From Promethearchaeota archaeon (GTDB taxonomy: Archaea; Asgardarchaeota; Hermodarchaeia; Hermodarchaeales; Hermodarchaeaceae), in assembly GCA_048939625.1 (NCBI GenBank), contig JBHLPH010000005.1, forward strand, positions 32,001-96,000: a stretch of 64,000 nucleotides of DNA, read 5' to 3'. The first letter of the stretch is position 1. Each line of letters starts with the position of its first letter. Shown here piece by piece: positions 1-64,000 of the stretch. The notes beneath the pieces are model-generated. The model searched no databases, was not told the origin of the DNA, and worked only from the letters and a program-made list of their open reading frames with translations. The position numbers were made by a program, and so were the translations under genes.

Positions 1-935
1 CATTCGGCGAATTCAAGATACAGTTCGGTTTGCACATCGGTGGCAAATTTTTCTAAATCGCTGAGAATCGAAAAAGAAGTCGTTTCGATTTTATCTCCAT
101 AACGGCTAAACAATGCAAATTGGGTAATATGGTCGGAGTAGTCCTCTGGTTTAGGAAATAGAGTAGCAAAGTCTGTGAAAATGAGTTCCTCCATATCCTT
201 TACAACCAAAGCAACTGATAGATTGGGGATTGGAGATTTAGCTTGTGTGTCGTGCCATTCCCAAATAAGTCGTGAGCCATCGTAGAGGGGGGAAAATTCC
301 CGAAAAATAAGGTATTCATTGTCTCCAAAAGCATATGGACCCATTTCGTGGATGCTAGCCCGACATTCACAATACGAGAGAAATTCAGCTAAATAGAGCT
401 GAGCCATTGTTCGTTTCAGCTTCGCTCTTTGATCAGTGTCAATGGGTTGTAGTTCTTGTTTGACCATATCAAGGACATTGTCGGGAAGCACACATGCCGT
501 ATCTTTGTTTTCCGCGGCAAGAGGTTTGTCACTGTCGTAGTAGCTTGTTGCCATGCGATACCAAAAATCAATCATGAACTTGGCTTGTTTACGCCGTTCA
601 GGTAATTCGTTTTTAGCTCCGCCAGCATCGAAAAGGTCTTGCATCCGGCCAAGTCCCCAGAGTCCGATAAATGCCCAGACTCCAAGGATATTTGGATAAG
701 CAGCCAAAGTGCGGCAGCGCTTTCCAATCTCTTCGGGAGAGATATGGTTTGCGAGTTTTTTGAACATATTAAATTGGTAGTCGCGGTAAATCTGGGCACA
801 TGCTACACTATTATATGCTGTGACTGGAAAAAGTTTGGATTCAAGGGCTGTGCGTTGGGAGAGTAAGTAGGTGCTGGCATCACTTGCCCGGCGGAGGAGT
901 GTGTTCGCTTCTTGGGTGCTGATATCACCTATCAT
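1..935 (-). CDS. Uncharacterised protein (3'-truncated by window edge), putative partner of the split dikinase module
   Basis: Absent from the ORF track. Hand translation from the ATG at 935 is open to base 1: MIGDISTQEANTLLRRASDASTYLLSQRTALESKLFPVTAY...FLSYCECRASIHEMGPY...; TATA-like TTAAAT about 45 nt upstream. Confidence 0.85.
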   Translation of the reverse strand, partial: MIGDISTQEANTLLRRASDASTYLLSQRTALESKLFPVTAYNSVACAQIYRDYQFNMFKKLANHISPEEIGKRCRTLAAYPNILGVWAFIGLWGLGRMQDLFDAGGAKNELPERRKQAKFMIDFWYRMATSYYDSDKPLAAENKDTACVLPDNVLDMVKQELQPIDTDQRAKLKRTMAQLYLAEFLSYCECRASIHEMGPYAFGDNEYLIFREFSPLYDGSRLIWEWHDTQAKSPIPNLSVALVVKDMEELIFTDFATLFPKPEDYSDHITQFALFSRYGDKIETTSFSILSDLEKFATDVQTELYLEFAE

Positions 936-1005
936 GGCATCTCAACTCATGGAAAATAGGATGCCTGGATGTTGCATTTAAGGATTCTAGTGCGACCAGC
1001 ATTAG

Positions 1006-4000
1006 CTAAAGCCGTTCATCGAGTTCGCGAAGTTGTTCCAGCATTTTCAGGCGGTCCGTAATATCACGGCAAATACCTCGGAATCCAAGAAGTTCGCTAG
1101 ACTCATTGAAAATTGGGCGACCACGGGCTTCAAGAACCACATCGGATTCGTCTCTGTGGACCATCTGGATGACGATTGTACGAATTGGTCGTCGTCTTTC
1201 TTTGAGTTCAGCCCATGTATTTTGTGCTCGTTTCACATCTTCAGGACGTAGGAAGTCGCAGGGGGTTCGTCCAAGCACTTGTCCTGCAGAAAATCCGATG
1301 ATGTCTTCGACAGCATTATTCGTGTAGACGAATTTCCCAGAAATATCCATTTCCCAAACCCAGTCTGAAAGGTCTTCAACAAGCGCTCGGTATCGTTCCT
1401 CTGATTCTTTTAGTGCAGCTTCCGCTTCTTTTCTTTCGGTGATATCTATATAAGCTGCTTGAACAGCTGGTTCGCCTTGGTACTCGATTCGATGAGCAAA
1501 AATTTCCACCCACACAATGGTCCCATCTTTTTTCATCAATCGATACTCGTATTGATTCGGAACGTCTTTGCCCATCAATCTGTTTTCAGCGCGGTTAATT
1601 ACTAACTCACGGTCTGCGGGATGAATTAATTCTTGGATTTTCCTTGGTGTCATTGCAAGGAGTTCCTCGATAGTGTAGCCAAGCATATCTGAGAAGGCTT
1701 CGTTGGCAAAGAAAAAGCGGAGAGGAGGACCCCGGGAGATTAGAATTCCAAAGAGGGATTGTTCTACAAGGGTGCGGTATTTTTCTTCGGATTCTTTGAT
1801 TGCTTGGTCAGCTCGGATGCGTTCTGTCACATCTGTGAGTGTTACCTGGATTGCTGGTTTTCCTTGGTAATCGATTATTTTCACCCAGATTTCTACCCAC
1901 TGAATAGTTCCTTCAATTGACATCACACGTATTTCATATCGATCTTGTACCTTCTTTCCTGCAAAGCGATCCTGCATACGTTGTTGTATCCATGTAACAT
2001 CTTCTGGATGAACACGATCCCAAAACGCGTTGGGTGGCATATCTAAGAGTTCATCTTGGGTGATATCGACCACCTCTTTCATTTGTGGGTTAGCAAACAC
2101 AATATGATCGTCTTGAATGATAAGTATCCCTTGGAGGGATTGATCGACTAAGGCGCGATATTTAGCCTCTGATTCTTTCAATGCAGTTTCGCTATGTTTA
2201 CGATCCGTGATGTCCTCCAGTGTTCCTTCATAACACTCAATTTTACCGCTCTTATCACGAATAGCTCGTGCAGAAAGGTTGACCCAGATTGTTGTTCCAT
2301 CTTCCCGTTTGAATTCAGCTTCGATTCCTGTCACAACATCTTCAAGGGCTACGGCAGCTTCCCAGTGTTTCCGTTCTTCAGGATCAAGATAGAAGCTCGA
2401 GGCCTTTCGTTTTAAAAGTGGTTCTTTGGTATCAAAGCCTAACATTTCAGTTAAGGCGGGATTAGCATCCAGGATGGTGCCATCGGGAGTTGTTCGGAAT
2501 AATCCAACTGGAACGCTATCGAAAAGGTGACGATATCGGGCTTCAGCTTCCTTCCGTTCACTGATGTCTCGAATGACTCCAAGAAACGCGGATGCTTTGC
2601 CTTCTGCATCTTTGAGAAGGGTAGCATTGAGTTCAGCAGGATAAGTGGTTCCATCTTTTCGCAATAAGTGATATTCAAGTGTCCCTGACGTTCCCTCTTC
2701 CAAGGTTTTTTCCATGTTTTTCATGGCGATTGGTATGTCATCTGGAGAAATCAACTCGAAGGCGTTCACACCGATTAAATCGGCTTCTGTTTTAACACCA
2801 TACAATTGGAGCGCCTGTTGATTAACCATTGTGATTTTGCCTTCAAGATTCGTTACCGTGATAGCATCTGGTGATGTTTCAACTAGGGTTCGATATTTTT
2901 CCTCGCTTTCCTTTAAAGCGATTTCAGCTTGTTTTCTTTCAGAAATATCTCTTGCTGCACTTTGTATATGAAGGGGCGTGCCATCAGCATCAGTGACTAA
3001 AGCTGCATTGATTTCAACTGGGAACTCATCACCGGTTTTTTTCCTAAAAACCCTTTCATAAACAGGTACAAGATCGCCGGCAAGTAAAGCGCGTAACACC
3101 CGTTTACTGTCCTCATATTCGCCTTCTGCTACGATATTATTAACTGGCAGTCCAATGAGTTCATCCAAAGTATAGCCAAGCATCTCTGCGGCTCGTTGAT
3201 TAGCTTCAAGAGTCTTCATATCAAGTGAGATGATAAATACTGCATCGTGAGTGTGCTCAAAAAGCGCACGATACCTGCGTTCTCTTTCTTTAAGGGCTTG
3301 TTCGGCTTGAATTCTTTCAGTGATATCCTCGAGAGAGCCTTCATAATATTGAATGGCACCGGATTCGTCTTTCTTAGCTCGGAAACTGTCATGAACCCAG
3401 ATGCGTTTACCATCTAGCCGTTTGAATTGTACATCATGGCCAGTAATGATATCTTCAGTCCCAAGTTTTGCTTCATATTGTACGCGTTCCTGCCGGTCGA
3501 CATAGAAATCAGAGGCGTTCATTTTCAGCAGGGTTTCCTTATCCTTTGCTCCAAGAAGCTCAATAAGGGCGGGATTCGCATCAATGATATCTCCTTCTAT
3601 AGTTGTACGGTAGAGTCCAATGGGAAGTTCATCGAATAGACCTCGATATCGGGCTTCGGATTCTTGGAGTTTGATATCAGCTTCTTGCCGTTCAGTGATG
3701 TCAAGAAAGGTTGCTTGAACAGCTGGCTTTCCATTATATTCGGTAACAGATACAAACATTTCAAGCCAGCGTTCTTCTCCACCCTTTTTGATTGCTTTAA
3801 ACTGATAATGAGAAGGAACAGATTTACCTTTAAGACGATCACGCATTCGACCCCAAACACGAGCTTGATAATCAGGGTGAACTCTGGCTTGAACTTCTTC
3901 TGGGGATAGGGATAGGATTTCATCAATTGTATAGCCACTAATGTCAGCAAAAGCTTGATTTGAAAAGACGACCTGCATGTCTTGAATGATGATGAGCCCT

Positions 4001-4437
4001 TGGAGTGAGTGGTCAACAAGGTCTTGGTAGGCTTGAGCAACCTGTTTTTGATCGGTTATCTCTGACACCATTGCTAGAATCGCTGGTTTTTCATTTATTG
4101 TTATGGCCTTTGGGAGTACCTGCAACCATTGTTCTTCCCCTTTCTTGTCTTTGATGCGAATATCGTAAAATTTGGTCTTGATTTCTCCTCCCTCAACAGA
4201 TTTCAATCTGCGACCCGCTTCTAGTTTATCTGCATCTGCAACAAATTGAAGGAAGTCATCAGATGTCATTTTATGGAGATCTTGAAGGGAGTAATCGATG
4301 AGTTTAGCCAATTCGCTGTTGGCAAATAGGACTTTGTCTTCTTGAAAGACGATTATGCCAATAGGTGATTTTGTGGCTATTTCCTCATAGATTTTTAAAT
4401 TAGAGTTTGTGGTTGAAGAGGGCTCATCCGAGGGCAT
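1006..4437 (-). CDS. Multi-PAS sensor protein (9 PAS/PAC repeats, no kinase or other output domain)
   Basis: Nine repeats of the form (L/I)KESExxYRxL...DITER(K); the protein ends about 12 aa after the last DITDR; GGTGA upstream. Confidence 0.93.
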   Translation of the reverse strand: MPSDEPSSTTNSNLKIYEEIATKSPIGIIVFQEDKVLFANSELAKLIDYSLQDLHKMTSDDFLQFVADADKLEAGRRLKSVEGGEIKTKFYDIRIKDKKGEEQWLQVLPKAITINEKPAILAMVSEITDQKQVAQAYQDLVDHSLQGLIIIQDMQVVFSNQAFADISGYTIDEILSLSPEEVQARVHPDYQARVWGRMRDRLKGKSVPSHYQFKAIKKGGEERWLEMFVSVTEYNGKPAVQATFLDITERQEADIKLQESEARYRGLFDELPIGLYRTTIEGDIIDANPALIELLGAKDKETLLKMNASDFYVDRQERVQYEAKLGTEDIITGHDVQFKRLDGKRIWVHDSFRAKKDESGAIQYYEGSLEDITERIQAEQALKERERRYRALFEHTHDAVFIISLDMKTLEANQRAAEMLGYTLDELIGLPVNNIVAEGEYEDSKRVLRALLAGDLVPVYERVFRKKTGDEFPVEINAALVTDADGTPLHIQSAARDISERKQAEIALKESEEKYRTLVETSPDAITVTNLEGKITMVNQQALQLYGVKTEADLIGVNAFELISPDDIPIAMKNMEKTLEEGTSGTLEYHLLRKDGTTYPAELNATLLKDAEGKASAFLGVIRDISERKEAEARYRHLFDSVPVGLFRTTPDGTILDANPALTEMLGFDTKEPLLKRKASSFYLDPEERKHWEAAVALEDVVTGIEAEFKREDGTTIWVNLSARAIRDKSGKIECYEGTLEDITDRKHSETALKESEAKYRALVDQSLQGILIIQDDHIVFANPQMKEVVDITQDELLDMPPNAFWDRVHPEDVTWIQQRMQDRFAGKKVQDRYEIRVMSIEGTIQWVEIWVKIIDYQGKPAIQVTLTDVTERIRADQAIKESEEKYRTLVEQSLFGILISRGPPLRFFFANEAFSDMLGYTIEELLAMTPRKIQELIHPADRELVINRAENRLMGKDVPNQYEYRLMKKDGTIVWVEIFAHRIEYQGEPAVQAAYIDITERKEAEAALKESEERYRALVEDLSDWVWEMDISGKFVYTNNAVEDIIGFSAGQVLGRTPCDFLRPEDVKRAQNTWAELKERRRPIRTIVIQMVHRDESDVVLEARGRPIFNESSELLGFRGICRDITDRLKMLEQLRELDERL

Positions 4438-4620
4438 TTACTTTCACCACTTATGAGCTTGGTGTAGAAAGTAGCAAGGTTTCGTAGATCTTTCGTTCCC
4501 CAAGCTTCGCTGAAGCCTGACGATACTCTATTGAAGATGCCATATATCTGCTTCGCTGATGTGAAATGTTGATGATTGATATTGAGATGGACTAAACAAT
4601 AGAAAATCAATTAACTGATG

Positions 4621-5625
4621 TCAAATTGTCGTGATTGGTCGGGTTTGGAGAATCACAAATTGATCCTTCTGAAGTGTCCATTCGATGTCTTGTGGATGTC
4701 CCATATGTTCTTCGATTTGCATACCAAGTCTAGCCAAACTAATAATTTCAGAATCCGTGAGGGAGAAGATTTTACGTTGCTTCTTAGGAGTTTCGATCAA
4801 CATTGTGCCTTGGGGGTGATCTCTAGGGTAGGGAGTACAGAGGAGGGCTTTTTCCCCGAGTTGGCGTTTGAGTATTTTCAAAGGGGTTTTTTGGAGAAGA
4901 AAAGAGTCGGGAATGACTTTTCCAGAAACGATGCTTTCTCCTATTCCCCATGTTGAGTCAATCATAAGTTGTTCGGAGTCATTGGTTGCAACATTTGCAG
5001 TGAACATTACACCAGAAATATCACCGATAATCATTTCTTGGACTATTACAGCCATTTGCATTTGATCGATTTTTATCCCCTTAGCTTGAAGATATAGAAG
5101 TGCCCTAGGAGAGTAAAGAGAGAGCCAAGTCATTTTCACTGCTTTAATAATACTAGGTAAGTCATGTACACAGAGAAAGGAATCAGCTTGGCCTGCGAAG
5201 GAGAAGTGTTCGCTATCTTCTGCGGTTGCTGAAGACCGAATTGCAAACCCAGTTGAGGATGGCTCGTGATGGGTGCGAAGAGAGCTAAATCCTCTACTGA
5301 TTTCCTTTTCAACTGGTTTGGGAATATCGTATTCGCTAGCAATTTTTCTGAAGGTTTCTGCTGAATGTAAAAGTTCTTCGAAGTTATTTTGCTCGAGTTG
5401 CAGCTTCTTATAAGATTCAAGATGTTTGCATTCTGAGATAAATGCGATAAAGCCCTTTATTGGAATTACAAACCCGCGTGGTATTGGAATTCCATTTTGG
5501 TGAAGTCGGGCAAGGTTAGTAGCTTTTCCACCATAAAGAGAAGGTTGATTGCTGGGAAGCTGATGCAAGAAGGAGATCTGGTAGCCAGATTGCTGATTAA
5601 GTTTCTTTGGATGATATTCCACCAA
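4621..5625 (-). CDS. Stand-alone PEP/pyruvate-binding (ATP-grasp) domain protein of PEP synthase N-terminal type
   Basis: GGKATNL, AIRSSATAED..SFAGQ, MAVIVQEMI, SGVMFT, WGIGESIVSG, PQDIEW and LQTRPIT motifs, followed directly by the stop. Confidence 0.93.
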   Translation of the reverse strand: MVEYHPKKLNQQSGYQISFLHQLPSNQPSLYGGKATNLARLHQNGIPIPRGFVIPIKGFIAFISECKHLESYKKLQLEQNNFEELLHSAETFRKIASEYDIPKPVEKEISRGFSSLRTHHEPSSTGFAIRSSATAEDSEHFSFAGQADSFLCVHDLPSIIKAVKMTWLSLYSPRALLYLQAKGIKIDQMQMAVIVQEMIIGDISGVMFTANVATNDSEQLMIDSTWGIGESIVSGKVIPDSFLLQKTPLKILKRQLGEKALLCTPYPRDHPQGTMLIETPKKQRKIFSLTDSEIISLARLGMQIEEHMGHPQDIEWTLQKDQFVILQTRPITTI

Positions 5626-5653
5626 GATACCCTCCTTAAGTAACTAAAATACC

Positions 5654-6049
5654 TCAGGATTCGGTTTCCGTGATTAGTAATAATAATCCAATCGTTCCGT
5701 TACTGGGCTCGATTCGAACCATTTGATTATTCAGATTACCATCAAAATTAATTTTTGTACCCATAAGTGCAGGAATTCCAAATTCCCGTGTCACTATAGC
5801 AAGATGAGATCCCAAAGCCCCTGATGTGCAAATAACTCCTTTTAATCGAGAGAGTACAGGAGCTAATGTGGTTGTTCCCGCATCTTCTACGAGCACAATC
5901 TTATCGCTGGTTACTCCAGAAGATTCCTCAGCTTTGAATTCTTTGAGTAATGAAAGAACATCTTCTATTGAACTAATTACTCGAAGTACGCCTTGAGCTG
6001 ATTTCTGAAGAGTTAAAAGCCCTTCTCCAATTTGCTTCATAGTTACCAC
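5654..6049 (-). CDS. Stand-alone PEP-utilising mobile (phospho-histidine swivel) domain protein
   Basis: GVICTSGALGSHLAIVTREFGIPALMG signature; probable ATG start at 6040. Confidence 0.9.
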   Translation of the reverse strand: MVTMKQIGEGLLTLQKSAQGVLRVISSIEDVLSLLKEFKAEESSGVTSDKIVLVEDAGTTTLAPVLSRLKGVICTSGALGSHLAIVTREFGIPALMGTKINFDGNLNNQMVRIEPSNGTIGLLLLITETES

Positions 6050-6144
6050 CTAAATTTAAAATCATAAGCAGGTTTTGAAACTAAAAGACTTACTGGTTAG
6101 TTAAGAGTAGTTGGGCTAATCTGATGCCTTCAAGAAAGTAGATT

Positions 6145-9100
6145 TTATGATTCGCTTGAATCAAAATCAACTTTCTTCTTTCGCTTTTGGAGTTTGGGTT
6201 TTAGTACAGGCTCTTCAAGCTGTAAACCTTTCATTCGAGCCATCAGTTTCTTTATTGTTGCTTCTCGTTCTTCAGGAGTCATGATTATCAATTGTTGGAC
6301 TAATGCATCTTTGTCATCATCACTTATTACAGAGAACTGTTCAAGTCCTTCGCGGAGTACGGCAACCAATGATGCTTGTTCGACAGGACTTAACTGGCGT
6401 TCCTCAGATGTTTTCACAGGCAGATCTTCAGCTTCAGCTTTAACGTCACCCGTCTTGAGATAATCAAAGCGACCTTCCGCCATTTGCCGTTTCATATCTT
6501 CCATGAACCAAACTCGATCTTTCGCTGGAATCTTTTTCATCTGTTCAAAGAGCTGCTCTTTTTGCTTCTCGCCAAGACCTTCAAGGTGTTCAAGTTCGAT
6601 TAAAATTGCATCATCTTCTGACCTTCGCTCTATAGGAAGTTCAGCCAGAGGGAGAACTATTGGTTGAATTTCAAGACTCGTTGCTTCATAAGAAGGTGTC
6701 ATAATTGTAATCAATTGATTGTCACGGTCTTGAATTCGATGTATATCGCCTTTTGAAAGAGAAGGAGTGTGTCCACGGTCAATTGATTTACTCATCTTCC
6801 GCATTTTTCGGACAATCCAAGGAATTGAGTAAACCCTAGCATAAGCAAGCCAAATGAGTAGAGCAATGATTAAAACGACACCAATAATTGCTCCAGCTTG
6901 AATCGCGCTTCTCGCTACGGGACTTAGACTCACAATGAGAGTAGCCGATCTTTGTGATTGGGCATATTTCGGTGCCGCAGCTGACTCGATTGTAATTGGA
7001 GATGTTCCTTCAATTAATGCAGATAAACCAGATAGCGTATAGGTTCCATCTCCATTATTTACCATTGGTCGTAACTCTAGACCAAGGCTGGGAATAGTCA
7101 CATAAAGCGTTGCATCAGAGATGATGATGTTATGATAAGTATCTCTAAACGTTACATGGAGGGTGAAGGTATCACCTGTAAAGATGGTTATTGTATCTGG
7201 TAATCCTGTGATTTCAGTAGGTACTTGTATTACATTTAATTGGAAATAGGGAGCAGTGGCGGTTTCGAAGTTATGACGAGAGAGTGATATGGAAATTCCG
7301 TACAACCCTGGAGTTACGTCTGTGAGATTGATTTGGGCTACATAGAGTTCATCGATAAATTGTAGCCTACCACTACCCAATTCCCAAGAATAAGAACCCG
7401 TAGCATTGAAAATTATATTTCCATCAGCATCTGTAAAATTGAAATAAAGCCATAGCATATCCCCACGCGGAACATCCCAAGCTGTTCCATCTAGTGGGAT
7501 GATAATTTCCGCGTCATCTAATTCGGTATAAATTTCCTCAATAATCAATGTTGTTTGACGAGGTTGGATGTTTAATCCAATTGATGTGATTGCGAATTGA
7601 TACCCTTCATGATCACAGCTGAGGGTCAGTTGGTACACACCGACGGCAAAAATATCACTTGGAAGAGAGGTATTATACCAACCAGAGATGCCTGTTGGTT
7701 GTAGTGTCCCAGAAAGATTACCCCAGTTATAATGGATTGTTGCTCCTATTATTGGCTGTAGATTATTGTCATAGAATTCAGCAAGCACGGTGAAACTATC
7801 ACCCCATTCTACAAGGATGACAGGTGTATCTGATTCAAGGTAAGCAGGCATCACAATAAGAGCAACTGAAACGGTACGGAGTTGTTCGATAACGTTTGGA
7901 TGACTTGCAGTGATATAGATTGTATATTGGCCTGCATCTAGCCCTGAAGAGTTGATTATTACGCGAAAAGTAAATCCACTCACATAAGGTATAGTCGCAT
8001 TTCCTCCAGCCCAATTAAAGTAGACCGTCGCATTTGGTAATGCAGCACCATAAATGGTGCTGAAATTAGCAGATACTTGGAAAGAGTCACCTGCCACGAT
8101 TGCTGAAGCGGGTCCTTGCACAGTTAGAGTAGAATCAATTGGGAGAATATTTAGTAAAATGATTCCAATGCTGGTTTGATAATTAGGAAGATTACTCGCT
8201 TCAATTGTTACGAGATATGTCCCAACACTCTGATTGGCAAGGAAAGAAATATTGTATATTCCACTCCCCATAAAAACCAAATTCTCCGGATTAAGTCCTG
8301 CCCAATAGTAAGTAACCTGTGTATTGTTCATTAAACGGTCATATATGTCAGTGACACGAACTGAGATATTTACCGCAGTTTGGTATTCAGTGGTCCACGG
8401 TGAACTAGAAAGCACTTCTACATGAAGTAGTAATGGATTAATGGTGAATTGAACATGTTGCTCAGCCGTATCATAGTAAGAGAGAGAATACCGTATTGTG
8501 AAATTCGCTAGACCGATATCCTCTGCAGAACTGTTAATTTGTAGTAAGTATGTGCCATCTGAAAAATTTTGAACAATTGACCAAGATGGCCAGCTCAACC
8601 ATACCATTACTGACCCACCATACAATACGACGTCATTGTCGATATCGTGGTATGTCGCATTGAGGTAGAATAAATCGCCCCAATATACGAAGCTATCGAA
8701 ATCTAATTCGAGCGTTGTTTGGATTGATCGGACATACCCACTAATTGGAAGAGAATGGTTTTGGTAATAGGGTACAACGTTAGACCATGTTACATTGACT
8801 AGGAATCGATACCAGGCGTTTACCTCGATGAAATTATGAGTGCGAATGGTTATGAGATATCCGTTTAGACCGTTATTGAGCATCGTGAGTGTGAAATTCA
8901 AACTTACTGCTGGATGCGAAGTACAGGCGAGTGTAATGTGAACATACCCGGAGACGTTATGAATTGCAGCGCTGGTTTCACTGTCATTGTAAAATATAAT
9001 GAAAGTGAGGTTCTCGAGATAGGGAACAGGCTGTGGAGGAGCGAACGAGACGTAGGTGTTCCTACCCCGTAAATTGAATTGAACAGAAATCTGTTGTGAT

Positions 9101-12100
9101 TCAAAATGGAGGGCATTCAAAGTAATTAGAATTGTATATGAGCCTGCATCTCGATTGGTGGTGTTCAGTTCAACGATATATGTTCCGTTTTGATAATCAA
9201 AAATCGTGTAATAACCAGAATCCCAATCTGCGGTGATAAAAGCCCCAAGAACATATCCTCCATGATCAGTATCAAGGTAATCTATAGTGATACTGAGATT
9301 TACTCCCCAAGGATGTGAAGAGACATATAATGGATCAGCAGCATTATCTGTTTGAATGTCTCGAAGAGTGATTCTAACTTGGAGGTTTTGACTTGCGTAA
9401 TGCAACCAGGTTAGGGTGACTTGAGTTATATACAGACCATTTCCCCGGCAAGTAGTATTGAATTGGATGAGATATGTTCCATTACCAAAAGAGAAGATGG
9501 AGTAATAACTAGCGTTCCAATTAGTCGAAATCAATGCATTTGTGACATATCCCCCGTGATCAAGATCGAGATAATTGATTCGAACCGTGACATTATCACC
9601 CCAAGGATGCGAAGGAAAGACAGTGCTGTCAGCCTCAAAGTCGGTTTGGATATTGCGGAGAATAAGATCAACTTGGAGATTCTGGCTAATATAATGAATC
9701 AAAGAAACGTTGATGTCAATTGAATGACTTCCTACATCACGACAGGTAGTATTTATTTGAACAAGATAAGTGCCATTCTCAAGATCATAGATAGTGTAGT
9801 AGCCAGCATCCCAATTTAGAGCTAACAAAGCGCCTGAGATGTAAGTTCCGTGATCAAAATCAATGTATTCGATTTTTATTGTAACATTGTCCCCCCATGG
9901 ATTTGAGGGAATGTATGCTGGATTAACAGTGTATCCTGTTTGGATATTGCGTAATGTGAGATCAACTTCAACCAGTTGACTAACATAATGCAATTTATCC
10001 AAAATAATTTCAATGGAGTGTGTACCAGTTATGCGACAAGTCGTGTTCAGTTCAATCAAGTAGGTTCCATTACCGAGATTATAGATGGTGTAATAGCTTG
10101 CATTCCAATCTACGGTAATTAGTGCGTTTAGCACAAAACTACTGTGATCTTGATCCAAATATTCAATGCGGATGGTGACGTTATCTCCCCACGGATGAGA
10201 CCAGAAATAAGCAGGATCCACGCTTATGTCCGTTAGGATATTCCTAAGGGTCAAATCAATTTCCACTACTTGTGCAACATAATGACTTCGACTGAGCATA
10301 ATCTGGATAACATGAACTCCAATTTCACGGCAGGTTGTGTTGATTACTAAAAGATAGGTTCCGTTGCCAAGCCAGTAGATGGTGTGAAAGCTTGCATTCC
10401 AATTCGTGTCAACCTCAGCGAAGGGAATGTATACTCCATGATCTAAATCTAGGTAATGGACACGAATTGTGAGGTTATCACCCCAAGGCTGTGATGGAAT
10501 GAATAAGGGGTCAGCTTGATAATTGGTCTGAATACTTCGACTAACGAAGCTTTGGAGTGTCATGAAAGTCTGATAATGGGCTTTGCTTGCATAGATGTGG
10601 AGCGTATAGCTTCCTTCCAGTCGACTTTCAGTACGAATAGTAAGAATGTATACGCCTGATGAAGGATTGTAGAGATAACCCCAATAAAACGCGTCCCAAT
10701 CACATGTGAAGGTAGCATCAGGAATTGGATTAAAGTTATCATCGGTATCATTGAAGGTTAGTGTAATTACGAGAGTGTCACCCCAAGGTACGGAGGTGCC
10801 AGGATCAACAGATGTTATGTAAAGGGCTGTTAATCGGTCTCGAACCTGGAATGAAATCGATACTTGGGCAGTATCATAATGAGTTTTTGCAAAGCCAAAA
10901 TTAATCGAATAACTCTGAGATCCAGTGGCAACTTTACTTGTGTTGAGAGTGATTGTATAGGTTCCGTTGCCATAATCATAAATCCAGTAATCCACACCCA
11001 GAATATTATCGAGCCAACTAAATTCGATTGAAGCAGCACTTATTCCGATAAATCCATGATCCGTATCATTGAAAACTAATACAATTGTAACATTTTCTCC
11101 CCAAGGTACTGAACCAGACACAGCGGAGCCAGATGCGAAGGTTTTGATTGGGCGGATTGTTATTTCGAAGTATTGATTCTGAGTTGTATAGTTAGTTCGG
11201 CTGAAGTACACCGTGACATAGAAAGTGGCCTCTGTAACATTACCCCAGAAGTTTATTGCATATGTTCCATTGAGAAAGTTTTGGATTGAATACTTACCCG
11301 ATGCATAACCCTCAACTATTACGGTTGCATCTGTGATGAAGATGGGAGTTCCTGTAACGATATCCGTGAAGTTGAAAACGACTACAAAGTCATCATCATA
11401 AGGAATTTCCGCGGTAGATCGGGGATGGTCTTTCGTCAACTGAGTAACTCGAGACTCAACGATAATTCGAATTTTGATGGTTTGAGCTGCATGCGCGCTT
11501 CGAGTAGCGTTCACATAAAGATCTGTTTGCCCTAAGCCCACAGTGGTCGAGTTGAGAATATAGTAATAGTAGCCATTCGTTGTCTCAGTGAGTGGGATTA
11601 AACTGGTGCCAATGAGAATCTGTACATTTGCCCCAGTAACACCAGTTGATGTACTTTCATTGATGTATCGGACAGTGATATTGAATAATTCATTCCAGTA
11701 GACATGCGCTGTGTAAACGTCCGTATCATTATCGAACTGAGTCCAACCGTCACTCGTTCCTGAAGGAGGATAATTAATCTGGGTTCTTTCGGCATCAAGA
11801 TTTGTAGCAAAAGAAACAATTCTAATGATTATAGTGAAGTTTTGCCATTCATACTCCCAGCTATAAGAACCGACAACACGCATAGTTACAACATATTTGA
11901 CTGCTTCAACATCTCCATATGACGAATCATACCAGATGAAGACTGTAGGGTCTACTCCATCGGGGACGAAATCTCCAGTTCCAATGAGGGTCCAGCTTGT
12001 CTCATCAGCAGGGTCTTCATAATAGGTGTAATTGACACGAACGTTATCCTTCCAAATTCCCGAGTCATTTCGAACATATGTACTAAAATATGGATCATAA

Positions 12101-14217
12101 AAACGCACTTGACTTGTATACCCTTGATCTCGGGTCGTTTCTGCTGTGTATTCATTAGGTCCAGTCAATTGAGTAGGTTTAATCATGACATACTCTAAAT
12201 CATTGACTAGATTGATGGTTAGGGATAGGTGTGTGCCAGTATCATAAGTAGCATTCACATATCCATACCGGAAGAGTTCTACATAGACTTCTGCTGTCTG
12301 ACTCGGACTGATTGAATCGGTATCAAAAAGCAGTGAATATGCGCCGTATCCATTTGGTGTCATTGATTCATATTGCACTTGGAAATTGCGATCAATATAG
12401 CGAAGGCGGGCTGAAGCGTCCGTGATAAAGTCTAAAGTGTCATTATTCTGCCAGGTAACATTAACAAGAACTGTATCATCCCATATTACTCGTTGTTGGT
12501 TGACCGGGGAGATTTTAGTTGCTCGACTTGGAATAACAACTGTAAATGCTTCTTTTCGCATACCGCACTGAGTGGCATTATGAAAAGCCACCGTTGCGAG
12601 CCATGCACTTCCGGCATCCATTTCCTGGATACTGGGTATTTTCCAACCAGAACTTGTCAATGTCTCATTTTGATCATGGAATGTTGGTGAGGTTTCAGAT
12701 TTCCATAGAGTTTGGTTCGGGTAAAAGAAAGTGATATTCGCAAAGTTTCCTGTGGCTCCGAATGGACGTAATTGAGCCTTAAGGCGAATCCAGTCATTCG
12801 AAACAAAATATTCTCCTGAACTTACATTGGCCCAACCATTCACACCGTTTGAACTCTTTTGAAGGAATACTTGGAGAATATAATTGAGACTTATGGCATA
12901 AATCGAATATACTTGGTCAGATTGAACGACATCGTCATCTAATTTCACGAACCGACTAGAAGAATTATAGCTGTAGGCAGTTATCGATTGTCCTGTTTCA
13001 TTTTTTACTTCACTTAAGCTCCACAAGGATTCAAGATAAACTCCAAAGGAATAGCCGGTATGTCCACTTGGAGGTTGATTGCTTGTGTAGTTTATTTCCC
13101 AAATTGGATTGGCATCTACTGGAGCAGAAAAGGTGGTTGTCGCTTGGGTTGAGGATTGGTGCTTGATATACATCGAATATGAATAGTCAAAGGTGATAGT
13201 GAAGGAGGAATTGAATTGGAAGTTTTGAGTTGTGGACCAGCAATCCACAAGAGGGGTTTCTTCACGACTAGCAGGATCTGCATAGATGGTTATACTTCCA
13301 GTTTGGGCACCAGTATCCGAAATGGATTCATCATTCAGTGTGAGTGAAACCTCACTCGGTTTACTTGGAGTTTTCAAGACATACTGAAAATTATCAAAGT
13401 AGATGTGCCCATCAACGGAACTCCATTTAGATCCACCTTCCTTTTTCACTGTTATTCGAAGAGTGGCCGTGCCATTAATTGGAGTGGTGGTCATTGAGTG
13501 ATGGTCCCAACTCGTTGGATGATAACTACTAGTATTTTGTTGCCAGCTAGCAATGATCGAGGCTTGATATTCCAGAGTTACATTCACAAAGAGCCAGCTC
13601 TGTTGAGTAATATCATTAGAGAATTTGATATCAAACGAGAAGTTGAGGTTTGATGGAGAGATTGCTGACGTGTATTCAAATTCGCTTTCAAGATAGGCGA
13701 TTGCGGTGGTTAATCGTGTCCACCAATAGCGCAGGGTAATATCCATACAATCTCCGGTGGTCCCTCCTGTATTATTATCGATACTGTCGATAATTCGGTT
13801 GGCGTCGTTGTAAGGAACCTTACCATTTTGGGTCAGTGTCCAATTCTGTACTTCTTGATCGATATCACTGCCAGCAATGTGAAAATCTTCATTATACTTA
13901 TCAAAATCGCCGTTAGGAATTGGATCTTCCGTTCGGATGAGATTTGAAACACTTGTAACTAGTTGATATCCGCTATAACCCGGGTAAAACCAACTAGCAT
14001 CATAATCGAAAGTTGTAGAGTTGATTCCATCAGTAAAACTTGCACTATCATTGCGAGCAAACTCAAAAACATTGATTGACCCCCCACTTCCAGTATATGG
14101 TGAATTAGGCGGAGCACTACCGTAGACAGGAGAAATTGGATTCTCTGAAAATGAACCAAAAGATATGAAGGCGAAAAACAAGATTGCTGTCAACAGACGT
14201 ATTTTCATATTCCCCAT
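6145..14217 (-). CDS. Giant single-pass cell-surface glycoprotein with tandem Ig-like beta-sandwich repeats and a long cytoplasmic tail
   Basis: N-terminal signal peptide, abundant N-x-S/T sequons, repeated PWG(D/E)N..T / NGTY units, TM helix IIGVVLIIALLIWLAY, charged C-terminal tail; ATG at 14217 follows GGTGA. Confidence 0.88.
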   Translation of the reverse strand: MGNMKIRLLTAILFFAFISFGSFSENPISPVYGSAPPNSPYTGSGGSINVFEFARNDSASFTDGINSTTFDYDASWFYPGYSGYQLVTSVSNLIRTEDPIPNGDFDKYNEDFHIAGSDIDQEVQNWTLTQNGKVPYNDANRIIDSIDNNTGGTTGDCMDITLRYWWTRLTTAIAYLESEFEYTSAISPSNLNFSFDIKFSNDITQQSWLFVNVTLEYQASIIASWQQNTSSYHPTSWDHHSMTTTPINGTATLRITVKKEGGSKWSSVDGHIYFDNFQYVLKTPSKPSEVSLTLNDESISDTGAQTGSITIYADPASREETPLVDCWSTTQNFQFNSSFTITFDYSYSMYIKHQSSTQATTTFSAPVDANPIWEINYTSNQPPSGHTGYSFGVYLESLWSLSEVKNETGQSITAYSYNSSSRFVKLDDDVVQSDQVYSIYAISLNYILQVFLQKSSNGVNGWANVSSGEYFVSNDWIRLKAQLRPFGATGNFANITFFYPNQTLWKSETSPTFHDQNETLTSSGWKIPSIQEMDAGSAWLATVAFHNATQCGMRKEAFTVVIPSRATKISPVNQQRVIWDDTVLVNVTWQNNDTLDFITDASARLRYIDRNFQVQYESMTPNGYGAYSLLFDTDSISPSQTAEVYVELFRYGYVNATYDTGTHLSLTINLVNDLEYVMIKPTQLTGPNEYTAETTRDQGYTSQVRFYDPYFSTYVRNDSGIWKDNVRVNYTYYEDPADETSWTLIGTGDFVPDGVDPTVFIWYDSSYGDVEAVKYVVTMRVVGSYSWEYEWQNFTIIIRIVSFATNLDAERTQINYPPSGTSDGWTQFDNDTDVYTAHVYWNELFNITVRYINESTSTGVTGANVQILIGTSLIPLTETTNGYYYYILNSTTVGLGQTDLYVNATRSAHAAQTIKIRIIVESRVTQLTKDHPRSTAEIPYDDDFVVVFNFTDIVTGTPIFITDATVIVEGYASGKYSIQNFLNGTYAINFWGNVTEATFYVTVYFSRTNYTTQNQYFEITIRPIKTFASGSAVSGSVPWGENVTIVLVFNDTDHGFIGISAASIEFSWLDNILGVDYWIYDYGNGTYTITLNTSKVATGSQSYSINFGFAKTHYDTAQVSISFQVRDRLTALYITSVDPGTSVPWGDTLVITLTFNDTDDNFNPIPDATFTCDWDAFYWGYLYNPSSGVYILTIRTESRLEGSYTLHIYASKAHYQTFMTLQSFVSRSIQTNYQADPLFIPSQPWGDNLTIRVHYLDLDHGVYIPFAEVDTNWNASFHTIYWLGNGTYLLVINTTCREIGVHVIQIMLSRSHYVAQVVEIDLTLRNILTDISVDPAYFWSHPWGDNVTIRIEYLDQDHSSFVLNALITVDWNASYYTIYNLGNGTYLIELNTTCRITGTHSIEIILDKLHYVSQLVEVDLTLRNIQTGYTVNPAYIPSNPWGDNVTIKIEYIDFDHGTYISGALLALNWDAGYYTIYDLENGTYLVQINTTCRDVGSHSIDINVSLIHYISQNLQVDLILRNIQTDFEADSTVFPSHPWGDNVTVRINYLDLDHGGYVTNALISTNWNASYYSIFSFGNGTYLIQFNTTCRGNGLYITQVTLTWLHYASQNLQVRITLRDIQTDNAADPLYVSSHPWGVNLSITIDYLDTDHGGYVLGAFITADWDSGYYTIFDYQNGTYIVELNTTNRDAGSYTILITLNALHFESQQISVQFNLRGRNTYVSFAPPQPVPYLENLTFIIFYNDSETSAAIHNVSGYVHITLACTSHPAVSLNFTLTMLNNGLNGYLITIRTHNFIEVNAWYRFLVNVTWSNVVPYYQNHSLPISGYVRSIQTTLELDFDSFVYWGDLFYLNATYHDIDNDVVLYGGSVMVWLSWPSWSIVQNFSDGTYLLQINSSAEDIGLANFTIRYSLSYYDTAEQHVQFTINPLLLHVEVLSSSPWTTEYQTAVNISVRVTDIYDRLMNNTQVTYYWAGLNPENLVFMGSGIYNISFLANQSVGTYLVTIEASNLPNYQTSIGIILLNILPIDSTLTVQGPASAIVAGDSFQVSANFSTIYGAALPNATVYFNWAGGNATIPYVSGFTFRVIINSSGLDAGQYTIYITASHPNVIEQLRTVSVALIVMPAYLESDTPVILVEWGDSFTVLAEFYDNNLQPIIGATIHYNWGNLSGTLQPTGISGWYNTSLPSDIFAVGVYQLTLSCDHEGYQFAITSIGLNIQPRQTTLIIEEIYTELDDAEIIIPLDGTAWDVPRGDMLWLYFNFTDADGNIIFNATGSYSWELGSGRLQFIDELYVAQINLTDVTPGLYGISISLSRHNFETATAPYFQLNVIQVPTEITGLPDTITIFTGDTFTLHVTFRDTYHNIIISDATLYVTIPSLGLELRPMVNNGDGTYTLSGLSALIEGTSPITIESAAAPKYAQSQRSATLIVSLSPVARSAIQAGAIIGVVLIIALLIWLAYARVYSIPWIVRKMRKMSKSIDRGHTPSLSKGDIHRIQDRDNQLITIMTPSYEATSLEIQPIVLPLAELPIERRSEDDAILIELEHLEGLGEKQKEQLFEQMKKIPAKDRVWFMEDMKRQMAEGRFDYLKTGDVKAEAEDLPVKTSEERQLSPVEQASLVAVLREGLEQFSVISDDDKDALVQQLIIMTPEEREATIKKLMARMKGLQLEEPVLKPKLQKRKKKVDFDSSES
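9060..10545 (-). repeat. Five tandem 294-nt (98-aa) coding repeats
   Basis: PWG codon anchor (CCCCAnGG on +) at 9305, 9599, 9893, 10187 and 10481, exact 294-nt spacing; outer edges approximate. Confidence 0.9.
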
Positions 14218-14399
14218 ATGTATCACCAACTAGTGAGAAGTAGCGTCTTCAGTCCCCGCTGCTAAGCCGCTTCTTCTAGGCTTAGGAACGGAATTTAAAT
14301 AGATTTTGTGAAATGCACATCTAAGTGAACGAGCATCAATTTTTCGTAACATGAAAAATAATTATATGACAAACCCAGTTGGAGAACAGGATTTCAATT

Positions 14400-15371
14400 A
14401 TGACAGTCAAGCGATTCAATCTTGTTGTTGTTGGGCATCTCACAATTGATCTCACGAAATTTGGTGACAAAGAACGGAAGGGGTTAGGTGGCCCACCAGC
14501 ATATGCAATGGTAACCTCAGCCTTGGGCTTAAAAAATGTTGGAATTGTGTCTCGAATTGGGAAAGACTTTCCACAAGAATACTATGATACTCTAATCGAT
14601 TCTGGATTGGATCTTGAGGGTATTATACGAAATGAAGAGACGACTCAATTTACTAACATATACGACCAAAATGGTGATCGAACTCAATTCGCAAGCCATG
14701 TAGCACCTCGTTTGACCAGTTCCGATATCCCTAAACCGTACTGGAACACTAATTGGATGCATTTCAGCCCAGTCATTGGAGAAGTCGATCCTGCCCTCAT
14801 TTCAGAAGCAAGGGGACATGAGGTTAAGGTATCAGTGGATGCGCAAGGATTTGTCCGTACAGTAAAAAAGAAAGACAACACCATTCAGGGCTGTGACTGG
14901 AAAGGATTTTCAGAATATTCAAAGATGATTCAGATTCTTAAAGCAGATACGAATGAACTCTGTCAACTCGCCAAAAAGGTTCATTTCAAAGAAGCTGCCC
15001 ATTCAATTCACCAAAGAGGAGTTCCTATCATCCTGATAACTCGAGGTTACAAGGGAGCCTACCTTTCGCAAAAAGATAGTCTAAATAAAATTCCAATAAT
15101 CCCCGTGGAGCGAGTAATCGACCATACCGGGAGTGGCGATGTCTTTGCCCTCAGTTTTGTTAGAGAATATGAAAGTACCCAACGCCCTCTATGGTCTGCA
15201 TATTTTGCAACAACAGCGGCATCCTTTAATCTAGAATCGCCAGGCCCAACGAATTTTCCTTCCTACAAGGAAGTTTTGCATCGACTCCGAGCATTTCTTA
15301 CCCTGCCTGAAAACCGTGAGCAAACGGAACTACTGTTGAACGAACCAGGACCTGGTCACTGTCCCCTCTAA
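14400..15371 (+). CDS. PfkB/ribokinase family carbohydrate kinase
   Basis: VVVGHLTID, GG-P, ITRGYKGA, DHTGSGDVF. Confidence 0.9.
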   Translation: MTVKRFNLVVVGHLTIDLTKFGDKERKGLGGPPAYAMVTSALGLKNVGIVSRIGKDFPQEYYDTLIDSGLDLEGIIRNEETTQFTNIYDQNGDRTQFASHVAPRLTSSDIPKPYWNTNWMHFSPVIGEVDPALISEARGHEVKVSVDAQGFVRTVKKKDNTIQGCDWKGFSEYSKMIQILKADTNELCQLAKKVHFKEAAHSIHQRGVPIILITRGYKGAYLSQKDSLNKIPIIPVERVIDHTGSGDVFALSFVREYESTQRPLWSAYFATTAASFNLESPGPTNFPSYKEVLHRLRAFLTLPENREQTELLLNEPGPGHCPL

Positions 15372-15422
15372 GATTCAATCTAGCGTCAATCGTAGTAACA
15401 AATTCGTAGAGTGTCCGTAAAG

Positions 15423-15457
15423 TTTATATCGGTATCCGATAGTATCGCTTTCCGATA
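15423..15457 (+). promoter_or_regulatory. TATA box overlapped by two tandem TATCG-N5-CGATA palindromes (probable PadR operator)
   Basis: TTTATA 15423-28; TATCGGTATCCGATA 15427-41 and TATCGCTTTCCGATA 15443-57, directly upstream of the PadR gene. Confidence 0.7.
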
Positions 15458-15492
15458 TTCCCTTCATCGACACATATTTGGTTGTTTAGGAC

Positions 15493-16119
15493 ATGCACCC
15501 CAAACTACATGAACACCCATCGGAATCTTCAAGCACCGTCAAATCTCTCGGGAAAGGGTATATGCGTGCGATTATACTTGCATTATTAGCAGAGCAGCCA
15601 CGATATGGCTATGAAATACTCTACACGCTCGCAGAATCTAGTGATGGGTGGCGACCATCTCCAGGCACAATCTATCCAATTCTCCATGACCTACATGAGC
15701 GTGGATGGATTATGAAAAAAGAGAGTGCGCAAGAAGGTCGACGCCGCATCATTTACCGCATCGGAGCAAAAGGAAAGCGCCATCTTGAACATGACGCAAT
15801 GGAGCACGCTCGCTTTGTAGCGATGATGCGCAATATTCTCATCAAACATGGTGGTCCACACTTTCCTGGACCCCCTGCGTTCAATGTGGATAAGGCATTA
15901 CAACGATTACAAAATTTTAATTTGATTCTTGATGAGGCGCCATTGCTTCCTCAAGATATTGCATCGAACGATCCAGAAAGCCTTGTATTATTAAAGCGTC
16001 GACTTCGGTTGTTAAAAAACCACCAGATAAACATTGGGAAAGCAATTCAAAATGTCCAGAAGGAAATTCAAAACCGCGAGGAGAATTCCTCGCATCATAT
16101 ATCAGAAGTGGAGAAGTGA
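15493..16119 (+). CDS. PadR family transcriptional regulator
   Basis: ILALLAEQPRYGYEI...PSPGTIYPILHDL...RRIIYRI. Confidence 0.92.
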   Translation: MHPKLHEHPSESSSTVKSLGKGYMRAIILALLAEQPRYGYEILYTLAESSDGWRPSPGTIYPILHDLHERGWIMKKESAQEGRRRIIYRIGAKGKRHLEHDAMEHARFVAMMRNILIKHGGPHFPGPPAFNVDKALQRLQNFNLILDEAPLLPQDIASNDPESLVLLKRRLRLLKNHQINIGKAIQNVQKEIQNREENSSHHISEVEK

Positions 16120-17339
16120 CAACAATTAGTATTATCGAAGTGAAAGAACTAACGAAAGTCTTTGACGAGGAGCTAACGGCCGTCGATCATGTTTCATTCA
16201 GTGTAGAAGAGGGTGAAATCTTTGGTTTTCTCGGACCAAATGGTGCAGGAAAAACCACTACCCTTAACATGCTTGCCACGATCCTCCGACCAACAAGTGG
16301 AACAGCGGTTGTCAATGGATTTGATATTCACAAAGATCCAGACTCAGTTCGCCGGAGTATAGGCTTTGTTTTCCAAGATCCGACTTTAGATATCGAGTTG
16401 ACTGGTCGAGAGAATCTCGATTTTCATGGTCGTCTATATGGGCTGACCAAAAAAGAACGACAGGACCGTATTAAAGAAATTCTTGAGGTTGTCCAATTAA
16501 CAGATCGGGCAGATGCGTTTGTAAAGACGTATAGCGGTGGAATGAAGCGGCGACTTGAGATAGCTCGAGGATTATTGCATTACCCTAAGGTGTTATTTCT
16601 TGATGAACCAACTTTGGGATTAGACCCTCAAACACGTCGAGCAATTTGGGATTATATAATCAAACTCAACCAGGAAAATAACGTCACCATCATCCTAACC
16701 ACCCATTATACTGAAGAAGCGGACCATTTGTGTAATCGAATTCAAATAATAGATTTTGGAAAAATCGTAGCAAACGATACTCCTGGAAACCTGAAGGAAA
16801 CACTACAAGGCGATGTGGTGGGCCTCATCTTCAAAAAGGCTGAAGATGCCCAGTTGATGTTTCCTAAACTAAATAACCTTGATTGGGTGCAAAATGCGCT
16901 CCCAGTATCCAATAGTAGCAATAATGTGGGAATGAGCCAGTTTAGCCAATTAATGCGGCAGATGGTAGGAGGTACAGGAATGAATATGATGGGAGGCATA
17001 GGTGGCATGGGTGGAGGAGAAAAACCTCAGATGCATAAGGACCCAGAAAAGGTAGCTGAAATGAAGAAGAAGATGCAAAGTCACAGCGGCCCCTTGAAAA
17101 AGTTCCGTCAAATTAACTTGCTCGTTGATAATGCAAGCAAAAGGATTCCACAACTAGTAAAAATTGTGGATCAAGCAGGAGTCGAACTTGAATCCGTGCA
17201 AATGCATAAACCGACATTAGACGATGTTTTTCTTTCAGTAACTGGTCGAAGTATCCGAGATGAATCGGGTAGTATGATGCAAATGTTTCGTCGATTTCGA
17301 ACGCTACGCCAAGCTCGAGGAGGGCGAACTCCCCATTAA
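16116..17339 (+). CDS. ABC exporter ATP-binding subunit (DrrA-like)
   Basis: GPNGAGKTT, YSGGMKRRL, LFLDEPT, C-terminal PTLDDVFL; overlaps the PadR stop. Confidence 0.93.
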   Translation: MTTISIIEVKELTKVFDEELTAVDHVSFSVEEGEIFGFLGPNGAGKTTTLNMLATILRPTSGTAVVNGFDIHKDPDSVRRSIGFVFQDPTLDIELTGRENLDFHGRLYGLTKKERQDRIKEILEVVQLTDRADAFVKTYSGGMKRRLEIARGLLHYPKVLFLDEPTLGLDPQTRRAIWDYIIKLNQENNVTIILTTHYTEEADHLCNRIQIIDFGKIVANDTPGNLKETLQGDVVGLIFKKAEDAQLMFPKLNNLDWVQNALPVSNSSNNVGMSQFSQLMRQMVGGTGMNMMGGIGGMGGGEKPQMHKDPEKVAEMKKKMQSHSGPLKKFRQINLLVDNASKRIPQLVKIVDQAGVELESVQMHKPTLDDVFLSVTGRSIRDESGSMMQMFRRFRTLRQARGGRTPH

Positions 17340-17355
17340 CGAGGTGATATGTGAA

Positions 17356-18141
17356 ATGCAACCAATATCAGGACAAGCTATTTACGTAGTCTTACTTCGC
17401 GAACTTAAACGGTTCTGGCGAGCCAGAGCTCGAATTATAGCATCGATTGCTCAAAGCTTCTTTTTCCTCCTGATTCTAGGGTTTGGAATTGGAGGTTTGT
17501 TTGGAGGAGCAATGGGAGGTAGTTACCTTACTTATATCGCACCGGGAATTATTGCAATGTCATTACTGTTTGCTTCTGTCTTTTCAGGAGTTTCAGTGAT
17601 CTTCGATCGACAATTTGGCTTCTTCAAGGAGATGCTGGTTGCCCCAGTGAGTCGAACAAGCATCATTACAGGAAAGATATTTGGTGGGGCAATCACCGCC
17701 GTCATCCAAGGCTTGCTAATCCTCGTAGTATCAGCAGTCTTAGGAGCCTTTCTTCTCGATTTACGGTTCGCCATTGGCATTTTAGCAGGAATCGGAGTTA
17801 TGCTTCTCATTACTGCGGGATTTGTTGGGTTGGGTGTCGCCATAGGTTCAGCACTCACTGATTTCCATGCGTTCCAACTAATCAGCACCTTCATCATTTG
17901 GCCATTATTCATGCTCTCGGGAGTCTTCTTCCCCATTGACACTGCACCCATACCACTTCAAGTAGTCATGCTAGCCGATCCTCTATTCTATGGTGTAGAG
18001 CTCCTACGATTCTGTCTTGTAGGATATATAACGCCGATCCTTGGACCTTGGGGACCATTCATTGCGCTTGGTGTACTCGGAGGTTTCTCACTTTTGATGA
18101 TAGCGATCGGAACCTACCTCTTCTCCCGAGCTGAAGCCTAA
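17356..18141 (+). CDS. ABC-2 type permease (DrrB-like)
   Basis: Six TM segments; DRQFGFFKEMLVAPVSR, LSGVFFP, DPLFYGV. Confidence 0.92.
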   Translation: MQPISGQAIYVVLLRELKRFWRARARIIASIAQSFFFLLILGFGIGGLFGGAMGGSYLTYIAPGIIAMSLLFASVFSGVSVIFDRQFGFFKEMLVAPVSRTSIITGKIFGGAITAVIQGLLILVVSAVLGAFLLDLRFAIGILAGIGVMLLITAGFVGLGVAIGSALTDFHAFQLISTFIIWPLFMLSGVFFPIDTAPIPLQVVMLADPLFYGVELLRFCLVGYITPILGPWGPFIALGVLGGFSLLMIAIGTYLFSRAEA

Positions 18142-18142
18142 A

Positions 18143-18676
18143 TTAGCCTTCGAATTCAGAAGCCAGCATATCATAGAGAAGGAGATCGTGATATGCTCCT
18201 TCGAAAAATGAAGCCTGACGGCGTCGACCGCCAGGCTTGAAACCTATTTTTTTATAGACCTGCTGTGCCGGAGTGTTGAGATCATGAGTGAACAGCACGA
18301 TTCGGTGAAGGTTTAGCTGGTTAAAGGCGTATCTGAGAAGGAGTTGTAAAGCTTCGGTACCCTGACCTTTTCCACGGTGTTTGTTTTCAAAGATTACTAT
18401 AAATAACTCTGCTTTGCGGTTTATTTTGGCGACATTAAAAAGTCCGCACATACCAATGAGCTTATTTGTTTTGGTAAGGTCAATGGCGAAGAAGTATTTG
18501 CTATGGCTTTTTCGACCATCCCAAGTGCTGCGAATCCATTGTTTTAAGTCATCAGAGGAAAGTGGGTTAACGTTGTCTAAGAATCGCCGAGCTTCGAGCG
18601 AATTGTACACTTGGGCGATGTTAGGAATGTCGTCTAGTTCCAGACTGCGAAGTCGAATGGTTTTACCGGTGAACAT
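18143..18676 (-). CDS. GNAT acetyltransferase, RimJ/RimL family
   Basis: RGKGQGTEA, LNLHRI, YKKIGF. Confidence 0.9.
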   Translation of the reverse strand: MFTGKTIRLRSLELDDIPNIAQVYNSLEARRFLDNVNPLSSDDLKQWIRSTWDGRKSHSKYFFAIDLTKTNKLIGMCGLFNVAKINRKAELFIVIFENKHRGKGQGTEALQLLLRYAFNQLNLHRIVLFTHDLNTPAQQVYKKIGFKPGGRRRQASFFEGAYHDLLLYDMLASEFEG

Positions 18677-18679
18677 TGA

Positions 18680-19249
18680 CTATTGTTCCTCCTGTAGTGG
18701 ATAATGCGGGGGATGGTGCTCACGGAATTCGTCTTCAAGGATATCCATGAGGAGAGTGTTTTTGAAGCGACCATCTTGGAAAAGTGATTGGCGATGTGTT
18801 GCCGAGTGTTGGAATCCAACATTCTTGTACGCGTGGATGGCTCGGGGATTGTCTTCATTGACGATTAAGAAGGTGCTGTGTAAATTAAGGAAATTGAAGC
18901 CGTATCCCAAAAGGAGGTTAAGGGCTTCAGTGCCATAGCCTTTGCTCCAGTATTGCTTGTTCCAGATGGCGATACCTAACTCAGCAGATCGGTTGATTCG
19001 TTCAATAGAAAAGAGGCTGCAGGTTCCGATTAACAAGTGGCTGTCTTTGAGTTCAATCCCGAAGACGTATTCGGTTCCCTTTTGGCGATTTTCCCATGTG
19101 TTACGAATCCATTGTTCCTCTTCTTCACGACTGATTGGGATGAGATGTCCTAGAAAACGTCGCAGCTCCACGTCATTGAAGTGTTTGAGGATTTCTTCAG
19201 TATCAGACAGTTCTAATCCGCGTAATCGAATGCGCTTTCCTGTAATCAT
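18680..19249 (-). CDS. GNAT acetyltransferase, RimJ/RimL family (paralog)
   Basis: AELGI, WSKGYGTEA, NPRAIHAYKNVGF. Confidence 0.9.
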   Translation of the reverse strand: MITGKRIRLRGLELSDTEEILKHFNDVELRRFLGHLIPISREEEEQWIRNTWENRQKGTEYVFGIELKDSHLLIGTCSLFSIERINRSAELGIAIWNKQYWSKGYGTEALNLLLGYGFNFLNLHSTFLIVNEDNPRAIHAYKNVGFQHSATHRQSLFQDGRFKNTLLMDILEDEFREHHPPHYPLQEEQ

Positions 19250-19328
19250 GAGGACACGTCCAAGGTTTGAATTGAGATTGGAGGGAACGTTGTTCAGAGT
19301 GCTATTTTTCTGTTTCTTACCAGGATGT

Positions 19329-19862
19329 TTAATGTGGAAAATTCCAGCCCATCATCTCACGAATTGCATGACCTGTAAAGCTAGCCACTAGTATGAATGG
19401 CAACGCTAGCACGAGGAAGAGAATAAGACTCTGAGCATACAATAGCGAAAATGCCACAAGCACATCGGGAAGAATAGCCAACCAATCTGGGTAAACGCCC
19501 CACATCCATTGCCAGTGGGGAATTAACATAGATCCGTACGCAGGATTCTGATATAGGAGGAGTATTATGATGAAGTAGTTGAGAATGAGGAAGAGGAATG
19601 GTCCCATGAATCCAGCCACGACGACATCCTTGGTTTCAAAGCTGACGAGGAAACCAATTAGGAAAGCCATACCACCAAAAACAAACAAGTAAAAGAAGAA
19701 GTCAATTACAGCTGTGGGCGAAATAGAATTGATAATGTAAGTGAACTTAGTTCCAAAGATAAAGAAGTGGAGCCAATCGATCCCTAGGAAGCCTAGACAC
19801 ATGAGGAAAGCAATAAAGAAGGTGTGTCGCCAGCTGACTTTAGGTTTGATGTCCTGTGCCAT
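19329..19862 (-). CDS. Uncharacterised 4-TM membrane protein
   Basis: Hydrophobic segments; close paralog of 20694-21227. Confidence 0.85.
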   Translation of the reverse strand: MAQDIKPKVSWRHTFFIAFLMCLGFLGIDWLHFFIFGTKFTYIINSISPTAVIDFFFYLFVFGGMAFLIGFLVSFETKDVVVAGFMGPFLFLILNYFIIILLLYQNPAYGSMLIPHWQWMWGVYPDWLAILPDVLVAFSLLYAQSLILFLVLALPFILVASFTGHAIREMMGWNFPH

Positions 19863-19991
19863 GGATTCATGCCCCGTTTTTATGGTTAATAGAGATGTTT
19901 TCGACGGTTCCTAGGCTTCGTTTTGTTTGTATTAAAGTTGATGGTCTTGAACAACATTGCTAGCTGTTTTTTCAATGAAAATGCAGTAATA

Positions 19992-20510
19992 CTATAGGGG
20001 AACGAGGGTCGCACCGACATGAAAGATTAGACGATAAACCTCGACACGACCACTGCGAGTTTCAGCCAAGAAGGTTGTTTGAACAAGTGGTTCTAGTACA
20101 AGAACCCAGTTCCAATTCCCACTCGCCTCGGCTATTTGAAAGAGGTTTTGATCATTATCTGTCAGTGAATACTGCCAATTAAAATTCCGATATTCACCTG
20201 GTGGAATGACGACTCGACCACCTTTGAAACCGAACCCATAGTAGAGTTGATCTCCATTCAGAAAGAAATGTGTATCAGTATGAACTATCTCGGTTGAAAT
20301 GAAGAGCGCGGGATTGTAAATTCGCCCACTCACCTGCGCTCTCTGATATCTTCCAGTTGACTCATTTACAAAGACCTGAATTTCGGTTATCTCACATGCA
20401 AAACTCATGGAAGTATAAGTATCCGTTTGATAGATCATCGATAGCCCTAGTAAAACACTTGACCCGAGTATTACGGAAAGGAACAGGAGGATGCGTGTTC
20501 GCCGAATCAT
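19992..20510 (-). CDS. Uncharacterised N-terminally anchored beta-rich protein
   Basis: Basic N-terminus plus hydrophobic helix, then a soluble domain. Confidence 0.75.
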   Translation of the reverse strand: MIRRTRILLFLSVILGSSVLLGLSMIYQTDTYTSMSFACEITEIQVFVNESTGRYQRAQVSGRIYNPALFISTEIVHTDTHFFLNGDQLYYGFGFKGGRVVIPPGEYRNFNWQYSLTDNDQNLFQIAEASGNWNWVLVLEPLVQTTFLAETRSGRVEVYRLIFHVGATLVPL

Positions 20511-20693
20511 ATGAGTTCACACCCAGGTTTTTATCTTTTTCAATTTTCTTCTCCGTATTAACTCAGTGGTGGCGGCAATTATAATGTAGCGCTGGTTTTC
20601 TTAAATTATTTAACACTCAATTCCAATTCAGTTTATGTTTTGCTGAGCAAACTGAGAGGAGGAATGCGATTTCTCTGATTCTAACCTTTCTTG

Positions 20694-21227
20694 TCAGCGT
20701 GGTAACTTCCACCTCATCATCTCTCGAGCAGCATACCCTGTAAAGCTGGCTGCCAAGATAAAAGGGCTCGCCAGCAGAAGGAAGAAGAAAATACCATCGG
20801 AATAGAGTATTGTAAATACAGTCTGTACCTCTGGCAATATTTTCAACCAATCTGGATAAACACCCCAGTACCATTGCCAGTGGTGAACCAATGAGGACCC
20901 ATAAGCTGGATTCTGATGAAGTAAAGCTATGATGATGAAGTAATTCACTAGGAGAAAAAGAAAAGGACCGATGAATCCTGCTACAACCACATCTTTAGCT
21001 TCAAAGGTGAATATGAAACCAACTAAGAAAGCTAATCCTGCAAAGATAAAAAGATAAAAGAATAAGTCAAAAAACGCAGTCGGGGAAGCAGGATTAAGGA
21101 TATATGTAAATTTAGTTCCAAAAATCGCTAAATGCAACCAATCAATACCCAAGTACACCAAACAAATAACTACAGATATTACCAGAGCGTTACGCCATCT
21201 AACCCTAGTTCTAATATCCTGTGCCAT
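20694..21227 (-). CDS. Uncharacterised 4-TM membrane protein (paralog)
   Basis: Start at MAQDI by alignment with the paralog; shared GIDWLH, KDVVVAGF and HWQWxWGVYPDWL. Confidence 0.85.
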   Translation of the reverse strand: MAQDIRTRVRWRNALVISVVICLVYLGIDWLHLAIFGTKFTYILNPASPTAFFDLFFYLFIFAGLAFLVGFIFTFEAKDVVVAGFIGPFLFLLVNYFIIIALLHQNPAYGSSLVHHWQWYWGVYPDWLKILPEVQTVFTILYSDGIFFFLLLASPFILAASFTGYAAREMMRWKLPR

Positions 21228-21475
21228 AAACGTCAATACCCATTTCACGAATTTATTGGTGTTGAACCCAAAATTAGGAATCCCGTATTAAAGGAATCGG
21301 CTATGCAACTCTAATCTAAAAGAAAGTTAAATACCCAAAAAAAAAGAGTAGACGATTAAAAATCCGTAATGGCTTTTGTTCGGTAATTTTCTTGATTTCT
21401 GTCCACGATAACAACATAGAGAGTATTTAAGGTTGAAGTCTGTAAAGATATCCTATTGGTAGAGGGTGTCTTGTT

Positions 21476-22879
21476 GTGGTTCGATTTAAGAAATCCCAAC
21501 TCTATGCACTCTGGCTAGTTCTCATTTTAGCCCTTTTCTTTACAAATTGGGTTGGACTTCGAGATCGATACCTCACAAATGCGTATCAAACGAATAATGT
21601 CATTCAGATTGCAATGGGCGAACTCGATATTTTAAAACCGGGACTAGAAATGGCATATATCACACCACAAACAGTAAATGTGATTGGGGGACTCACATCC
21701 ATTTCATGGCAAAATACTTCTTACCGGAATTTAAACTGGGAAACGAATCCATTTATCGCATTAACCGTTGGAGATTATGATAGCACTCGGAAGGGTGATG
21801 AAATGGCAGTTCTCTGTCAGAATGGGACCCTGTTCATGGTGTACCGTGGAGTTACTCAATGGGAGACTTCAAGGATTGGAATCCTGCCCGATGAAGCCCC
21901 CGTCTGGACGACCAATATTATGTTTTCTGGACAACTCATTAGTACCACTGATGAACACGAAATCGCCATCGTGGGGCAATACTTCAACTGGTCAACAACC
22001 TTAACTACCGGCCGCATTTTCGTAGCCAGCCGTTTAACAAATTTGACTTGGCAGCTAAGCCAAGTTCACGTAGAATCAACACCCTTACTATGTGGAACCG
22101 CAGGAGATGTGGACGATGCACATGTTGGTCAGGAACTACTTGCAGGTGGAGTAGACACTGGTGTTTTCTACCTGAGTTACAATAATGGGTCCTGGGACGA
22201 AGAACGTCTCATCCAATGGGTTGATCCCATCCGATCAATCGCAGTTGGAGATTTCATGGTTCACCCTTCGGGAAATGAGATCGCCTTAATTCGAGATCAA
22301 GATATCTTCATTTATCGCGAGATAACTGGAGTTTGGACACCCACTACAATTTGGTCCGCACGAATCACGCGAATAAGCATGAATTCAGTTTGTATTGGAG
22401 ATATCGACCCCTTCAGTCCAGGACAAGAAATTCTTGGTGTTGGTACCATCAGTGAAACTAGTCAGTCCGTTCTTGTGGTCTTGAAATATGGTTTACTTTG
22501 GGTTCCAAGTATTCTTTGGAATCTCGGGACACATCCAGTTAGTGTCACTGTTTCGAATTTTGATTTCAATCGGATGGGCACTGAAGTTGTTGTGGCGTAT
22601 ACGCCACAGACAGTTGTGCTTTCTGTACCGAGTACGACGGACCGAACGTTTCGTGCAGGTCAAACTGTGCTAGTGCCGGCCATATTGCTACTTCCAGGCA
22701 CTCTGATTCTTTTTGCTCTAGCTGATTATATGGGTCGCGTTGGCGAAGCGCGTCGTCGAAGACGGTCACTGGAGATGATTGCGAAAGGATATGTTAAATG
22801 TCCCATCTGCAAACGTTTCATACCGAGGGACAAAGCTGATGCTCACAGACGATATCACCGAACTGAGCAGTTTCGGTGA
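21476..22879 (+). CDS. FG-GAP-like beta-propeller membrane protein with C-terminal C2H2 zinc finger
   Basis: Seven GDxD...GxE-type blades, N- and C-terminal hydrophobic helices, CPIC-x11-H-x3-H. Confidence 0.78.
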   Translation: MVRFKKSQLYALWLVLILALFFTNWVGLRDRYLTNAYQTNNVIQIAMGELDILKPGLEMAYITPQTVNVIGGLTSISWQNTSYRNLNWETNPFIALTVGDYDSTRKGDEMAVLCQNGTLFMVYRGVTQWETSRIGILPDEAPVWTTNIMFSGQLISTTDEHEIAIVGQYFNWSTTLTTGRIFVASRLTNLTWQLSQVHVESTPLLCGTAGDVDDAHVGQELLAGGVDTGVFYLSYNNGSWDEERLIQWVDPIRSIAVGDFMVHPSGNEIALIRDQDIFIYREITGVWTPTTIWSARITRISMNSVCIGDIDPFSPGQEILGVGTISETSQSVLVVLKYGLLWVPSILWNLGTHPVSVTVSNFDFNRMGTEVVVAYTPQTVVLSVPSTTDRTFRAGQTVLVPAILLLPGTLILFALADYMGRVGEARRRRRSLEMIAKGYVKCPICKRFIPRDKADAHRRYHRTEQFR

Positions 22880-22885
22880 AATCAG

Positions 22886-23977
22886 CTAGCATTTAAGAAT
22901 ACGACCAGGGAGTTCGTGGAGAACCTGAGTTGCTTCATTGACGATATCATCGATAAGCGAAGCAACAGTAGGGAGATCTTTAATCCGTCCTGTGACTTCG
23001 CCTCCAAACATTAACGCGGTGTCTGTTTTTCGATCCAGTAAATCTACAAATCCGTCCTGTTCCAATTTGAGAATCGCTTTGTTTGATTCCACAGGATCAC
23101 CAAGATAGAATCGTGGAACATCACCAAGAGTTTGTTCTACAAGCATTTCCGCTCGTTGATTCCGGAGAAAACGCATCGGACCAAAAAGCCCTCGACCCAC
23201 TAAGGTTTGTCGTTCCTCATGTGAAACAATAGCATCCTTCCAAATGCCTTCAAAGTCGGCTTCTTGTGTCGCGATAAACCGAGTACCCATTTGGACACCA
23301 ACCGCACCCAAACAAAGAGCCGCTGCTAAGGATGCACCATCACTAAAGCCCCCTGCACCGACAACCAGTGAGTTGACCGCACGAGCCACCGCTGGGATGA
23401 GGACCATTGAGTGGACAGGGTCCCATGAAACATGGGCACCACCTTCATGACCCGATGCAACAATGACATCTGCCCCAGACCTTTCAGCCTTCTTGGCATG
23501 ATATACTGACGGAACCACATGAATCCAAATTAACCCATGTTTCTTAACTTCTGTCCATGGAGCAGGATTGCCTGCAGATGTAATGAGTACCCTGAGTTGT
23601 CGTTCAATGTCAGAATCCGATTTTCGGGCTTCAATGACCTGCTCTACAAACATCTTCGAGGCAAGCACAAATTCAGCAGCCACAGGCACGTTTACACCAA
23701 AGATCCCTCTGGTTGCTTTGGTTCCCTTCGCTACCGCCTCCATTGATTTCTGTAAGAGAACCATGGGGGGATCATCACCAAACAAGCGTTTGGCATCAAC
23801 TGGAGCTGCTTCAGGCAAAAGTGTGGCAGCCATACCAATGCTACTAATCACTCCGAGAGCCCCAGCATTCGCTACAGCGATTGCTAGATCCTCCGTTTTA
23901 TACGGACCCATGCCTCCTTGTAGAATCGGAACTGAAATGCCCAATAAGTCACAGAGTTCGGTATGAAGGGACGACAT
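22886..23977 (-). CDS. Nitronate monooxygenase / FabK-like FMN oxidoreductase
   Basis: PILQGGM, AVANAGALG, GHEGGAH, GAVGVQMGTRF. Confidence 0.9.
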   Translation of the reverse strand: MSSLHTELCDLLGISVPILQGGMGPYKTEDLAIAVANAGALGVISSIGMAATLLPEAAPVDAKRLFGDDPPMVLLQKSMEAVAKGTKATRGIFGVNVPVAAEFVLASKMFVEQVIEARKSDSDIERQLRVLITSAGNPAPWTEVKKHGLIWIHVVPSVYHAKKAERSGADVIVASGHEGGAHVSWDPVHSMVLIPAVARAVNSLVVGAGGFSDGASLAAALCLGAVGVQMGTRFIATQEADFEGIWKDAIVSHEERQTLVGRGLFGPMRFLRNQRAEMLVEQTLGDVPRFYLGDPVESNKAILKLEQDGFVDLLDRKTDTALMFGGEVTGRIKDLPTVASLIDDIVNEATQVLHELPGRILKC

Positions 23978-24036
23978 GGTATAGCATGCCGTCTCGTAGT
24001 GATTTAAGTCTAGACCTAAAGACCATTTGAAGCTGC

Positions 24037-24432
24037 TTATTTCTGCGGAGCGTAGGCGATGACATCGATTTCAATTGCCACACCCTTGGGTAATGCAGCC
24101 ACCCCAATCGTGGTTCGTGCTGGAGGATCGAGATCGAAGTAATTGCCATATGCTTCGTTTACTTCACCGAAATCCGCCATGTTTGTAAGATAAATCGTTG
24201 TGCGAACGATATCGAAAATACTGACCCCTGCTTCGGTCAGAATGGCTTTGATATTCTCCATACACTGTCGAGTCTGAGCCGAAATATCTTCGGTGACAAA
24301 CTCACCAGTTTCGGGATTCACAGGGACCTGCCCAGCAACAAAAAGGAAATCCCCTGCCCGAATAGCCTGGCTATATGGCCCCACAGGTGTTGGGGCTTTA
24401 TTCGTAAAAACTCGTGATTTCTTCGGTGCCAT
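24037..24432 (-). CDS. ridA: RidA family enamine/imine deaminase
   Basis: APTPVGPYSQA, AGQVP, PPARTT, LPKGVAIEID. Confidence 0.93.
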   Translation of the reverse strand: MAPKKSRVFTNKAPTPVGPYSQAIRAGDFLFVAGQVPVNPETGEFVTEDISAQTRQCMENIKAILTEAGVSIFDIVRTTIYLTNMADFGEVNEAYGNYFDLDPPARTTIGVAALPKGVAIEIDVIAYAPQK

Positions 24433-24628
24433 TTCTTCATCTCCAAAAAGGAAGCATACGAGTGGAAACGAATCAATGCTTGTACTTATTATGCTTGTGA
24501 TTTAGGCGACCCGCTCCCTTTCAAAAACCTTGACCGAGTGTAACAGTTAAAAAACAAATACCGACCTGTGGAACTAATCTCTTCCTATCACTAATGGAGT
24601 AGAGAATCGTAACGGATGGAAAAGAACC

Positions 24629-24805
24629 ATGCCGCCAAAAGTAGACGAAGCGAAATGCACTGGTTGTGGCACCTGCGTCGATGTGTGCCCAAGCGAATGC
24701 TTCACCCTCGAAGCTAATAAATCCAAGGTCACCGATCCCGACGCCTGCGTTGAATGCGAGTCCTGTGTTGAAAACTGCCCCGAAGACGCTATTGTCCTTG
24801 AGTAA
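24629..24805 (+). CDS. 2x[4Fe-4S] ferredoxin (58 aa; below ORF-track cut-off)
   Basis: MPPKVDEAKCTGCGTCVDVCP...CVECESCVENCPEDAIVLE, two CxxCxxCxxxCP motifs. Confidence 0.95.
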   Translation: MPPKVDEAKCTGCGTCVDVCPSECFTLEANKSKVTDPDACVECESCVENCPEDAIVLE

Positions 24806-25694
24806 TTGTTCCTAAGATTGGAACTCACCGTGGATAGTTGCGTCTGGTTTACTGGACAACAGGTATCTGAATACTACACTTTTAAGAAGAATAAGTCACG
24901 GCAACATCGAAGTTCTTTATATAACTAACACGGCAAATCTTACAGGTTATCTAGTGTTTGTTTTGCCTGCAACAAGTGGACTAGCCTCCACTTGACTAGC
25001 TGCAACCATGTATGCTTGGTTTCGTGTTGAATATATTGGATTTGTGATTGCAGGTTTGATTTTGGCCTTTGTGCATTAGCCTATTCTTGGTGCCTTATTT
25101 GCTAAACGAGAGTTCTTCTTTCTCCTTTCATTTAATGAATACATGTGGGAGTTGTGTCATTAGTCTATAATCTTAATCGACTGGTGGTCGTTTGGTCTTC
25201 GGTGGTTTGGTAGTTGGATTTGTGGCTTTCTGACTGTCTTACCGTGCATGTTTCCGAGATCCTAATGGGGATTCGTACTAAGCAAAGCTGTGGTTGAATT
25301 CACAGGCACTCCATGAAATGAGTTCGGATTTCATGCAAGTTTACAGATGTCTGATAAATTCGCATTTGAAGGTTACCAAGGATAGGGGTCTTGACCGGTA
25401 TCTGGCGGATGGTTTGTCATTATATCACCATTTGGGGGGTTGCAGGTGTTTTCAGCCAAGAATGGGATAAAAGGTGGTTAAAATCGGGTTTAGGTGGAGA
25501 GAAAAAGCGTAAACGTCATTAATAGGGGTTTGATTAGCCTACGGAGCCCTTTCAACAGTTATTGGAGATTTTAAATGGTTTTTAGTTGTGATCTCGATAT
25601 TATAATTTCGTCGGTCTGAAAAAAGTGAGAGGGGATTTTGGCTTTTGGACAATAATGTCTTGAAGTTTTTCGCCATAAGTAACGTTTTTGGGCT

Positions 25695-27116
25695 ATGAAA
25701 ATCGGTGTTATCTTCATGGCGGGAGTGATTGACCATCCATTGATTCAACTCGTTAATCAGATTGTCGCTAGAACACGTCCCGTTGATGAGCAAGCTAGAA
25801 TTAAGCAGCGATTATTCGACATCGTACTGTATATCAAACGGGTCGAAGGACACGAACTGACCCGTGAAGAAAAGGATTTTATCACGCACCACAAACTGGG
25901 TATGTGGGATTTCGCACCTTCGAAAGAGTTAGCAGAGGGTCTACGAGATCGAATCCGGATTATCGATGAGTATCAAATAGAATCAGCTTTTCGCATTCAT
26001 GAAATGCTTGAATATGGATTTGAAATAACTTCTTCTCGTACCCTTACAACAAGCCAAGTGTCAATTCTACAAGAACTTGTGAAAGACCCAATGATGAACG
26101 TGTCCCAATTAAGCAGACGGTTAGGTAACTCGCGGAATTTCATTACAAAGTCACTCCGCGAAATGGAAGAGCACTTTGCACTTCGTCGGACCTATGTCGC
26201 AAACCGCGGAAAGCTCAAGTTCACTCTTTTCTCCTTATTCTTTCGTACAAAATCATTTAACGAATCAAAAGCTCTTGAATCTTGGGTCCATAAATCAACC
26301 CCTTTATTCCATACAACCTTAGTTTTTGATGTGACTTTCCGGAATGGTATACTTGGGTTTGCTATACCTTCCCAACAACGGGCTCATCGCCTTTTCGAAC
26401 GCCGTGTACGACGGTTAGAACAGCAATATTTCGAGAGAACCCACTTGCACAAAGGTTTGGAACAATATTGGAATATCCGATTTGATAACTACGACTCCAA
26501 TACAGGCCAATGGCTGATACCTTTTGAATTTGAGAATCTGTATGAATTTCAAGCTTCGAACCAAACAAAAAGCGTGGCACTAACATACTGTTCCTATGCG
26601 GATCTAAGAGAAGCGGCCTATTTCGACCACATTGACTTGCTTCTCACACGAGCAAAAATCAATGTGAAAAACACCATTGCAGATATCCAATCTTATCTTT
26701 CCCAATATCATTATAACTTATCTCATAATGCAATTTCTCAACGACTAGCTCGGTTACGCGAGGAAGAGGTCATATTTCCTCATCTATATTTTAGTGGCGC
26801 AGGAATTGAAGAATTCATCGCACTAAGCATAATCTGTAATTCAAAAACTCAGAAAGAGCTGCAATTACTGGCTTCCTATTTTCCACTCTCTTTCACCTAT
26901 ATAACACAACAAGGCATAACGATTTTTGTCAAACGACCTACTGGATGGCGAGAATTTTTCACCAAGTTCATTCATGACCTTCCTTCAGTCTTTGACATCC
27001 AAGAATTAATGGTAGTCTACCAAGAGAGAAATTATGGAAGTGGACTTCGTGATCCAGTATATAATCGTTGGAATGAAAAGCGCCAGTATTGGGAGTTTCG
27101 AGAAACAGAAATTTAA
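25695..27116 (+). CDS. Large double winged-HTH (Lrp/AsnC-like duplicated) regulator
   Basis: HTH ILQELVKDPMMNVSQLSRRLG and a second HTH AISQRLARLREEEVI; probable start at 25716. Confidence 0.75.
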   Translation: MKIGVIFMAGVIDHPLIQLVNQIVARTRPVDEQARIKQRLFDIVLYIKRVEGHELTREEKDFITHHKLGMWDFAPSKELAEGLRDRIRIIDEYQIESAFRIHEMLEYGFEITSSRTLTTSQVSILQELVKDPMMNVSQLSRRLGNSRNFITKSLREMEEHFALRRTYVANRGKLKFTLFSLFFRTKSFNESKALESWVHKSTPLFHTTLVFDVTFRNGILGFAIPSQQRAHRLFERRVRRLEQQYFERTHLHKGLEQYWNIRFDNYDSNTGQWLIPFEFENLYEFQASNQTKSVALTYCSYADLREAAYFDHIDLLLTRAKINVKNTIADIQSYLSQYHYNLSHNAISQRLARLREEEVIFPHLYFSGAGIEEFIALSIICNSKTQKELQLLASYFPLSFTYITQQGITIFVKRPTGWREFFTKFIHDLPSVFDIQELMVVYQERNYGSGLRDPVYNRWNEKRQYWEFRETEI

Positions 27117-27118
27117 TG

Positions 27119-27172
27119 ACACCCAGATGGGGCATTCGTTGGAGGTGAATGCCCTGGTGCATATCTGGGTGT
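27119..27172. other. Two-tier hairpin between convergent genes
   Basis: ACACCCAGAT/ATCTGGGTGT outer stem, GGGCATTC/GAATGCCC inner stem. Confidence 0.65.
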
Positions 27173-27177
27173 GGTGC

Positions 27178-27450
27178 CTAATCGCGGCCAATTATTCTAA
27201 GCTCAACCCCCCGTGTTGGCTCAGATGGCACGATGGTTATGGAATCTGGTTTGGTAACACCAAAATCCCGTGCTAATGCGAGAACGAGGAGATTGCACAC
27301 TGCGGCGAGATGTCGTGAAATTTCACGTTCAGAGAAACGATCTACGCAGAAGTGACGAACTTTACTCTCGGATACCTGGAGTCCTTCTTCGGTGAAGGAT
27401 AAAGTAGGTTCGGTTCTTTGAGGTTCATGGGCGGGAGTGTCGTTCGTCAT
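27178..27450 (-). CDS. Small hypothetical protein (90 aa)
   Basis: ATG start, globular-looking composition, divergent from the second HTH gene. Confidence 0.65.
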   Translation of the reverse strand: MTNDTPAHEPQRTEPTLSFTEEGLQVSESKVRHFCVDRFSEREISRHLAAVCNLLVLALARDFGVTKPDSITIVPSEPTRGVELRIIGRD

Positions 27451-27797
27451 CCAGTATCACAGTCTCATCATGCATTAGGCTAGCTGGAGAAAGAGGAGGG
27501 ATAACAGACCAATATAGAATCTTTCTCCATTACTGACCTCATACCCGATGCTTATAAGACGGAGAAAAGGGCAACCAACGTACCTTATTTTAGAAATCCC
27601 CAATGAAGCAGGCTAGAAACGATTGTGAGGCGCTACTAATCGGGTTTTTTTCGATTTGAAGCGAATTCTTATCGGTTTAGTAGTTGAAAAAAAGAAGCCT
27701 TTAGCGAAAGATGTGACCGGGGCATCCGATTTGAACCATTTTTTCTTTTGAATCCCCACACTTATATTAAAACGAAGAAAATGAGTGGCGAACTGGA

Positions 27798-29198
27798 ATG
27801 GATGACTACAAGAAAGCTCTCCTAGAATGGTGTCAACAGATTATTGAGGCAATTCACGATAAACCGGCTAAAGAAAATCTGGTAAATCTCCTAAACCAAT
27901 TGATTATTTACCAATTTCGTGTTCGAAAACTACCTTTGCCAGATTTCAAACCACTTAAACCAAGCGAATTTGATGCTGAGTCTATTCCCATCTCTCTTGA
28001 AGTTGCTGCGGAAATAGATGCCCGTTTAGAACTCCTTGCTAGTTATCAATTAGGAGAGGCTCAAAGAGTTATAGAACTCCTTATAGCAGGACTACAAGTT
28101 GAGCAGCCTCCTTTATTCAGCTCTAATCAAATAGACTTAATTTCAATGCTTTTTCAGGAACCAGAAATAGGAACTGTGAAGCTAGCAGAGAAACTTGGAG
28201 TAAGCCCACGGACGGTGAACAAACAGAAAACTGTGCTATTCTCCCAATTCGGAATACGGATTGCTGAAATGTTTGATCCCCATCAACTCGGTTTCACCCA
28301 TATTGGGCTGAGGTTTCGAACACATTCACTTCAAGCTTCGCAGGAGCTCAAGGATCGCATATTTCAGGAATCTACTTCATCAGGAGCACTTCCGTTTATC
28401 CAAGGAGTATCCTTTGATATTAACCAACAAGACGGTTTCCTCTCCCTCTATTGCCTAAACCAAGTGAACGCAAGAAAATCGTTGGATGTGCTTATCAAGG
28501 AATTCACAGAGTCATTCTTTGAGGAATATGAGGACTACACAATCCTTGGGTTTTACACAAATGTGAACCTTGACAGTTATGACTATGTTTCGAAATCTTG
28601 GCAAATTATATCGGATTTACGGACGGAAGGTACACGGAGATTCCTTGAAGAGCATGGTCCACAATTCACCCCCCCGAGAGGTTTTATCTATCAAACCAAG
28701 AGGTTTGAATTCAACCAAGCGGATTGGCTCCTCCTTCTCAGTATCTGTCAGGGATTTCTTAAAAGAAAGGAACGGAAAGTCATGCTAGAAGGTTATGGAT
28801 TTCCATTGGCTGAAAAAACAGTTTGGGCTCATGAAAATCGTCTTCGGAAAGCACAGATACTCTTCCCCTATTTAGCGTTTAGCCCCATGTTGTTGACCGA
28901 AATCGTTTGCATCCCAATCAAATGCGAACGAATGACATTTGACTTTCTTCAACAATTCAGCACCCAATTTGCTACGAGTCGCCTTCTCCCAACCAAAGAT
29001 GGAATGATTCTCTTTATTGGAGTCCCCACGTGGGCATCCAGTCTTACACATCAACTCACCCATACCCTTCTCGATATGCCTGGCCTGCAAGATGTCACAG
29101 TTCTCCGATTGAAACGTGATATTCCACAGATTCCTTCAATTCATACGTATCAGCTCTGGAACCCAGCAACCCAAAAATGGAAAATTTCAGATAGGTAG
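27798..29198 (+). CDS. Large double winged-HTH regulator (paralog of 25695-27116)
   Basis: HTH GTVKLAEKLGVSPRTVNK; shared FRTxS, FD..DG, Y/W-D/N-x4-W motifs. Confidence 0.78.
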   Translation: MDDYKKALLEWCQQIIEAIHDKPAKENLVNLLNQLIIYQFRVRKLPLPDFKPLKPSEFDAESIPISLEVAAEIDARLELLASYQLGEAQRVIELLIAGLQVEQPPLFSSNQIDLISMLFQEPEIGTVKLAEKLGVSPRTVNKQKTVLFSQFGIRIAEMFDPHQLGFTHIGLRFRTHSLQASQELKDRIFQESTSSGALPFIQGVSFDINQQDGFLSLYCLNQVNARKSLDVLIKEFTESFFEEYEDYTILGFYTNVNLDSYDYVSKSWQIISDLRTEGTRRFLEEHGPQFTPPRGFIYQTKRFEFNQADWLLLLSICQGFLKRKERKVMLEGYGFPLAEKTVWAHENRLRKAQILFPYLAFSPMLLTEIVCIPIKCERMTFDFLQQFSTQFATSRLLPTKDGMILFIGVPTWASSLTHQLTHTLLDMPGLQDVTVLRLKRDIPQIPSIHTYQLWNPATQKWKISDR

Positions 29199-29466
29199 GT
29201 TCTTTCAGCACACTCAGGTTCACAATCGGATTTTCCTAAAAAATGGTAATGTCGTAATCGGTGACTCATGATTAGCAGCTTCTTTCATTTGGAGCAACGC
29301 AAAACATTACACTGCGACAGGGGTTCTTTAAATACCTCGAAGCGGTCCTCTTAGTGCTTGTAATCAAAAGCCTGCCCTATTACATAATTCAAGCAAAAAG
29401 AAAACGCTAGTTTCTCCGAGGTTCAACCATCTAGCTAGAATGATTGTATTCAATTTCGCTGGAATA

Positions 29467-29844
29467 TCAAATTAATCCTATTAACCAATTCCACCCAAAC
29501 CACACCATGAGAATATTGAAGACAACTCCCACAATGATCAGAAATCTGTCATAGTATCCACGATAGGACCGCAGCCCTGCGAGATTGACCATTAAGAGTA
29601 TGATAGCAAAGATGATATTCAACCAGCCAATCACCGGATTGGGTAACACCAACGACAGGAAGAGCATGATTATGGGAACCAACATGAGCAAAGTGGCAGC
29701 AAATCAGGTTCGCTGTGTCGCTTTCTCACCAGCCATTTCACCCGTTACAAAATCACCGCTAAAGATCCGCAGCACATCTCCTAATAAATAAATGAACATC
29801 AGGCTAATCCATAATGCTGCAAGAATAATACGTACATCTTCTAT
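29467..29844 (-). pseudogene. DUF6326-like membrane protein pseudogene (ATA start, in-frame TGA)
   Basis: GGTGA then ATA-EDVRIILAALWISLMFIYLLGDVLRIFSGDF...TQRT*FAATLLMLVP...; TGA at 29706-29704 is in frame with the track ORF 29467-29691. Family name recalled from memory. Confidence 0.7.
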
Positions 29845-29923
29845 ATTTCAATCACCATAGCTTTTGTAAGAACAGTTTCTTCCTGTACAACTGCTCTCCT
29901 TTTAATATTCAGTGTGTTGAACC

Positions 29924-29951
29924 AAAAAAAGTGGTGCAAAAAAAGCACCAC
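29924..29951 (-). terminator. Hairpin plus T7 terminator
   Basis: Minus strand GTGGTGC-T7-GCACCAC-T7. Confidence 0.65.
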
Positions 29952-30195
29952 ACGATAGCGGGATGGGGCGTCCTAGAACGAGGACATAAAGGAGGAGAGG
30001 GGGAGAGGGGAATGAAAGACACAGGGAAGGAGACCCCATCCTATCGCCGTAGTAGTGTCGTTTTACCTCGTTCGGTGTGTTGTGTGTGGAGAACTGTGTT
30101 CCATGACGAGGTGGAGTTAGGGTTGGAAAGAGTGCTTTCTTCAAGTGAAAGCGCTTGTGTTGTGCTCTATTCCACCTCGGGGAACTCCCGTTATC
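29924..30195 (-). ncRNA. Candidate structured ncRNA 1 (about 270 nt, unknown family)
   Basis: BRE/TATA-like GGAAACGTTTTAAAT at about 30233-30219, stems CGAGGTGGA/TCCACCTCG and CGATAG-GATGGGG/CCCCATC-CTATCG, large C/U-rich loop, terminal hairpin plus T7; ends and strand inferred. Confidence 0.55.
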
Positions 30196-30301
30196 CAACT
30201 GGATATAGGTTATACTGAATTTAAAACGTTTCCTTTTACTGTTGGAGTTTTTTCCGTAAATCAGAGTAGATTCGGAAAAAATGACTGAACAGCATGTTAC
30301 C

Positions 30302-32071
30302 TCAGGAAGTGTTCCGAGCTCTTCTGCGGAAGACGAGAGCAAGTGAAATAGTTAAGGTAAAGCCAATGATGATGGAGAGAAGAGGAAATCCAGGGATACC
30401 AGGTGGGGGAGGGGTCCAAGTCGAATCTTGAAATGTGACACGGAAGGTGATAGAAGCGGCATTACCATAGGGATCAAATGCTGTGACGTTCAGTCCAAAC
30501 GTTACTCCAGTAGCGCCTGTTGTACTTTCGAGAAGGCCTAAGTTAGATATTTCAAAATTAGATGTATCATTGACCAGCCAGTCGGTAATTCCAGAACGGT
30601 CGGTGGCATTAAGCCGGAGAACGAGTCCGAGGCCATATTCGACGATTTGATCTTCGGGGATGTTTAACCAAGTTGGAGCGATTGTATCGCGTATTTGGAA
30701 TTGAAAGGTGCTTGAGAGGATGAGCCCACTGGAGTCGTTAACGTGAACTTCGACTCCGTAGTCTCCAACCGCTAGTGAGGTTGTGTTTTGAATCAGTCCT
30801 GTGCTATCGATGGCGAAGTTGGTAGTATCATTGATCCACCACGTATCAACGGGATTAATGGAAAAGGTGCTGAGTTGGTAAGAGCACAAATCTCCAAATT
30901 CGATTTGTTGATCTGTAGGAAGGTCAGTCCATTCGAAAGGAAGATGGCCTGGAACTAGGTCAAAGGCTTCGAAGAGGTATTCACCAATGTCCGTTAGATG
31001 AGAGAAGGTGGGAAGAACAGTTGTGGTGTTGTGATAGACAAATACGGGTACTGGGGCGTCAGTATGATAGGTATCAGTGAATTGGTATTGCAACACGGGA
31101 TTAGTCATGTTGACCCAGAGACCACCGCATTCATGATCAGCGGTGACAATCAGGAGGGTACGGTTATTTTGCTGGGTGTACTCATAGGCAACTTGAACAG
31201 CTTCGTCGAAGGCAATGGTTTCGCCGATAGTGTGATTGATGTGCCAATCATGACAGGCGTGGTCAATCCGACCACCTTCGACCATGAGGAAGAATCCGGT
31301 TGAGCTCCGATCAAGGAATTGCAATGAAATGTTGGTCATTTCTTTCAGATGGGGTTCGATGAGAGGGTTGCGATCGTATTCGTAATTCATATAGTAATCA
31401 GTAAATAACCCGAGTAGGTAATCGGCACTTGCACTCGCAATCATGTCGTTTCGATTTTGCACAATCGTGTACCCAAGGCTAGTCGCTGTTGCTAGTTGAG
31501 AAGAGTAGTATTCGAGTCCCCCACCAAGGAGTACCTCAATGTCCTTGGTAATTTGTTGTTGAGCGATTGTATATTGATCATTGCGATTTGGGACATGTGA
31601 CGAAAAGGGAGCTGGTGTTCCATGCGTAAGAGTAGTGGTTGTCACTAAACCTGTGGCTTTATCTAACGCTTCAGCGGCTTCTAGAATCGTGGTCAACTTT
31701 TCACCAGTCGGTAACATAGCAACCATATTGTTGTTCGTCCGATTCCCGGTTGCGAGAGCTGTTGCAGCGGCAGCAGAGTCAGTCACTGAACTATCCAAAG
31801 AATACGTTTCGATATCGCCAAGGTACGACAATTCTTCCATAGTTAAATTTCCGGATGTTCCCAACCATTTCTTGGTAGCATTAATTTGTCCCCAGCCCAT
31901 GCCATCTCCAATCATCAAAATGACGTTCTCAAAAGGCGCATCAGGAGATGCAGGTGCAAGAAGAACATTTTGGCTAACCTGGGCCATTGGAGTGATCACA
32001 GTTATTGGAAAAGGAGATATCAGAAGCAGACTAAGCAGTATTGATAGAGAAACAATTGAAATTAATTTCAG
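30302..32071 (-). CDS. Cell-surface alkaline phosphatase with Ig/cadherin-like domains and PGF-type C-terminal sorting signal
   Basis: NVILMIGDGMG, VTDSAAAATA, VEGGRIDHACH, VTADHECGG; tail PPPPGIPGFP-TM-RRR; the frame extends 24 codons above the track start to a CTG, adding a signal peptide. Confidence 0.9.
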   Translation of the reverse strand: MKLISIVSLSILLSLLLISPFPITVITPMAQVSQNVLLAPASPDAPFENVILMIGDGMGWGQINATKKWLGTSGNLTMEELSYLGDIETYSLDSSVTDSAAAATALATGNRTNNNMVAMLPTGEKLTTILEAAEALDKATGLVTTTTLTHGTPAPFSSHVPNRNDQYTIAQQQITKDIEVLLGGGLEYYSSQLATATSLGYTIVQNRNDMIASASADYLLGLFTDYYMNYEYDRNPLIEPHLKEMTNISLQFLDRSSTGFFLMVEGGRIDHACHDWHINHTIGETIAFDEAVQVAYEYTQQNNRTLLIVTADHECGGLWVNMTNPVLQYQFTDTYHTDAPVPVFVYHNTTTVLPTFSHLTDIGEYLFEAFDLVPGHLPFEWTDLPTDQQIEFGDLCSYQLSTFSINPVDTWWINDTTNFAIDSTGLIQNTTSLAVGDYGVEVHVNDSSGLILSSTFQFQIRDTIAPTWLNIPEDQIVEYGLGLVLRLNATDRSGITDWLVNDTSNFEISNLGLLESTTGATGVTFGLNVTAFDPYGNAASITFRVTFQDSTWTPPPPGIPGFPLLSIIIGFTLTISLALVFRRRARNTS

Positions 32072-32218
32072 GATGATCCAACCTCTTAGCCGTAACCGAG
32101 TATATGCTCATTTTAAATTGTTCGATTAACACAGCAATTTTGTTGTTTAATGGTTTATTGAAAGACAAGGTTTTTTATACAACTTTCAATTGAGAGCAAA
32201 GTGGAGGGTTTCTTAGTA

Positions 32219-32950
32219 ATGACCTTTATTGAAGCTCCTTTACATTTCGGTCTGCTCTTGACAACGACAATCATTTTATTGCTAATGACACTCATTGGGT
32301 TTCTGTGGGTTGTAAAAACTGAGAATGCGCGTGCGGGTCTTTGGTCGGGATTCCTAACGATTTTTTTCGCGTTCTTTACGTTTCTGATTCTCACAATCAT
32401 GGTGTTTCAGGTGCCTGCTGTTGCGACAGTGAGTGAACTCTTGCCATATTCACTGGGCGCATGGACATGTGTGTCGCTCCATGCTTTCTTCCTATTGTAC
32501 TATGTTCTAGGATTCAGGTGGCTGCAAAAACGAGTCTGGCTTGCCATCCTGCCTGTTATAGGTACCATGGGATTTGTGACAATCCTGTGGATTTACGCCA
32601 CACCAGCGAATATGATCCTTGTTTTTGATGGTGTCATGAATTGGCTGGCGATGCCATCGATTATTGTTGGCGTTGGTGGCGTCCTGGCAATCTTCTATAT
32701 GTTTTTGGCACCGACCTTTGCGGTTTATCAGGTCACGAAATCGCAAGAAGGCATGGTGAAGATGGGAAACTGGATTAGCTGGATTGGCCTATTTCTTTGG
32801 TTCATCGCTGCACTTCTCATGGCTCTGGTCCTTTATGTTGCACCATACATGCTCTTTGTCATAGCCCTTGCGACTGTCGCTTACATTCTTGTGTTCATCG
32901 GTTGGCTCATGGCCACACGAGGAATCAGCTCACCGGCATCGACTGGATGA
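32219..32950 (+). CDS. Stand-alone 7-TM membrane protein
   Basis: Seven hydrophobic helices; GGAGG before the ATG at 32219; paralog of the next gene. Confidence 0.82.
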   Translation: MTFIEAPLHFGLLLTTTIILLLMTLIGFLWVVKTENARAGLWSGFLTIFFAFFTFLILTIMVFQVPAVATVSELLPYSLGAWTCVSLHAFFLLYYVLGFRWLQKRVWLAILPVIGTMGFVTILWIYATPANMILVFDGVMNWLAMPSIIVGVGGVLAIFYMFLAPTFAVYQVTKSQEGMVKMGNWISWIGLFLWFIAALLMALVLYVAPYMLFVIALATVAYILVFIGWLMATRGISSPASTG

Positions 32951-32952
32951 AT

Positions 32953-33000
32953 AATGCCTGAGATTCCCTTAAATGGAAATCAGGCATTTCCCTCTTTTTT
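32953..33000 (+). terminator. Hairpin plus pyrimidine/T tract
   Basis: AATGCCTGA...TCAGGCATT-TCCCTC-T6. Confidence 0.7.
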
Positions 33001-33060
33001 CTGAAACGCGAGCGTTTTTATAGCCAATGCCAAAGATGGAAGGCTGGAGGGTTTTTCTGA

Positions 33061-33786
33061 ATGCTCTATATCACTGAAGCACCAATTAAATTCGGGATAG
33101 CGACAGCAGTTTGTATAATTGCAATAATTGGAGTAATATTGTCTATCTGGTTGGTGAGAAAGTCGCAGGGTTTCTATCGGACCATGCGGGCCTTTTTTGT
33201 GCTATCTCTGATTTGCTTGTCCCTTGGCTTCCTGTTTATCGCTTTGTCCTTTTACAATCTCCCAGCCGCGGCTACTGTTGAACAGATGTTACCGTATAAT
33301 CAGCTTATCTATGCGTTCATTGGATTACATGCTTTTTTCCTGTGGTTGTATTTCTGGTGGCAATGGTTCAGTGAAAAGAAATTGCGTTTAATATTCCCCG
33401 TCATCTTAACAGGCGTTTTTCTTGTACTCCTTATGATCTTGCCGACGCCTCTCACGACAGGCATTGTGTCGGATGGCGTGAACAACTACTTGGTCATGCC
33501 CCTTCTACTATCCGCGTATGGGGCACTTCTCATCCTGTGGTATCTGCTACTGGTGCCTTTTATTGCGTTGTATCGGTTAGCAAATGAACGGGAAGGGATG
33601 AACAAAACCTGGACATGGATCAGCCTCTTTTCCTTGATTCTTTGGTTTATAGCAGTGATGATGATGGCAATGGTCGCCTTCATTCCCACAGGTATGCTCT
33701 ATGGCCTTGGACTAAGCATTGTCGCATGGCTTCTGTTCTTCATCTCAGGCAGCCAGATTCATCTCCCGATGACCCTTGAGCCTTAA
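33061..33786 (+). CDS. Stand-alone 7-TM membrane protein (paralog)
   Basis: Shared EAP, PAxATVxxxLPY, LHAFFL, DGVxNxLxMP and LWFIA motifs. Confidence 0.82.
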   Translation: MLYITEAPIKFGIATAVCIIAIIGVILSIWLVRKSQGFYRTMRAFFVLSLICLSLGFLFIALSFYNLPAAATVEQMLPYNQLIYAFIGLHAFFLWLYFWWQWFSEKKLRLIFPVILTGVFLVLLMILPTPLTTGIVSDGVNNYLVMPLLLSAYGALLILWYLLLVPFIALYRLANEREGMNKTWTWISLFSLILWFIAVMMMAMVAFIPTGMLYGLGLSIVAWLLFFISGSQIHLPMTLEP

Positions 33787-33791
33787 TCACT

Positions 33792-33832
33792 CCCGTAGCA
33801 TTCCTGATGATGCTACGGGCCTCACCCTTTTT
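33792..33832 (+). terminator. Hairpin plus pyrimidine/T tract
   Basis: CCCGTAGCAT...ATGCTACGGG-CCTCACCC-T5. Confidence 0.7.
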
Positions 33833-33924
33833 CAAACAATACGTATTCATAAGATGAGAAGGCTAAAACTAAAAACAGAATAACACATTCGCCGAATGGA
33901 CTTTATAGTCAAGCTGTTGGGTGG

Positions 33925-34240
33925 AGGTGCCCGAGAAAGACCGGGCACGTCCCTGTGTGGTCATTCCCCTATATCCCCGAAGGGGAGCAACGTAGACATA
34001 GGACGGTCATCGGTGCCAGATGCCTCAGGAAAAAACATCTGAGGTTCGGACAACGGGAGGTGGGATTTGGGAGGTACAGGATTCGGGAGGGTTCCCTGGG
34101 TGGGATAGATTTTTCGAGGCGCCAGGACAACCAATGCGCATCCTTGGTGCTTCCCGCAGTCTTCGTTACTAAATAGTACTTTCTGAGTTGTGCGTTTGCG
34201 TAGTTCCCACAATCGAAACTACGCATTTGCGCAGTATTTC
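33925..34240 (+). ncRNA. Candidate structured ncRNA 2 or long structured leader (may also encode a 50-aa peptide, 34020-34172)
   Basis: TTTATA at 33902; GC-rich island of hairpins (GTGCCCG/CGGGCAC, CCCCGAAGGGG, CCTCAG/CTGAGG, GCGCCAGGA/TCCTTGGTGC, TGCGTAGTT/AACTACGCA); repeated GGGAGG; ends inferred. Confidence 0.55.
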
Positions 34241-34419
34241 AATCAGAAATGATGTGAAACTGAATAAAAACTTGGAGATTTCACGCGATTGCGGGCTTCC
34301 GAGTCCTCTTAAAAGGTTTACACTTTATTAGATAGATGCACTGACGAAGTTGTGGTTTTCGAGAGAAGGACAAAGCATATCAGCTTCCGAACCACGTGGG
34401 TAATTGATATCCAGAACCA

Positions 34420-35538
34420 GTGGGTGGGTCTGTGACGTTTAAACCATCGGTATTAGAAGACCGGGGAGCATGGCTGCTAATCAAACGGTTACTAGACGGG
34501 AGTATCGAAGAGTTACAGCCTATCTTGGATTCAACGACGCCATACGGATTCCGATACCCCGAAGCTGAAAAAGCACTGGAGGTCGAAGCAAAAGAGACTG
34601 TCGATCGCTTAGAGGGATTACGGCGTGCAGGGATTCTGAAGGGAGAACTTGCGGAATCAATCTTCACCTGTGGGAACTGCGAATCACCAGATCTTCATCC
34701 ACAATATCAGTGCATGACCTGTGAAGGAAGCCGCTTAATTCAGCATCCTGTAATTGAACACTTTTCTTGTGGATTCATTGGTCCGCCGAGTGAATTTGAA
34801 ACGAAGAAGGGTATGCGCTGCCCTTCCTGTGGAAAATCGTTGGAAGGAGAACAACAGGATTACAAATCCGAGTTGGCCTTTCGTTGCATGGATTGCAGCA
34901 CGGTGAGTGCAAAACCAAGGTTGGTCTTTCGTTGTTTTCAATGTCAGAAGGTGAGTGAACTCCTTTCTACATCTGAACGAGTTGTATATCTTTATCGTTT
35001 AAATATGGAGCATCGAGGTGAAATCATTCATTACCTTGGCTTCCATCCAGCCCCAGAGGCCGAGAAGCCATCACGCCGAAAACATCGCGTAGATTTGGAT
35101 GGGCTAGATCGGAGAATTTTAAATATTTTGCAGCGCAATGCGCGTAAATCATTTCGTAACATCGCCAAGCAGTTGAAAGTTAGTGATGCGACGATTCGTA
35201 GCCGAGTAGCCCGGTTAGAGCAAAACAACATCATTAAGGGATTTACAACGTTAGTTGATCCGGAACAAGCGGGAATGGAAGTACTGGCTCTGATTCAACT
35301 CGAAGTTGAATCACAGGCATTAACCAAATTGAACACAGACTTGCGAGGAGTGGAAGGGGTGAAGCTTGTAATGGAAACGGGAGATCGCCCAAACGTAATT
35401 CTTATTGTGGCGTTCCAGACGAGGGACGCATTGAATCTATTCTTAGATCAATACATTCGAGGGAAATTAGGAATTCAGTTGCTCTCGGTGACCTTAGCCT
35501 TAGGGCTACGTAAACTTGATTGGATGATTCAGTTATGA
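34420..35538 (+). CDS. TackOD1-like multi-zinc-ribbon domain fused to a full Lrp/AsnC regulator
   Basis: GFRYP-wHTH, CxxC pairs, IEHFSCG, RCPSCGKSL; C-terminal LDGLDRRILNILQRNARKSFRNIAKQL. Confidence 0.8.
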   Translation: MGGSVTFKPSVLEDRGAWLLIKRLLDGSIEELQPILDSTTPYGFRYPEAEKALEVEAKETVDRLEGLRRAGILKGELAESIFTCGNCESPDLHPQYQCMTCEGSRLIQHPVIEHFSCGFIGPPSEFETKKGMRCPSCGKSLEGEQQDYKSELAFRCMDCSTVSAKPRLVFRCFQCQKVSELLSTSERVVYLYRLNMEHRGEIIHYLGFHPAPEAEKPSRRKHRVDLDGLDRRILNILQRNARKSFRNIAKQLKVSDATIRSRVARLEQNNIIKGFTTLVDPEQAGMEVLALIQLEVESQALTKLNTDLRGVEGVKLVMETGDRPNVILIVAFQTRDALNLFLDQYIRGKLGIQLLSVTLALGLRKLDWMIQL

Positions 35539-35648
35539 AATTGGGGAGCCCTTATGATTCTTCAGGTTTTCAAGCGATGGGCGATAACCTTTTTGAACTG
35601 ATATGAGACCTTATCTTATCAGCGGAATAACCATCCGAGGCGGCTTAC

Positions 35649-36434
35649 GTGTCAGACCTTTATAAATTACTGGAAGAAGGCGAAATTCAGAAGGCATTAG
35701 AGCTAGTCAATGAGGACGAGGATGCTTGGGAAGATCTCATGGGATTGTTGGAAAACTCAGATGAATCTATACAGCGAACTGCATTCGAGATTGTCTCTAA
35801 ATCAGGGGATAATCCCATGATGCTTGAAGCGTTACCTATGCTCATTAGTGGACTGGACAGTGATGAGGATGATATTTGTCGGTACGCTGCGGAAGCATTG
35901 TATTATTTGGGCTCTGATGCCGCGGAGGCCGCTGAATCTCTAACAGCATTATTACGGCGCGATGATGATGAAGTGCGACGCGCAGTCGCTCGTGTTTTCA
36001 CTCAGATGGGCACTTCAGCACTTTATGCCAAGGAGCAGTTAATTGAAGCATTATCAGATAGTGATGAAGCGGTGCGTGGTGAAGCTGCCATGGCCCTTGG
36101 AAATTTAGGTAGCGATGCCTCAGAGGCGGTTCCCGCCCTCATCAAATTATTATCTGATGAAGAAGAATTCATGCATGAGGAGAAAGGAATGGAAGTGCGT
36201 TTGGCAGCCCAAGGGGCTTTAGAACAGATTGGCCCGGATGCGGTTCCTGGACTCCTTGAAGCTATGCGTGCAGATCGCCCAGAGCAACGCTTGATTGCAG
36301 TGACGGCGTTGGGTTCAATTGGTACATTGCCAGAAGCGGCTGTGAAAGATATTGAAGACGCCCGTTTGGATCCTGATGAGGGAGTACAAAAAGCTGCGAA
36401 GAGTGCCCTCAAACGGATTAAGGCTGAGAAGTAA
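35649..36434 (+). CDS. HEAT (PBS-lyase-like) repeat protein
   Basis: Repeated L.D.D..VR..AA.ALG.G units. Confidence 0.9.
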   Translation: MSDLYKLLEEGEIQKALELVNEDEDAWEDLMGLLENSDESIQRTAFEIVSKSGDNPMMLEALPMLISGLDSDEDDICRYAAEALYYLGSDAAEAAESLTALLRRDDDEVRRAVARVFTQMGTSALYAKEQLIEALSDSDEAVRGEAAMALGNLGSDASEAVPALIKLLSDEEEFMHEEKGMEVRLAAQGALEQIGPDAVPGLLEAMRADRPEQRLIAVTALGSIGTLPEAAVKDIEDARLDPDEGVQKAAKSALKRIKAEK

Positions 36435-36445
36435 GTTATTCAGAT

Positions 36446-36922
36446 TCATTCCTGATTTTCATTAGAAGCATTTGTGGTGTCAGAGTATGTTCGTCGGTCA
36501 ATAAAGAAGAAGATAGCCAGGAATAGAAGTACTGCAACCATTACAGGGATTTTAATGATAAATGAGACTGGTGAGACTAAGTACCAGGAGAGAGCAAATC
36601 CTGTGGGTAAAGCTGTCCAGAAACGAATTCCATTTCGGCTTTCTCGGAGGGCTAACCGTTGTGTGGTCCAATCCACAATAGCTGGGAGTGATATTGTGAA
36701 GGCAATGATGGTTGTACCGATGTCCCCCAGACTGTAAAAAATGGGAAAAAAGAAGAGCATAATGAAGGACACCGGGAGACCTAAGAAAATACCGAGATAG
36801 AGCCCAGAACATCGGGCACAGACATAGTAGGTTTGTCCATCTAGGTGAATTTTGAATGCGTGTATTTGTTTATGGTAAAAAAAGCTGAGGATGCCACCTA
36901 AAATCCGTTTTCCAAGGCCCAT
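36446..36922 (-). CDS. DUF2085-like membrane protein
   Basis: VCARCSGLYLG, PAIVDWTTQ, RESRNGIRFWT; start reassigned to MGLGKR. Confidence 0.8.
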   Translation of the reverse strand: MGLGKRILGGILSFFYHKQIHAFKIHLDGQTYYVCARCSGLYLGIFLGLPVSFIMLFFFPIFYSLGDIGTTIIAFTISLPAIVDWTTQRLALRESRNGIRFWTALPTGFALSWYLVSPVSFIIKIPVMVAVLLFLAIFFFIDRRTYSDTTNASNENQE

Positions 36923-36929
36923 ATGCTTT

Positions 36930-37703
36930 TCACTCAGTTTTGTTCGATTTTGTAGATAGTATACAAACAGGTGGGAGTGCACGTTTATGTGCGTTATTAG
37001 CAATTCGCTGCTGAAAGTGTTCGATTTGTGCCTTAGTTAGGCCTTGGGGAATTTTCCCGGAAACCAAGTCATCTAATTGGGTGTAACTCGCTCCCAGTTC
37101 TCCCTCGTCTGTTTGACCTGGCCATAGTCCTGGGCTTGGTGTCTTAGTACAGATATGTTCTGGAATACCCAGGTGGGCACCGAGACCTTGAACTTCGTGT
37201 TTGAGTAAATCGCCTAAGGGTAGCAAATCTGTGCCTCCATCGCCATACTTCGTAAAGAAACCGAGTATTAGTTCTGTACGATTACCTGTTCCGACGACCA
37301 AGCGGTTTCGGTGGTTTGCTACATAATAGAGCGTGATCATGCGCAAACGGGCTTTAATATTCGCTAACGGAATGGTGACGGGGGTTTCAGGAGTCAAACC
37401 TAAAGCTATGAGTAAGGAGTCATAAATAGGTGTCAAGTCATATGTGCGATGTTCGATGGCGAACTGCTCAGCGAGTGCTTGAGCATCTTGAGCCGCATCT
37501 TCAGGTGTATGGCTACATGGAAGGATGAGCCCCAATGTTGCATCCGTTACCTTACGGCATAAAACAGCTGCGACACTTGAGTCAATTCCACCTGAGATGG
37601 CTATAACAAATCCTGTACAGCCGCTTTTTTCTAGATACTCCTTTAACCAATGTGTGATTGTTGTCTCTATCTTCTGATAATCAGTTGCTACCATCTGGTT
37701 CAT
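36930..37703 (-). CDS. nadE: NH3-dependent NAD+ synthetase
   Basis: ISGGIDSSV, NIKARLRM, GTGNRTE, FTKYGDG, PSPGLWPGQTDE. Confidence 0.95.
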   Translation of the reverse strand: MNQMVATDYQKIETTITHWLKEYLEKSGCTGFVIAISGGIDSSVAAVLCRKVTDATLGLILPCSHTPEDAAQDAQALAEQFAIEHRTYDLTPIYDSLLIALGLTPETPVTIPLANIKARLRMITLYYVANHRNRLVVGTGNRTELILGFFTKYGDGGTDLLPLGDLLKHEVQGLGAHLGIPEHICTKTPSPGLWPGQTDEGELGASYTQLDDLVSGKIPQGLTKAQIEHFQQRIANNAHKRALPPVCILSTKSNKTE

Positions 37704-38599
37704 CCTTTCCTTTTACTTGGTTTCTTACCGGGTAGAATATCCATACTCAAATTCAGTGCAGGAACTGAGTGAGTAATCCAACCAACAGATATGACATCAA
37801 CGCCAGTTTGTGCGTACTCCTGGATATTGTCTGCAGTAATGTTTCCTGAAACCTCTAAGAGGATTTGGGGATGGGATTGTCGAAGATCCTTCACGGTACG
37901 TTTAATCTCTTGAGGCGCCATGTTATCTAATAAAATGATATTGGGATTTGATTTGGCTACGGCTAATGCCTCAGAGTGATTTGTAACTTCAATTTCAATT
38001 GGCGAGGTGAAACCTGTATTCTGACGAGCCTGTTCGACTGCTTTATTTGGGCTGAAGAAGAACGCAAGGTGATTATCTTTGATCAAAATAGCATCATCGA
38101 GGCGCCATCGATGTGGATCGCCTCCGCCGATGATGACCGCGAGTTTATCAAATATTCGGAGGAGAGGGGCGGTTTTGCGTGTGGCAGCAACTCGTATCCT
38201 TGGATTAGCTTTACGTGCAAGTTTTACCAGATGGTTGGTCGCAGTGGAAATTCCGCTCATTCGTTGAAGTAGGTTCAACAGAGTTCTTTCAATCGTTAAG
38301 AGGGTTGTGGCAGCTCCCTGAGCGGTAAATAGAGTTGCATTAGCTGAAACTTTATCACCATCATTCTGTTTGATAGTGACTGCGCAGCCAAAGTCTTGAA
38401 GAATGATATTTGCAATATCGATGCCGGCGAGTACACCTGGTTGGCGAGTGAATACTCGGGCGTGGGCTTTTTGCGAGGCAGAGATAAGGGCAGAGGTGGT
38501 GATATCTCCAAACCCGATATCTTCATCGAGCATTTCATAAAATTTATGTAAAATGAGCTGATGAGGAATTGTTGGAAGAGACGAGGTGGTTGGAGGCAT
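37700..38599 (-). CDS. nadC: Nicotinate-nucleotide pyrophosphorylase (carboxylating)
   Basis: EDIGFGDITT, ATRKTAP, HRWRLDDAILIKDNH, LLDNM. Confidence 0.95.
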   Translation of the reverse strand: MPPTTSSLPTIPHQLILHKFYEMLDEDIGFGDITTSALISASQKAHARVFTRQPGVLAGIDIANIILQDFGCAVTIKQNDGDKVSANATLFTAQGAATTLLTIERTLLNLLQRMSGISTATNHLVKLARKANPRIRVAATRKTAPLLRIFDKLAVIIGGGDPHRWRLDDAILIKDNHLAFFFSPNKAVEQARQNTGFTSPIEIEVTNHSEALAVAKSNPNIILLDNMAPQEIKRTVKDLRQSHPQILLEVSGNITADNIQEYAQTGVDVISVGWITHSVPALNLSMDILPGKKPSKRKG

Positions 38600-38637
38600 T
38601 AGTGGTCACTCTTTGTATGCTAGTGAGATGACCGCTT

Positions 38638-39597
38638 CTAAAAGCCTTCTCGTCGATGAGGTTCTTGCCTTTGGGCTGCAGTGAGTTCAAGCATCCGGTT
38701 TATTGCGTTATGGGCTTTGTTTGCTATGGAGTTCGGAACGGTGATTTGAAATTGGTTGTTAAGAAGGCTAGCTTTGACCTTTTCGAGGGTGAGCTTTTTC
38801 ATTGCTTTACAAATTGCATAGTCGAGAGCGGGGATGAACGTTTTTTCAGGCATTTCTCGACGCAAACGAGAAACCAAATCAACTTCCGTGCAGATTATGA
38901 AATTGGTAGCAGAACTAGCTCGGGCATATTGTAACATTTGTCCAGTCGATCCGATGAAGTCCGCTTGTTCTTGGATATTCCGTCCACACTCTGGATGGAC
39001 CAGGATTTTAGCTTGTGGATAATCTTGCTTTAAGGCGAGGGTGCGTGGATCGAAGCTAAATGTCTCATGGACATGGCAAAATCCATGATCTGGAATCGGG
39101 ATTACATCATAGCCACATTCATGCCGGGCATACTCGGCCATATTCCCATCAGGACCAAATAGAACGGGAGTTGTGTCCAGGGCTTTGAGAATAGTACATA
39201 GGTTGGATGAGGTGCAAATCACATCGGATTCTGCTTTCGCTTCAGCGGTGGTATTAATATAAAGGACCACTGGGACACCAGGGTGTCGTTCTTTTGCCTC
39301 TCGAATTAATCTGGCAGGTAACTGAGCTGCCATCGGGCATCGCGCAGCAGGATCCGGAATCAGGACCCGCTTATTGGGATTTAGGATAGCAGCGGTTTCC
39401 GCCATGAACCGGACCCCGCAAAATAGAATAGTGTCCGCATTGATGTGTTGGGCGCGCTGGCAAAGACCAAAGCTGTCCCCGATGTAGTCAGCAATGTCTT
39501 GGATTTCTGGTGGCTGATAATTATGGGCTAAAATGACAGTGTGTTGATTTTTCGCCAACCGCTGGATTTCGCGCTGAAGCGGAGTTAATGAAGGCAT
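38638..39597 (-). CDS. nadA: Quinolinate synthase
   Basis: LAHNYQ, FCGVRFMAE, YINT, CTSSN, VHPEC, GSTGQM. Confidence 0.95.
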   Translation of the reverse strand: MPSLTPLQREIQRLAKNQHTVILAHNYQPPEIQDIADYIGDSFGLCQRAQHINADTILFCGVRFMAETAAILNPNKRVLIPDPAARCPMAAQLPARLIREAKERHPGVPVVLYINTTAEAKAESDVICTSSNLCTILKALDTTPVLFGPDGNMAEYARHECGYDVIPIPDHGFCHVHETFSFDPRTLALKQDYPQAKILVHPECGRNIQEQADFIGSTGQMLQYARASSATNFIICTEVDLVSRLRREMPEKTFIPALDYAICKAMKKLTLEKVKASLLNNQFQITVPNSIANKAHNAINRMLELTAAQRQEPHRREGF

Positions 39598-39751
39598 AGA
39601 GTGGTCGCCCCGTTTTCAGGATTCGGGATCGGAGACACTAGGTTTCCCGCTGCACGCTCTCCTATAAGCCTTTGTCTCCAGCTGTTGACGGAAGCTTTTT
39701 GTAGCAACACTTGAGAGAGGGTACATAATTCACATACGGAGGTAATTCTTT

Positions 39752-40324
39752 ATGTCAAAAAAGCCATCGACAGAATCCAAACGTGGCCTTAATCTTGACC
39801 GCCTTTTTGCGGGTGCCACTACGGGTACATTCATCATCCAGCTGTTAACACTACTTGTATTGATTGCAGCTGCAGTAGGCTACTTCTTAGTCCTCACTGG
39901 AATCTGGGACCTGTTAAAGGACAATCAAGATATTGTTGTCTTTCTCATTCTAATCGGTGGCGCAATCGCTTTTGCTGTGTTCATGTTATTTTATGGCTTC
40001 TTTCTCCGATTTCATGGACGCATGAAACGCTTCGTTCTCGGGAAAGGCATCGGAGAAGTCACTACCGGGAGTCGTGATTGGCAGGTCGTGCTGACACTAT
40101 TTGCCTTTTCTGTTGTGTTCTTCGCTCTAGCAGGAATTTACGCTATCTACCTTATCTGGAAGTATTTTCTTCCAATCCTTTACCTGGTGACAGGTTCGAT
40201 TTACCCAAACATCATCCTTCTCTGTCTTGCAGTGCTGGTTATTACCGGTTTAATTCAGCTCGCATCGCGGATGGTAAGCAGATATGCCCAGAATATCATT
40301 GAGCGAATAGCAGACGAAGAATAA
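39752..40324 (+). CDS. Uncharacterised 4-TM membrane protein
   Basis: GGAGG RBS, four hydrophobic helices, upstream of the ABC genes. Confidence 0.8.
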   Translation: MSKKPSTESKRGLNLDRLFAGATTGTFIIQLLTLLVLIAAAVGYFLVLTGIWDLLKDNQDIVVFLILIGGAIAFAVFMLFYGFFLRFHGRMKRFVLGKGIGEVTTGSRDWQVVLTLFAFSVVFFALAGIYAIYLIWKYFLPILYLVTGSIYPNIILLCLAVLVITGLIQLASRMVSRYAQNIIERIADEE

Positions 40325-40402
40325 GCTCAGCGAGGGAGTCAAAGCAGTTTTAAGGTGTCTTGGAATAGTGAGTACAGACATTGTGGAAGAAGATGAAGTA
40401 TC

Positions 40403-40975
40403 ATGGTATTGCGGATATTCTTCAAAGCTTGGCGCATTAGTATCAGAACCACACGCCGATTTATTGTATTCCTTGTGGCCTATGCAATTCTATTGACTTG
40501 GATAGCCTTTATCATCCGTCAATATTACTTATCCCTTGATCCCACGCTGCCGGTTATCATCGGATATACCTTAGTTGCAGGTGCTATTATGGGGATAATT
40601 TTCTCATGGTTACTGGCTCATGCACGCAAAGATGATATCGCCACATTGAAATGTGTGGGATGGTCGAACCACGATATTCGTGAACTCGTATTAGGAGAAG
40701 TAGTTTTCATTACCGTGGCAGCCATGATTGCTATTGCAATCCTCGGAGTACTAGCCACCGGGATTTATGGGTCCTTTGCCATCATGTTTAGCCTTGATCC
40801 ACTTGGAAATACTGTCATTTTTATCCCGGATACATTGCGCTATATTCTGATTAACCCATTCTTCATGTTAACTTCATTTGCCGCAGTGATGTTTGTTCAG
40901 CTTCCAGGAATCCTAATTCTATTATGGAGGTCTCTTCGAATTAGCCCCATGCAGGCGCTAACTCGACCCGAATAA
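40403..40975 (+). CDS. Minimal FtsX/MacB-type ABC permease
   Basis: RKDDIATLKCVGWS..DIRELVLGE and ISPMQAL motifs. Confidence 0.85.
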   Translation: MVLRIFFKAWRISIRTTRRFIVFLVAYAILLTWIAFIIRQYYLSLDPTLPVIIGYTLVAGAIMGIIFSWLLAHARKDDIATLKCVGWSNHDIRELVLGEVVFITVAAMIAIAILGVLATGIYGSFAIMFSLDPLGNTVIFIPDTLRYILINPFFMLTSFAAVMFVQLPGILILLWRSLRISPMQALTRPE

Positions 40976-40991
40976 CGGAGGATGAAATCAA

Positions 40992-41678
40992 ATGCCTGAA
41001 GAGATTATTGTAGCTCAAAAAGTTGAGAAGGAATATCGACGTGGCCGGGAAATCATCCACGCTTTACGTGATGTTAACCTCACTATCCGGTCAGGTGAAT
41101 TCATTGTTATCGAGGGGAAAAGCGGATGTGGAAAAACCACCCTTTTGAACGTCTTATCAGGTTTAGACCGACCAACCGATGGCCGCATCATCTTTGACCA
41201 AATGGATCTCACCGTCGTGGATGAGAGGATTCTCCCAAAGATTCGCCAAGAAAAAATTGGATTCATCTTCCAGCTCTTCAACCTCATCTCCACGATGACT
41301 GTCTACGAAAATGTGGCAGCACCTCTCTGGCCTACTAGTCTGAAAGGACAAGAAATTGAGGATAGAGCCATGGATGTGATCCGTGCTGTCGATATGGTTG
41401 AACGCAAAGATCACATTCCTCGCCAACTCTCTGGTGGCGAACAACAACGCACAGCCATCGCTCGAGCCTTAGTCAACAAGCCCAAAGTGGTCTTTGCCGA
41501 CGAACCTACTGGTGATCTTGACACAAAAACCGGTGCTTCGATTATGCAACTGCTTCGTAAACTCAACAACCAAGAAAAAATCACATTCGTTGTTGTAACC
41601 CATGACCAAGAACTCGTCAAATATGCGGATCGCCATTTCACGATGTCGGACGGGCGTATCAGCGGAAGTCGTGGCTAG
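40992..41678 (+). CDS. ABC ATP-binding protein (LolD/MacB type)
   Basis: GKSGCGKTT, IGFIFQ, LSGGEQQR, ADEPTG, VVTHD. Confidence 0.94.
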   Translation: MPEEIIVAQKVEKEYRRGREIIHALRDVNLTIRSGEFIVIEGKSGCGKTTLLNVLSGLDRPTDGRIIFDQMDLTVVDERILPKIRQEKIGFIFQLFNLISTMTVYENVAAPLWPTSLKGQEIEDRAMDVIRAVDMVERKDHIPRQLSGGEQQRTAIARALVNKPKVVFADEPTGDLDTKTGASIMQLLRKLNNQEKITFVVVTHDQELVKYADRHFTMSDGRISGSRG

Positions 41679-42788
41679 TTAGTTCTCTGCCTCATCGAGT
41701 TCCTTTCGTCGTTGAGCAATCAGTGAATAAAGTTCTTCAAAGGTATCAGGAGGTTCACGGTGCTCGTCCTTTTTCATAAGCTGTATTGCATCAGAGGGAC
41801 AATTAGCTACACACACACCACATCCAATGCAGCGATCTAAGTTGATATTCACTAGACCATCTACGAGTGTTGCAGCATCCATTTGACACCGCTCAACACA
41901 AGTTCCACAGCCGGTGCATAACTCGGAATCTGCTTTAGCATAGTAATTTGTTGTGAAATAGTCAACAGGACGAGGAGCAGCCTTGATACTTTCCAATCCG
42001 AGACAACAACATCCACAACAACTACAGACGAATTCAATCTCTTTGCTATTACTGGGTTGAAGAACTAATCCCTCATCTTCATTTTCTTTCAAGATGGCTA
42101 GTAATTCTTCTTTAGAAACCTCGCGTCCCCAACCAAATTCTAAATACGCATCCGTGAACTTACCCACTCCAATGCAAAGTTCTCGACGATCTGTTGCCTC
42201 ACAGGGCTCCCCGGCAATGTCTTTCAGTTGCCGACATACACAATTAGTAACGATAAAGGGGCCGTTTGATTGCTCGATGAGTTGGCGGATATTATCATAT
42301 TGCGCAATACTATCTTCGCGCTGAATACTTTGACCTATTGGAATTGTTCGCATCTGAGAAATCCCAGTACTTAGAATCTTTTGTAAAGTTGGTGAGTTGT
42401 AATATTTCTCCATGTCAGCTAGAAGCTCGGGTGTGAGTTTGTCCACCTGGTATTCAAAAATCCCAAGAATCCAAGGTACATTTCCGAAGTATTTTGTATC
42501 ACCATCTCTGTGATAGCTGATGATGCCCTTTTTCGCCATTTGTTCCAAGATTTGTGCTAATTCCTGTTTTGTGATCTCTATATCCGCTAGGCGAACATAA
42601 ATGTCATCAACTGTTTCCGAGGGATAGGGAGAGAAGCGAAGATTTGTAGCAATCTGTGCTTCTTTAGGAGTAAATAAGCGTTTTAATAAACGAATCTCGG
42701 TTCTGCCTTCTCGTTTAGGAAATCGGATTGGAAATGTGTCCATATGTTCCTGTAAGGCACGATACACATCATCTTTTTCATCAACCAT
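41679..42788 (-). CDS. 4Fe-4S dicluster-domain protein with N-terminal wHTH-like region
   Basis: CVCRQ, CSCCGCCC, two CxxCxxCxxxC motifs. Confidence 0.85.
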   Translation of the reverse strand: MVDEKDDVYRALQEHMDTFPIRFPKREGRTEIRLLKRLFTPKEAQIATNLRFSPYPSETVDDIYVRLADIEITKQELAQILEQMAKKGIISYHRDGDTKYFGNVPWILGIFEYQVDKLTPELLADMEKYYNSPTLQKILSTGISQMRTIPIGQSIQREDSIAQYDNIRQLIEQSNGPFIVTNCVCRQLKDIAGEPCEATDRRELCIGVGKFTDAYLEFGWGREVSKEELLAILKENEDEGLVLQPSNSKEIEFVCSCCGCCCLGLESIKAAPRPVDYFTTNYYAKADSELCTGCGTCVERCQMDAATLVDGLVNINLDRCIGCGVCVANCPSDAIQLMKKDEHREPPDTFEELYSLIAQRRKELDEAEN

Positions 42789-42890
42789 ACGAAAACCTCA
42801 CAACATTAGACAGCTACCTACTTAGTTGAGCTTAATCTATGTTTTCCTTTTCAACCCAGTGACCAACATCAACTCCTTTGTCTTAAACCC

Positions 42891-42936
42891 AAAAAAAGGA
42901 AGGTCGGAGGGACGGAGCCCCATCCCTCACCCAGAC
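42891..42936 (-). terminator. Hairpin plus T7 terminator of dodecin
   Basis: Minus strand GAGGGATGG/CCGTCCCTC then CTTCC-T7. Confidence 0.7.
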
Positions 42937-42939
42937 AAG

Positions 42940-43152
42940 CTATCCTTTCACGTCTTCAAGCATGAAAGCGATTTTGACGGTTGCACGGTATTCGACGATT
43001 TTTCCGTTCTTTATCACAGCGGTCATTCCAGTGACATCAGCACCAGTCAAACCACGGAGCGTTTTAGCAGCAGTATTCACAGCTTGATTAGCAGCGTCTT
43101 CCCAGCTTTTCGTCGAGTTACCAACTAGTTCAATGACTTTGATAACACCCAT
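42940..43152 (-). CDS. Dodecin family flavin-binding protein
   Basis: KVIELVGNSTKSWEDAA...A.KTLR...EYRATVKIAF; start at ATG 43152 after GAGG. Confidence 0.92.
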   Translation of the reverse strand: MGVIKVIELVGNSTKSWEDAANQAVNTAAKTLRGLTGADVTGMTAVIKNGKIVEYRATVKIAFMLEDVKG

Positions 43153-43382
43153 TGACAAAACCTCGCACCCTATTTGCAGTGAAGTTAGCTTAAGGCTTTC
43201 TATCTTTTCCCGGAAAACCTGCGACCTTATCATAAATCCAAATAAAGAACCTGAGAGTGAAAGGAGCACAAAAACGCGATTAATGCAGAGAGGGCAGAGC
43301 CATACAACCAAAGTCTTTTTAACCAAATCGTCCAAACGGCAACTCCCTTTACAATTGTAAAGACCCCACGACAGAATCAAAC

Positions 43383-44981
43383 ATGAGGTTTATCGTGATG
43401 GATGATAGTCGATTAAATGCACGATCCACCGACGGTACCGCTCTCCGGACACGCGACCCAAATCCGGTGAGTGGCATGTGCGGCATCTGCATCAGAGACT
43501 GCAAAGTCCTCTGTATGATTAGCAAATCCGCCTTCCGTGGCCACGAAGTGTTGTACCCAACAAATGAATATTTTGGGCAAAGCACAGCGTCCGCGAACAA
43601 GGACTTTGGACTTGACTGGTCAAACTTTCAGCTGCTCGCTGCCCTCCAAGGTGCCGAAGGAATCGAAGCCGATTCAGACATAGCACTCTTCCCCAACGCT
43701 GACGCCTCCACCTCCGTAGGTGGCATCCCCCTCAAGCTCCCGATGCTCATTGCTGGGCTCGGCTCTACCGCAGTGGCCAAGAACCACTGGGAAGGCATCT
43801 CCATGGGCTCTGCCATGGCAGGAACCATCCAAACGGTTGGTGAGAATGTAGTTGCCATGGATAGTAATAGTGTGATTACGAATGGTGAGATTCAGAAGGC
43901 ACCAGACCTGAAGTTCCGTGTTGATTCGTACCGGAAGTTTTGGGATGGAAAGCATGGTGACATCGTGATTCAGACAAATGTTGAAGACCAGCGGCTTGGG
44001 GTTGATGTTTATGCGATTTCCAAGCTGGATGTGAATGTGATTGAACGGAAGTGGGGTCAGGGCGCCAAATCGATTGGCGGTGAGGTCCGTCTGAAGACCC
44101 TTGACCGTGCAAAATTGCTGAAGAGTCGTGGGTATGTGGTCCTTCCTGACCCTGAAGATCCTGTTGTTCAAGAGGCGTTCAAAGCGGGGACCTTCAAAAC
44201 CTTTGAGCGTCATAGCCGTGTGGGTATGCCTGATTTGAGCTGCATTGAAGACCTGGAATGGCTCCGCGAACAAGGAGCTAAGAAAGTGTTCTTGAAGACT
44301 GGTGCGTATCGCCCGGAGGCGACCGCGTTTGCTCTGAAAGTTGCCAGCGAAGGCAAGGTGGACATGCTCACCCTTGATGGTGCGGGTGGCGGAACGGGTA
44401 TGAGCCCCATGGCGCATATGAACGAATTGAGTACACCGACTGTGTATCTTGCAGCACAAGTATTGAAAGGGTGCCAGATTTTGAAGAAGAAGGGAAAGCA
44501 TATCCCTGACATTTCAATTGCTGGTGGCTTTATTCACGAAGCGCAAATCGTGAAGGCGATTGCGATGAGCAACTTCGGTGATGGCCCTCTCTTCAAAGCT
44601 GTTGCTGTTGCTCGGTCACCTCTGACTGCAGCAATGAAAGCCGATTACTTTGTGGAACTGGCGAAGAAAGGTCAATTGCCGAAGAGCTTCGTCGAAGACT
44701 ATGGTGATGATCCCGAGCAGTTCTTCGTATCTTCTACGCACTTGATGCACGAATATGGTAATCGGTACAAAGAGATTCCAAAACCAGCGATTGGTGTTTA
44801 TACCTATTTCGAACGCATTCGAGTTGGTGTCCAGCAGCTGATTGCTGGGATGCGGAAGTTCAAACTGAACCTAATTGACCGTAACGATTTGATGGCATTA
44901 ACCCCACTAGCCTCTGAGGTCACCGGGATTCTAATGCCGCATCAAGTTGAGGCGGACGTCTTTGAACACATGCTTGGCTGA
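43383..44981 (+). CDS. FMN-binding glutamate synthase family protein
   Basis: KWGQGAKSIGGE, FERHSRVG, LKTGAYRP, DGAGGGTGMSP, AGGF. Confidence 0.88.
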   Translation: MRFIVMDDSRLNARSTDGTALRTRDPNPVSGMCGICIRDCKVLCMISKSAFRGHEVLYPTNEYFGQSTASANKDFGLDWSNFQLLAALQGAEGIEADSDIALFPNADASTSVGGIPLKLPMLIAGLGSTAVAKNHWEGISMGSAMAGTIQTVGENVVAMDSNSVITNGEIQKAPDLKFRVDSYRKFWDGKHGDIVIQTNVEDQRLGVDVYAISKLDVNVIERKWGQGAKSIGGEVRLKTLDRAKLLKSRGYVVLPDPEDPVVQEAFKAGTFKTFERHSRVGMPDLSCIEDLEWLREQGAKKVFLKTGAYRPEATAFALKVASEGKVDMLTLDGAGGGTGMSPMAHMNELSTPTVYLAAQVLKGCQILKKKGKHIPDISIAGGFIHEAQIVKAIAMSNFGDGPLFKAVAVARSPLTAAMKADYFVELAKKGQLPKSFVEDYGDDPEQFFVSSTHLMHEYGNRYKEIPKPAIGVYTYFERIRVGVQQLIAGMRKFKLNLIDRNDLMALTPLASEVTGILMPHQVEADVFEHMLG

Positions 44982-45012
44982 GAGTAGTTCTCAGCCCCCT
45001 CTCTCTTTTTTT
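44976..45012 (+). terminator. Hairpin plus pyrimidine/T tract
   Basis: GGCTGAGA/TCTCAGCC then CCCTCTCTC-T7. Confidence 0.7.
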
Positions 45013-45044
45013 CAAGGCTGATTATCAAGAAGACCTGGTTGGAG

Positions 45045-45734
45045 TCAATCCTCTGTAAGTAAGTCTTGGGAATCCAAGGACGCTTGGCAATGAGGACATG
45101 TGCCTTTCACTTTGAGATATTCAAGAAAATGAACACGATGCGCCTTTCCTCCACAGTGAGGGCATTGGAGCGTAGCATCGTTTGAACCAATGGCAGTTTT
45201 ACAGACGATGCAAAGATGTTGAGGACCTACACTTACAGTAGGGGCTTCATCGTGGGCATCGTCGATGAGTTCATGGGGATCTAAATCTTCATTGCAGTTG
45301 GGACAAACGCCTTTAACCTTGAGAAACTCTAGAAAGTGAATTCGATGGGCACGCCCATGGCAGTGGGGACAGCGGAGGGTTGAGTCTAAGGGGACGAGGG
45401 AGCTTTGGCAGACTATGCACACGGGTTGAGGTGCATTGCAATGTGGACAGATTGTTGCTTCTGCGAGAATGGTAGCCTCACACTCGGCACACATAGTTAA
45501 TTGGATGGGAGCATATTGGATGTGTGTCTGGGTTCGATGAGCTTCCCGTTTTCGTTGAGCTTGTCGTCTACTGGGAGATACAGTGTATTGCCGAGAGCGT
45601 CCGCGCCTACTTTCTTGGCTGATTTTATTGCAATCGCGGCTTATACCTATACAGATCCCGACGAAGATAATAATAATAATGAGCCAGAAGATGAATTCAA
45701 AAAGCATGAATTCGAATTGCACGACATTGTCCAC
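45045..45734 (-). CDS. Membrane-anchored zinc-ribbon plus tandem RING-like domain protein
   Basis: N-terminal TM; CAEC..CPHC; two copies of CIVC-x12-CPHC-x4-H-x2-H-FLExLKVKGxCPxC. Confidence 0.8.
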   Translation of the reverse strand: MDNVVQFEFMLFEFIFWLIIIIIFVGICIGISRDCNKISQESRRGRSRQYTVSPSRRQAQRKREAHRTQTHIQYAPIQLTMCAECEATILAEATICPHCNAPQPVCIVCQSSLVPLDSTLRCPHCHGRAHRIHFLEFLKVKGVCPNCNEDLDPHELIDDAHDEAPTVSVGPQHLCIVCKTAIGSNDATLQCPHCGGKAHRVHFLEYLKVKGTCPHCQASLDSQDLLTED

Positions 45735-45846
45735 CTGTTTCTGTGTACCATTAGAAAATTCGGCTTTATCAGTTTAGACTTTTTATAGTGTGTCCATTAG
45801 AACTGGCAGTTTTTTTATGTTATGGAGGCTTTCGAAGCATACTTGG

Positions 45847-47109
45847 CTAGGGATAGATGCCCCGGGCTTCGATAGCTTCAGCAATCCGCGTTAAGGCTAC
45901 AATATAGGCAGCAGTGCGCATATGCACTTTTTCCTTTTGATGGACGTTGTAAACTTCATTAAATGCTTGGACCATGCGTTGTTCGAGTTTGGCATTCACT
46001 TCATCCTCGGTCCATGATTCTCGGGTCAGGTTTTGGACCCATTCCATGTAGCTGACTGTGACTCCACCGGCATTCGCAAGTATATCAGGCACTACGAATA
46101 CACCATTCTTGTAAAGAATATTATCCGCTTCTGGAGTGGTCGGGCCGTTGGCTCCTTCTCCAATGATTTTAGCTTTTATCCGAGGAGCGTTTTCTGCCAA
46201 GATCTGGTTTTCGAGGGCGGCAGGAATGAGGATATCAACGTCGAGTTCAAGAAGCGCTTCGTTCGTGAGCTTCTTTGTGCCAGTGTATCCCACGACAGAG
46301 CCGGTCTTTTTCTTGTGTTCCATCACTTTTTCGGGATCTAATCCTTTCATATCAACGATACCACCGCGTGAATCACTGACAGCAACGATTTTAGCTCCGT
46401 ATTCGGCTATGAGAACGGCAGCATAATAGCCAACGTTTCCATACCCTTGAATTGCAACGGTAGCACCGTTAAGATCGAGATTGATGCGTTTTGCGGCTTC
46501 CCTGACAGTAATCACCGTACCTCGGCTTGTAGCTTCACGTCGACCAAGGCTTCCACCGATGGCAATCGGCTTTCCGGTAATGACCTCGGGTACAGCATAT
46601 CCTTGCGCTTCTGAGTAGGTATCATAAATCCAGGCCATTTCACGTTCGCCCGTATAAACATCTGGGGCAGGGACATCCCGGTAGGGACCGATAATATCCA
46701 TAATTTCGTGGGTAAACCGTCGAGTGAGACCTTCCAATTCATTAACACTCATTTCCTTCGGGTTACATACAATTCCGCCCTTTGCTCCTCCATAGGGAAC
46801 GCCAACAACAGCCGTTTTAATAGACATCCAGATGGCTAAAGCCTTTACTTCGTCCATGCATACATTTGGGTGATAGCGAATGCCACCTTTGAAAGGACCA
46901 AAAGCGTCCCAGTGCTGGACACGCATCCCTTCAAAGACTTTGATATGTCCATTATCCATTCGAACAGGTAGCGAAACGACAAGGGCACGTTTTGGGTGTT
47001 TAAGGAGCTCGAGGATATCGGGGTCGAGGTTCATTTTTTTAGCAACAATTTCAAGTTGTTGTTTAGCAATTTCATAGGGGTTGGGTTCACCACAACGTTT
47101 AGTTTCCAA
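45847..47109 (-). CDS. gdhA: Glutamate dehydrogenase (NAD(P)+)
   Basis: GPFKGGIRYHP, PYGGAKGG, DVPAPDV, QGYGNVG, EGANGPTT, ANAGGVTVSY; TTG start after GAGGT. Confidence 0.95.
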   Translation of the reverse strand: METKRCGEPNPYEIAKQQLEIVAKKMNLDPDILELLKHPKRALVVSLPVRMDNGHIKVFEGMRVQHWDAFGPFKGGIRYHPNVCMDEVKALAIWMSIKTAVVGVPYGGAKGGIVCNPKEMSVNELEGLTRRFTHEIMDIIGPYRDVPAPDVYTGEREMAWIYDTYSEAQGYAVPEVITGKPIAIGGSLGRREATSRGTVITVREAAKRINLDLNGATVAIQGYGNVGYYAAVLIAEYGAKIVAVSDSRGGIVDMKGLDPEKVMEHKKKTGSVVGYTGTKKLTNEALLELDVDILIPAALENQILAENAPRIKAKIIGEGANGPTTPEADNILYKNGVFVVPDILANAGGVTVSYMEWVQNLTRESWTEDEVNAKLEQRMVQAFNEVYNVHQKEKVHMRTAAYIVALTRIAEAIEARGIYP

Positions 47110-47187
47110 GGTGTGCCACCTCGGGTTGTTATGTGAAGCTGTCACTAAATAATAGGTTAAAAGTGCTTTCTTGTTCCGAGAGTCTAA

Positions 47188-47817
47188 TTAGTGGAATCGT
47201 GGTGAAGAAACAGACCTGAGCTCTGGGCGACGTTTTTGTCTGGGTCGCGATTCCTGCCGACGAAGCCGTAGCAGAGTTGCCAAAGTCAAGGCGATATCCT
47301 TAGGTGGAAATTTATAGAGATGGTAACGAATAATAAGAAACCTGCTTCGTGGATCGCTGGGATTACCAACATTATGGGCTAAATGAAGAAGCTCTTCATC
47401 CGACATACTTTGAAGTAATTTAGCTATTTCTGGGGAATAGCGGGAGGGTAGAGGAGTATTCTGGTTGCTTATCATGCTAAGTGTGGTCTGAGATGAATGC
47501 TCAAACATTCGATGCCCTAATTGTACTGTACCTGGAATAGATAATGGGTCGGGTGAAGGAGCGCTAGCGGTGCCACTAAGCATTGCAAATGCAACACGGA
47601 GCTCCTGTATCGTATAGCGTGCTATAATGGGTTTTGCTAGAATTTGTTGGATTCCGGGTTCTTTTGGATCTTTACTGAATCTTCGTAAGAGGCGAAGTTC
47701 TTCTGTTCCAAGACTTGATAATTTATCAGAAAGGATTCTAGCCCGAGATACCTTGACCCGTTTGGAAGTTACATACGGGGGACGATTCCTATTAAACATC
47801 AATAGATCTCTCCACAC
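47188..47817 (-). CDS. Uncharacterised helical protein with internal duplication
   Basis: Two similar approx. 50-aa helical units; paralog of the adjacent gene. Confidence 0.75.
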   Translation of the reverse strand: MWRDLLMFNRNRPPYVTSKRVKVSRARILSDKLSSLGTEELRLLRRFSKDPKEPGIQQILAKPIIARYTIQELRVAFAMLSGTASAPSPDPLSIPGTVQLGHRMFEHSSQTTLSMISNQNTPLPSRYSPEIAKLLQSMSDEELLHLAHNVGNPSDPRSRFLIIRYHLYKFPPKDIALTLATLLRLRRQESRPRQKRRPELRSVSSPRFH

Positions 47818-47894
47818 TCAGGCGAGGATATGGAAATGGTTGGATAAAGCTGTTCCCGTTGCGGTTCAGACAATAGCAAAAATGAATTTGCCAG

Positions 47895-48524
47895 TTATCC
47901 GGATTCATCTTCAAGTAATGTGCGTCTGAGTGCTGCGATGGTTGCTGAAACCGCTTCCCAAGGATACCGGTACAGTTGGTTCTTGATAATGATAAGGCGA
48001 GAGCGTAAATCATGAAGGTCATTATAATGGTTTAGTAGCCATTGGAAATCATTCATTGGAATACTTGTGAGGATATCGCTGATTTCTTGGGTGGCTTTCA
48101 CGGAAGGGAGTTGAGGAGCTTCATCGGTTGAAGCTAATAACCGTGGGGGGGGAAGGGAGTTCGTCTCTTGTTTGGGTTTCCATGGTTTGGCATTTTCAAA
48201 CCCTAGTGGTTTCTCGCAAAGGGGTAGCTTATGAACGCCATCAAGGGCGGCAAGAGCAAGGCGTAATTCATGGATGGAATACTCATCAAGAAGAGCCGAG
48301 GAGATGAGTTGTTTTGCTTCAGCATCATTGGGAGAGTCATAAATTCGCCGTAAGAGAACGAGATCGGATTCAGGGAGTACAGCGAGCTTGTTAGAGAGTT
48401 GTCGTGTTCGATTAACGGGTACCTCAATGATATCTTCAATGAATTTCGGTTCTTTTGAAGGACCCATCGAAACTCGCCACACTCTGGCGCCTTGAGGAAG
48501 CTGGATATATTTAGGTCTTCGCAT
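47895..48524 (-). CDS. Uncharacterised helical protein (paralog)
   Basis: Shared LSxKL, LLRR, YxIxELRxA, DxRSRxxIIxxxLYxxP; start reassigned to MRRPKY. Confidence 0.75.
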   Translation of the reverse strand: MRRPKYIQLPQGARVWRVSMGPSKEPKFIEDIIEVPVNRTRQLSNKLAVLPESDLVLLRRIYDSPNDAEAKQLISSALLDEYSIHELRLALAALDGVHKLPLCEKPLGFENAKPWKPKQETNSLPPPRLLASTDEAPQLPSVKATQEISDILTSIPMNDFQWLLNHYNDLHDLRSRLIIIKNQLYRYPWEAVSATIAALRRTLLEDESG

Positions 48525-48638
48525 TTTTGACGTGAAATCATTCGCTTCACTAGCGCCTGAATTATCTAGGTAGCTTCTTGAGGTTACACTACACACCAAT
48601 ATATGAAAGCAACTCGTTAGCAATGATGGGTGTACCTT

Positions 48639-49226
48639 ATGGAACTACGAAAAATCAAACGTGAAATCCGGATTTTGGGAGTGGACGATGCACGATTTAC
48701 ACGTGGCCAAGATTCATGGACCAGATTAGTGGGGGTTATCTTTCGAGGAGGAGACTACATTGAAGGCTGCCTTCAAATTCCCATTCGTGTTGATGGACAA
48801 GATGCTACTGCCCAGCTGATCAAAATGATCAAGGACTCCCCCCATTATGGACAAGTGCGATTAATTATGACGCGTGACACAATATTTGGTGGAGTTAATG
48901 TTCTCCATTTGCACGAGTTATGTGAAAGAACGAATCTACCAGTAATCGCAGTCTCAGATTCTAAACCGGATATGCAGCAAGTGAAAAAAGCACTTCGTCA
49001 AATTGACCCTTCTGGTTGGGAGCATCGTTTTACCGTACTTCAAGCTTCAGGTCCTATTCGAGAAGTTGAATCCCGACCCGGTCGGGGGCCAGTTTATATG
49101 CAGTGGAAGGGGCTCCCGTTTAAGCAGGCTGTGGAGGTTATTCAGAAAACCTCGACTCGAAGTCGGATACCAGAACCGATTCGCGTTGCACATCTTATTG
49201 CTTCAAGTTTTGTCCCGGACAAATAA
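48639..49226 (+). CDS. DUF99 / UPF0215 family protein
   Basis: RILGVDD, VDGQDAT, FGGVNV, PVIAV, IPEPIRVAHLIAS. Confidence 0.9.
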   Translation: MELRKIKREIRILGVDDARFTRGQDSWTRLVGVIFRGGDYIEGCLQIPIRVDGQDATAQLIKMIKDSPHYGQVRLIMTRDTIFGGVNVLHLHELCERTNLPVIAVSDSKPDMQQVKKALRQIDPSGWEHRFTVLQASGPIREVESRPGRGPVYMQWKGLPFKQAVEVIQKTSTRSRIPEPIRVAHLIASSFVPDK

Positions 49227-49827
49227 ACAGATCTGGATTGTATTGTGTCTGAACTCCGAAATGCTGAAGAAATTTTACGACCAATTCGATGGGAAGTCCG
49301 ATAACTCCCGTGTAGCTCCCTTCAATAGATTCGACAAACATATTGCCTTTCCCTTGGATAGCATAGCCACCTGCTTTGCCGATTGGCTCCTTAGTAAACA
49401 GGTACTCTTGGAGCTCATTATTGGTAGCAGATTTGAAAGTCACCTTCGTCCACTTATGTCCGATTTTCGTTTCCTGAGATTCAACCTTGACCACGGCAGT
49501 TGCACTGATGACGCGATGTTTTTTGCCAACAAGCTCTTTGAGCATTTGGTATGCCTCAGTAGGGGTTATGGGTTTTCCTAAGACTTTATTTTGGTCGGTG
49601 ATGACGAGTGTGTCACCGCCAATTACTATTCCAGTTTCAAGTGAAGCGACTACACTTAGGGCTTTTTGAAGAGCATTTCCACGGACTGCCCGGACAATTT
49701 GGCTATCTGTACCGCTTTGAAGGCGCTTCTCCTTTATTTGGGGAGTAAGGACCTCAAAGTCAAGACCAAGCTGAGTTAATAAAGAGGCACGGCGTGGTGA
49801 GTTAGAAGCTAGAAATAGGCGAGACAT
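49195..49827 (-). CDS. maf: Maf-like nucleoside-triphosphate pyrophosphatase
   Basis: LASNSPRR, GGDT, LGKP, KAGGYAIQG, GVIGLP. Confidence 0.92.
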   Translation of the reverse strand: MSRLFLASNSPRRASLLTQLGLDFEVLTPQIKEKRLQSGTDSQIVRAVRGNALQKALSVVASLETGIVIGGDTLVITDQNKVLGKPITPTEAYQMLKELVGKKHRVISATAVVKVESQETKIGHKWTKVTFKSATNNELQEYLFTKEPIGKAGGYAIQGKGNMFVESIEGSYTGVIGLPIELVVKFLQHFGVQTQYNPDLFICPGQNLKQ

Positions 49828-49840
49828 AAGTAGTGACCAA

Positions 49841-50320
49841 TTAGGACCCATTGTATAAGAGATTCGTGGATTCTTTGTATGTAGCCATGGCACAGATGGT
49901 TTGGGCACGTTCGATTAATTTTGGTTCACGCAACTCTGAATTAATTATTGCTTCAAGTTCACCGATATCTTTTGCTCGAATTTTGAGTAGAAGGTCCCAG
50001 TCACCTGTAACCGTATGAGCTTCGAGAATCGCGGGGTGTGAGGCGATCTTGGCGATTAATTCACGATCGCTTTTCGGTTCAGAGGATTCAAGGGAGTTCC
50101 GATTAATCGATACAAATACAAAAGAAACGAGGGGTTTATCGAGTTTCTCCGGATTTAGAATGGCACGAAATGAGGCTATATGTCCTGAGTTGGTGAGTTT
50201 CTTGATCCGGTTGTGAACTGTAGTTACGGGGATGTCAGTAGCGTTCGCTATAGCATTGGTGCGTTGACGGCAATCACGCTCAAGTTCCCGTAGGATCTTT
50301 TTGTCTTTATCGTCGAGCAT
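49841..50320 (-). CDS. Lrp/AsnC family regulator
   Basis: MLDDKDKKILREL...TTVHNRIKKL...VTGDWDLLLKI. Confidence 0.92.
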   Translation of the reverse strand: MLDDKDKKILRELERDCRQRTNAIANATDIPVTTVHNRIKKLTNSGHIASFRAILNPEKLDKPLVSFVFVSINRNSLESSEPKSDRELIAKIASHPAILEAHTVTGDWDLLLKIRAKDIGELEAIINSELREPKLIERAQTICAMATYKESTNLLYNGS

Positions 50321-50562
50321 GGATGTGATTCCCCTTTCGTGCATGCTCCTTTTGGAGAAGGACTCCTCAAGTAGGTGTTTTCCAATGACTGCTTTTAAGT
50401 AGTCCGATGAGTTTGGACCTAGATTTTGGTAATAAAGGAATTCGAAACCACCTCTAAGGGCACAAAAATGCAATTAAACGAAGCATCTAATTTGGGAGAA
50501 GCTTTAAATTTATGAATCCGGAGTCCTGTTACTGAGGATAGTTCTCTCTAGGTGAAGCCGAA

Positions 50563-50775
50563 ATGTCAATTCAGTCCGACAATCTTGATCCACGCTATCT
50601 GCGAGGAGTAATTGATGCACTCGAACTGGTAGCCTCTTTTCTTGCATGGAAAGCAGAACACCCAAACAGTAAGCGCTCTGCCAAAGAGTTCCTTGAAACT
50701 GCTATAGAGCAATTGGAAAAGAAGACCCATCATAAATTGGATGAAGTATTGGGGATAGAGCTGGGAGACGAATAA
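50563..50775 (+). CDS. Small hypothetical protein
   Basis: GGTGA RBS, TATA TTTAAAT upstream, helical YLRGVIDALE motif. Confidence 0.75.
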   Translation: MSIQSDNLDPRYLRGVIDALELVASFLAWKAEHPNSKRSAKEFLETAIEQLEKKTHHKLDEVLGIELGDE

Positions 50776-50817
50776 CCCCGCACAGATTCAATTATCGTAA
50801 CGATTTCAAGTATGTGT

Positions 50818-51633
50818 TTAGTCATCAAGTTGAAGCTGGGTCTGTCGATTTCGTTTAGCGAGTTCTTGAAGAGTATTGATTGTCGCAAGTAATTGACTTT
50901 TAGCTTGGGTTTTTGTTGACGCTGTTGCCGTTACCGAAACTCGGAGAGGCAGCCGACTTTGATATGGTCGGGGGAGAGATTTCAGATACACATCTTGACT
51001 GCTCGCGAGAACCTTATCAAGGAGAGGGGCTAGTACTGATTCATCGAGAATAGGTACTTGTATTGTTCTTTGAACCACAACCTTTTTTGTGAGAAGGGCA
51101 ATCCTGGGAGCCACTGCTTCCATAAAAATCGCGTAAAGCTCTTGAGGGACTCCTGGAAGACAGTAGATATGAGTCGTATTCTGCTGTATATGAATACCCG
51201 GAGCTGTTCCAACACTGTTTGGAAGTGGTTCTGCGCCATGGGGGAGATTTGCCATTTTTTTTCGGGCAGAAGAGATCGCACTGGACTCAACTAGTCCTTG
51301 GCGTTTTAAGGTGTTATATCGATCCGTGACCATTGCTAATGCTTGAGGATGAAGCTCAAGGGGGGCTTCTAAAGCCAAGGCAAGACCTTTTGCAGTGAGA
51401 TCATCAAAGGTTGGTCCAAGACCACCTGTAGTAATTAGAAGGGTTGTTTGCCTTTCAAGGCAGGCTCGAATGGCATTAACAATAACCTCAATGTTGTCCT
51501 CAATGACCTGCATCTGTTGGACGGGAAGGCTAAGTTCGAGAAGACGTTGCGCAAGCCACTGGGAATTAGTGTCCAGAGTATGCCCAGAGAGGATTTCATT
51601 TCCTATGATTAATAATTCAACACGAAGCATCAT
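50818..51633 (-). CDS. CinA N-terminal-like molybdopterin-binding-fold protein
   Basis: IGNEILSG..DTNS, TGGLGPTFDDLT, GTAPG, LPGVP; no C-terminal NMN deamidase domain. Confidence 0.88.
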   Translation of the reverse strand: MMLRVELLIIGNEILSGHTLDTNSQWLAQRLLELSLPVQQMQVIEDNIEVIVNAIRACLERQTTLLITTGGLGPTFDDLTAKGLALALEAPLELHPQALAMVTDRYNTLKRQGLVESSAISSARKKMANLPHGAEPLPNSVGTAPGIHIQQNTTHIYCLPGVPQELYAIFMEAVAPRIALLTKKVVVQRTIQVPILDESVLAPLLDKVLASSQDVYLKSLPRPYQSRLPLRVSVTATASTKTQAKSQLLATINTLQELAKRNRQTQLQLDD

Positions 51634-53048
51634 GTATTTTCGCCAGAGGTTTGGCTGGACAACTGACTGAATTCATGCAAGAAATGCGTGAACCCCTTTT
51701 GGAAATGGCGGAGCCCTTCTATTACCACATATTCGTCCCGACCATGAGCATGACCCCCATGCCCTAGTCCACCGATGACAAATGGTTTCTTTAGCGGAGG
51801 ATCAGCATACACATAAAGGGGAACGCTAGACGGAAACATCGGCCAAACCTCCACATTATCAATTCCGACTTCGTAATAAGAGCGCATAAGGGCTTTGACT
51901 ATATGGGTGTTATCTGTAGTTTTTGCCCATTTCATAGTATAGCCAAGCTCAATTTCGACTAACTCTGCAAGTCCCAACTGCGCAATGTAATCTTTGACAC
52001 TTTGTAAGACTTGATTTGGGTCCTCGTTTGGAGTTAAGCGAATATCTACATGAGCTGAAGCATCACGAGGTAGAATCGTTTTGAAGGATCCACCGACATA
52101 TCCAGTTTGAATCCCAGAAATATTAACAGTCGGTTCAAAGAGAAATCGGCGTAGCAAATCCTGCATCGAATCCGCTTCAATAGTTAAATTTCGAGCGTCT
52201 AGTTGGAGTGCGGCGATTCCTGGATCAAAGGATTTCGCTAGAAGCGAGATAAGTCGTTCATCATCTTTCGTTGGCGGCTGGACATCATCAAGTAGACCAG
52301 GAATTAATGGATGTCCATGAATGTCTACAAGTTGTGAGAGTGTCTTTGCTAGAATATGAGCGGGATTTCGCATCCAACCAACTTCAGCTGAATGAAGATC
52401 GCGTGTTGAGGGCCCTTGACAGTGGAAGCGGAGAAACACGATTCCTTTGGTGCCTAGAAATAATCGAGCTATCCCGCGACGGTCTGTCGCGAAAAAGGGG
52501 TAATAGACCGCATCGGCTTTGTTTAACTCACGTTTGTAATCTTTTACAAATTGGGGAAGACTCGGGCTGCCACTTTCTTCTTCACTATCAACCACAATAA
52601 TCAGATTGACAGGGGGTTGTTCCCCCATATCTTGGATAATGGAAAGGGTTTCAAGCAGTGTCATAAGCGTGGCTTTCTGTGTATAAGCTCCCCTTGCAAT
52701 GAGACTGGGGCCAAATCGGGGATGGTCTTTGATTTCTGCTGCAAAAGGAGGGACAGACCACCAGGCCTCATTCTCAGTGGTCATAACATCGACGGAGGTA
52801 TGAATGAGCAGAGTAGGAGCTTTCTTTCCAGCTGAAAACCGACGGGCATATACAATGGGATTACTTGGTGTGCTAATGAGTTTTGTGTCGAAGTTTAATT
52901 CTTGAAGCTTTGAATAGACCAGATATGCAGTTCGATTGATGCCGGCTCCGGTACCACTGATACTGGGTTGCTGAAGAAAATTCTGTAATTGCTTTAGGGT
53001 TTTTTCAAAGTGGGCATCAATTTCTTCGAGGATGTTGCGTAGAATCAT
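51630..53048 (-). CDS. M20/M25/M40 family metallohydrolase
   Basis: PSIS, WSVPPF, ARGA, EEESGS, DLHS, AHGRDE. Confidence 0.88.
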   Translation of the reverse strand: MILRNILEEIDAHFEKTLKQLQNFLQQPSISGTGAGINRTAYLVYSKLQELNFDTKLISTPSNPIVYARRFSAGKKAPTLLIHTSVDVMTTENEAWWSVPPFAAEIKDHPRFGPSLIARGAYTQKATLMTLLETLSIIQDMGEQPPVNLIIVVDSEEESGSPSLPQFVKDYKRELNKADAVYYPFFATDRRGIARLFLGTKGIVFLRFHCQGPSTRDLHSAEVGWMRNPAHILAKTLSQLVDIHGHPLIPGLLDDVQPPTKDDERLISLLAKSFDPGIAALQLDARNLTIEADSMQDLLRRFLFEPTVNISGIQTGYVGGSFKTILPRDASAHVDIRLTPNEDPNQVLQSVKDYIAQLGLAELVEIELGYTMKWAKTTDNTHIVKALMRSYYEVGIDNVEVWPMFPSSVPLYVYADPPLKKPFVIGGLGHGGHAHGRDEYVVIEGLRHFQKGFTHFLHEFSQLSSQTSGENT

Positions 53049-53133
53049 CGGTTGATTCACCGACCTTTGACTTATTGAATACAGGGGCTGAATCAACTCG
53101 TGGTGTCTTCTTATTAAAAGCTCGTCGGTTACG

Positions 53134-55032
53134 CTATCCTATTTTTGTGGAGAAGCTACGTGCATGTAGCCAGCGGGTTTCCATTATGGTTCGAAGTAGT
53201 TCTACGTGATCTTCATGGCTTGAAGAGATTCCGATGACATTGGCAACGCCTTTTGAGGTATTCCCAAGGATGATTTGTTCAGAATCATGAATGACACCCC
53301 AAATATCTCCGCGGGGGTCATGACGGATTTGGAAATTAGAGTGTTTGTCCGCGATGCGTTGGAGGCTTTGAACTGCTTTTGAAGCAGGTGTGTCAGCTAC
53401 AACGATTCGAACGCGAACCTCTCGAGGAATCATTCGGAGGAGTTTTATTTTGAGTCGGATTGAACGAGGAAGAATAATGAAAAGTTGACTTCTTGCCCGG
53501 GCGATTTGACTCGCCATTTGGGATTGGAAGTCTTTTTCTCCAGCCACAAATTGGTAAAGGTCGAAGGCTGTGGGTTCTGATTCTTTTGAACGACGCCAGA
53601 ACTGATTCACACTTTGGGTGGCTAGAGACAGATTCCCTTCTGCTTCCTGTAATAAAGAAGTAATTTGGGCGTTGGTTGCTTGGATATATTCGTTCCGCCA
53701 CTCTGTGAATGTCTTAGGGATATCATGAGTGATTTTCGTTAAATGGCGTTCACTTTGAACAACCATTTGGTCCAATAGTGGAGAAAATTCCTGGCTTCGG
53801 ATTTGGTCGAGAATATCAGGAACTTCCGCTAACTGAGCATCTAATTCTCGTGCTTGCAAACTAACCTTTTTTACTGAATCTTCGAGTCCATCGGCAAATT
53901 GCTGTTGGAAGGTATAGGTAAGTTCTGCTAACCGATCTGCAAGGTTAGTAGAAGCTTTTTGATTGCGTTGAATCACTTCGCTAAAGGCTATGTTCAAGGC
54001 ATTTTGGACCCATGCAGCAAGTTGTTCACGGAGCTTCTCAAATTCTTGATGTGCCGCCTTAGCTACTTCTTCAAATCGTTCTTGGGCTTCTTGTAAGAGG
54101 TCTTGAATGGCTTCAGTTAACGAAACCTGGAAATTTGATTTCAGATGTTTGATCGCAGTCATAATATGGTCTTGAGCAAAATTCTCAATGACGCCTTTGA
54201 ATGCTCCCAACCGATATTTCGTTTCCATAAGATCCCCAAGGGAAGCTTCGAGGATACTTATCTCCTGTTCGAAATCAGCAAGGTGCTCTTCAACGATAGA
54301 TGGGGTAACGTTCCAGAGCTCAACAAGTGTTTCACGGAATTCATCAAGTTCATGAAGTCGAAAGGATTGTTCCCGCATATCGGAGAGGGATATATTGACG
54401 ATATCAAAAACGTCGTTTTTCAGTTTATTTAGCACATTGATGAAAGCGTCGATAGATTCGAAGTCGTTGAGTTGATTCCGCGTTTCCATCATTCGTTCAT
54501 CGACTTCAGCGAGAAGTTGCGTTTGTAGGTTTGTGGCAAAGCTTTCAAAGGAGGGGGCGGTTTGGATAGCGTGAACTTTTCCACGAAACCTTTCAAAGGC
54601 TGTGTCAAGTGATTTATCGATGTTAGTTCGTAGGGTTTCAAGCTGATAGGGTAGAGTGTCCACCTCTTTCTTGACTTTTACATCGAGGCCTGGGATACCT
54701 GATTCAAGGCGGTTAGGAAAATCCGTTTGAAGCTGTCGAAGGAGAGCGCGGACCCGGGTGAGTGCCATTAGAACTGCTTCGATGGGAGCCACTGCCTCAT
54801 AAGTTTCATCTGGATTTCTTCGGACTAATCCACAGGTCTGCAATTCTGAAAGGTACTGATCTGCTTTCTTTACCGATAAGCCATGCTGCTCTTCAATCTC
54901 GGCTTTAAGATAAGGACTCGGCTCAGCGGCTAATTCATAATATAAACTGACCGCAGCTGGAGAAATATGTAAAAGATCAGCTAGGGACGACTGTTTGTTT
55001 GGTTTAGACTCACGCTGTCCATTTGCCTCCAT
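53134..55032 (-). CDS. TrmB-like regulator with long helical insert
   Basis: N-terminal wHTH (LSELQTCGLV...YEAVAP), about 400 aa amphipathic helix, C-terminal ARSQLFIILP/VRIV/DSEQIILG TrmB-type domain. Confidence 0.65.
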   Translation of the reverse strand: MEANGQRESKPNKQSSLADLLHISPAAVSLYYELAAEPSPYLKAEIEEQHGLSVKKADQYLSELQTCGLVRRNPDETYEAVAPIEAVLMALTRVRALLRQLQTDFPNRLESGIPGLDVKVKKEVDTLPYQLETLRTNIDKSLDTAFERFRGKVHAIQTAPSFESFATNLQTQLLAEVDERMMETRNQLNDFESIDAFINVLNKLKNDVFDIVNISLSDMREQSFRLHELDEFRETLVELWNVTPSIVEEHLADFEQEISILEASLGDLMETKYRLGAFKGVIENFAQDHIMTAIKHLKSNFQVSLTEAIQDLLQEAQERFEEVAKAAHQEFEKLREQLAAWVQNALNIAFSEVIQRNQKASTNLADRLAELTYTFQQQFADGLEDSVKKVSLQARELDAQLAEVPDILDQIRSQEFSPLLDQMVVQSERHLTKITHDIPKTFTEWRNEYIQATNAQITSLLQEAEGNLSLATQSVNQFWRRSKESEPTAFDLYQFVAGEKDFQSQMASQIARARSQLFIILPRSIRLKIKLLRMIPREVRVRIVVADTPASKAVQSLQRIADKHSNFQIRHDPRGDIWGVIHDSEQIILGNTSKGVANVIGISSSHEDHVELLRTIMETRWLHARSFSTKIG

Positions 55033-55267
55033 GGAATAACCCCGCAATGGTGTGAAGGAAGCCCTCACTGGTCTTCATCTCTGAGTAACTCCTAATTATT
55101 CCTTCCCCTCTTTGGTTTCCCTTATAAACGGAGCCTAAGTTTCTTCGTAGTGCGTTCAAAAGGGAAAAAAATAGGCAAGTTGAATTACCATTAGACATTT
55201 TAACACATCAATCTTGTTACCGAAGGAGCTTGTGTAACACTATAAATTACAAGTTTGAGTGAGAACG

Positions 55268-56341
55268 ATGTCATCCGAATCAAAGTTTTCAAACTATCTT
55301 CTCAAAAAGTCGGATCTTCCCACTTTTGTAAATAAGTTGTCAAAGATTCTCACTATTTATGGTCCAGTGGCAACTCGTTCTCAATTCAAGTTTGATTGCA
55401 TTACTGATGGCGACCAACTCCGACTCGATTATGACACGACGATTTTACCACCCAAGAAGTATTTCTATCCACCCAAACAGGAAACCCTTAAATTTACACG
55501 TCGCCCCAAGCTCGAGATTCATGATACCCTTCAAGATTCACCAGACCAAGATGAATGGAATGGGAAAAAGTTCTTGGTTTTTGGTGTACACTCCTGTGAT
55601 TTAGCCGCTATCAGTTTTCATGACGCAATTCTGACTCAAATTTTTACAGATCCATATCGAACAAAACGCCGACAGGAGGGCATTATTTTTGGCCTGAGTT
55701 GTATAAAACCATGTCAAGATTCATTTTGCGTCTCTGCCGGATCTCTCACTTCAACAGATTGTGCTGATATAATGATTACACCATTCAGGCAATGGTATCA
55801 CTTTGCAATCCAAACTGAATTGGGTCTAAAGCTCATTGAATATGCCAAAGAGCTCTTCTCAAAGTCCCAACCTGCCCAAGAAAAAGAGCTCACCAAAGTC
55901 CTAAAAGACCGTGAATCACACTTTCCGAATCCTATCAGTAATTTCGAGAAAATGCCCGACCAACTCGATGCCACATATGAAGGCGAGATGTGGACACGAT
56001 ATGGACGCCGGTGTTTTGGTTGTGGGTCCTGCACAATGGTCTGTCCCACCTGTTTTTGTTTCGACGTCCATGATGAGGTTGATCTCAACCTCAAGGATGG
56101 GGCCCGGATTCGAACCTGGGATTCCTGCCAGCTAGTCGATTTTGCCTTGGTTGCAGGGGGGCATAATTTCCGACCAACTTTACCATCAAGGGTGCGATTT
56201 CGAATCTATCATAAGTTCCGAACGGAACCAGACCAGATTAACCAAATTGGATGCGTTGGTTGTGGAAGATGCACTCGCACCTGTCCAGCTGATATTGATA
56301 TGGTTGAATTATTATCTGATATTCAAAAAGGAGGAAACTAG
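55268..56341 (+). CDS. hydB: Group 3b NiFe hydrogenase/sulfhydrogenase beta (Fe-S) subunit
   Basis: PPKKYFYP, CFGCGSCTMVCPTCFC, RTWDSC, CVGCGRCTRTCP. Confidence 0.9.
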   Translation: MSSESKFSNYLLKKSDLPTFVNKLSKILTIYGPVATRSQFKFDCITDGDQLRLDYDTTILPPKKYFYPPKQETLKFTRRPKLEIHDTLQDSPDQDEWNGKKFLVFGVHSCDLAAISFHDAILTQIFTDPYRTKRRQEGIIFGLSCIKPCQDSFCVSAGSLTSTDCADIMITPFRQWYHFAIQTELGLKLIEYAKELFSKSQPAQEKELTKVLKDRESHFPNPISNFEKMPDQLDATYEGEMWTRYGRRCFGCGSCTMVCPTCFCFDVHDEVDLNLKDGARIRTWDSCQLVDFALVAGGHNFRPTLPSRVRFRIYHKFRTEPDQINQIGCVGCGRCTRTCPADIDMVELLSDIQKGGN

Positions 56342-57199
56342 ATGCAAATTCCAAAACCCGCTAAATCAGCAGAAAATCCCTATCAATATAACTTGGCCGA
56401 GTTAATACAAACTGAAGATCAAACCCCAGATACCAAGTTGTATACCTTCAGGTACCTTAACACAAAACAACAAGAGGAATTTTCGTTCACCGCAGGTCAG
56501 TATATGCTACTATCGATCTTTGGGTTTGGTGAAGCCCCCTTTGGTGTCTGTTCATCTCCAAACAAAACTAACGATATTCAGTTAACAATCAGGAACGTAG
56601 GTCACCTGACAAATGCCTTAGATAAACTACCTGTTGGTTCACATGTGGGATTACGCGGACCATACGGTAATGGTTGGCCTATGGATGAGTTATTGGGCAA
56701 AGATGTCGTCCTTATCACGGGTGGAATGGGTCTTGTTCCATTGCGCCCTGTCATTTTAGAGATCCTTGAAAACCGAGACAATTTTGGAAAGTTACAGATA
56801 CTTTATGGTGCCCGCTGTCCTGAAGAGCTATTGTATAAAGATGAACTCTACCTTTGGGAAAATCGACGAGATGTCGAATATGTTGCCACGGTTGATCGGG
56901 ATGACGAACACTGCTGGGCGGGAAATATTGGAGTTGTAACCACACTCTTTGATAGGTTGACAATTTCTGCCAAGAACGCAATCGCCTGTATATGTGGTCC
57001 ACCAATCATGTACCGATTTGTGATTCGAGATCTGCATAATTTGCACTTCTCAGATGAACAAATCTACCTCTCGTTAGAACGTCGAATGAAATGTGGGGTC
57101 GGTCACTGTAGCCATTGCATCGTCGGAACTAAATTTGTGTGCCAAGATGGTCCAGTCTTTCGATATGACGAGGCAAAGACACTACGAGGTGCCGTCTAA
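56342..57199 (+). CDS. hydG: Sulfhydrogenase gamma (FAD/NAD(P)-binding) subunit
   Basis: RGPYGNG, GGMGLVP, CGPPIM, ERRMKCGVGHCSHC, CQDGPVF. Confidence 0.9.
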   Translation: MQIPKPAKSAENPYQYNLAELIQTEDQTPDTKLYTFRYLNTKQQEEFSFTAGQYMLLSIFGFGEAPFGVCSSPNKTNDIQLTIRNVGHLTNALDKLPVGSHVGLRGPYGNGWPMDELLGKDVVLITGGMGLVPLRPVILEILENRDNFGKLQILYGARCPEELLYKDELYLWENRRDVEYVATVDRDDEHCWAGNIGVVTTLFDRLTISAKNAIACICGPPIMYRFVIRDLHNLHFSDEQIYLSLERRMKCGVGHCSHCIVGTKFVCQDGPVFRYDEAKTLRGAV

Positions 57200-57215
57200 A
57201 GAAGGTGAAACCAGA

Positions 57216-58010
57216 GTGACAGAAAATACCGAGAAACCAGTAGTGGCGTTTTTTGGACTGACCTGCTGTGCAGGATGCCAGCTAGAAATTCTCAACCAAG
57301 AAGATCGATTACTCGATATTCTCGGCGCCATTAACTTAGTTCAGTTTCGGATGGGTAGCTCTGCCACACATCCAGGTCCTTATGATGTCTGCTTTATCGA
57401 AGGATCCGTGACCAATGAGGATGAACTAACCAAACTCAAGGAACTCCGCGAAAAGTCCAATGTGCTTGTAGCTATGGGTGCATGTGCGACAACAGGTGGC
57501 GTAAATGCCATGCGAAATGGTCGCAATATTGAGGAGTTAAAACAGAACGTCTATACAGATGCATCGCATGTAAAAACTCTACCCAATATTTTGCCCTTGA
57601 GAGAATATGTGAAAATCGATTACGAGCTGCAAGGCTGTCCAATAAATGGAGTCGAGTTTCTTGAAATGCTCAGCGCATTACTGACTGGTGGAAATCCACG
57701 GCAAAAGAATTATTCCGTTTGTGTTGAGTGTCGATTAAAAGAAAATGAATGTCTGATGAAGCAGGGGAAACTCTGTCTTGGTCCAATAACACGTGCAGGG
57801 TGTGGTGCCCTTTGTCCAAGTGTCAATTTTCCCTGTGAAGGATGTTGGGGTCCTGTACCGCAGGCCAACGTGGACTCAGAAATCGACATGTTTTCCGCAA
57901 AGGGAGCTAGCTTCGATACAGTGGTTCGGAAATTCCGAATGTTTAATGCGGCTTCTGAGGATTTTGTCAAAGAATTGCGAAAGAGGTTGAATATTGAATG
58001 GCTAAAGTAA
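57216..58010 (+). CDS. hydD: NiFe hydrogenase small (delta) subunit
   Basis: LTCCAGC, EGSV, GACATTGG, GCP, CLGPITRAGC; GTG start after AGGTGA. Confidence 0.9.
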   Translation: MTENTEKPVVAFFGLTCCAGCQLEILNQEDRLLDILGAINLVQFRMGSSATHPGPYDVCFIEGSVTNEDELTKLKELREKSNVLVAMGACATTGGVNAMRNGRNIEELKQNVYTDASHVKTLPNILPLREYVKIDYELQGCPINGVEFLEMLSALLTGGNPRQKNYSVCVECRLKENECLMKQGKLCLGPITRAGCGALCPSVNFPCEGCWGPVPQANVDSEIDMFSAKGASFDTVVRKFRMFNAASEDFVKELRKRLNIEWLK

Positions 58011-59275
58011 CATTTGAACTCAAGCACGTTGCTCGTGTCGAAGGACATGGCAATCTCTTTGTTGAGACTCAAAAGGGAAAAGCACCACGAATCGAAATGC
58101 AAATCACAGAAGGAACCCGCCTCTTTGAATCCTTTCTACGTGGCCACACCTATGATGAAGTCTCACATATCATGTCCAGGATCTGTGGTATATGCAGTCA
58201 ATCCCACGCGGTTGCCGCCCTTCGAGGCGTTGAAGCCGCCATGCAAATCGAACCTTCCAAAGAAACCATAGCCCTTCGAAAACTCATGTTGATTGGAGAT
58301 ATGCTTGAAAGCCATGCACTACATATCAACTTCCTAGCTCTTCCTGACTACTTGGGAGCGCGAAACGTAGTAGAACTCCTTCCCAAATACCAGAATGAAG
58401 TTAGTCGCGCTTTGCAACTAAAGAAACTCGGGAACGATTTAATGGCATTAGTTGGTGGACGACATACACACGCCCTCTGTGCCGTTATTGGCGGATTCAC
58501 CCAAGTCCCTACCAAGAACCAGCTAGACAGTATGCATCAACGATTACGCGCAGCGATTCCTGAAGCAAAAGCACAAATCGAATTGCTAGCATCATTTACG
58601 GAGCCACAGCTTATACACCAGAGCCAGTATCTGGCGCTAAAACACCCCAACGAATTTCCTCTTCATGATGGAACCCTTACAACGGATACAGGATTGGCAG
58701 TTCCTGAGGTTGATTACGCATCCCTTATCACCGAGCACAACGTTCCCTATGCACATGCAAAATTCAGTGAAATCCAAGGTAAACCGTACTTTGTTGGATC
58801 CTTACCTCGATTAAACATTGCAGCCAATCAGCTTCTCGATGAAGCTAAAGCAATGATACATCAAATCGGATTCAAAGTTCCTAGCTATGATACTTTCCAT
58901 AATAATCTCGCACAAGCCATCGAATATCTACACTATATTGAATATGCAAGCGAGATTATTGACTCACTTTCTGATCGTCCATTGAAAGCAGAAACTGTCG
59001 ATTATAAAGTTAGAACCGGTTCAAGTGCTGCAGCAGTTGAAGCACCACGGGGCCTATTGATTCATGAGTATTCCATCGATGAGAAAGGAAAAGTAATCGG
59101 TGCGAATGTCATCACCCCAACCGCGATGAATTATACTAATATCGAATCTGATGTCAAGGCTTTGTTACCTCAGCTAAAAGGGAAATCCTCCAAAGAGTCG
59201 GAATTGCAATTGAATATGCTCATTCGAGCCTATGACCCCTGTATATCGTGTTCCGTTCATTACATCCAAATTTAA
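57998..59275 (+). CDS. hydA: NiFe hydrogenase large (alpha) subunit, group 3b
   Basis: RVEGHG, RICGIC, EAPRG, RAYDPCISCSVH plus 4-aa extension. Confidence 0.93.
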   Translation: MAKVTFELKHVARVEGHGNLFVETQKGKAPRIEMQITEGTRLFESFLRGHTYDEVSHIMSRICGICSQSHAVAALRGVEAAMQIEPSKETIALRKLMLIGDMLESHALHINFLALPDYLGARNVVELLPKYQNEVSRALQLKKLGNDLMALVGGRHTHALCAVIGGFTQVPTKNQLDSMHQRLRAAIPEAKAQIELLASFTEPQLIHQSQYLALKHPNEFPLHDGTLTTDTGLAVPEVDYASLITEHNVPYAHAKFSEIQGKPYFVGSLPRLNIAANQLLDEAKAMIHQIGFKVPSYDTFHNNLAQAIEYLHYIEYASEIIDSLSDRPLKAETVDYKVRTGSSAAAVEAPRGLLIHEYSIDEKGKVIGANVITPTAMNYTNIESDVKALLPQLKGKSSKESELQLNMLIRAYDPCISCSVHYIQI

Positions 59276-59301
59276 TAATCTCTAGCTAGCACTTCTTACA
59301 G

Positions 59302-60675
59302 CTAGCCCTTTTTCTGTTTCATTCGCTCATACCGGAGTGCAAGTATTTGCGCCGCCATGGTAAAAGGTTCACGAATAGGCGCAACAGGTGGCGCATAACA
59401 GGTTTCGAGATTAGCGACATCGCGAATAGTCATCTTCGCTGATATCGCGGTACTCAAAACGTTAGCCCGTTGATGGGCACAGGGACCGATGATTTGCCCA
59501 GCAAGTAAACGTCCTGTTTCCTTATTAGCCAATAGCTTGACAGTAACCTCTTCTTCACTTGGATAATATTCAGCTGTTCGACTTCCCTTGAATTTTCCAG
59601 CAAGAAAGGGAAGCCCTACTTTTTCTGCAACTATTCGAGTTGGTCCAACCGCAGCAATTTCTAAACCAAAGAGATGGGTGGTTCGGGCAAGTACAACACC
59701 CTCTAATTCTGCCTTTCCCCCAGCGGCATTAATTCCTGCGACTTCCCCTTGACGTAAAGCGATGCTTCCCAATCCTGACACCACAGTTTGTCCAGTAACT
59801 AAATCGAGATGTTCAGCACAATCACCCGCGGCATAGATCTCAGGAAAGTTTGTTTGCATCGCCTTGTTTACAAGAATTCCACCTCTTCCTCCAAGTTGGA
59901 TACCTGCTTCTTGAGCCAATTTGGTGTTTGCTCGAACGCCAGTTGCAACCACGATAATATCAGCAGGGATTTTCGCTTCAGTATTTGTTTCACGATCTGT
60001 GACAAGCACATGGCTCTTGGTGACTTTCTTCGCAGCTGTACCTAGTTTGACTGTTATCCCTTCTGCTTCCATCCTTTCTTTGACCAAAGCACCCATTTCG
60101 TCATCAATCATAGCAGGCAAAACTTGGGGAAGGAACTCGATAACAGTAATTTTTAGTCCCAAAGTGTGTAATGCTTCCGCTGTTTCAAGCCCAACGAGAC
60201 CAGCACCAATTATCGCAGCCGTTTGTCCTGACTTGGCCACCGATTGAAGTTTCTTAGCGTCATTAAAGGTGTGAAGACGGTACACATGATGTGCATCTAG
60301 CCCATCAATAGGAGGCGTACTGACGTGAGCTCCAGTGGCCAACACCAAGGTATCAAATGATAATGAGTCACTGGATCCATCAGGGTTTGTTAGGGTTATG
60401 CTTTTCTTTTTCGGATCCAACTTTGATGCCTTGGTATTTAGTCGTAAATCAGCTCGAACCAAATTTCCAGTGTAGAAAGCTTCCGGATGGATGATAACAT
60501 TCTCTGTGTGAGGAATCGCTCGATTAACAGTATAGGGAAGACCACAACGACTGTATTCAGGAAACGATTCATCTTGGAGAATCGTGATTGTAGCATCTCG
60601 GCTAGTCTTTCGTGCCATTAGGGTGGCAGCCGCTCCAGCTGTACCACATCCAATTACAATGATTTGTCGGGTCAT
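59302..60675 (-). CDS. CoA-disulfide reductase / NADH oxidase family flavoprotein
   Basis: GCGTAG, YSRCGLPY, GAGLVGLE, AAGDC, YAPP. Confidence 0.88.
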   Translation of the reverse strand: MTRQIIVIGCGTAGAAATLMARKTSRDATITILQDESFPEYSRCGLPYTVNRAIPHTENVIIHPEAFYTGNLVRADLRLNTKASKLDPKKKSITLTNPDGSSDSLSFDTLVLATGAHVSTPPIDGLDAHHVYRLHTFNDAKKLQSVAKSGQTAAIIGAGLVGLETAEALHTLGLKITVIEFLPQVLPAMIDDEMGALVKERMEAEGITVKLGTAAKKVTKSHVLVTDRETNTEAKIPADIIVVATGVRANTKLAQEAGIQLGGRGGILVNKAMQTNFPEIYAAGDCAEHLDLVTGQTVVSGLGSIALRQGEVAGINAAGGKAELEGVVLARTTHLFGLEIAAVGPTRIVAEKVGLPFLAGKFKGSRTAEYYPSEEEVTVKLLANKETGRLLAGQIIGPCAHQRANVLSTAISAKMTIRDVANLETCYAPPVAPIREPFTMAAQILALRYERMKQKKG

Positions 60676-60677
60676 AG

Positions 60678-62414
60678 GTGTTCATTTCCAAAGAATTGTA
60701 TAACCTAACCATGGGGAAGACCTTAGCCAAAAAGATTATACTTTGCCCCTTCGATGTGTCAATTACGCGGCAAGTGTATCATCCAGCATGCGGGTCGGGT
60801 GGTAGCGTGGCGATTACAAAGGTTGCGGCATTCATTCAGGGTCCCTCCGAAGCTATGAAAGATGGTTTCTCATCAACACCCGAAGCAGATTTGGTCACAG
60901 CACTAATGTTCTTAAACAAGCAAATTCGAGATCCAACCACCTTTTCCTATTTTTCCCAAGTCTATTTACCCTTCTTTTTAGTCCATGCATTGCCTGGTCG
61001 CAGTTTGATTATTAGCGGTGTAGGCGAACCAACTATTTCAGTACGCCATTCATCGATACCCTCACTTGTTCAGATGCGAGCTGACCTCCGAAATGTAGAA
61101 AGAATTGAACTTGTCCCCAAGCTTTTAGGGGAATTTATTCAGACCTTTGAGACCCCAGCAACCGAGTTAATTGTGATCCGAAATGCCATGATGCCTACGA
61201 TGATTGATCCGCTTCGTGTCCTAGTGGATGAAGGAATTCCTCCACCTGGAGATGAAGTCTGTTTACCATCGCGCCTATCATCGAAGGAAATTCATGATGT
61301 AGGGATTCTTTTCAGAAATGAAAGGGCACGCCTCGATGCGAATCTCTCCCAACTTAGCCAAGCAGAAAGACTGGTTGACGAGTTTGTTGAGGAGAACATT
61401 CGTCTTCTTGATGCCCGTCGGGACCGAATGTCCCATGGAGCCTCTCTTCGATGGGAAGCCCGGCAAGTTGAAAGTGAACCAAAACCTTCTTTTTTTGGTG
61501 ACGAACCAACCGCCGAGTTGGATAAAGAAAAAGAACGGATTTCTAGTGAACTTGCGGAAGTAGTTAGTCGGTTGGCAAATACTCTGGGATTGTCTACAGA
61601 GCAATGTCGCCGTCTTGTAAGTTCGATCAAAGCAAAACCAACAGAAGTGGAATGGCATATCGCAAATGTAAAAACCCGATTAGTTGAGCTAGAAAATACT
61701 GCCAGTGTTTTTCAGCTTTCAATTCAGCAAGCTCTGACAGAATTGGATGAAAAAACCGAAGAATTACGAGAGGCTCGAACTCGATATCAATGGGATCAGG
61801 AACAGTCACGACTTGAACCTGACCAGTCATCAATTCCGCCTCCTTTTCCAAGTGGTACCTTGGTATATTCGGAATCTATGCCACCCGATGTGGCAGAGTC
61901 CGCACAGTTATCCGAGTTGAATATGATTCGTGAAGCGATAATCAAGTTACATGCTGCAGTCAAGGATTCCATACAGAATTTAAAAAATCGTGTTGAAAAG
62001 GAACACCGACGATTTGAAGCCATCAGCGCGCCAGCTGACACGCTGCAAGGGTACTTACCACTCATGCAGGTCGTAGTACCGATTTTTGTAGTTAAGATAG
62101 GACAAGGTGACGGTCAATATGGGGTGATTCCTCCCCTGAAGGTGGAAAGGGTAATGGGAGCTCAATCCAAGGTGCGCCTTTTTAACGAAGTCTTCGGAGA
62201 ACAACTAATTCAGTTGATGCGAACAGAAATTCGATCTAACCGCGCCTTCCAACGTCAATTGGACGAGATTGCTATGCGAGCGAATTGGGTCAAACGACCT
62301 TTCAGTTCTGAACATCTCCAACGTGGGACACGGCAACTGGCTAATTATGCTTTGATGACGTATGAGATGCGAGAGCAACTTGCCTCCTTTTGGTCAAAAA
62401 TACTGATGATGTGA
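60678..62414 (+). CDS. Uncharacterised coiled-coil protein
   Basis: Long central heptad-rich region between alpha/beta ends; probable start GTG 60807. Confidence 0.75.
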   Translation: MFISKELYNLTMGKTLAKKIILCPFDVSITRQVYHPACGSGGSVAITKVAAFIQGPSEAMKDGFSSTPEADLVTALMFLNKQIRDPTTFSYFSQVYLPFFLVHALPGRSLIISGVGEPTISVRHSSIPSLVQMRADLRNVERIELVPKLLGEFIQTFETPATELIVIRNAMMPTMIDPLRVLVDEGIPPPGDEVCLPSRLSSKEIHDVGILFRNERARLDANLSQLSQAERLVDEFVEENIRLLDARRDRMSHGASLRWEARQVESEPKPSFFGDEPTAELDKEKERISSELAEVVSRLANTLGLSTEQCRRLVSSIKAKPTEVEWHIANVKTRLVELENTASVFQLSIQQALTELDEKTEELREARTRYQWDQEQSRLEPDQSSIPPPFPSGTLVYSESMPPDVAESAQLSELNMIREAIIKLHAAVKDSIQNLKNRVEKEHRRFEAISAPADTLQGYLPLMQVVVPIFVVKIGQGDGQYGVIPPLKVERVMGAQSKVRLFNEVFGEQLIQLMRTEIRSNRAFQRQLDEIAMRANWVKRPFSSEHLQRGTRQLANYALMTYEMREQLASFWSKILMM

Positions 62415-62419
62415 AGAAG

Positions 62420-63451
62420 CTAGTTTTGTGTCCAACTGTCAAGACTTTGCTGCCTCTGTCCCTGCTTAGCTTTGAGCAGACGATCTACGACATTGGAGAC
62501 CCGGGTTTCAGAAAAACCACGTTCATGGCAGAGGAAGGTGATTAAACCTTCCTTATCGATTGATTTCGTCGTAATATCGTAATCGTCGGTAATGGGGTGA
62601 TCGAGGAAGATGCGTCGAATTTTATGATAGTTTGGTGGGAGTTGTTCGAGGATCTTGCTTGGTAGATTGTCAAGGCTGTTATTTTCCTTAATAAGTTTCA
62701 GGGCAGTCTTTGGACCGACTTGGGGAACACCTTCATTGAAATCCGTACCGATGAGAAGAGCCATATCTACGAGTTGTTCTCGATTTATCCTGTTATCAGC
62801 AAGGACTTTGTGCAAGTCGATGAGTTCGGGTTCAAGAGGTACACTAGTCCCTTTGCTAGGAAGTCGTTTTCGTCCTGTTAATGTCAGATAACGGAGGAGG
62901 CGAGGAGTTCCAAAGAGAAGGGTATCATAATCTCGACTAGCAGTAGCCCAAGCATCACCTCGTTGTACCATGTAAGCAGCTTGGGCTTCTCCTTCGCCTG
63001 GGGCTTGCACATAAGGGATACCTAAGTAGGTGAGAACTTTTTGGGCTTCTTCAGCCATTGGGCGAGTAAGACGCCCAGTTCCTACTGCCTTAGACCAAGC
63101 TGTCTTCATATCACCCTTTGCTACGGCTTCCTTATACTCCCGTTCGGCTCGCTTCCGTTGTTCCCGTCGCTTGGTTATCTCATCAGATTTCAAATCTGGG
63201 GGTTTTCCATCAAAAACGAAGATGAGCTTCATATCATATTCAGTAATCAGCCGTGTCGTTCGATATAAGAGGCCAACAAGATGAGAAGTAACTCGTCCTT
63301 CCCGATCTTTAAGTGGAATTCCATCGGGAGTTCGAATTAAAGCAAGAAATTGATGAAGCTGGTTGGCTGCATCGACGGCAAATGATCGACCTCGTAACTC
63401 TTCCAGTGTTAATATTTCAGGGGTTATGAGAGGCGCTAATTTTACACCCAA
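62420..63451 (-). CDS. fen: Flap endonuclease 1
   Basis: MGVKL, QFLALIR, TSHLVG, FVFDG, APGEGEAQ, GTDFN, PIP box QQSLDSW. Confidence 0.96.
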   Translation of the reverse strand: MGVKLAPLITPEILTLEELRGRSFAVDAANQLHQFLALIRTPDGIPLKDREGRVTSHLVGLLYRTTRLITEYDMKLIFVFDGKPPDLKSDEITKRREQRKRAEREYKEAVAKGDMKTAWSKAVGTGRLTRPMAEEAQKVLTYLGIPYVQAPGEGEAQAAYMVQRGDAWATASRDYDTLLFGTPRLLRYLTLTGRKRLPSKGTSVPLEPELIDLHKVLADNRINREQLVDMALLIGTDFNEGVPQVGPKTALKLIKENNSLDNLPSKILEQLPPNYHKIRRIFLDHPITDDYDITTKSIDKEGLITFLCHERGFSETRVSNVVDRLLKAKQGQRQQSLDSWTQN

Positions 63452-63598
63452 CAGATATGGCCTCCAAGGTTAAACAACATTCCTTTACAGCTTCACTCCA
63501 TAACCCATACACCATAAAGGTTACGCCAACCGTCCCGGTTTCATTTTTTTGCATTTAATACCCTGTATAGAAGATTAATCTCAGCTTTACTAAAAGAT

Positions 63599-63644
63599 AA
63601 AAAAAGGAGAGGAACGACCAGTAAGCCAGTGGCTTTGGTCGTTT
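63599..63644 (-). terminator. Hairpin plus T7 terminator
   Basis: Minus strand AACGACCA...TGGTCGTT-CCTCTCC-T7. Confidence 0.65.
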
Positions 63645-63996
63645 ATGCTTTCTCTGATGGAGCAATGGCTCCACCAATCAGGACTAAGAGTCCTGGAACT
63701 CCATATGCGAGGAACAATCCAAAGATACCTGTGACAATGAGCCCCGTCTTGTGAGCGCTGGGGTCGTGTCGCCATCGGAACCAAAGGATGAAAAATATAA
63801 TCGTGAAGATTGAAAAGACCACGAAGATGATTATCAAGGCTCCGAAACTTATAAGCCAAAGCAAGAAGTCACCCATGAAGAAGGGAAGAAATAGGACCGC
63901 TAAGGCTGCAATTGCTATAATCCCAATAAGCCAGAGGATTAATGCTAGCCAGGCACCTATGGATACGAGGGTTCTTGCTGTTCCTTCATCTGACAT
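63643..63996 (-). CDS. Small multi-TM membrane protein
   Basis: Highly hydrophobic 117 aa, C-terminal PGLLVLIGGAIAP. Confidence 0.8.
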   Translation of the reverse strand: MSDEGTARTLVSIGAWLALILWLIGIIAIAALAVLFLPFFMGDFLLWLISFGALIIIFVVFSIFTIIFFILWFRWRHDPSAHKTGLIVTGIFGLFLAYGVPGLLVLIGGAIAPSEKA

Positions 63997-64000
63997 ACTC

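Follow-up and report, generated by a model that had tools for sequence, protein, structure and literature searches.

Two divergent, structured non-coding RNA candidates sharing a pyrimidine-rich motif in one class of Asgard archaea

Two structured intergenic elements of an uncultured Asgard archaeon (contig JBHLPH010000005.1, assembly GCA_048939625.1), here called E1 and E2, share a short motif. Does this reflect a single new family of non-coding RNA, a pair of interacting RNAs, as an earlier sequence-only reading proposed, or something else? We addressed this by comparative analysis, with all coordinates given as positions within the window, the whole 64,000-nt stretch of DNA that was analysed (Table 1). 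The class was sampled as 19 species in two genera, with E1 sought additionally in 151 genomes of the phylum and E2 in 61. E1 orthologues form alignment A1, and E2 orthologues alignments A2 and A4.

Table 1. Positions of the predicted RNAs, their parts and the shared motif
Feature	Position	Strand	Basis
E1 promoter: TATA box TTTTAAAT (30226-30219) and purine-rich BRE just upstream	30219..30236	-	conservation
E1 predicted transcript, ~270 nt, from near TSS to U7 run	29924..30197	-	conserved promoter and terminator as bounds
E1 5' hairpin (CGGGAG..CCCCG) and purine-rich segment X1 (GAGGUGGAAUAGAGCACA)	30161..30190	-	near-invariant A1 columns
E1 variable domain: hairpins and local pyrimidine partner of X1 (~30107-30120)	30050..30160	-	compensatory pairs
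E1 closing stem, 5' strand	30033..30048	-	covariation
Shared motif copy 1 (Y1)	30006..30027	-	pattern scan, genome scan, module alignment
E1 56-nt C/U-rich loop with CCUCC and CAU	29975..30030	-	sequence identity across genomes
E1 small hairpin GUCC..GGAC (29985-29970) and closing stem 3' strand (29969-29958)	29958..29985	-	covariation of closing stem
E1 terminator hairpin, then U7	29924..29951	-	sequence; helix 4 covariation
E2 structured core, ~250 nt, predicted bounds	33920..34169	+	conserved blocks in A2 and A4
E2 5' hairpin P1 (GUGCCCG / CGGGCAC)	33927..33948	+	structure counts
Shared motif copy 2 (Y2), extended module	33950..33978	+	pattern scan, module alignment
E2 long-range helix P6, 5' strand	34011..34026	+	covariation
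E2 invariant 16-mer GAGGUUCGGACAACGG	34041..34056	+	unchanged in 13/13 E2 sequences
E2 purine tract: three GGGAGG repeats, seven GGG runs	34054..34106	+	conservation, duplex prediction
E2 3' strands: P6 (34116-34133), P5 (34136-34145), P4 (34159-34169)	34116..34169	+	structure counts

The pattern TCCCTGTGT-N2-3-TCATTCCCC was scanned against the window and the entire assembly (2.31 Mb). It matches the window twice, over 30007-30027 of Y1 and 33950-33969 of Y2, and has no match in 100 dinucleotide shuffles of the window. The assembly as a whole has no further copy, even with two mismatches allowed, where none is expected by chance. When the E1 module was aligned to the E2 of each genome, 20-27 identities over ~28 nt were found in 12 of 13 genomes, and in 11 of these 12 the alignment beats all 300 composition shuffles; the similarity is longest in the second genus. 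The sharing of the motif is therefore well founded, as is the observation that TCCCC comes shortly after each copy. Scanning the genome and its relatives showed the motif to be conserved at orthologous loci with no excess of random copies. A repeat, MITE or mobile element end was rejected as the source, with only two motif copies per genome and a locus that is syntenic across the genus.

Conservation of both elements is established, within narrow taxonomic limits. BLAST finds E1 in 14 of the 19 class genomes and in 14 of the 151 across the phylum, all within one family (f1), while E2 is present in 13 of the 19 and in 13 of the 61 genomes searched, with no match outside this family among those 61. 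The two are co-present in 13 genomes; in those with neither, a contig break interrupts the locus or the locus is missing. Comparative sequence analysis indicates that both elements are genuine, conserved, structured and non-coding, and that they represent two separate non-coding RNA genes restricted to one Asgard class. We infer that both are transcribed.

For E1, promoter and terminator signals are established. Every genus-1 orthologue and the metagenome copies retain the block AAAGGAAAGCxTTTTAAATT, which lies ~25 nt upstream of the start of RNA conservation. No conserved ORF was found on either strand of E1. Across 13 sequences its closing stem shows 100% pairing, against at most 50% in slid controls, and three of its pairs carry changes on both sides (UA/CG, GC/AU, GC/AU), as do two pairs of the terminator hairpin (helix 4). 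Further compensatory pairs lie in the variable domain (A1 columns 63-68/76-81), which is missing in the second genus. Thirteen of 14 genomes and five metagenome contigs have exactly the same loop sequence, with G016 as the sole variant, and this identity spans two genera while the flanking stems drift, implying a conserved partner.

The host genome has at least three copies of the E1 family, and the paralogues, on contigs C31 and C75 here and also in genus 2, share the E1 scaffold and have a loop related to that of E1. E1 is one copy of a multi-copy family of predicted sRNAs, defined by a covarying stem around a nearly unchanging C/U-rich loop. The 3' module of E1 (small hairpin and closing stem 3' strand) is reused downstream of protein genes in one genus-2 genome. 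That the E1 motif sits in a large loop agrees with the covarying stem, but its exposure is uncertain because the invariant 5' segment X1 can pair with the motif over 18 bp (alifold; -21 to -25 kcal/mol). Alternatively, X1 can pair with its variable local partner.

E2 has a different architecture. Its structure reaches 90% pairing, slid controls staying at or below 55%, and 10 pairs are changed on both sides. In helix P6 (A4 columns 103-118 with 236-253) 6 of 14 pairs are changed on both sides, and P5 shows a GC-to-AU double change in one genome (G014). The second genus retains P6 with a different sequence, and has a different hairpin at the P1 position. E2 is accordingly modelled as a distinct RNA, a covariation-supported rod formed by a long nested stem, with the GGGAGG-repeat tract as its cap, and the idea of one family embracing both elements had to be abandoned. 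Orientation by an own TATA box holds for E1, where the box is conserved, but the E2 box (33902-33907) is not conserved in orthologues; neither a promoter nor an oligo-U terminator of E2 is conserved across them.

E1 and E2 are always linked, in divergent orientation and with 0.1-6 kb between them (on the same contig in nine genomes); in genus 2 only ~90-300 nt separate the two, which flank a single palindromic TATA. Neighbouring genes encode HTH regulators, 7TM proteins, alkaline phosphatase and a HEAT-repeat protein. The motif could also act in DNA, as the inverted-repeat operator of one transcription factor co-regulating divergent units or as an element resembling an origin recognition box. 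The mutually inverted motif copies of genus 2, ~230 bp apart, would fit this, as would the clear DNA-type palindromes just downstream of E2. We regard it as very improbable, as the motif lies inside predicted transcripts, the E1 copy being in a loop whose closing stem shows compensatory changes, no Orc1/Cdc6 gene was found near the pair, and the spacing of the copies varies from 0.2 to 6 kb across genomes.

The loop of E1 carries an anti-Shine-Dalgarno-like CCUCC together with a CAU complementary to start codons. In the host genome, Shine-Dalgarno-like sites accompany 25% of crude start calls versus 5% in a control window, and the loop pairs with start regions at -15.4 kcal/mol versus -13.6 kcal/mol for internal windows, a small difference of averages. 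The predicted partner of the E1 motif within E2 is 34054-34081, the duplex comprising 22-25 bp at -30 to -41 kcal/mol in each of the 11 genomes tested. This duplex equals or betters the internal alternative of E2, whose own motif is predicted to pair with its own G tract.

The proposed trans pairing between E1 and the G tract of E2 thus finds complementarity in every genome tested, but it is no better than shuffles or many purine-rich sites of the genome, and E1 persists without E2. The gain on cofolding the two RNAs (-14 to -31 kcal/mol) lies within ~0-2.5 sd of dinucleotide-shuffled E2 and is not clearly better. As a partner of the E1 loop, the E2 tract ranks only 79 genome-wide and ~14 among non-coding windows, and is outscored by purine-rich coding repeats. 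Covariation cannot support the pairing, because both partners are nearly invariant; the few changes in the E2 tract lead to mismatches with the E1 motif. In G011, E2 and the adjacent regulator gene have been lost and E1 is kept with an unchanged loop, so E2 cannot be the only constraint on E1.

The reading we favour, with a probability of roughly 45%, is that E1 is an anti-Shine-Dalgarno-like base-pairing sRNA, with E2 as a possible decoy or partner. E1 and its siblings would pair through the C/U-rich loop with the purine-rich ribosome-binding and start regions of mRNAs, blocking translation. The three GGGAGG repeats in the apical domain of E2 would act as Shine-Dalgarno mimics that bind E1, with E2's own motif copy as an internal competitor. 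The motif is, in each RNA, the pyrimidine module complementary to these purine tracts, and the E1 copy may alternate between the 5' segment of E1 and the G tract of E2. A more elaborate version, which we consider doubtful, is a two-RNA switch in which the E2 motif forms a lid on the Shine-Dalgarno-mimic tract, and is displaced by invading E1 or a sibling, while E2 could in turn titrate the E1 family off mRNAs.

The module could instead be a common binding site on both RNAs for one RNA-binding protein (Sm-like or otherwise lineage-specific), the near-invariance of the E1 loop reflecting protein contacts. Identity over 56 nt across two genera amid drifting stems exceeds the needs of a seed, E1, its paralogues and E2 all retain the UCAUYCCCCU core, and the E1 loop is retained in G011 where E2 is gone; AUUUG and AU4-6G strings in the E2 tract also resemble Sm sites, by eye only. 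We nevertheless judge it unlikely, since a site serving protein alone would not need the complementarity that the motif shows, in both RNAs, to conserved purine segments, and no conserved RNA-binding protein gene was found among the neighbours of the pair.

Shared ancestry has also to be weighed, in which parts of one RNA gene would have been copied and reshuffled to give the other, with each RNA now acting alone and using the motif for its own folding. The flanks, described earlier as unrelated, are largely so, except that the E1 5' hairpin region resembles E2 34085-34110, a second likeness that is weakly significant in 2 of 7 genomes. The elements would thus have two modules in common, the motif and a hairpin with a GGUGGRAUAGA segment, and their genes are adjacent in genus 2. 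Each RNA also offers an internal partner for its own motif, and the internal and cross pairings of both RNAs have similar energy sums. Against this, the module order is opposite, running from purine to pyrimidine in E1 and from pyrimidine to purine in E2, which excludes a simple direct or inverted duplication as the source. A relic should drift over time, but 20-27/28 identities persist in the module in both genera. Furthermore, in G005 a ~28-nt insert splits the motif copy of E2, yet the G tract is still conserved, as is the remaining E2. Taken as a whole, such a relic seems to us rather improbable.

Comparison with catalogued RNAs bears out the earlier view that neither element belongs to a known family: none of the 4227 models of Rfam 15 reached its gathering threshold, whether in the window or in the four orthologous loci searched, and a relaxed search of the region returned only two chance-level matches (E 2-8), one inside a coding region. 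Archaeal SRP RNA (RF01857), which E2 resembles in size and GC-rich composition, was rejected, as its covariance model, with helices 2-8, GNAR/GGAA apices and a symmetric loop, is unmatched by E2 and has no match in the region at E <= 10. Neither did it match anywhere in the host genome; canonical SRP RNA lies elsewhere, on other contigs, in 16 of 18 sister genomes (104-137 bits). The E2 string GAAGGGGAGCAAC recalls the apex of SRP RNA helix 8, and serves as a lead only. Archaeal RNase P RNA (RF00373) was likewise rejected, with the host copy on contig C62 (179.6 bits) and no match to E1 or E2.

Returning to E1 as a base-pairing sRNA, bacterial sibling sRNAs such as the cuckoo/CcsR-type CCUCCUCCC RNAs and RsaE have C-rich loops with anti-Shine-Dalgarno motifs. 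The E1 family is similarly multi-copy, its conserved feature being a loop rich in pyrimidines and anti-Shine-Dalgarno-like, which stems hold open. Those RNAs, however, are bacterial and form short tandem hairpins, and their Rfam models match neither E1 nor E2; E1, unlike the cuckoo/CcsR-type RNAs, has a single large loop, and its promoter and terminator signals are archaeal. Sponge or decoy RNAs titrate sRNAs, and E2 resembles them in its three GGGAGG repeats complementary to the E1-family core and in the long duplex predicted with the E1 motif (11 genomes). Unlike a mere decoy, E2 is large and separately folded, with invariant elements of its own, such as the 16-mer, that a decoy would not need. 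Among stand-alone archaeal sRNAs, sRNA41 and sRNA154 of Methanosarcina mazei repress translation by using complementary sequence to mask ribosome-binding sites (review PMC5867862, citing Buddeweg et al. 2017). E1 is like them in having its own predicted promoter and terminator and a C/U-rich CCUCC region predicted to be single-stranded. It differs in lacking sequence or structural homology to them (Rfam finds nothing), in its greater length and several sibling copies, in having an invariant loop of 56 nt in place of a short seed, and in being tied to a purine-rich neighbour RNA.

Asgard archaea are mostly uncultured and, to our knowledge, almost nothing is known of their regulatory RNAs; regulation by sRNAs and decoys is known so far mainly from bacteria and eukaryotes. 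On sequence grounds, E1 and E2 point to uncatalogued small-RNA families and possibly to an RNA-RNA regulatory pair, with the binding between them and their targets as predictions. Covariance models of both would improve the annotation of these genomes even without a known function, and their well-defined sequences make E1 and E2 directly testable candidates. If E1 does mask ribosome-binding sites and E2 titrates E1, sRNA/decoy regulation would be extended to Asgard archaea, and the two-RNA switch, if true, would as far as we know have no precedent in archaea as an sRNA/anti-sRNA (decoy) circuit, and would fall in the lineage closest to eukaryotes.

The sequence-only reading had placed one pyrimidine-rich motif in two separate intergenic elements, E1 (29924-30197 on the minus strand, a predicted non-coding RNA of about 270 nt) and E2 (33920-34169 on the plus strand, a predicted structured RNA core of about 250 nt). 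Both copies were recovered, at 30007-30027 (-) and 33950-33969 (+), with 0 matches in 100 dinucleotide shuffles. Allowing up to two mismatches, they are the only copies in the entire assembly (2.31 Mb in 83 contigs, 87.6% complete), and low-complexity coincidence or a dispersed repeat is thereby excluded. The motif is also conserved at orthologous loci: when the E1 module was aligned to each genome's E2, the same site was found in 12 of the 13 genomes with E2, with 20-27 identities over about 28 nt. No shuffle did as well in 11 of them, and the two modules resemble each other most in genus 2, one of the two genera (19 species) of the class. A second, weaker likeness links the E1 5' hairpin segment to E2 34085-34110. 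Mere shared ancestry of the E1 and E2 modules is a serious alternative to the base-pairing reading favored below, although purine and pyrimidine modules follow each other in opposite order in the two RNAs, so that neither direct nor inverted duplication gives a simple account. In one sister genome (G005) the E2 motif is split by an insert of about 28 nt, the remainder of E2 being retained together with its purine-rich G tract. The arrangement (L015/L027, G005:C54) recurs unchanged in metagenome loci L147 and L149. The insert holds a TATA-like AAAGGTATAAAAAC, which may have given E2 a new start and thereby a shortened 5' end.

The predicted promoter of E1 lies about 25 nt upstream of the onset of RNA conservation, and the predicted RNA ends in a hairpin followed by U7. 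Its closing stem shows three pairs altered on both sides (slid controls are at most 50% paired) and encloses a C/U-rich loop without a single difference among 13 of 14 genomes and five metagenome contigs. CCUCC and CAU occur in this loop. Earlier, the motif had been described as exposed in this loop. It is indeed free in the single-sequence fold, but it can also pair over 18 bp with a nearly invariant 5' segment (30161-30178). Every lineage gives -21 to -25 kcal/mol for this pairing, even three in which the segment differs, with z-scores against shuffles of just -0.7 to -3.5. In genus 1 the 5' segment can also bind, about as strongly, a local partner that varies in sequence. On these predictions, the E1 loop may be free or partly masked.

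Single-sequence folds of E2 are unremarkable (z-scores -0.7, -1.1 and -2.1) and disagree with one another, so we report only the helices derived by RNAalifold from an alignment of ten genus-1 sequences. The resulting structure is 90% paired, compared with at most 55% when slid, and ten of its pairs are altered on both sides, where shuffles give 4.1 ± 1.6. Overall, few independent sequences enter the comparisons made here for E1 and E2 (about 14 species and some contigs). The best helix is retained in genus 2 despite a quite different sequence. E2 is thus modeled as a long nested stem, with the motif 5' of it and flanked by two small hairpins. The U-run at 34110-34114 was considered as a terminator and rejected, as conservation extends beyond it and it pairs with an A-run in the covariation-supported fold.

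Coordinates of the features described for E1, E2 and their surroundings
Feature	Position	Strand	Remarks
E1 BRE/TATA	30219-30236	-	conserved in all genus-1 copies and metagenome contigs
E1 closing stem	30033-30048 with 29958-29969	-	100% paired in 13 sequences
E1 C/U-rich loop, 56 nt	29975-30030	-	enclosed by closing stem
Alkaline phosphatase gene	30302-31999		present in just 4 genomes
Two paralogous 7TM genes	32201-32950, 33061-33786		without Pfam match
E2 long-range helix	33987-33997 with 34159-34169	+	flanks best helix
E2 long-range helix	34000-34006 with 34136-34145	+	flanks best helix
E2 best helix	34011-34026 with 34116-34133	+	six double changes
E2 invariant 16-mer	34041-34056	+	apical domain
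E2 purine tract, three GGGAGG repeats	34054-34106	+	apical domain
Three GCGTAG/CTACGC half-sites	34198-34234		downstream of E2
Second palindrome, ACGCGATTGCGG type	34283-34295		after half-sites
BRE/TATA (CTTAAAAGGTTT)	34306-34319		strongly conserved
E1-family sibling gene	contig C31, ~17560-17790	-	outside window
E1-family sibling gene	contig C75, ~4960-5130	+	outside window
C-rich candidate	contig C40, 4641-4760	-	own genome

Neither element had been recognized as a known RNA family, and this held: Rfam gave no match for E1 or E2 at gathering or permissive thresholds, in the window or in four orthologous loci. The genome is archaeal, and its own RNase P RNA lies on a different contig. A whole-genome search detected no SRP RNA in the own assembly, probably owing to an assembly gap. 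This lack, together with a helix-8-like string in E2, raised the possibility that E2 is a permuted or split SRP RNA; the covariance model found no match in E2, and in 16 of 18 sister genomes a canonical SRP RNA lies at another place, so E2 is not the SRP RNA. Protein coding was rejected for both elements. The plus-strand ORF that starts from an ATG in the complement of the E1 loop runs for 7-68 codons, is frame-shifted among orthologues and shows no conservation across the E1 region, and the E2 alignment contains single-base indels. Replication-origin ORB repeats were discarded because there is no Orc1/Cdc6 gene nearby and the motif sits inside a covarying RNA stem; a DNA-level role of the motif is considered unlikely.

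Out of 19 genomes of the class, BLAST recovered E1 from 14 and E2 from 13, with both genera represented; the same searches were negative for both in 42 genomes drawn from 19 further families. A covariance model of the E1 3' domain (R1), run on 151 genomes of the phylum, gave no match outside the class, where it covered 132 genomes from 26 families. For one window gene, the top named relative at the protein level carries a Thorarchaeota label (67% identity). Both RNAs share a contig in nine genomes, always divergent and spaced by 0.3-6 kb. In genus 2 about 90 nt separate the two starts, which lie on either side of one palindromic TTTTAAAA; in genus 1 the spacer always contains 7TM paralogues, one to three in number, and at times an alkaline phosphatase gene. 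In each of the window's two 7TM genes, UGGAGGGUUU lies upstream of the start codon ATG. Five genomes have neither RNA, but in two the contig ends at the locus, in two the whole locus is missing and in the last, from genus 2, the marker gene used does not neighbor the pair, so that these absences, and with them a test of co-loss, are uninformative.

The region 3' of E2 looks like an operator and promoter for a transcription factor. One of its half-sites makes a near-perfect 16-bp palindrome, and the half-sites, second palindrome and BRE/TATA are kept in both genera, though the downstream gene is not the same. E2 is not the leader of the downstream TackOD1-HTH regulator gene, as this conserved promoter and DNA-type palindromes separate the two and other genes follow in genus 2. 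In one genome (G011; L135, G011:C2, 6190-6440) E2 and the regulator gene are both gone, with no remnant between a HEAT-repeat gene and the 7TM genes. This clean joint deletion suggests that there may be a functional tie between E2 and the regulator. A conserved, GC-rich element some 180 nt long and without an Rfam match was seen upstream of a glycosyltransferase-like gene beginning MRIGITCYPG (L175, G010:C21, ~1500-1680, minus strand). It ends in GUUUCGGACAACGG, has a 12-mer in common with the invariant block of E2, and may serve as a leader or riboswitch-like element; it is also inserted 3' of E2 in G009 (L129, ~5900-6110).

It had also been proposed that RNA 1 could pair in trans with the G tract of RNA 2. 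A duplex is predicted: the cofold minimum in several genomes joins the E1 motif region to E2 34054-34081 over 22-25 bp, and as isolated segments the two give between -30 and -41 kcal/mol in each of 11 genomes, at least equal to the internal alternative of E2 (-27 to -36 kcal/mol). However, the total cofold gain has no advantage over dinucleotide-shuffled E2. In a genome-wide duplex scan the E2 tract ranks 79th among ~21,500 G-rich windows, headed by poly-Glu-type coding repeats, and about 14th among non-coding windows. The pairing is therefore indistinguishable from composition, and the near-invariance of both partners leaves no covariation that could be scored. Moreover, the E1 loop is identical in G011, which has no E2, so pairing with E2 cannot account for its constancy. 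A common protein ligand for both RNAs is a serious alternative to base pairing.

E1 belongs to a wider family. In genus 2 the R1 model picked up weak paralogues that span the full length, share the scaffold and have a related loop, and a pattern search gave two further siblings in the own genome, each with a TATA box, an outer stem and a GGCGA..CCGCC-type closing stem. Their loops carry CCAUUCCCUCUCCCCUCC, then a GUCC hairpin. The core found throughout the family corresponds to the motif's second half (CAUUCCC..CUCUCCCC); the first half (UCCCUGUGU) is common to E1 and E2 only. In a genus-2 locus (L031, G018:C88, 230-300 and 1246-1330) the E1 3' module, consisting of the GUCCUCGUUCUAAGGAC hairpin, the next stem strand and the terminator, stands immediately 3' of two successive protein-coding genes, which looks like reuse in the role of a 3' UTR or terminator cassette.

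Shine-Dalgarno-like sites are in use in this genome: they precede 25% of crude start calls, compared with 5% at a control offset. Start regions pair with the E1 loop slightly better than internal windows do. Together with the CCUCC and CAU of the loop and the known archaeal sRNAs that mask ribosome-binding sites (PMC5867862), this leads us to favor a reading, drawn from sequence, in which E1 and its siblings would be base-pairing sRNAs acting through an anti-Shine-Dalgarno-like loop. E2 would then be a purine-rich mimic that may bind E1 and its siblings, with its own copy of the motif as an internal competitor.
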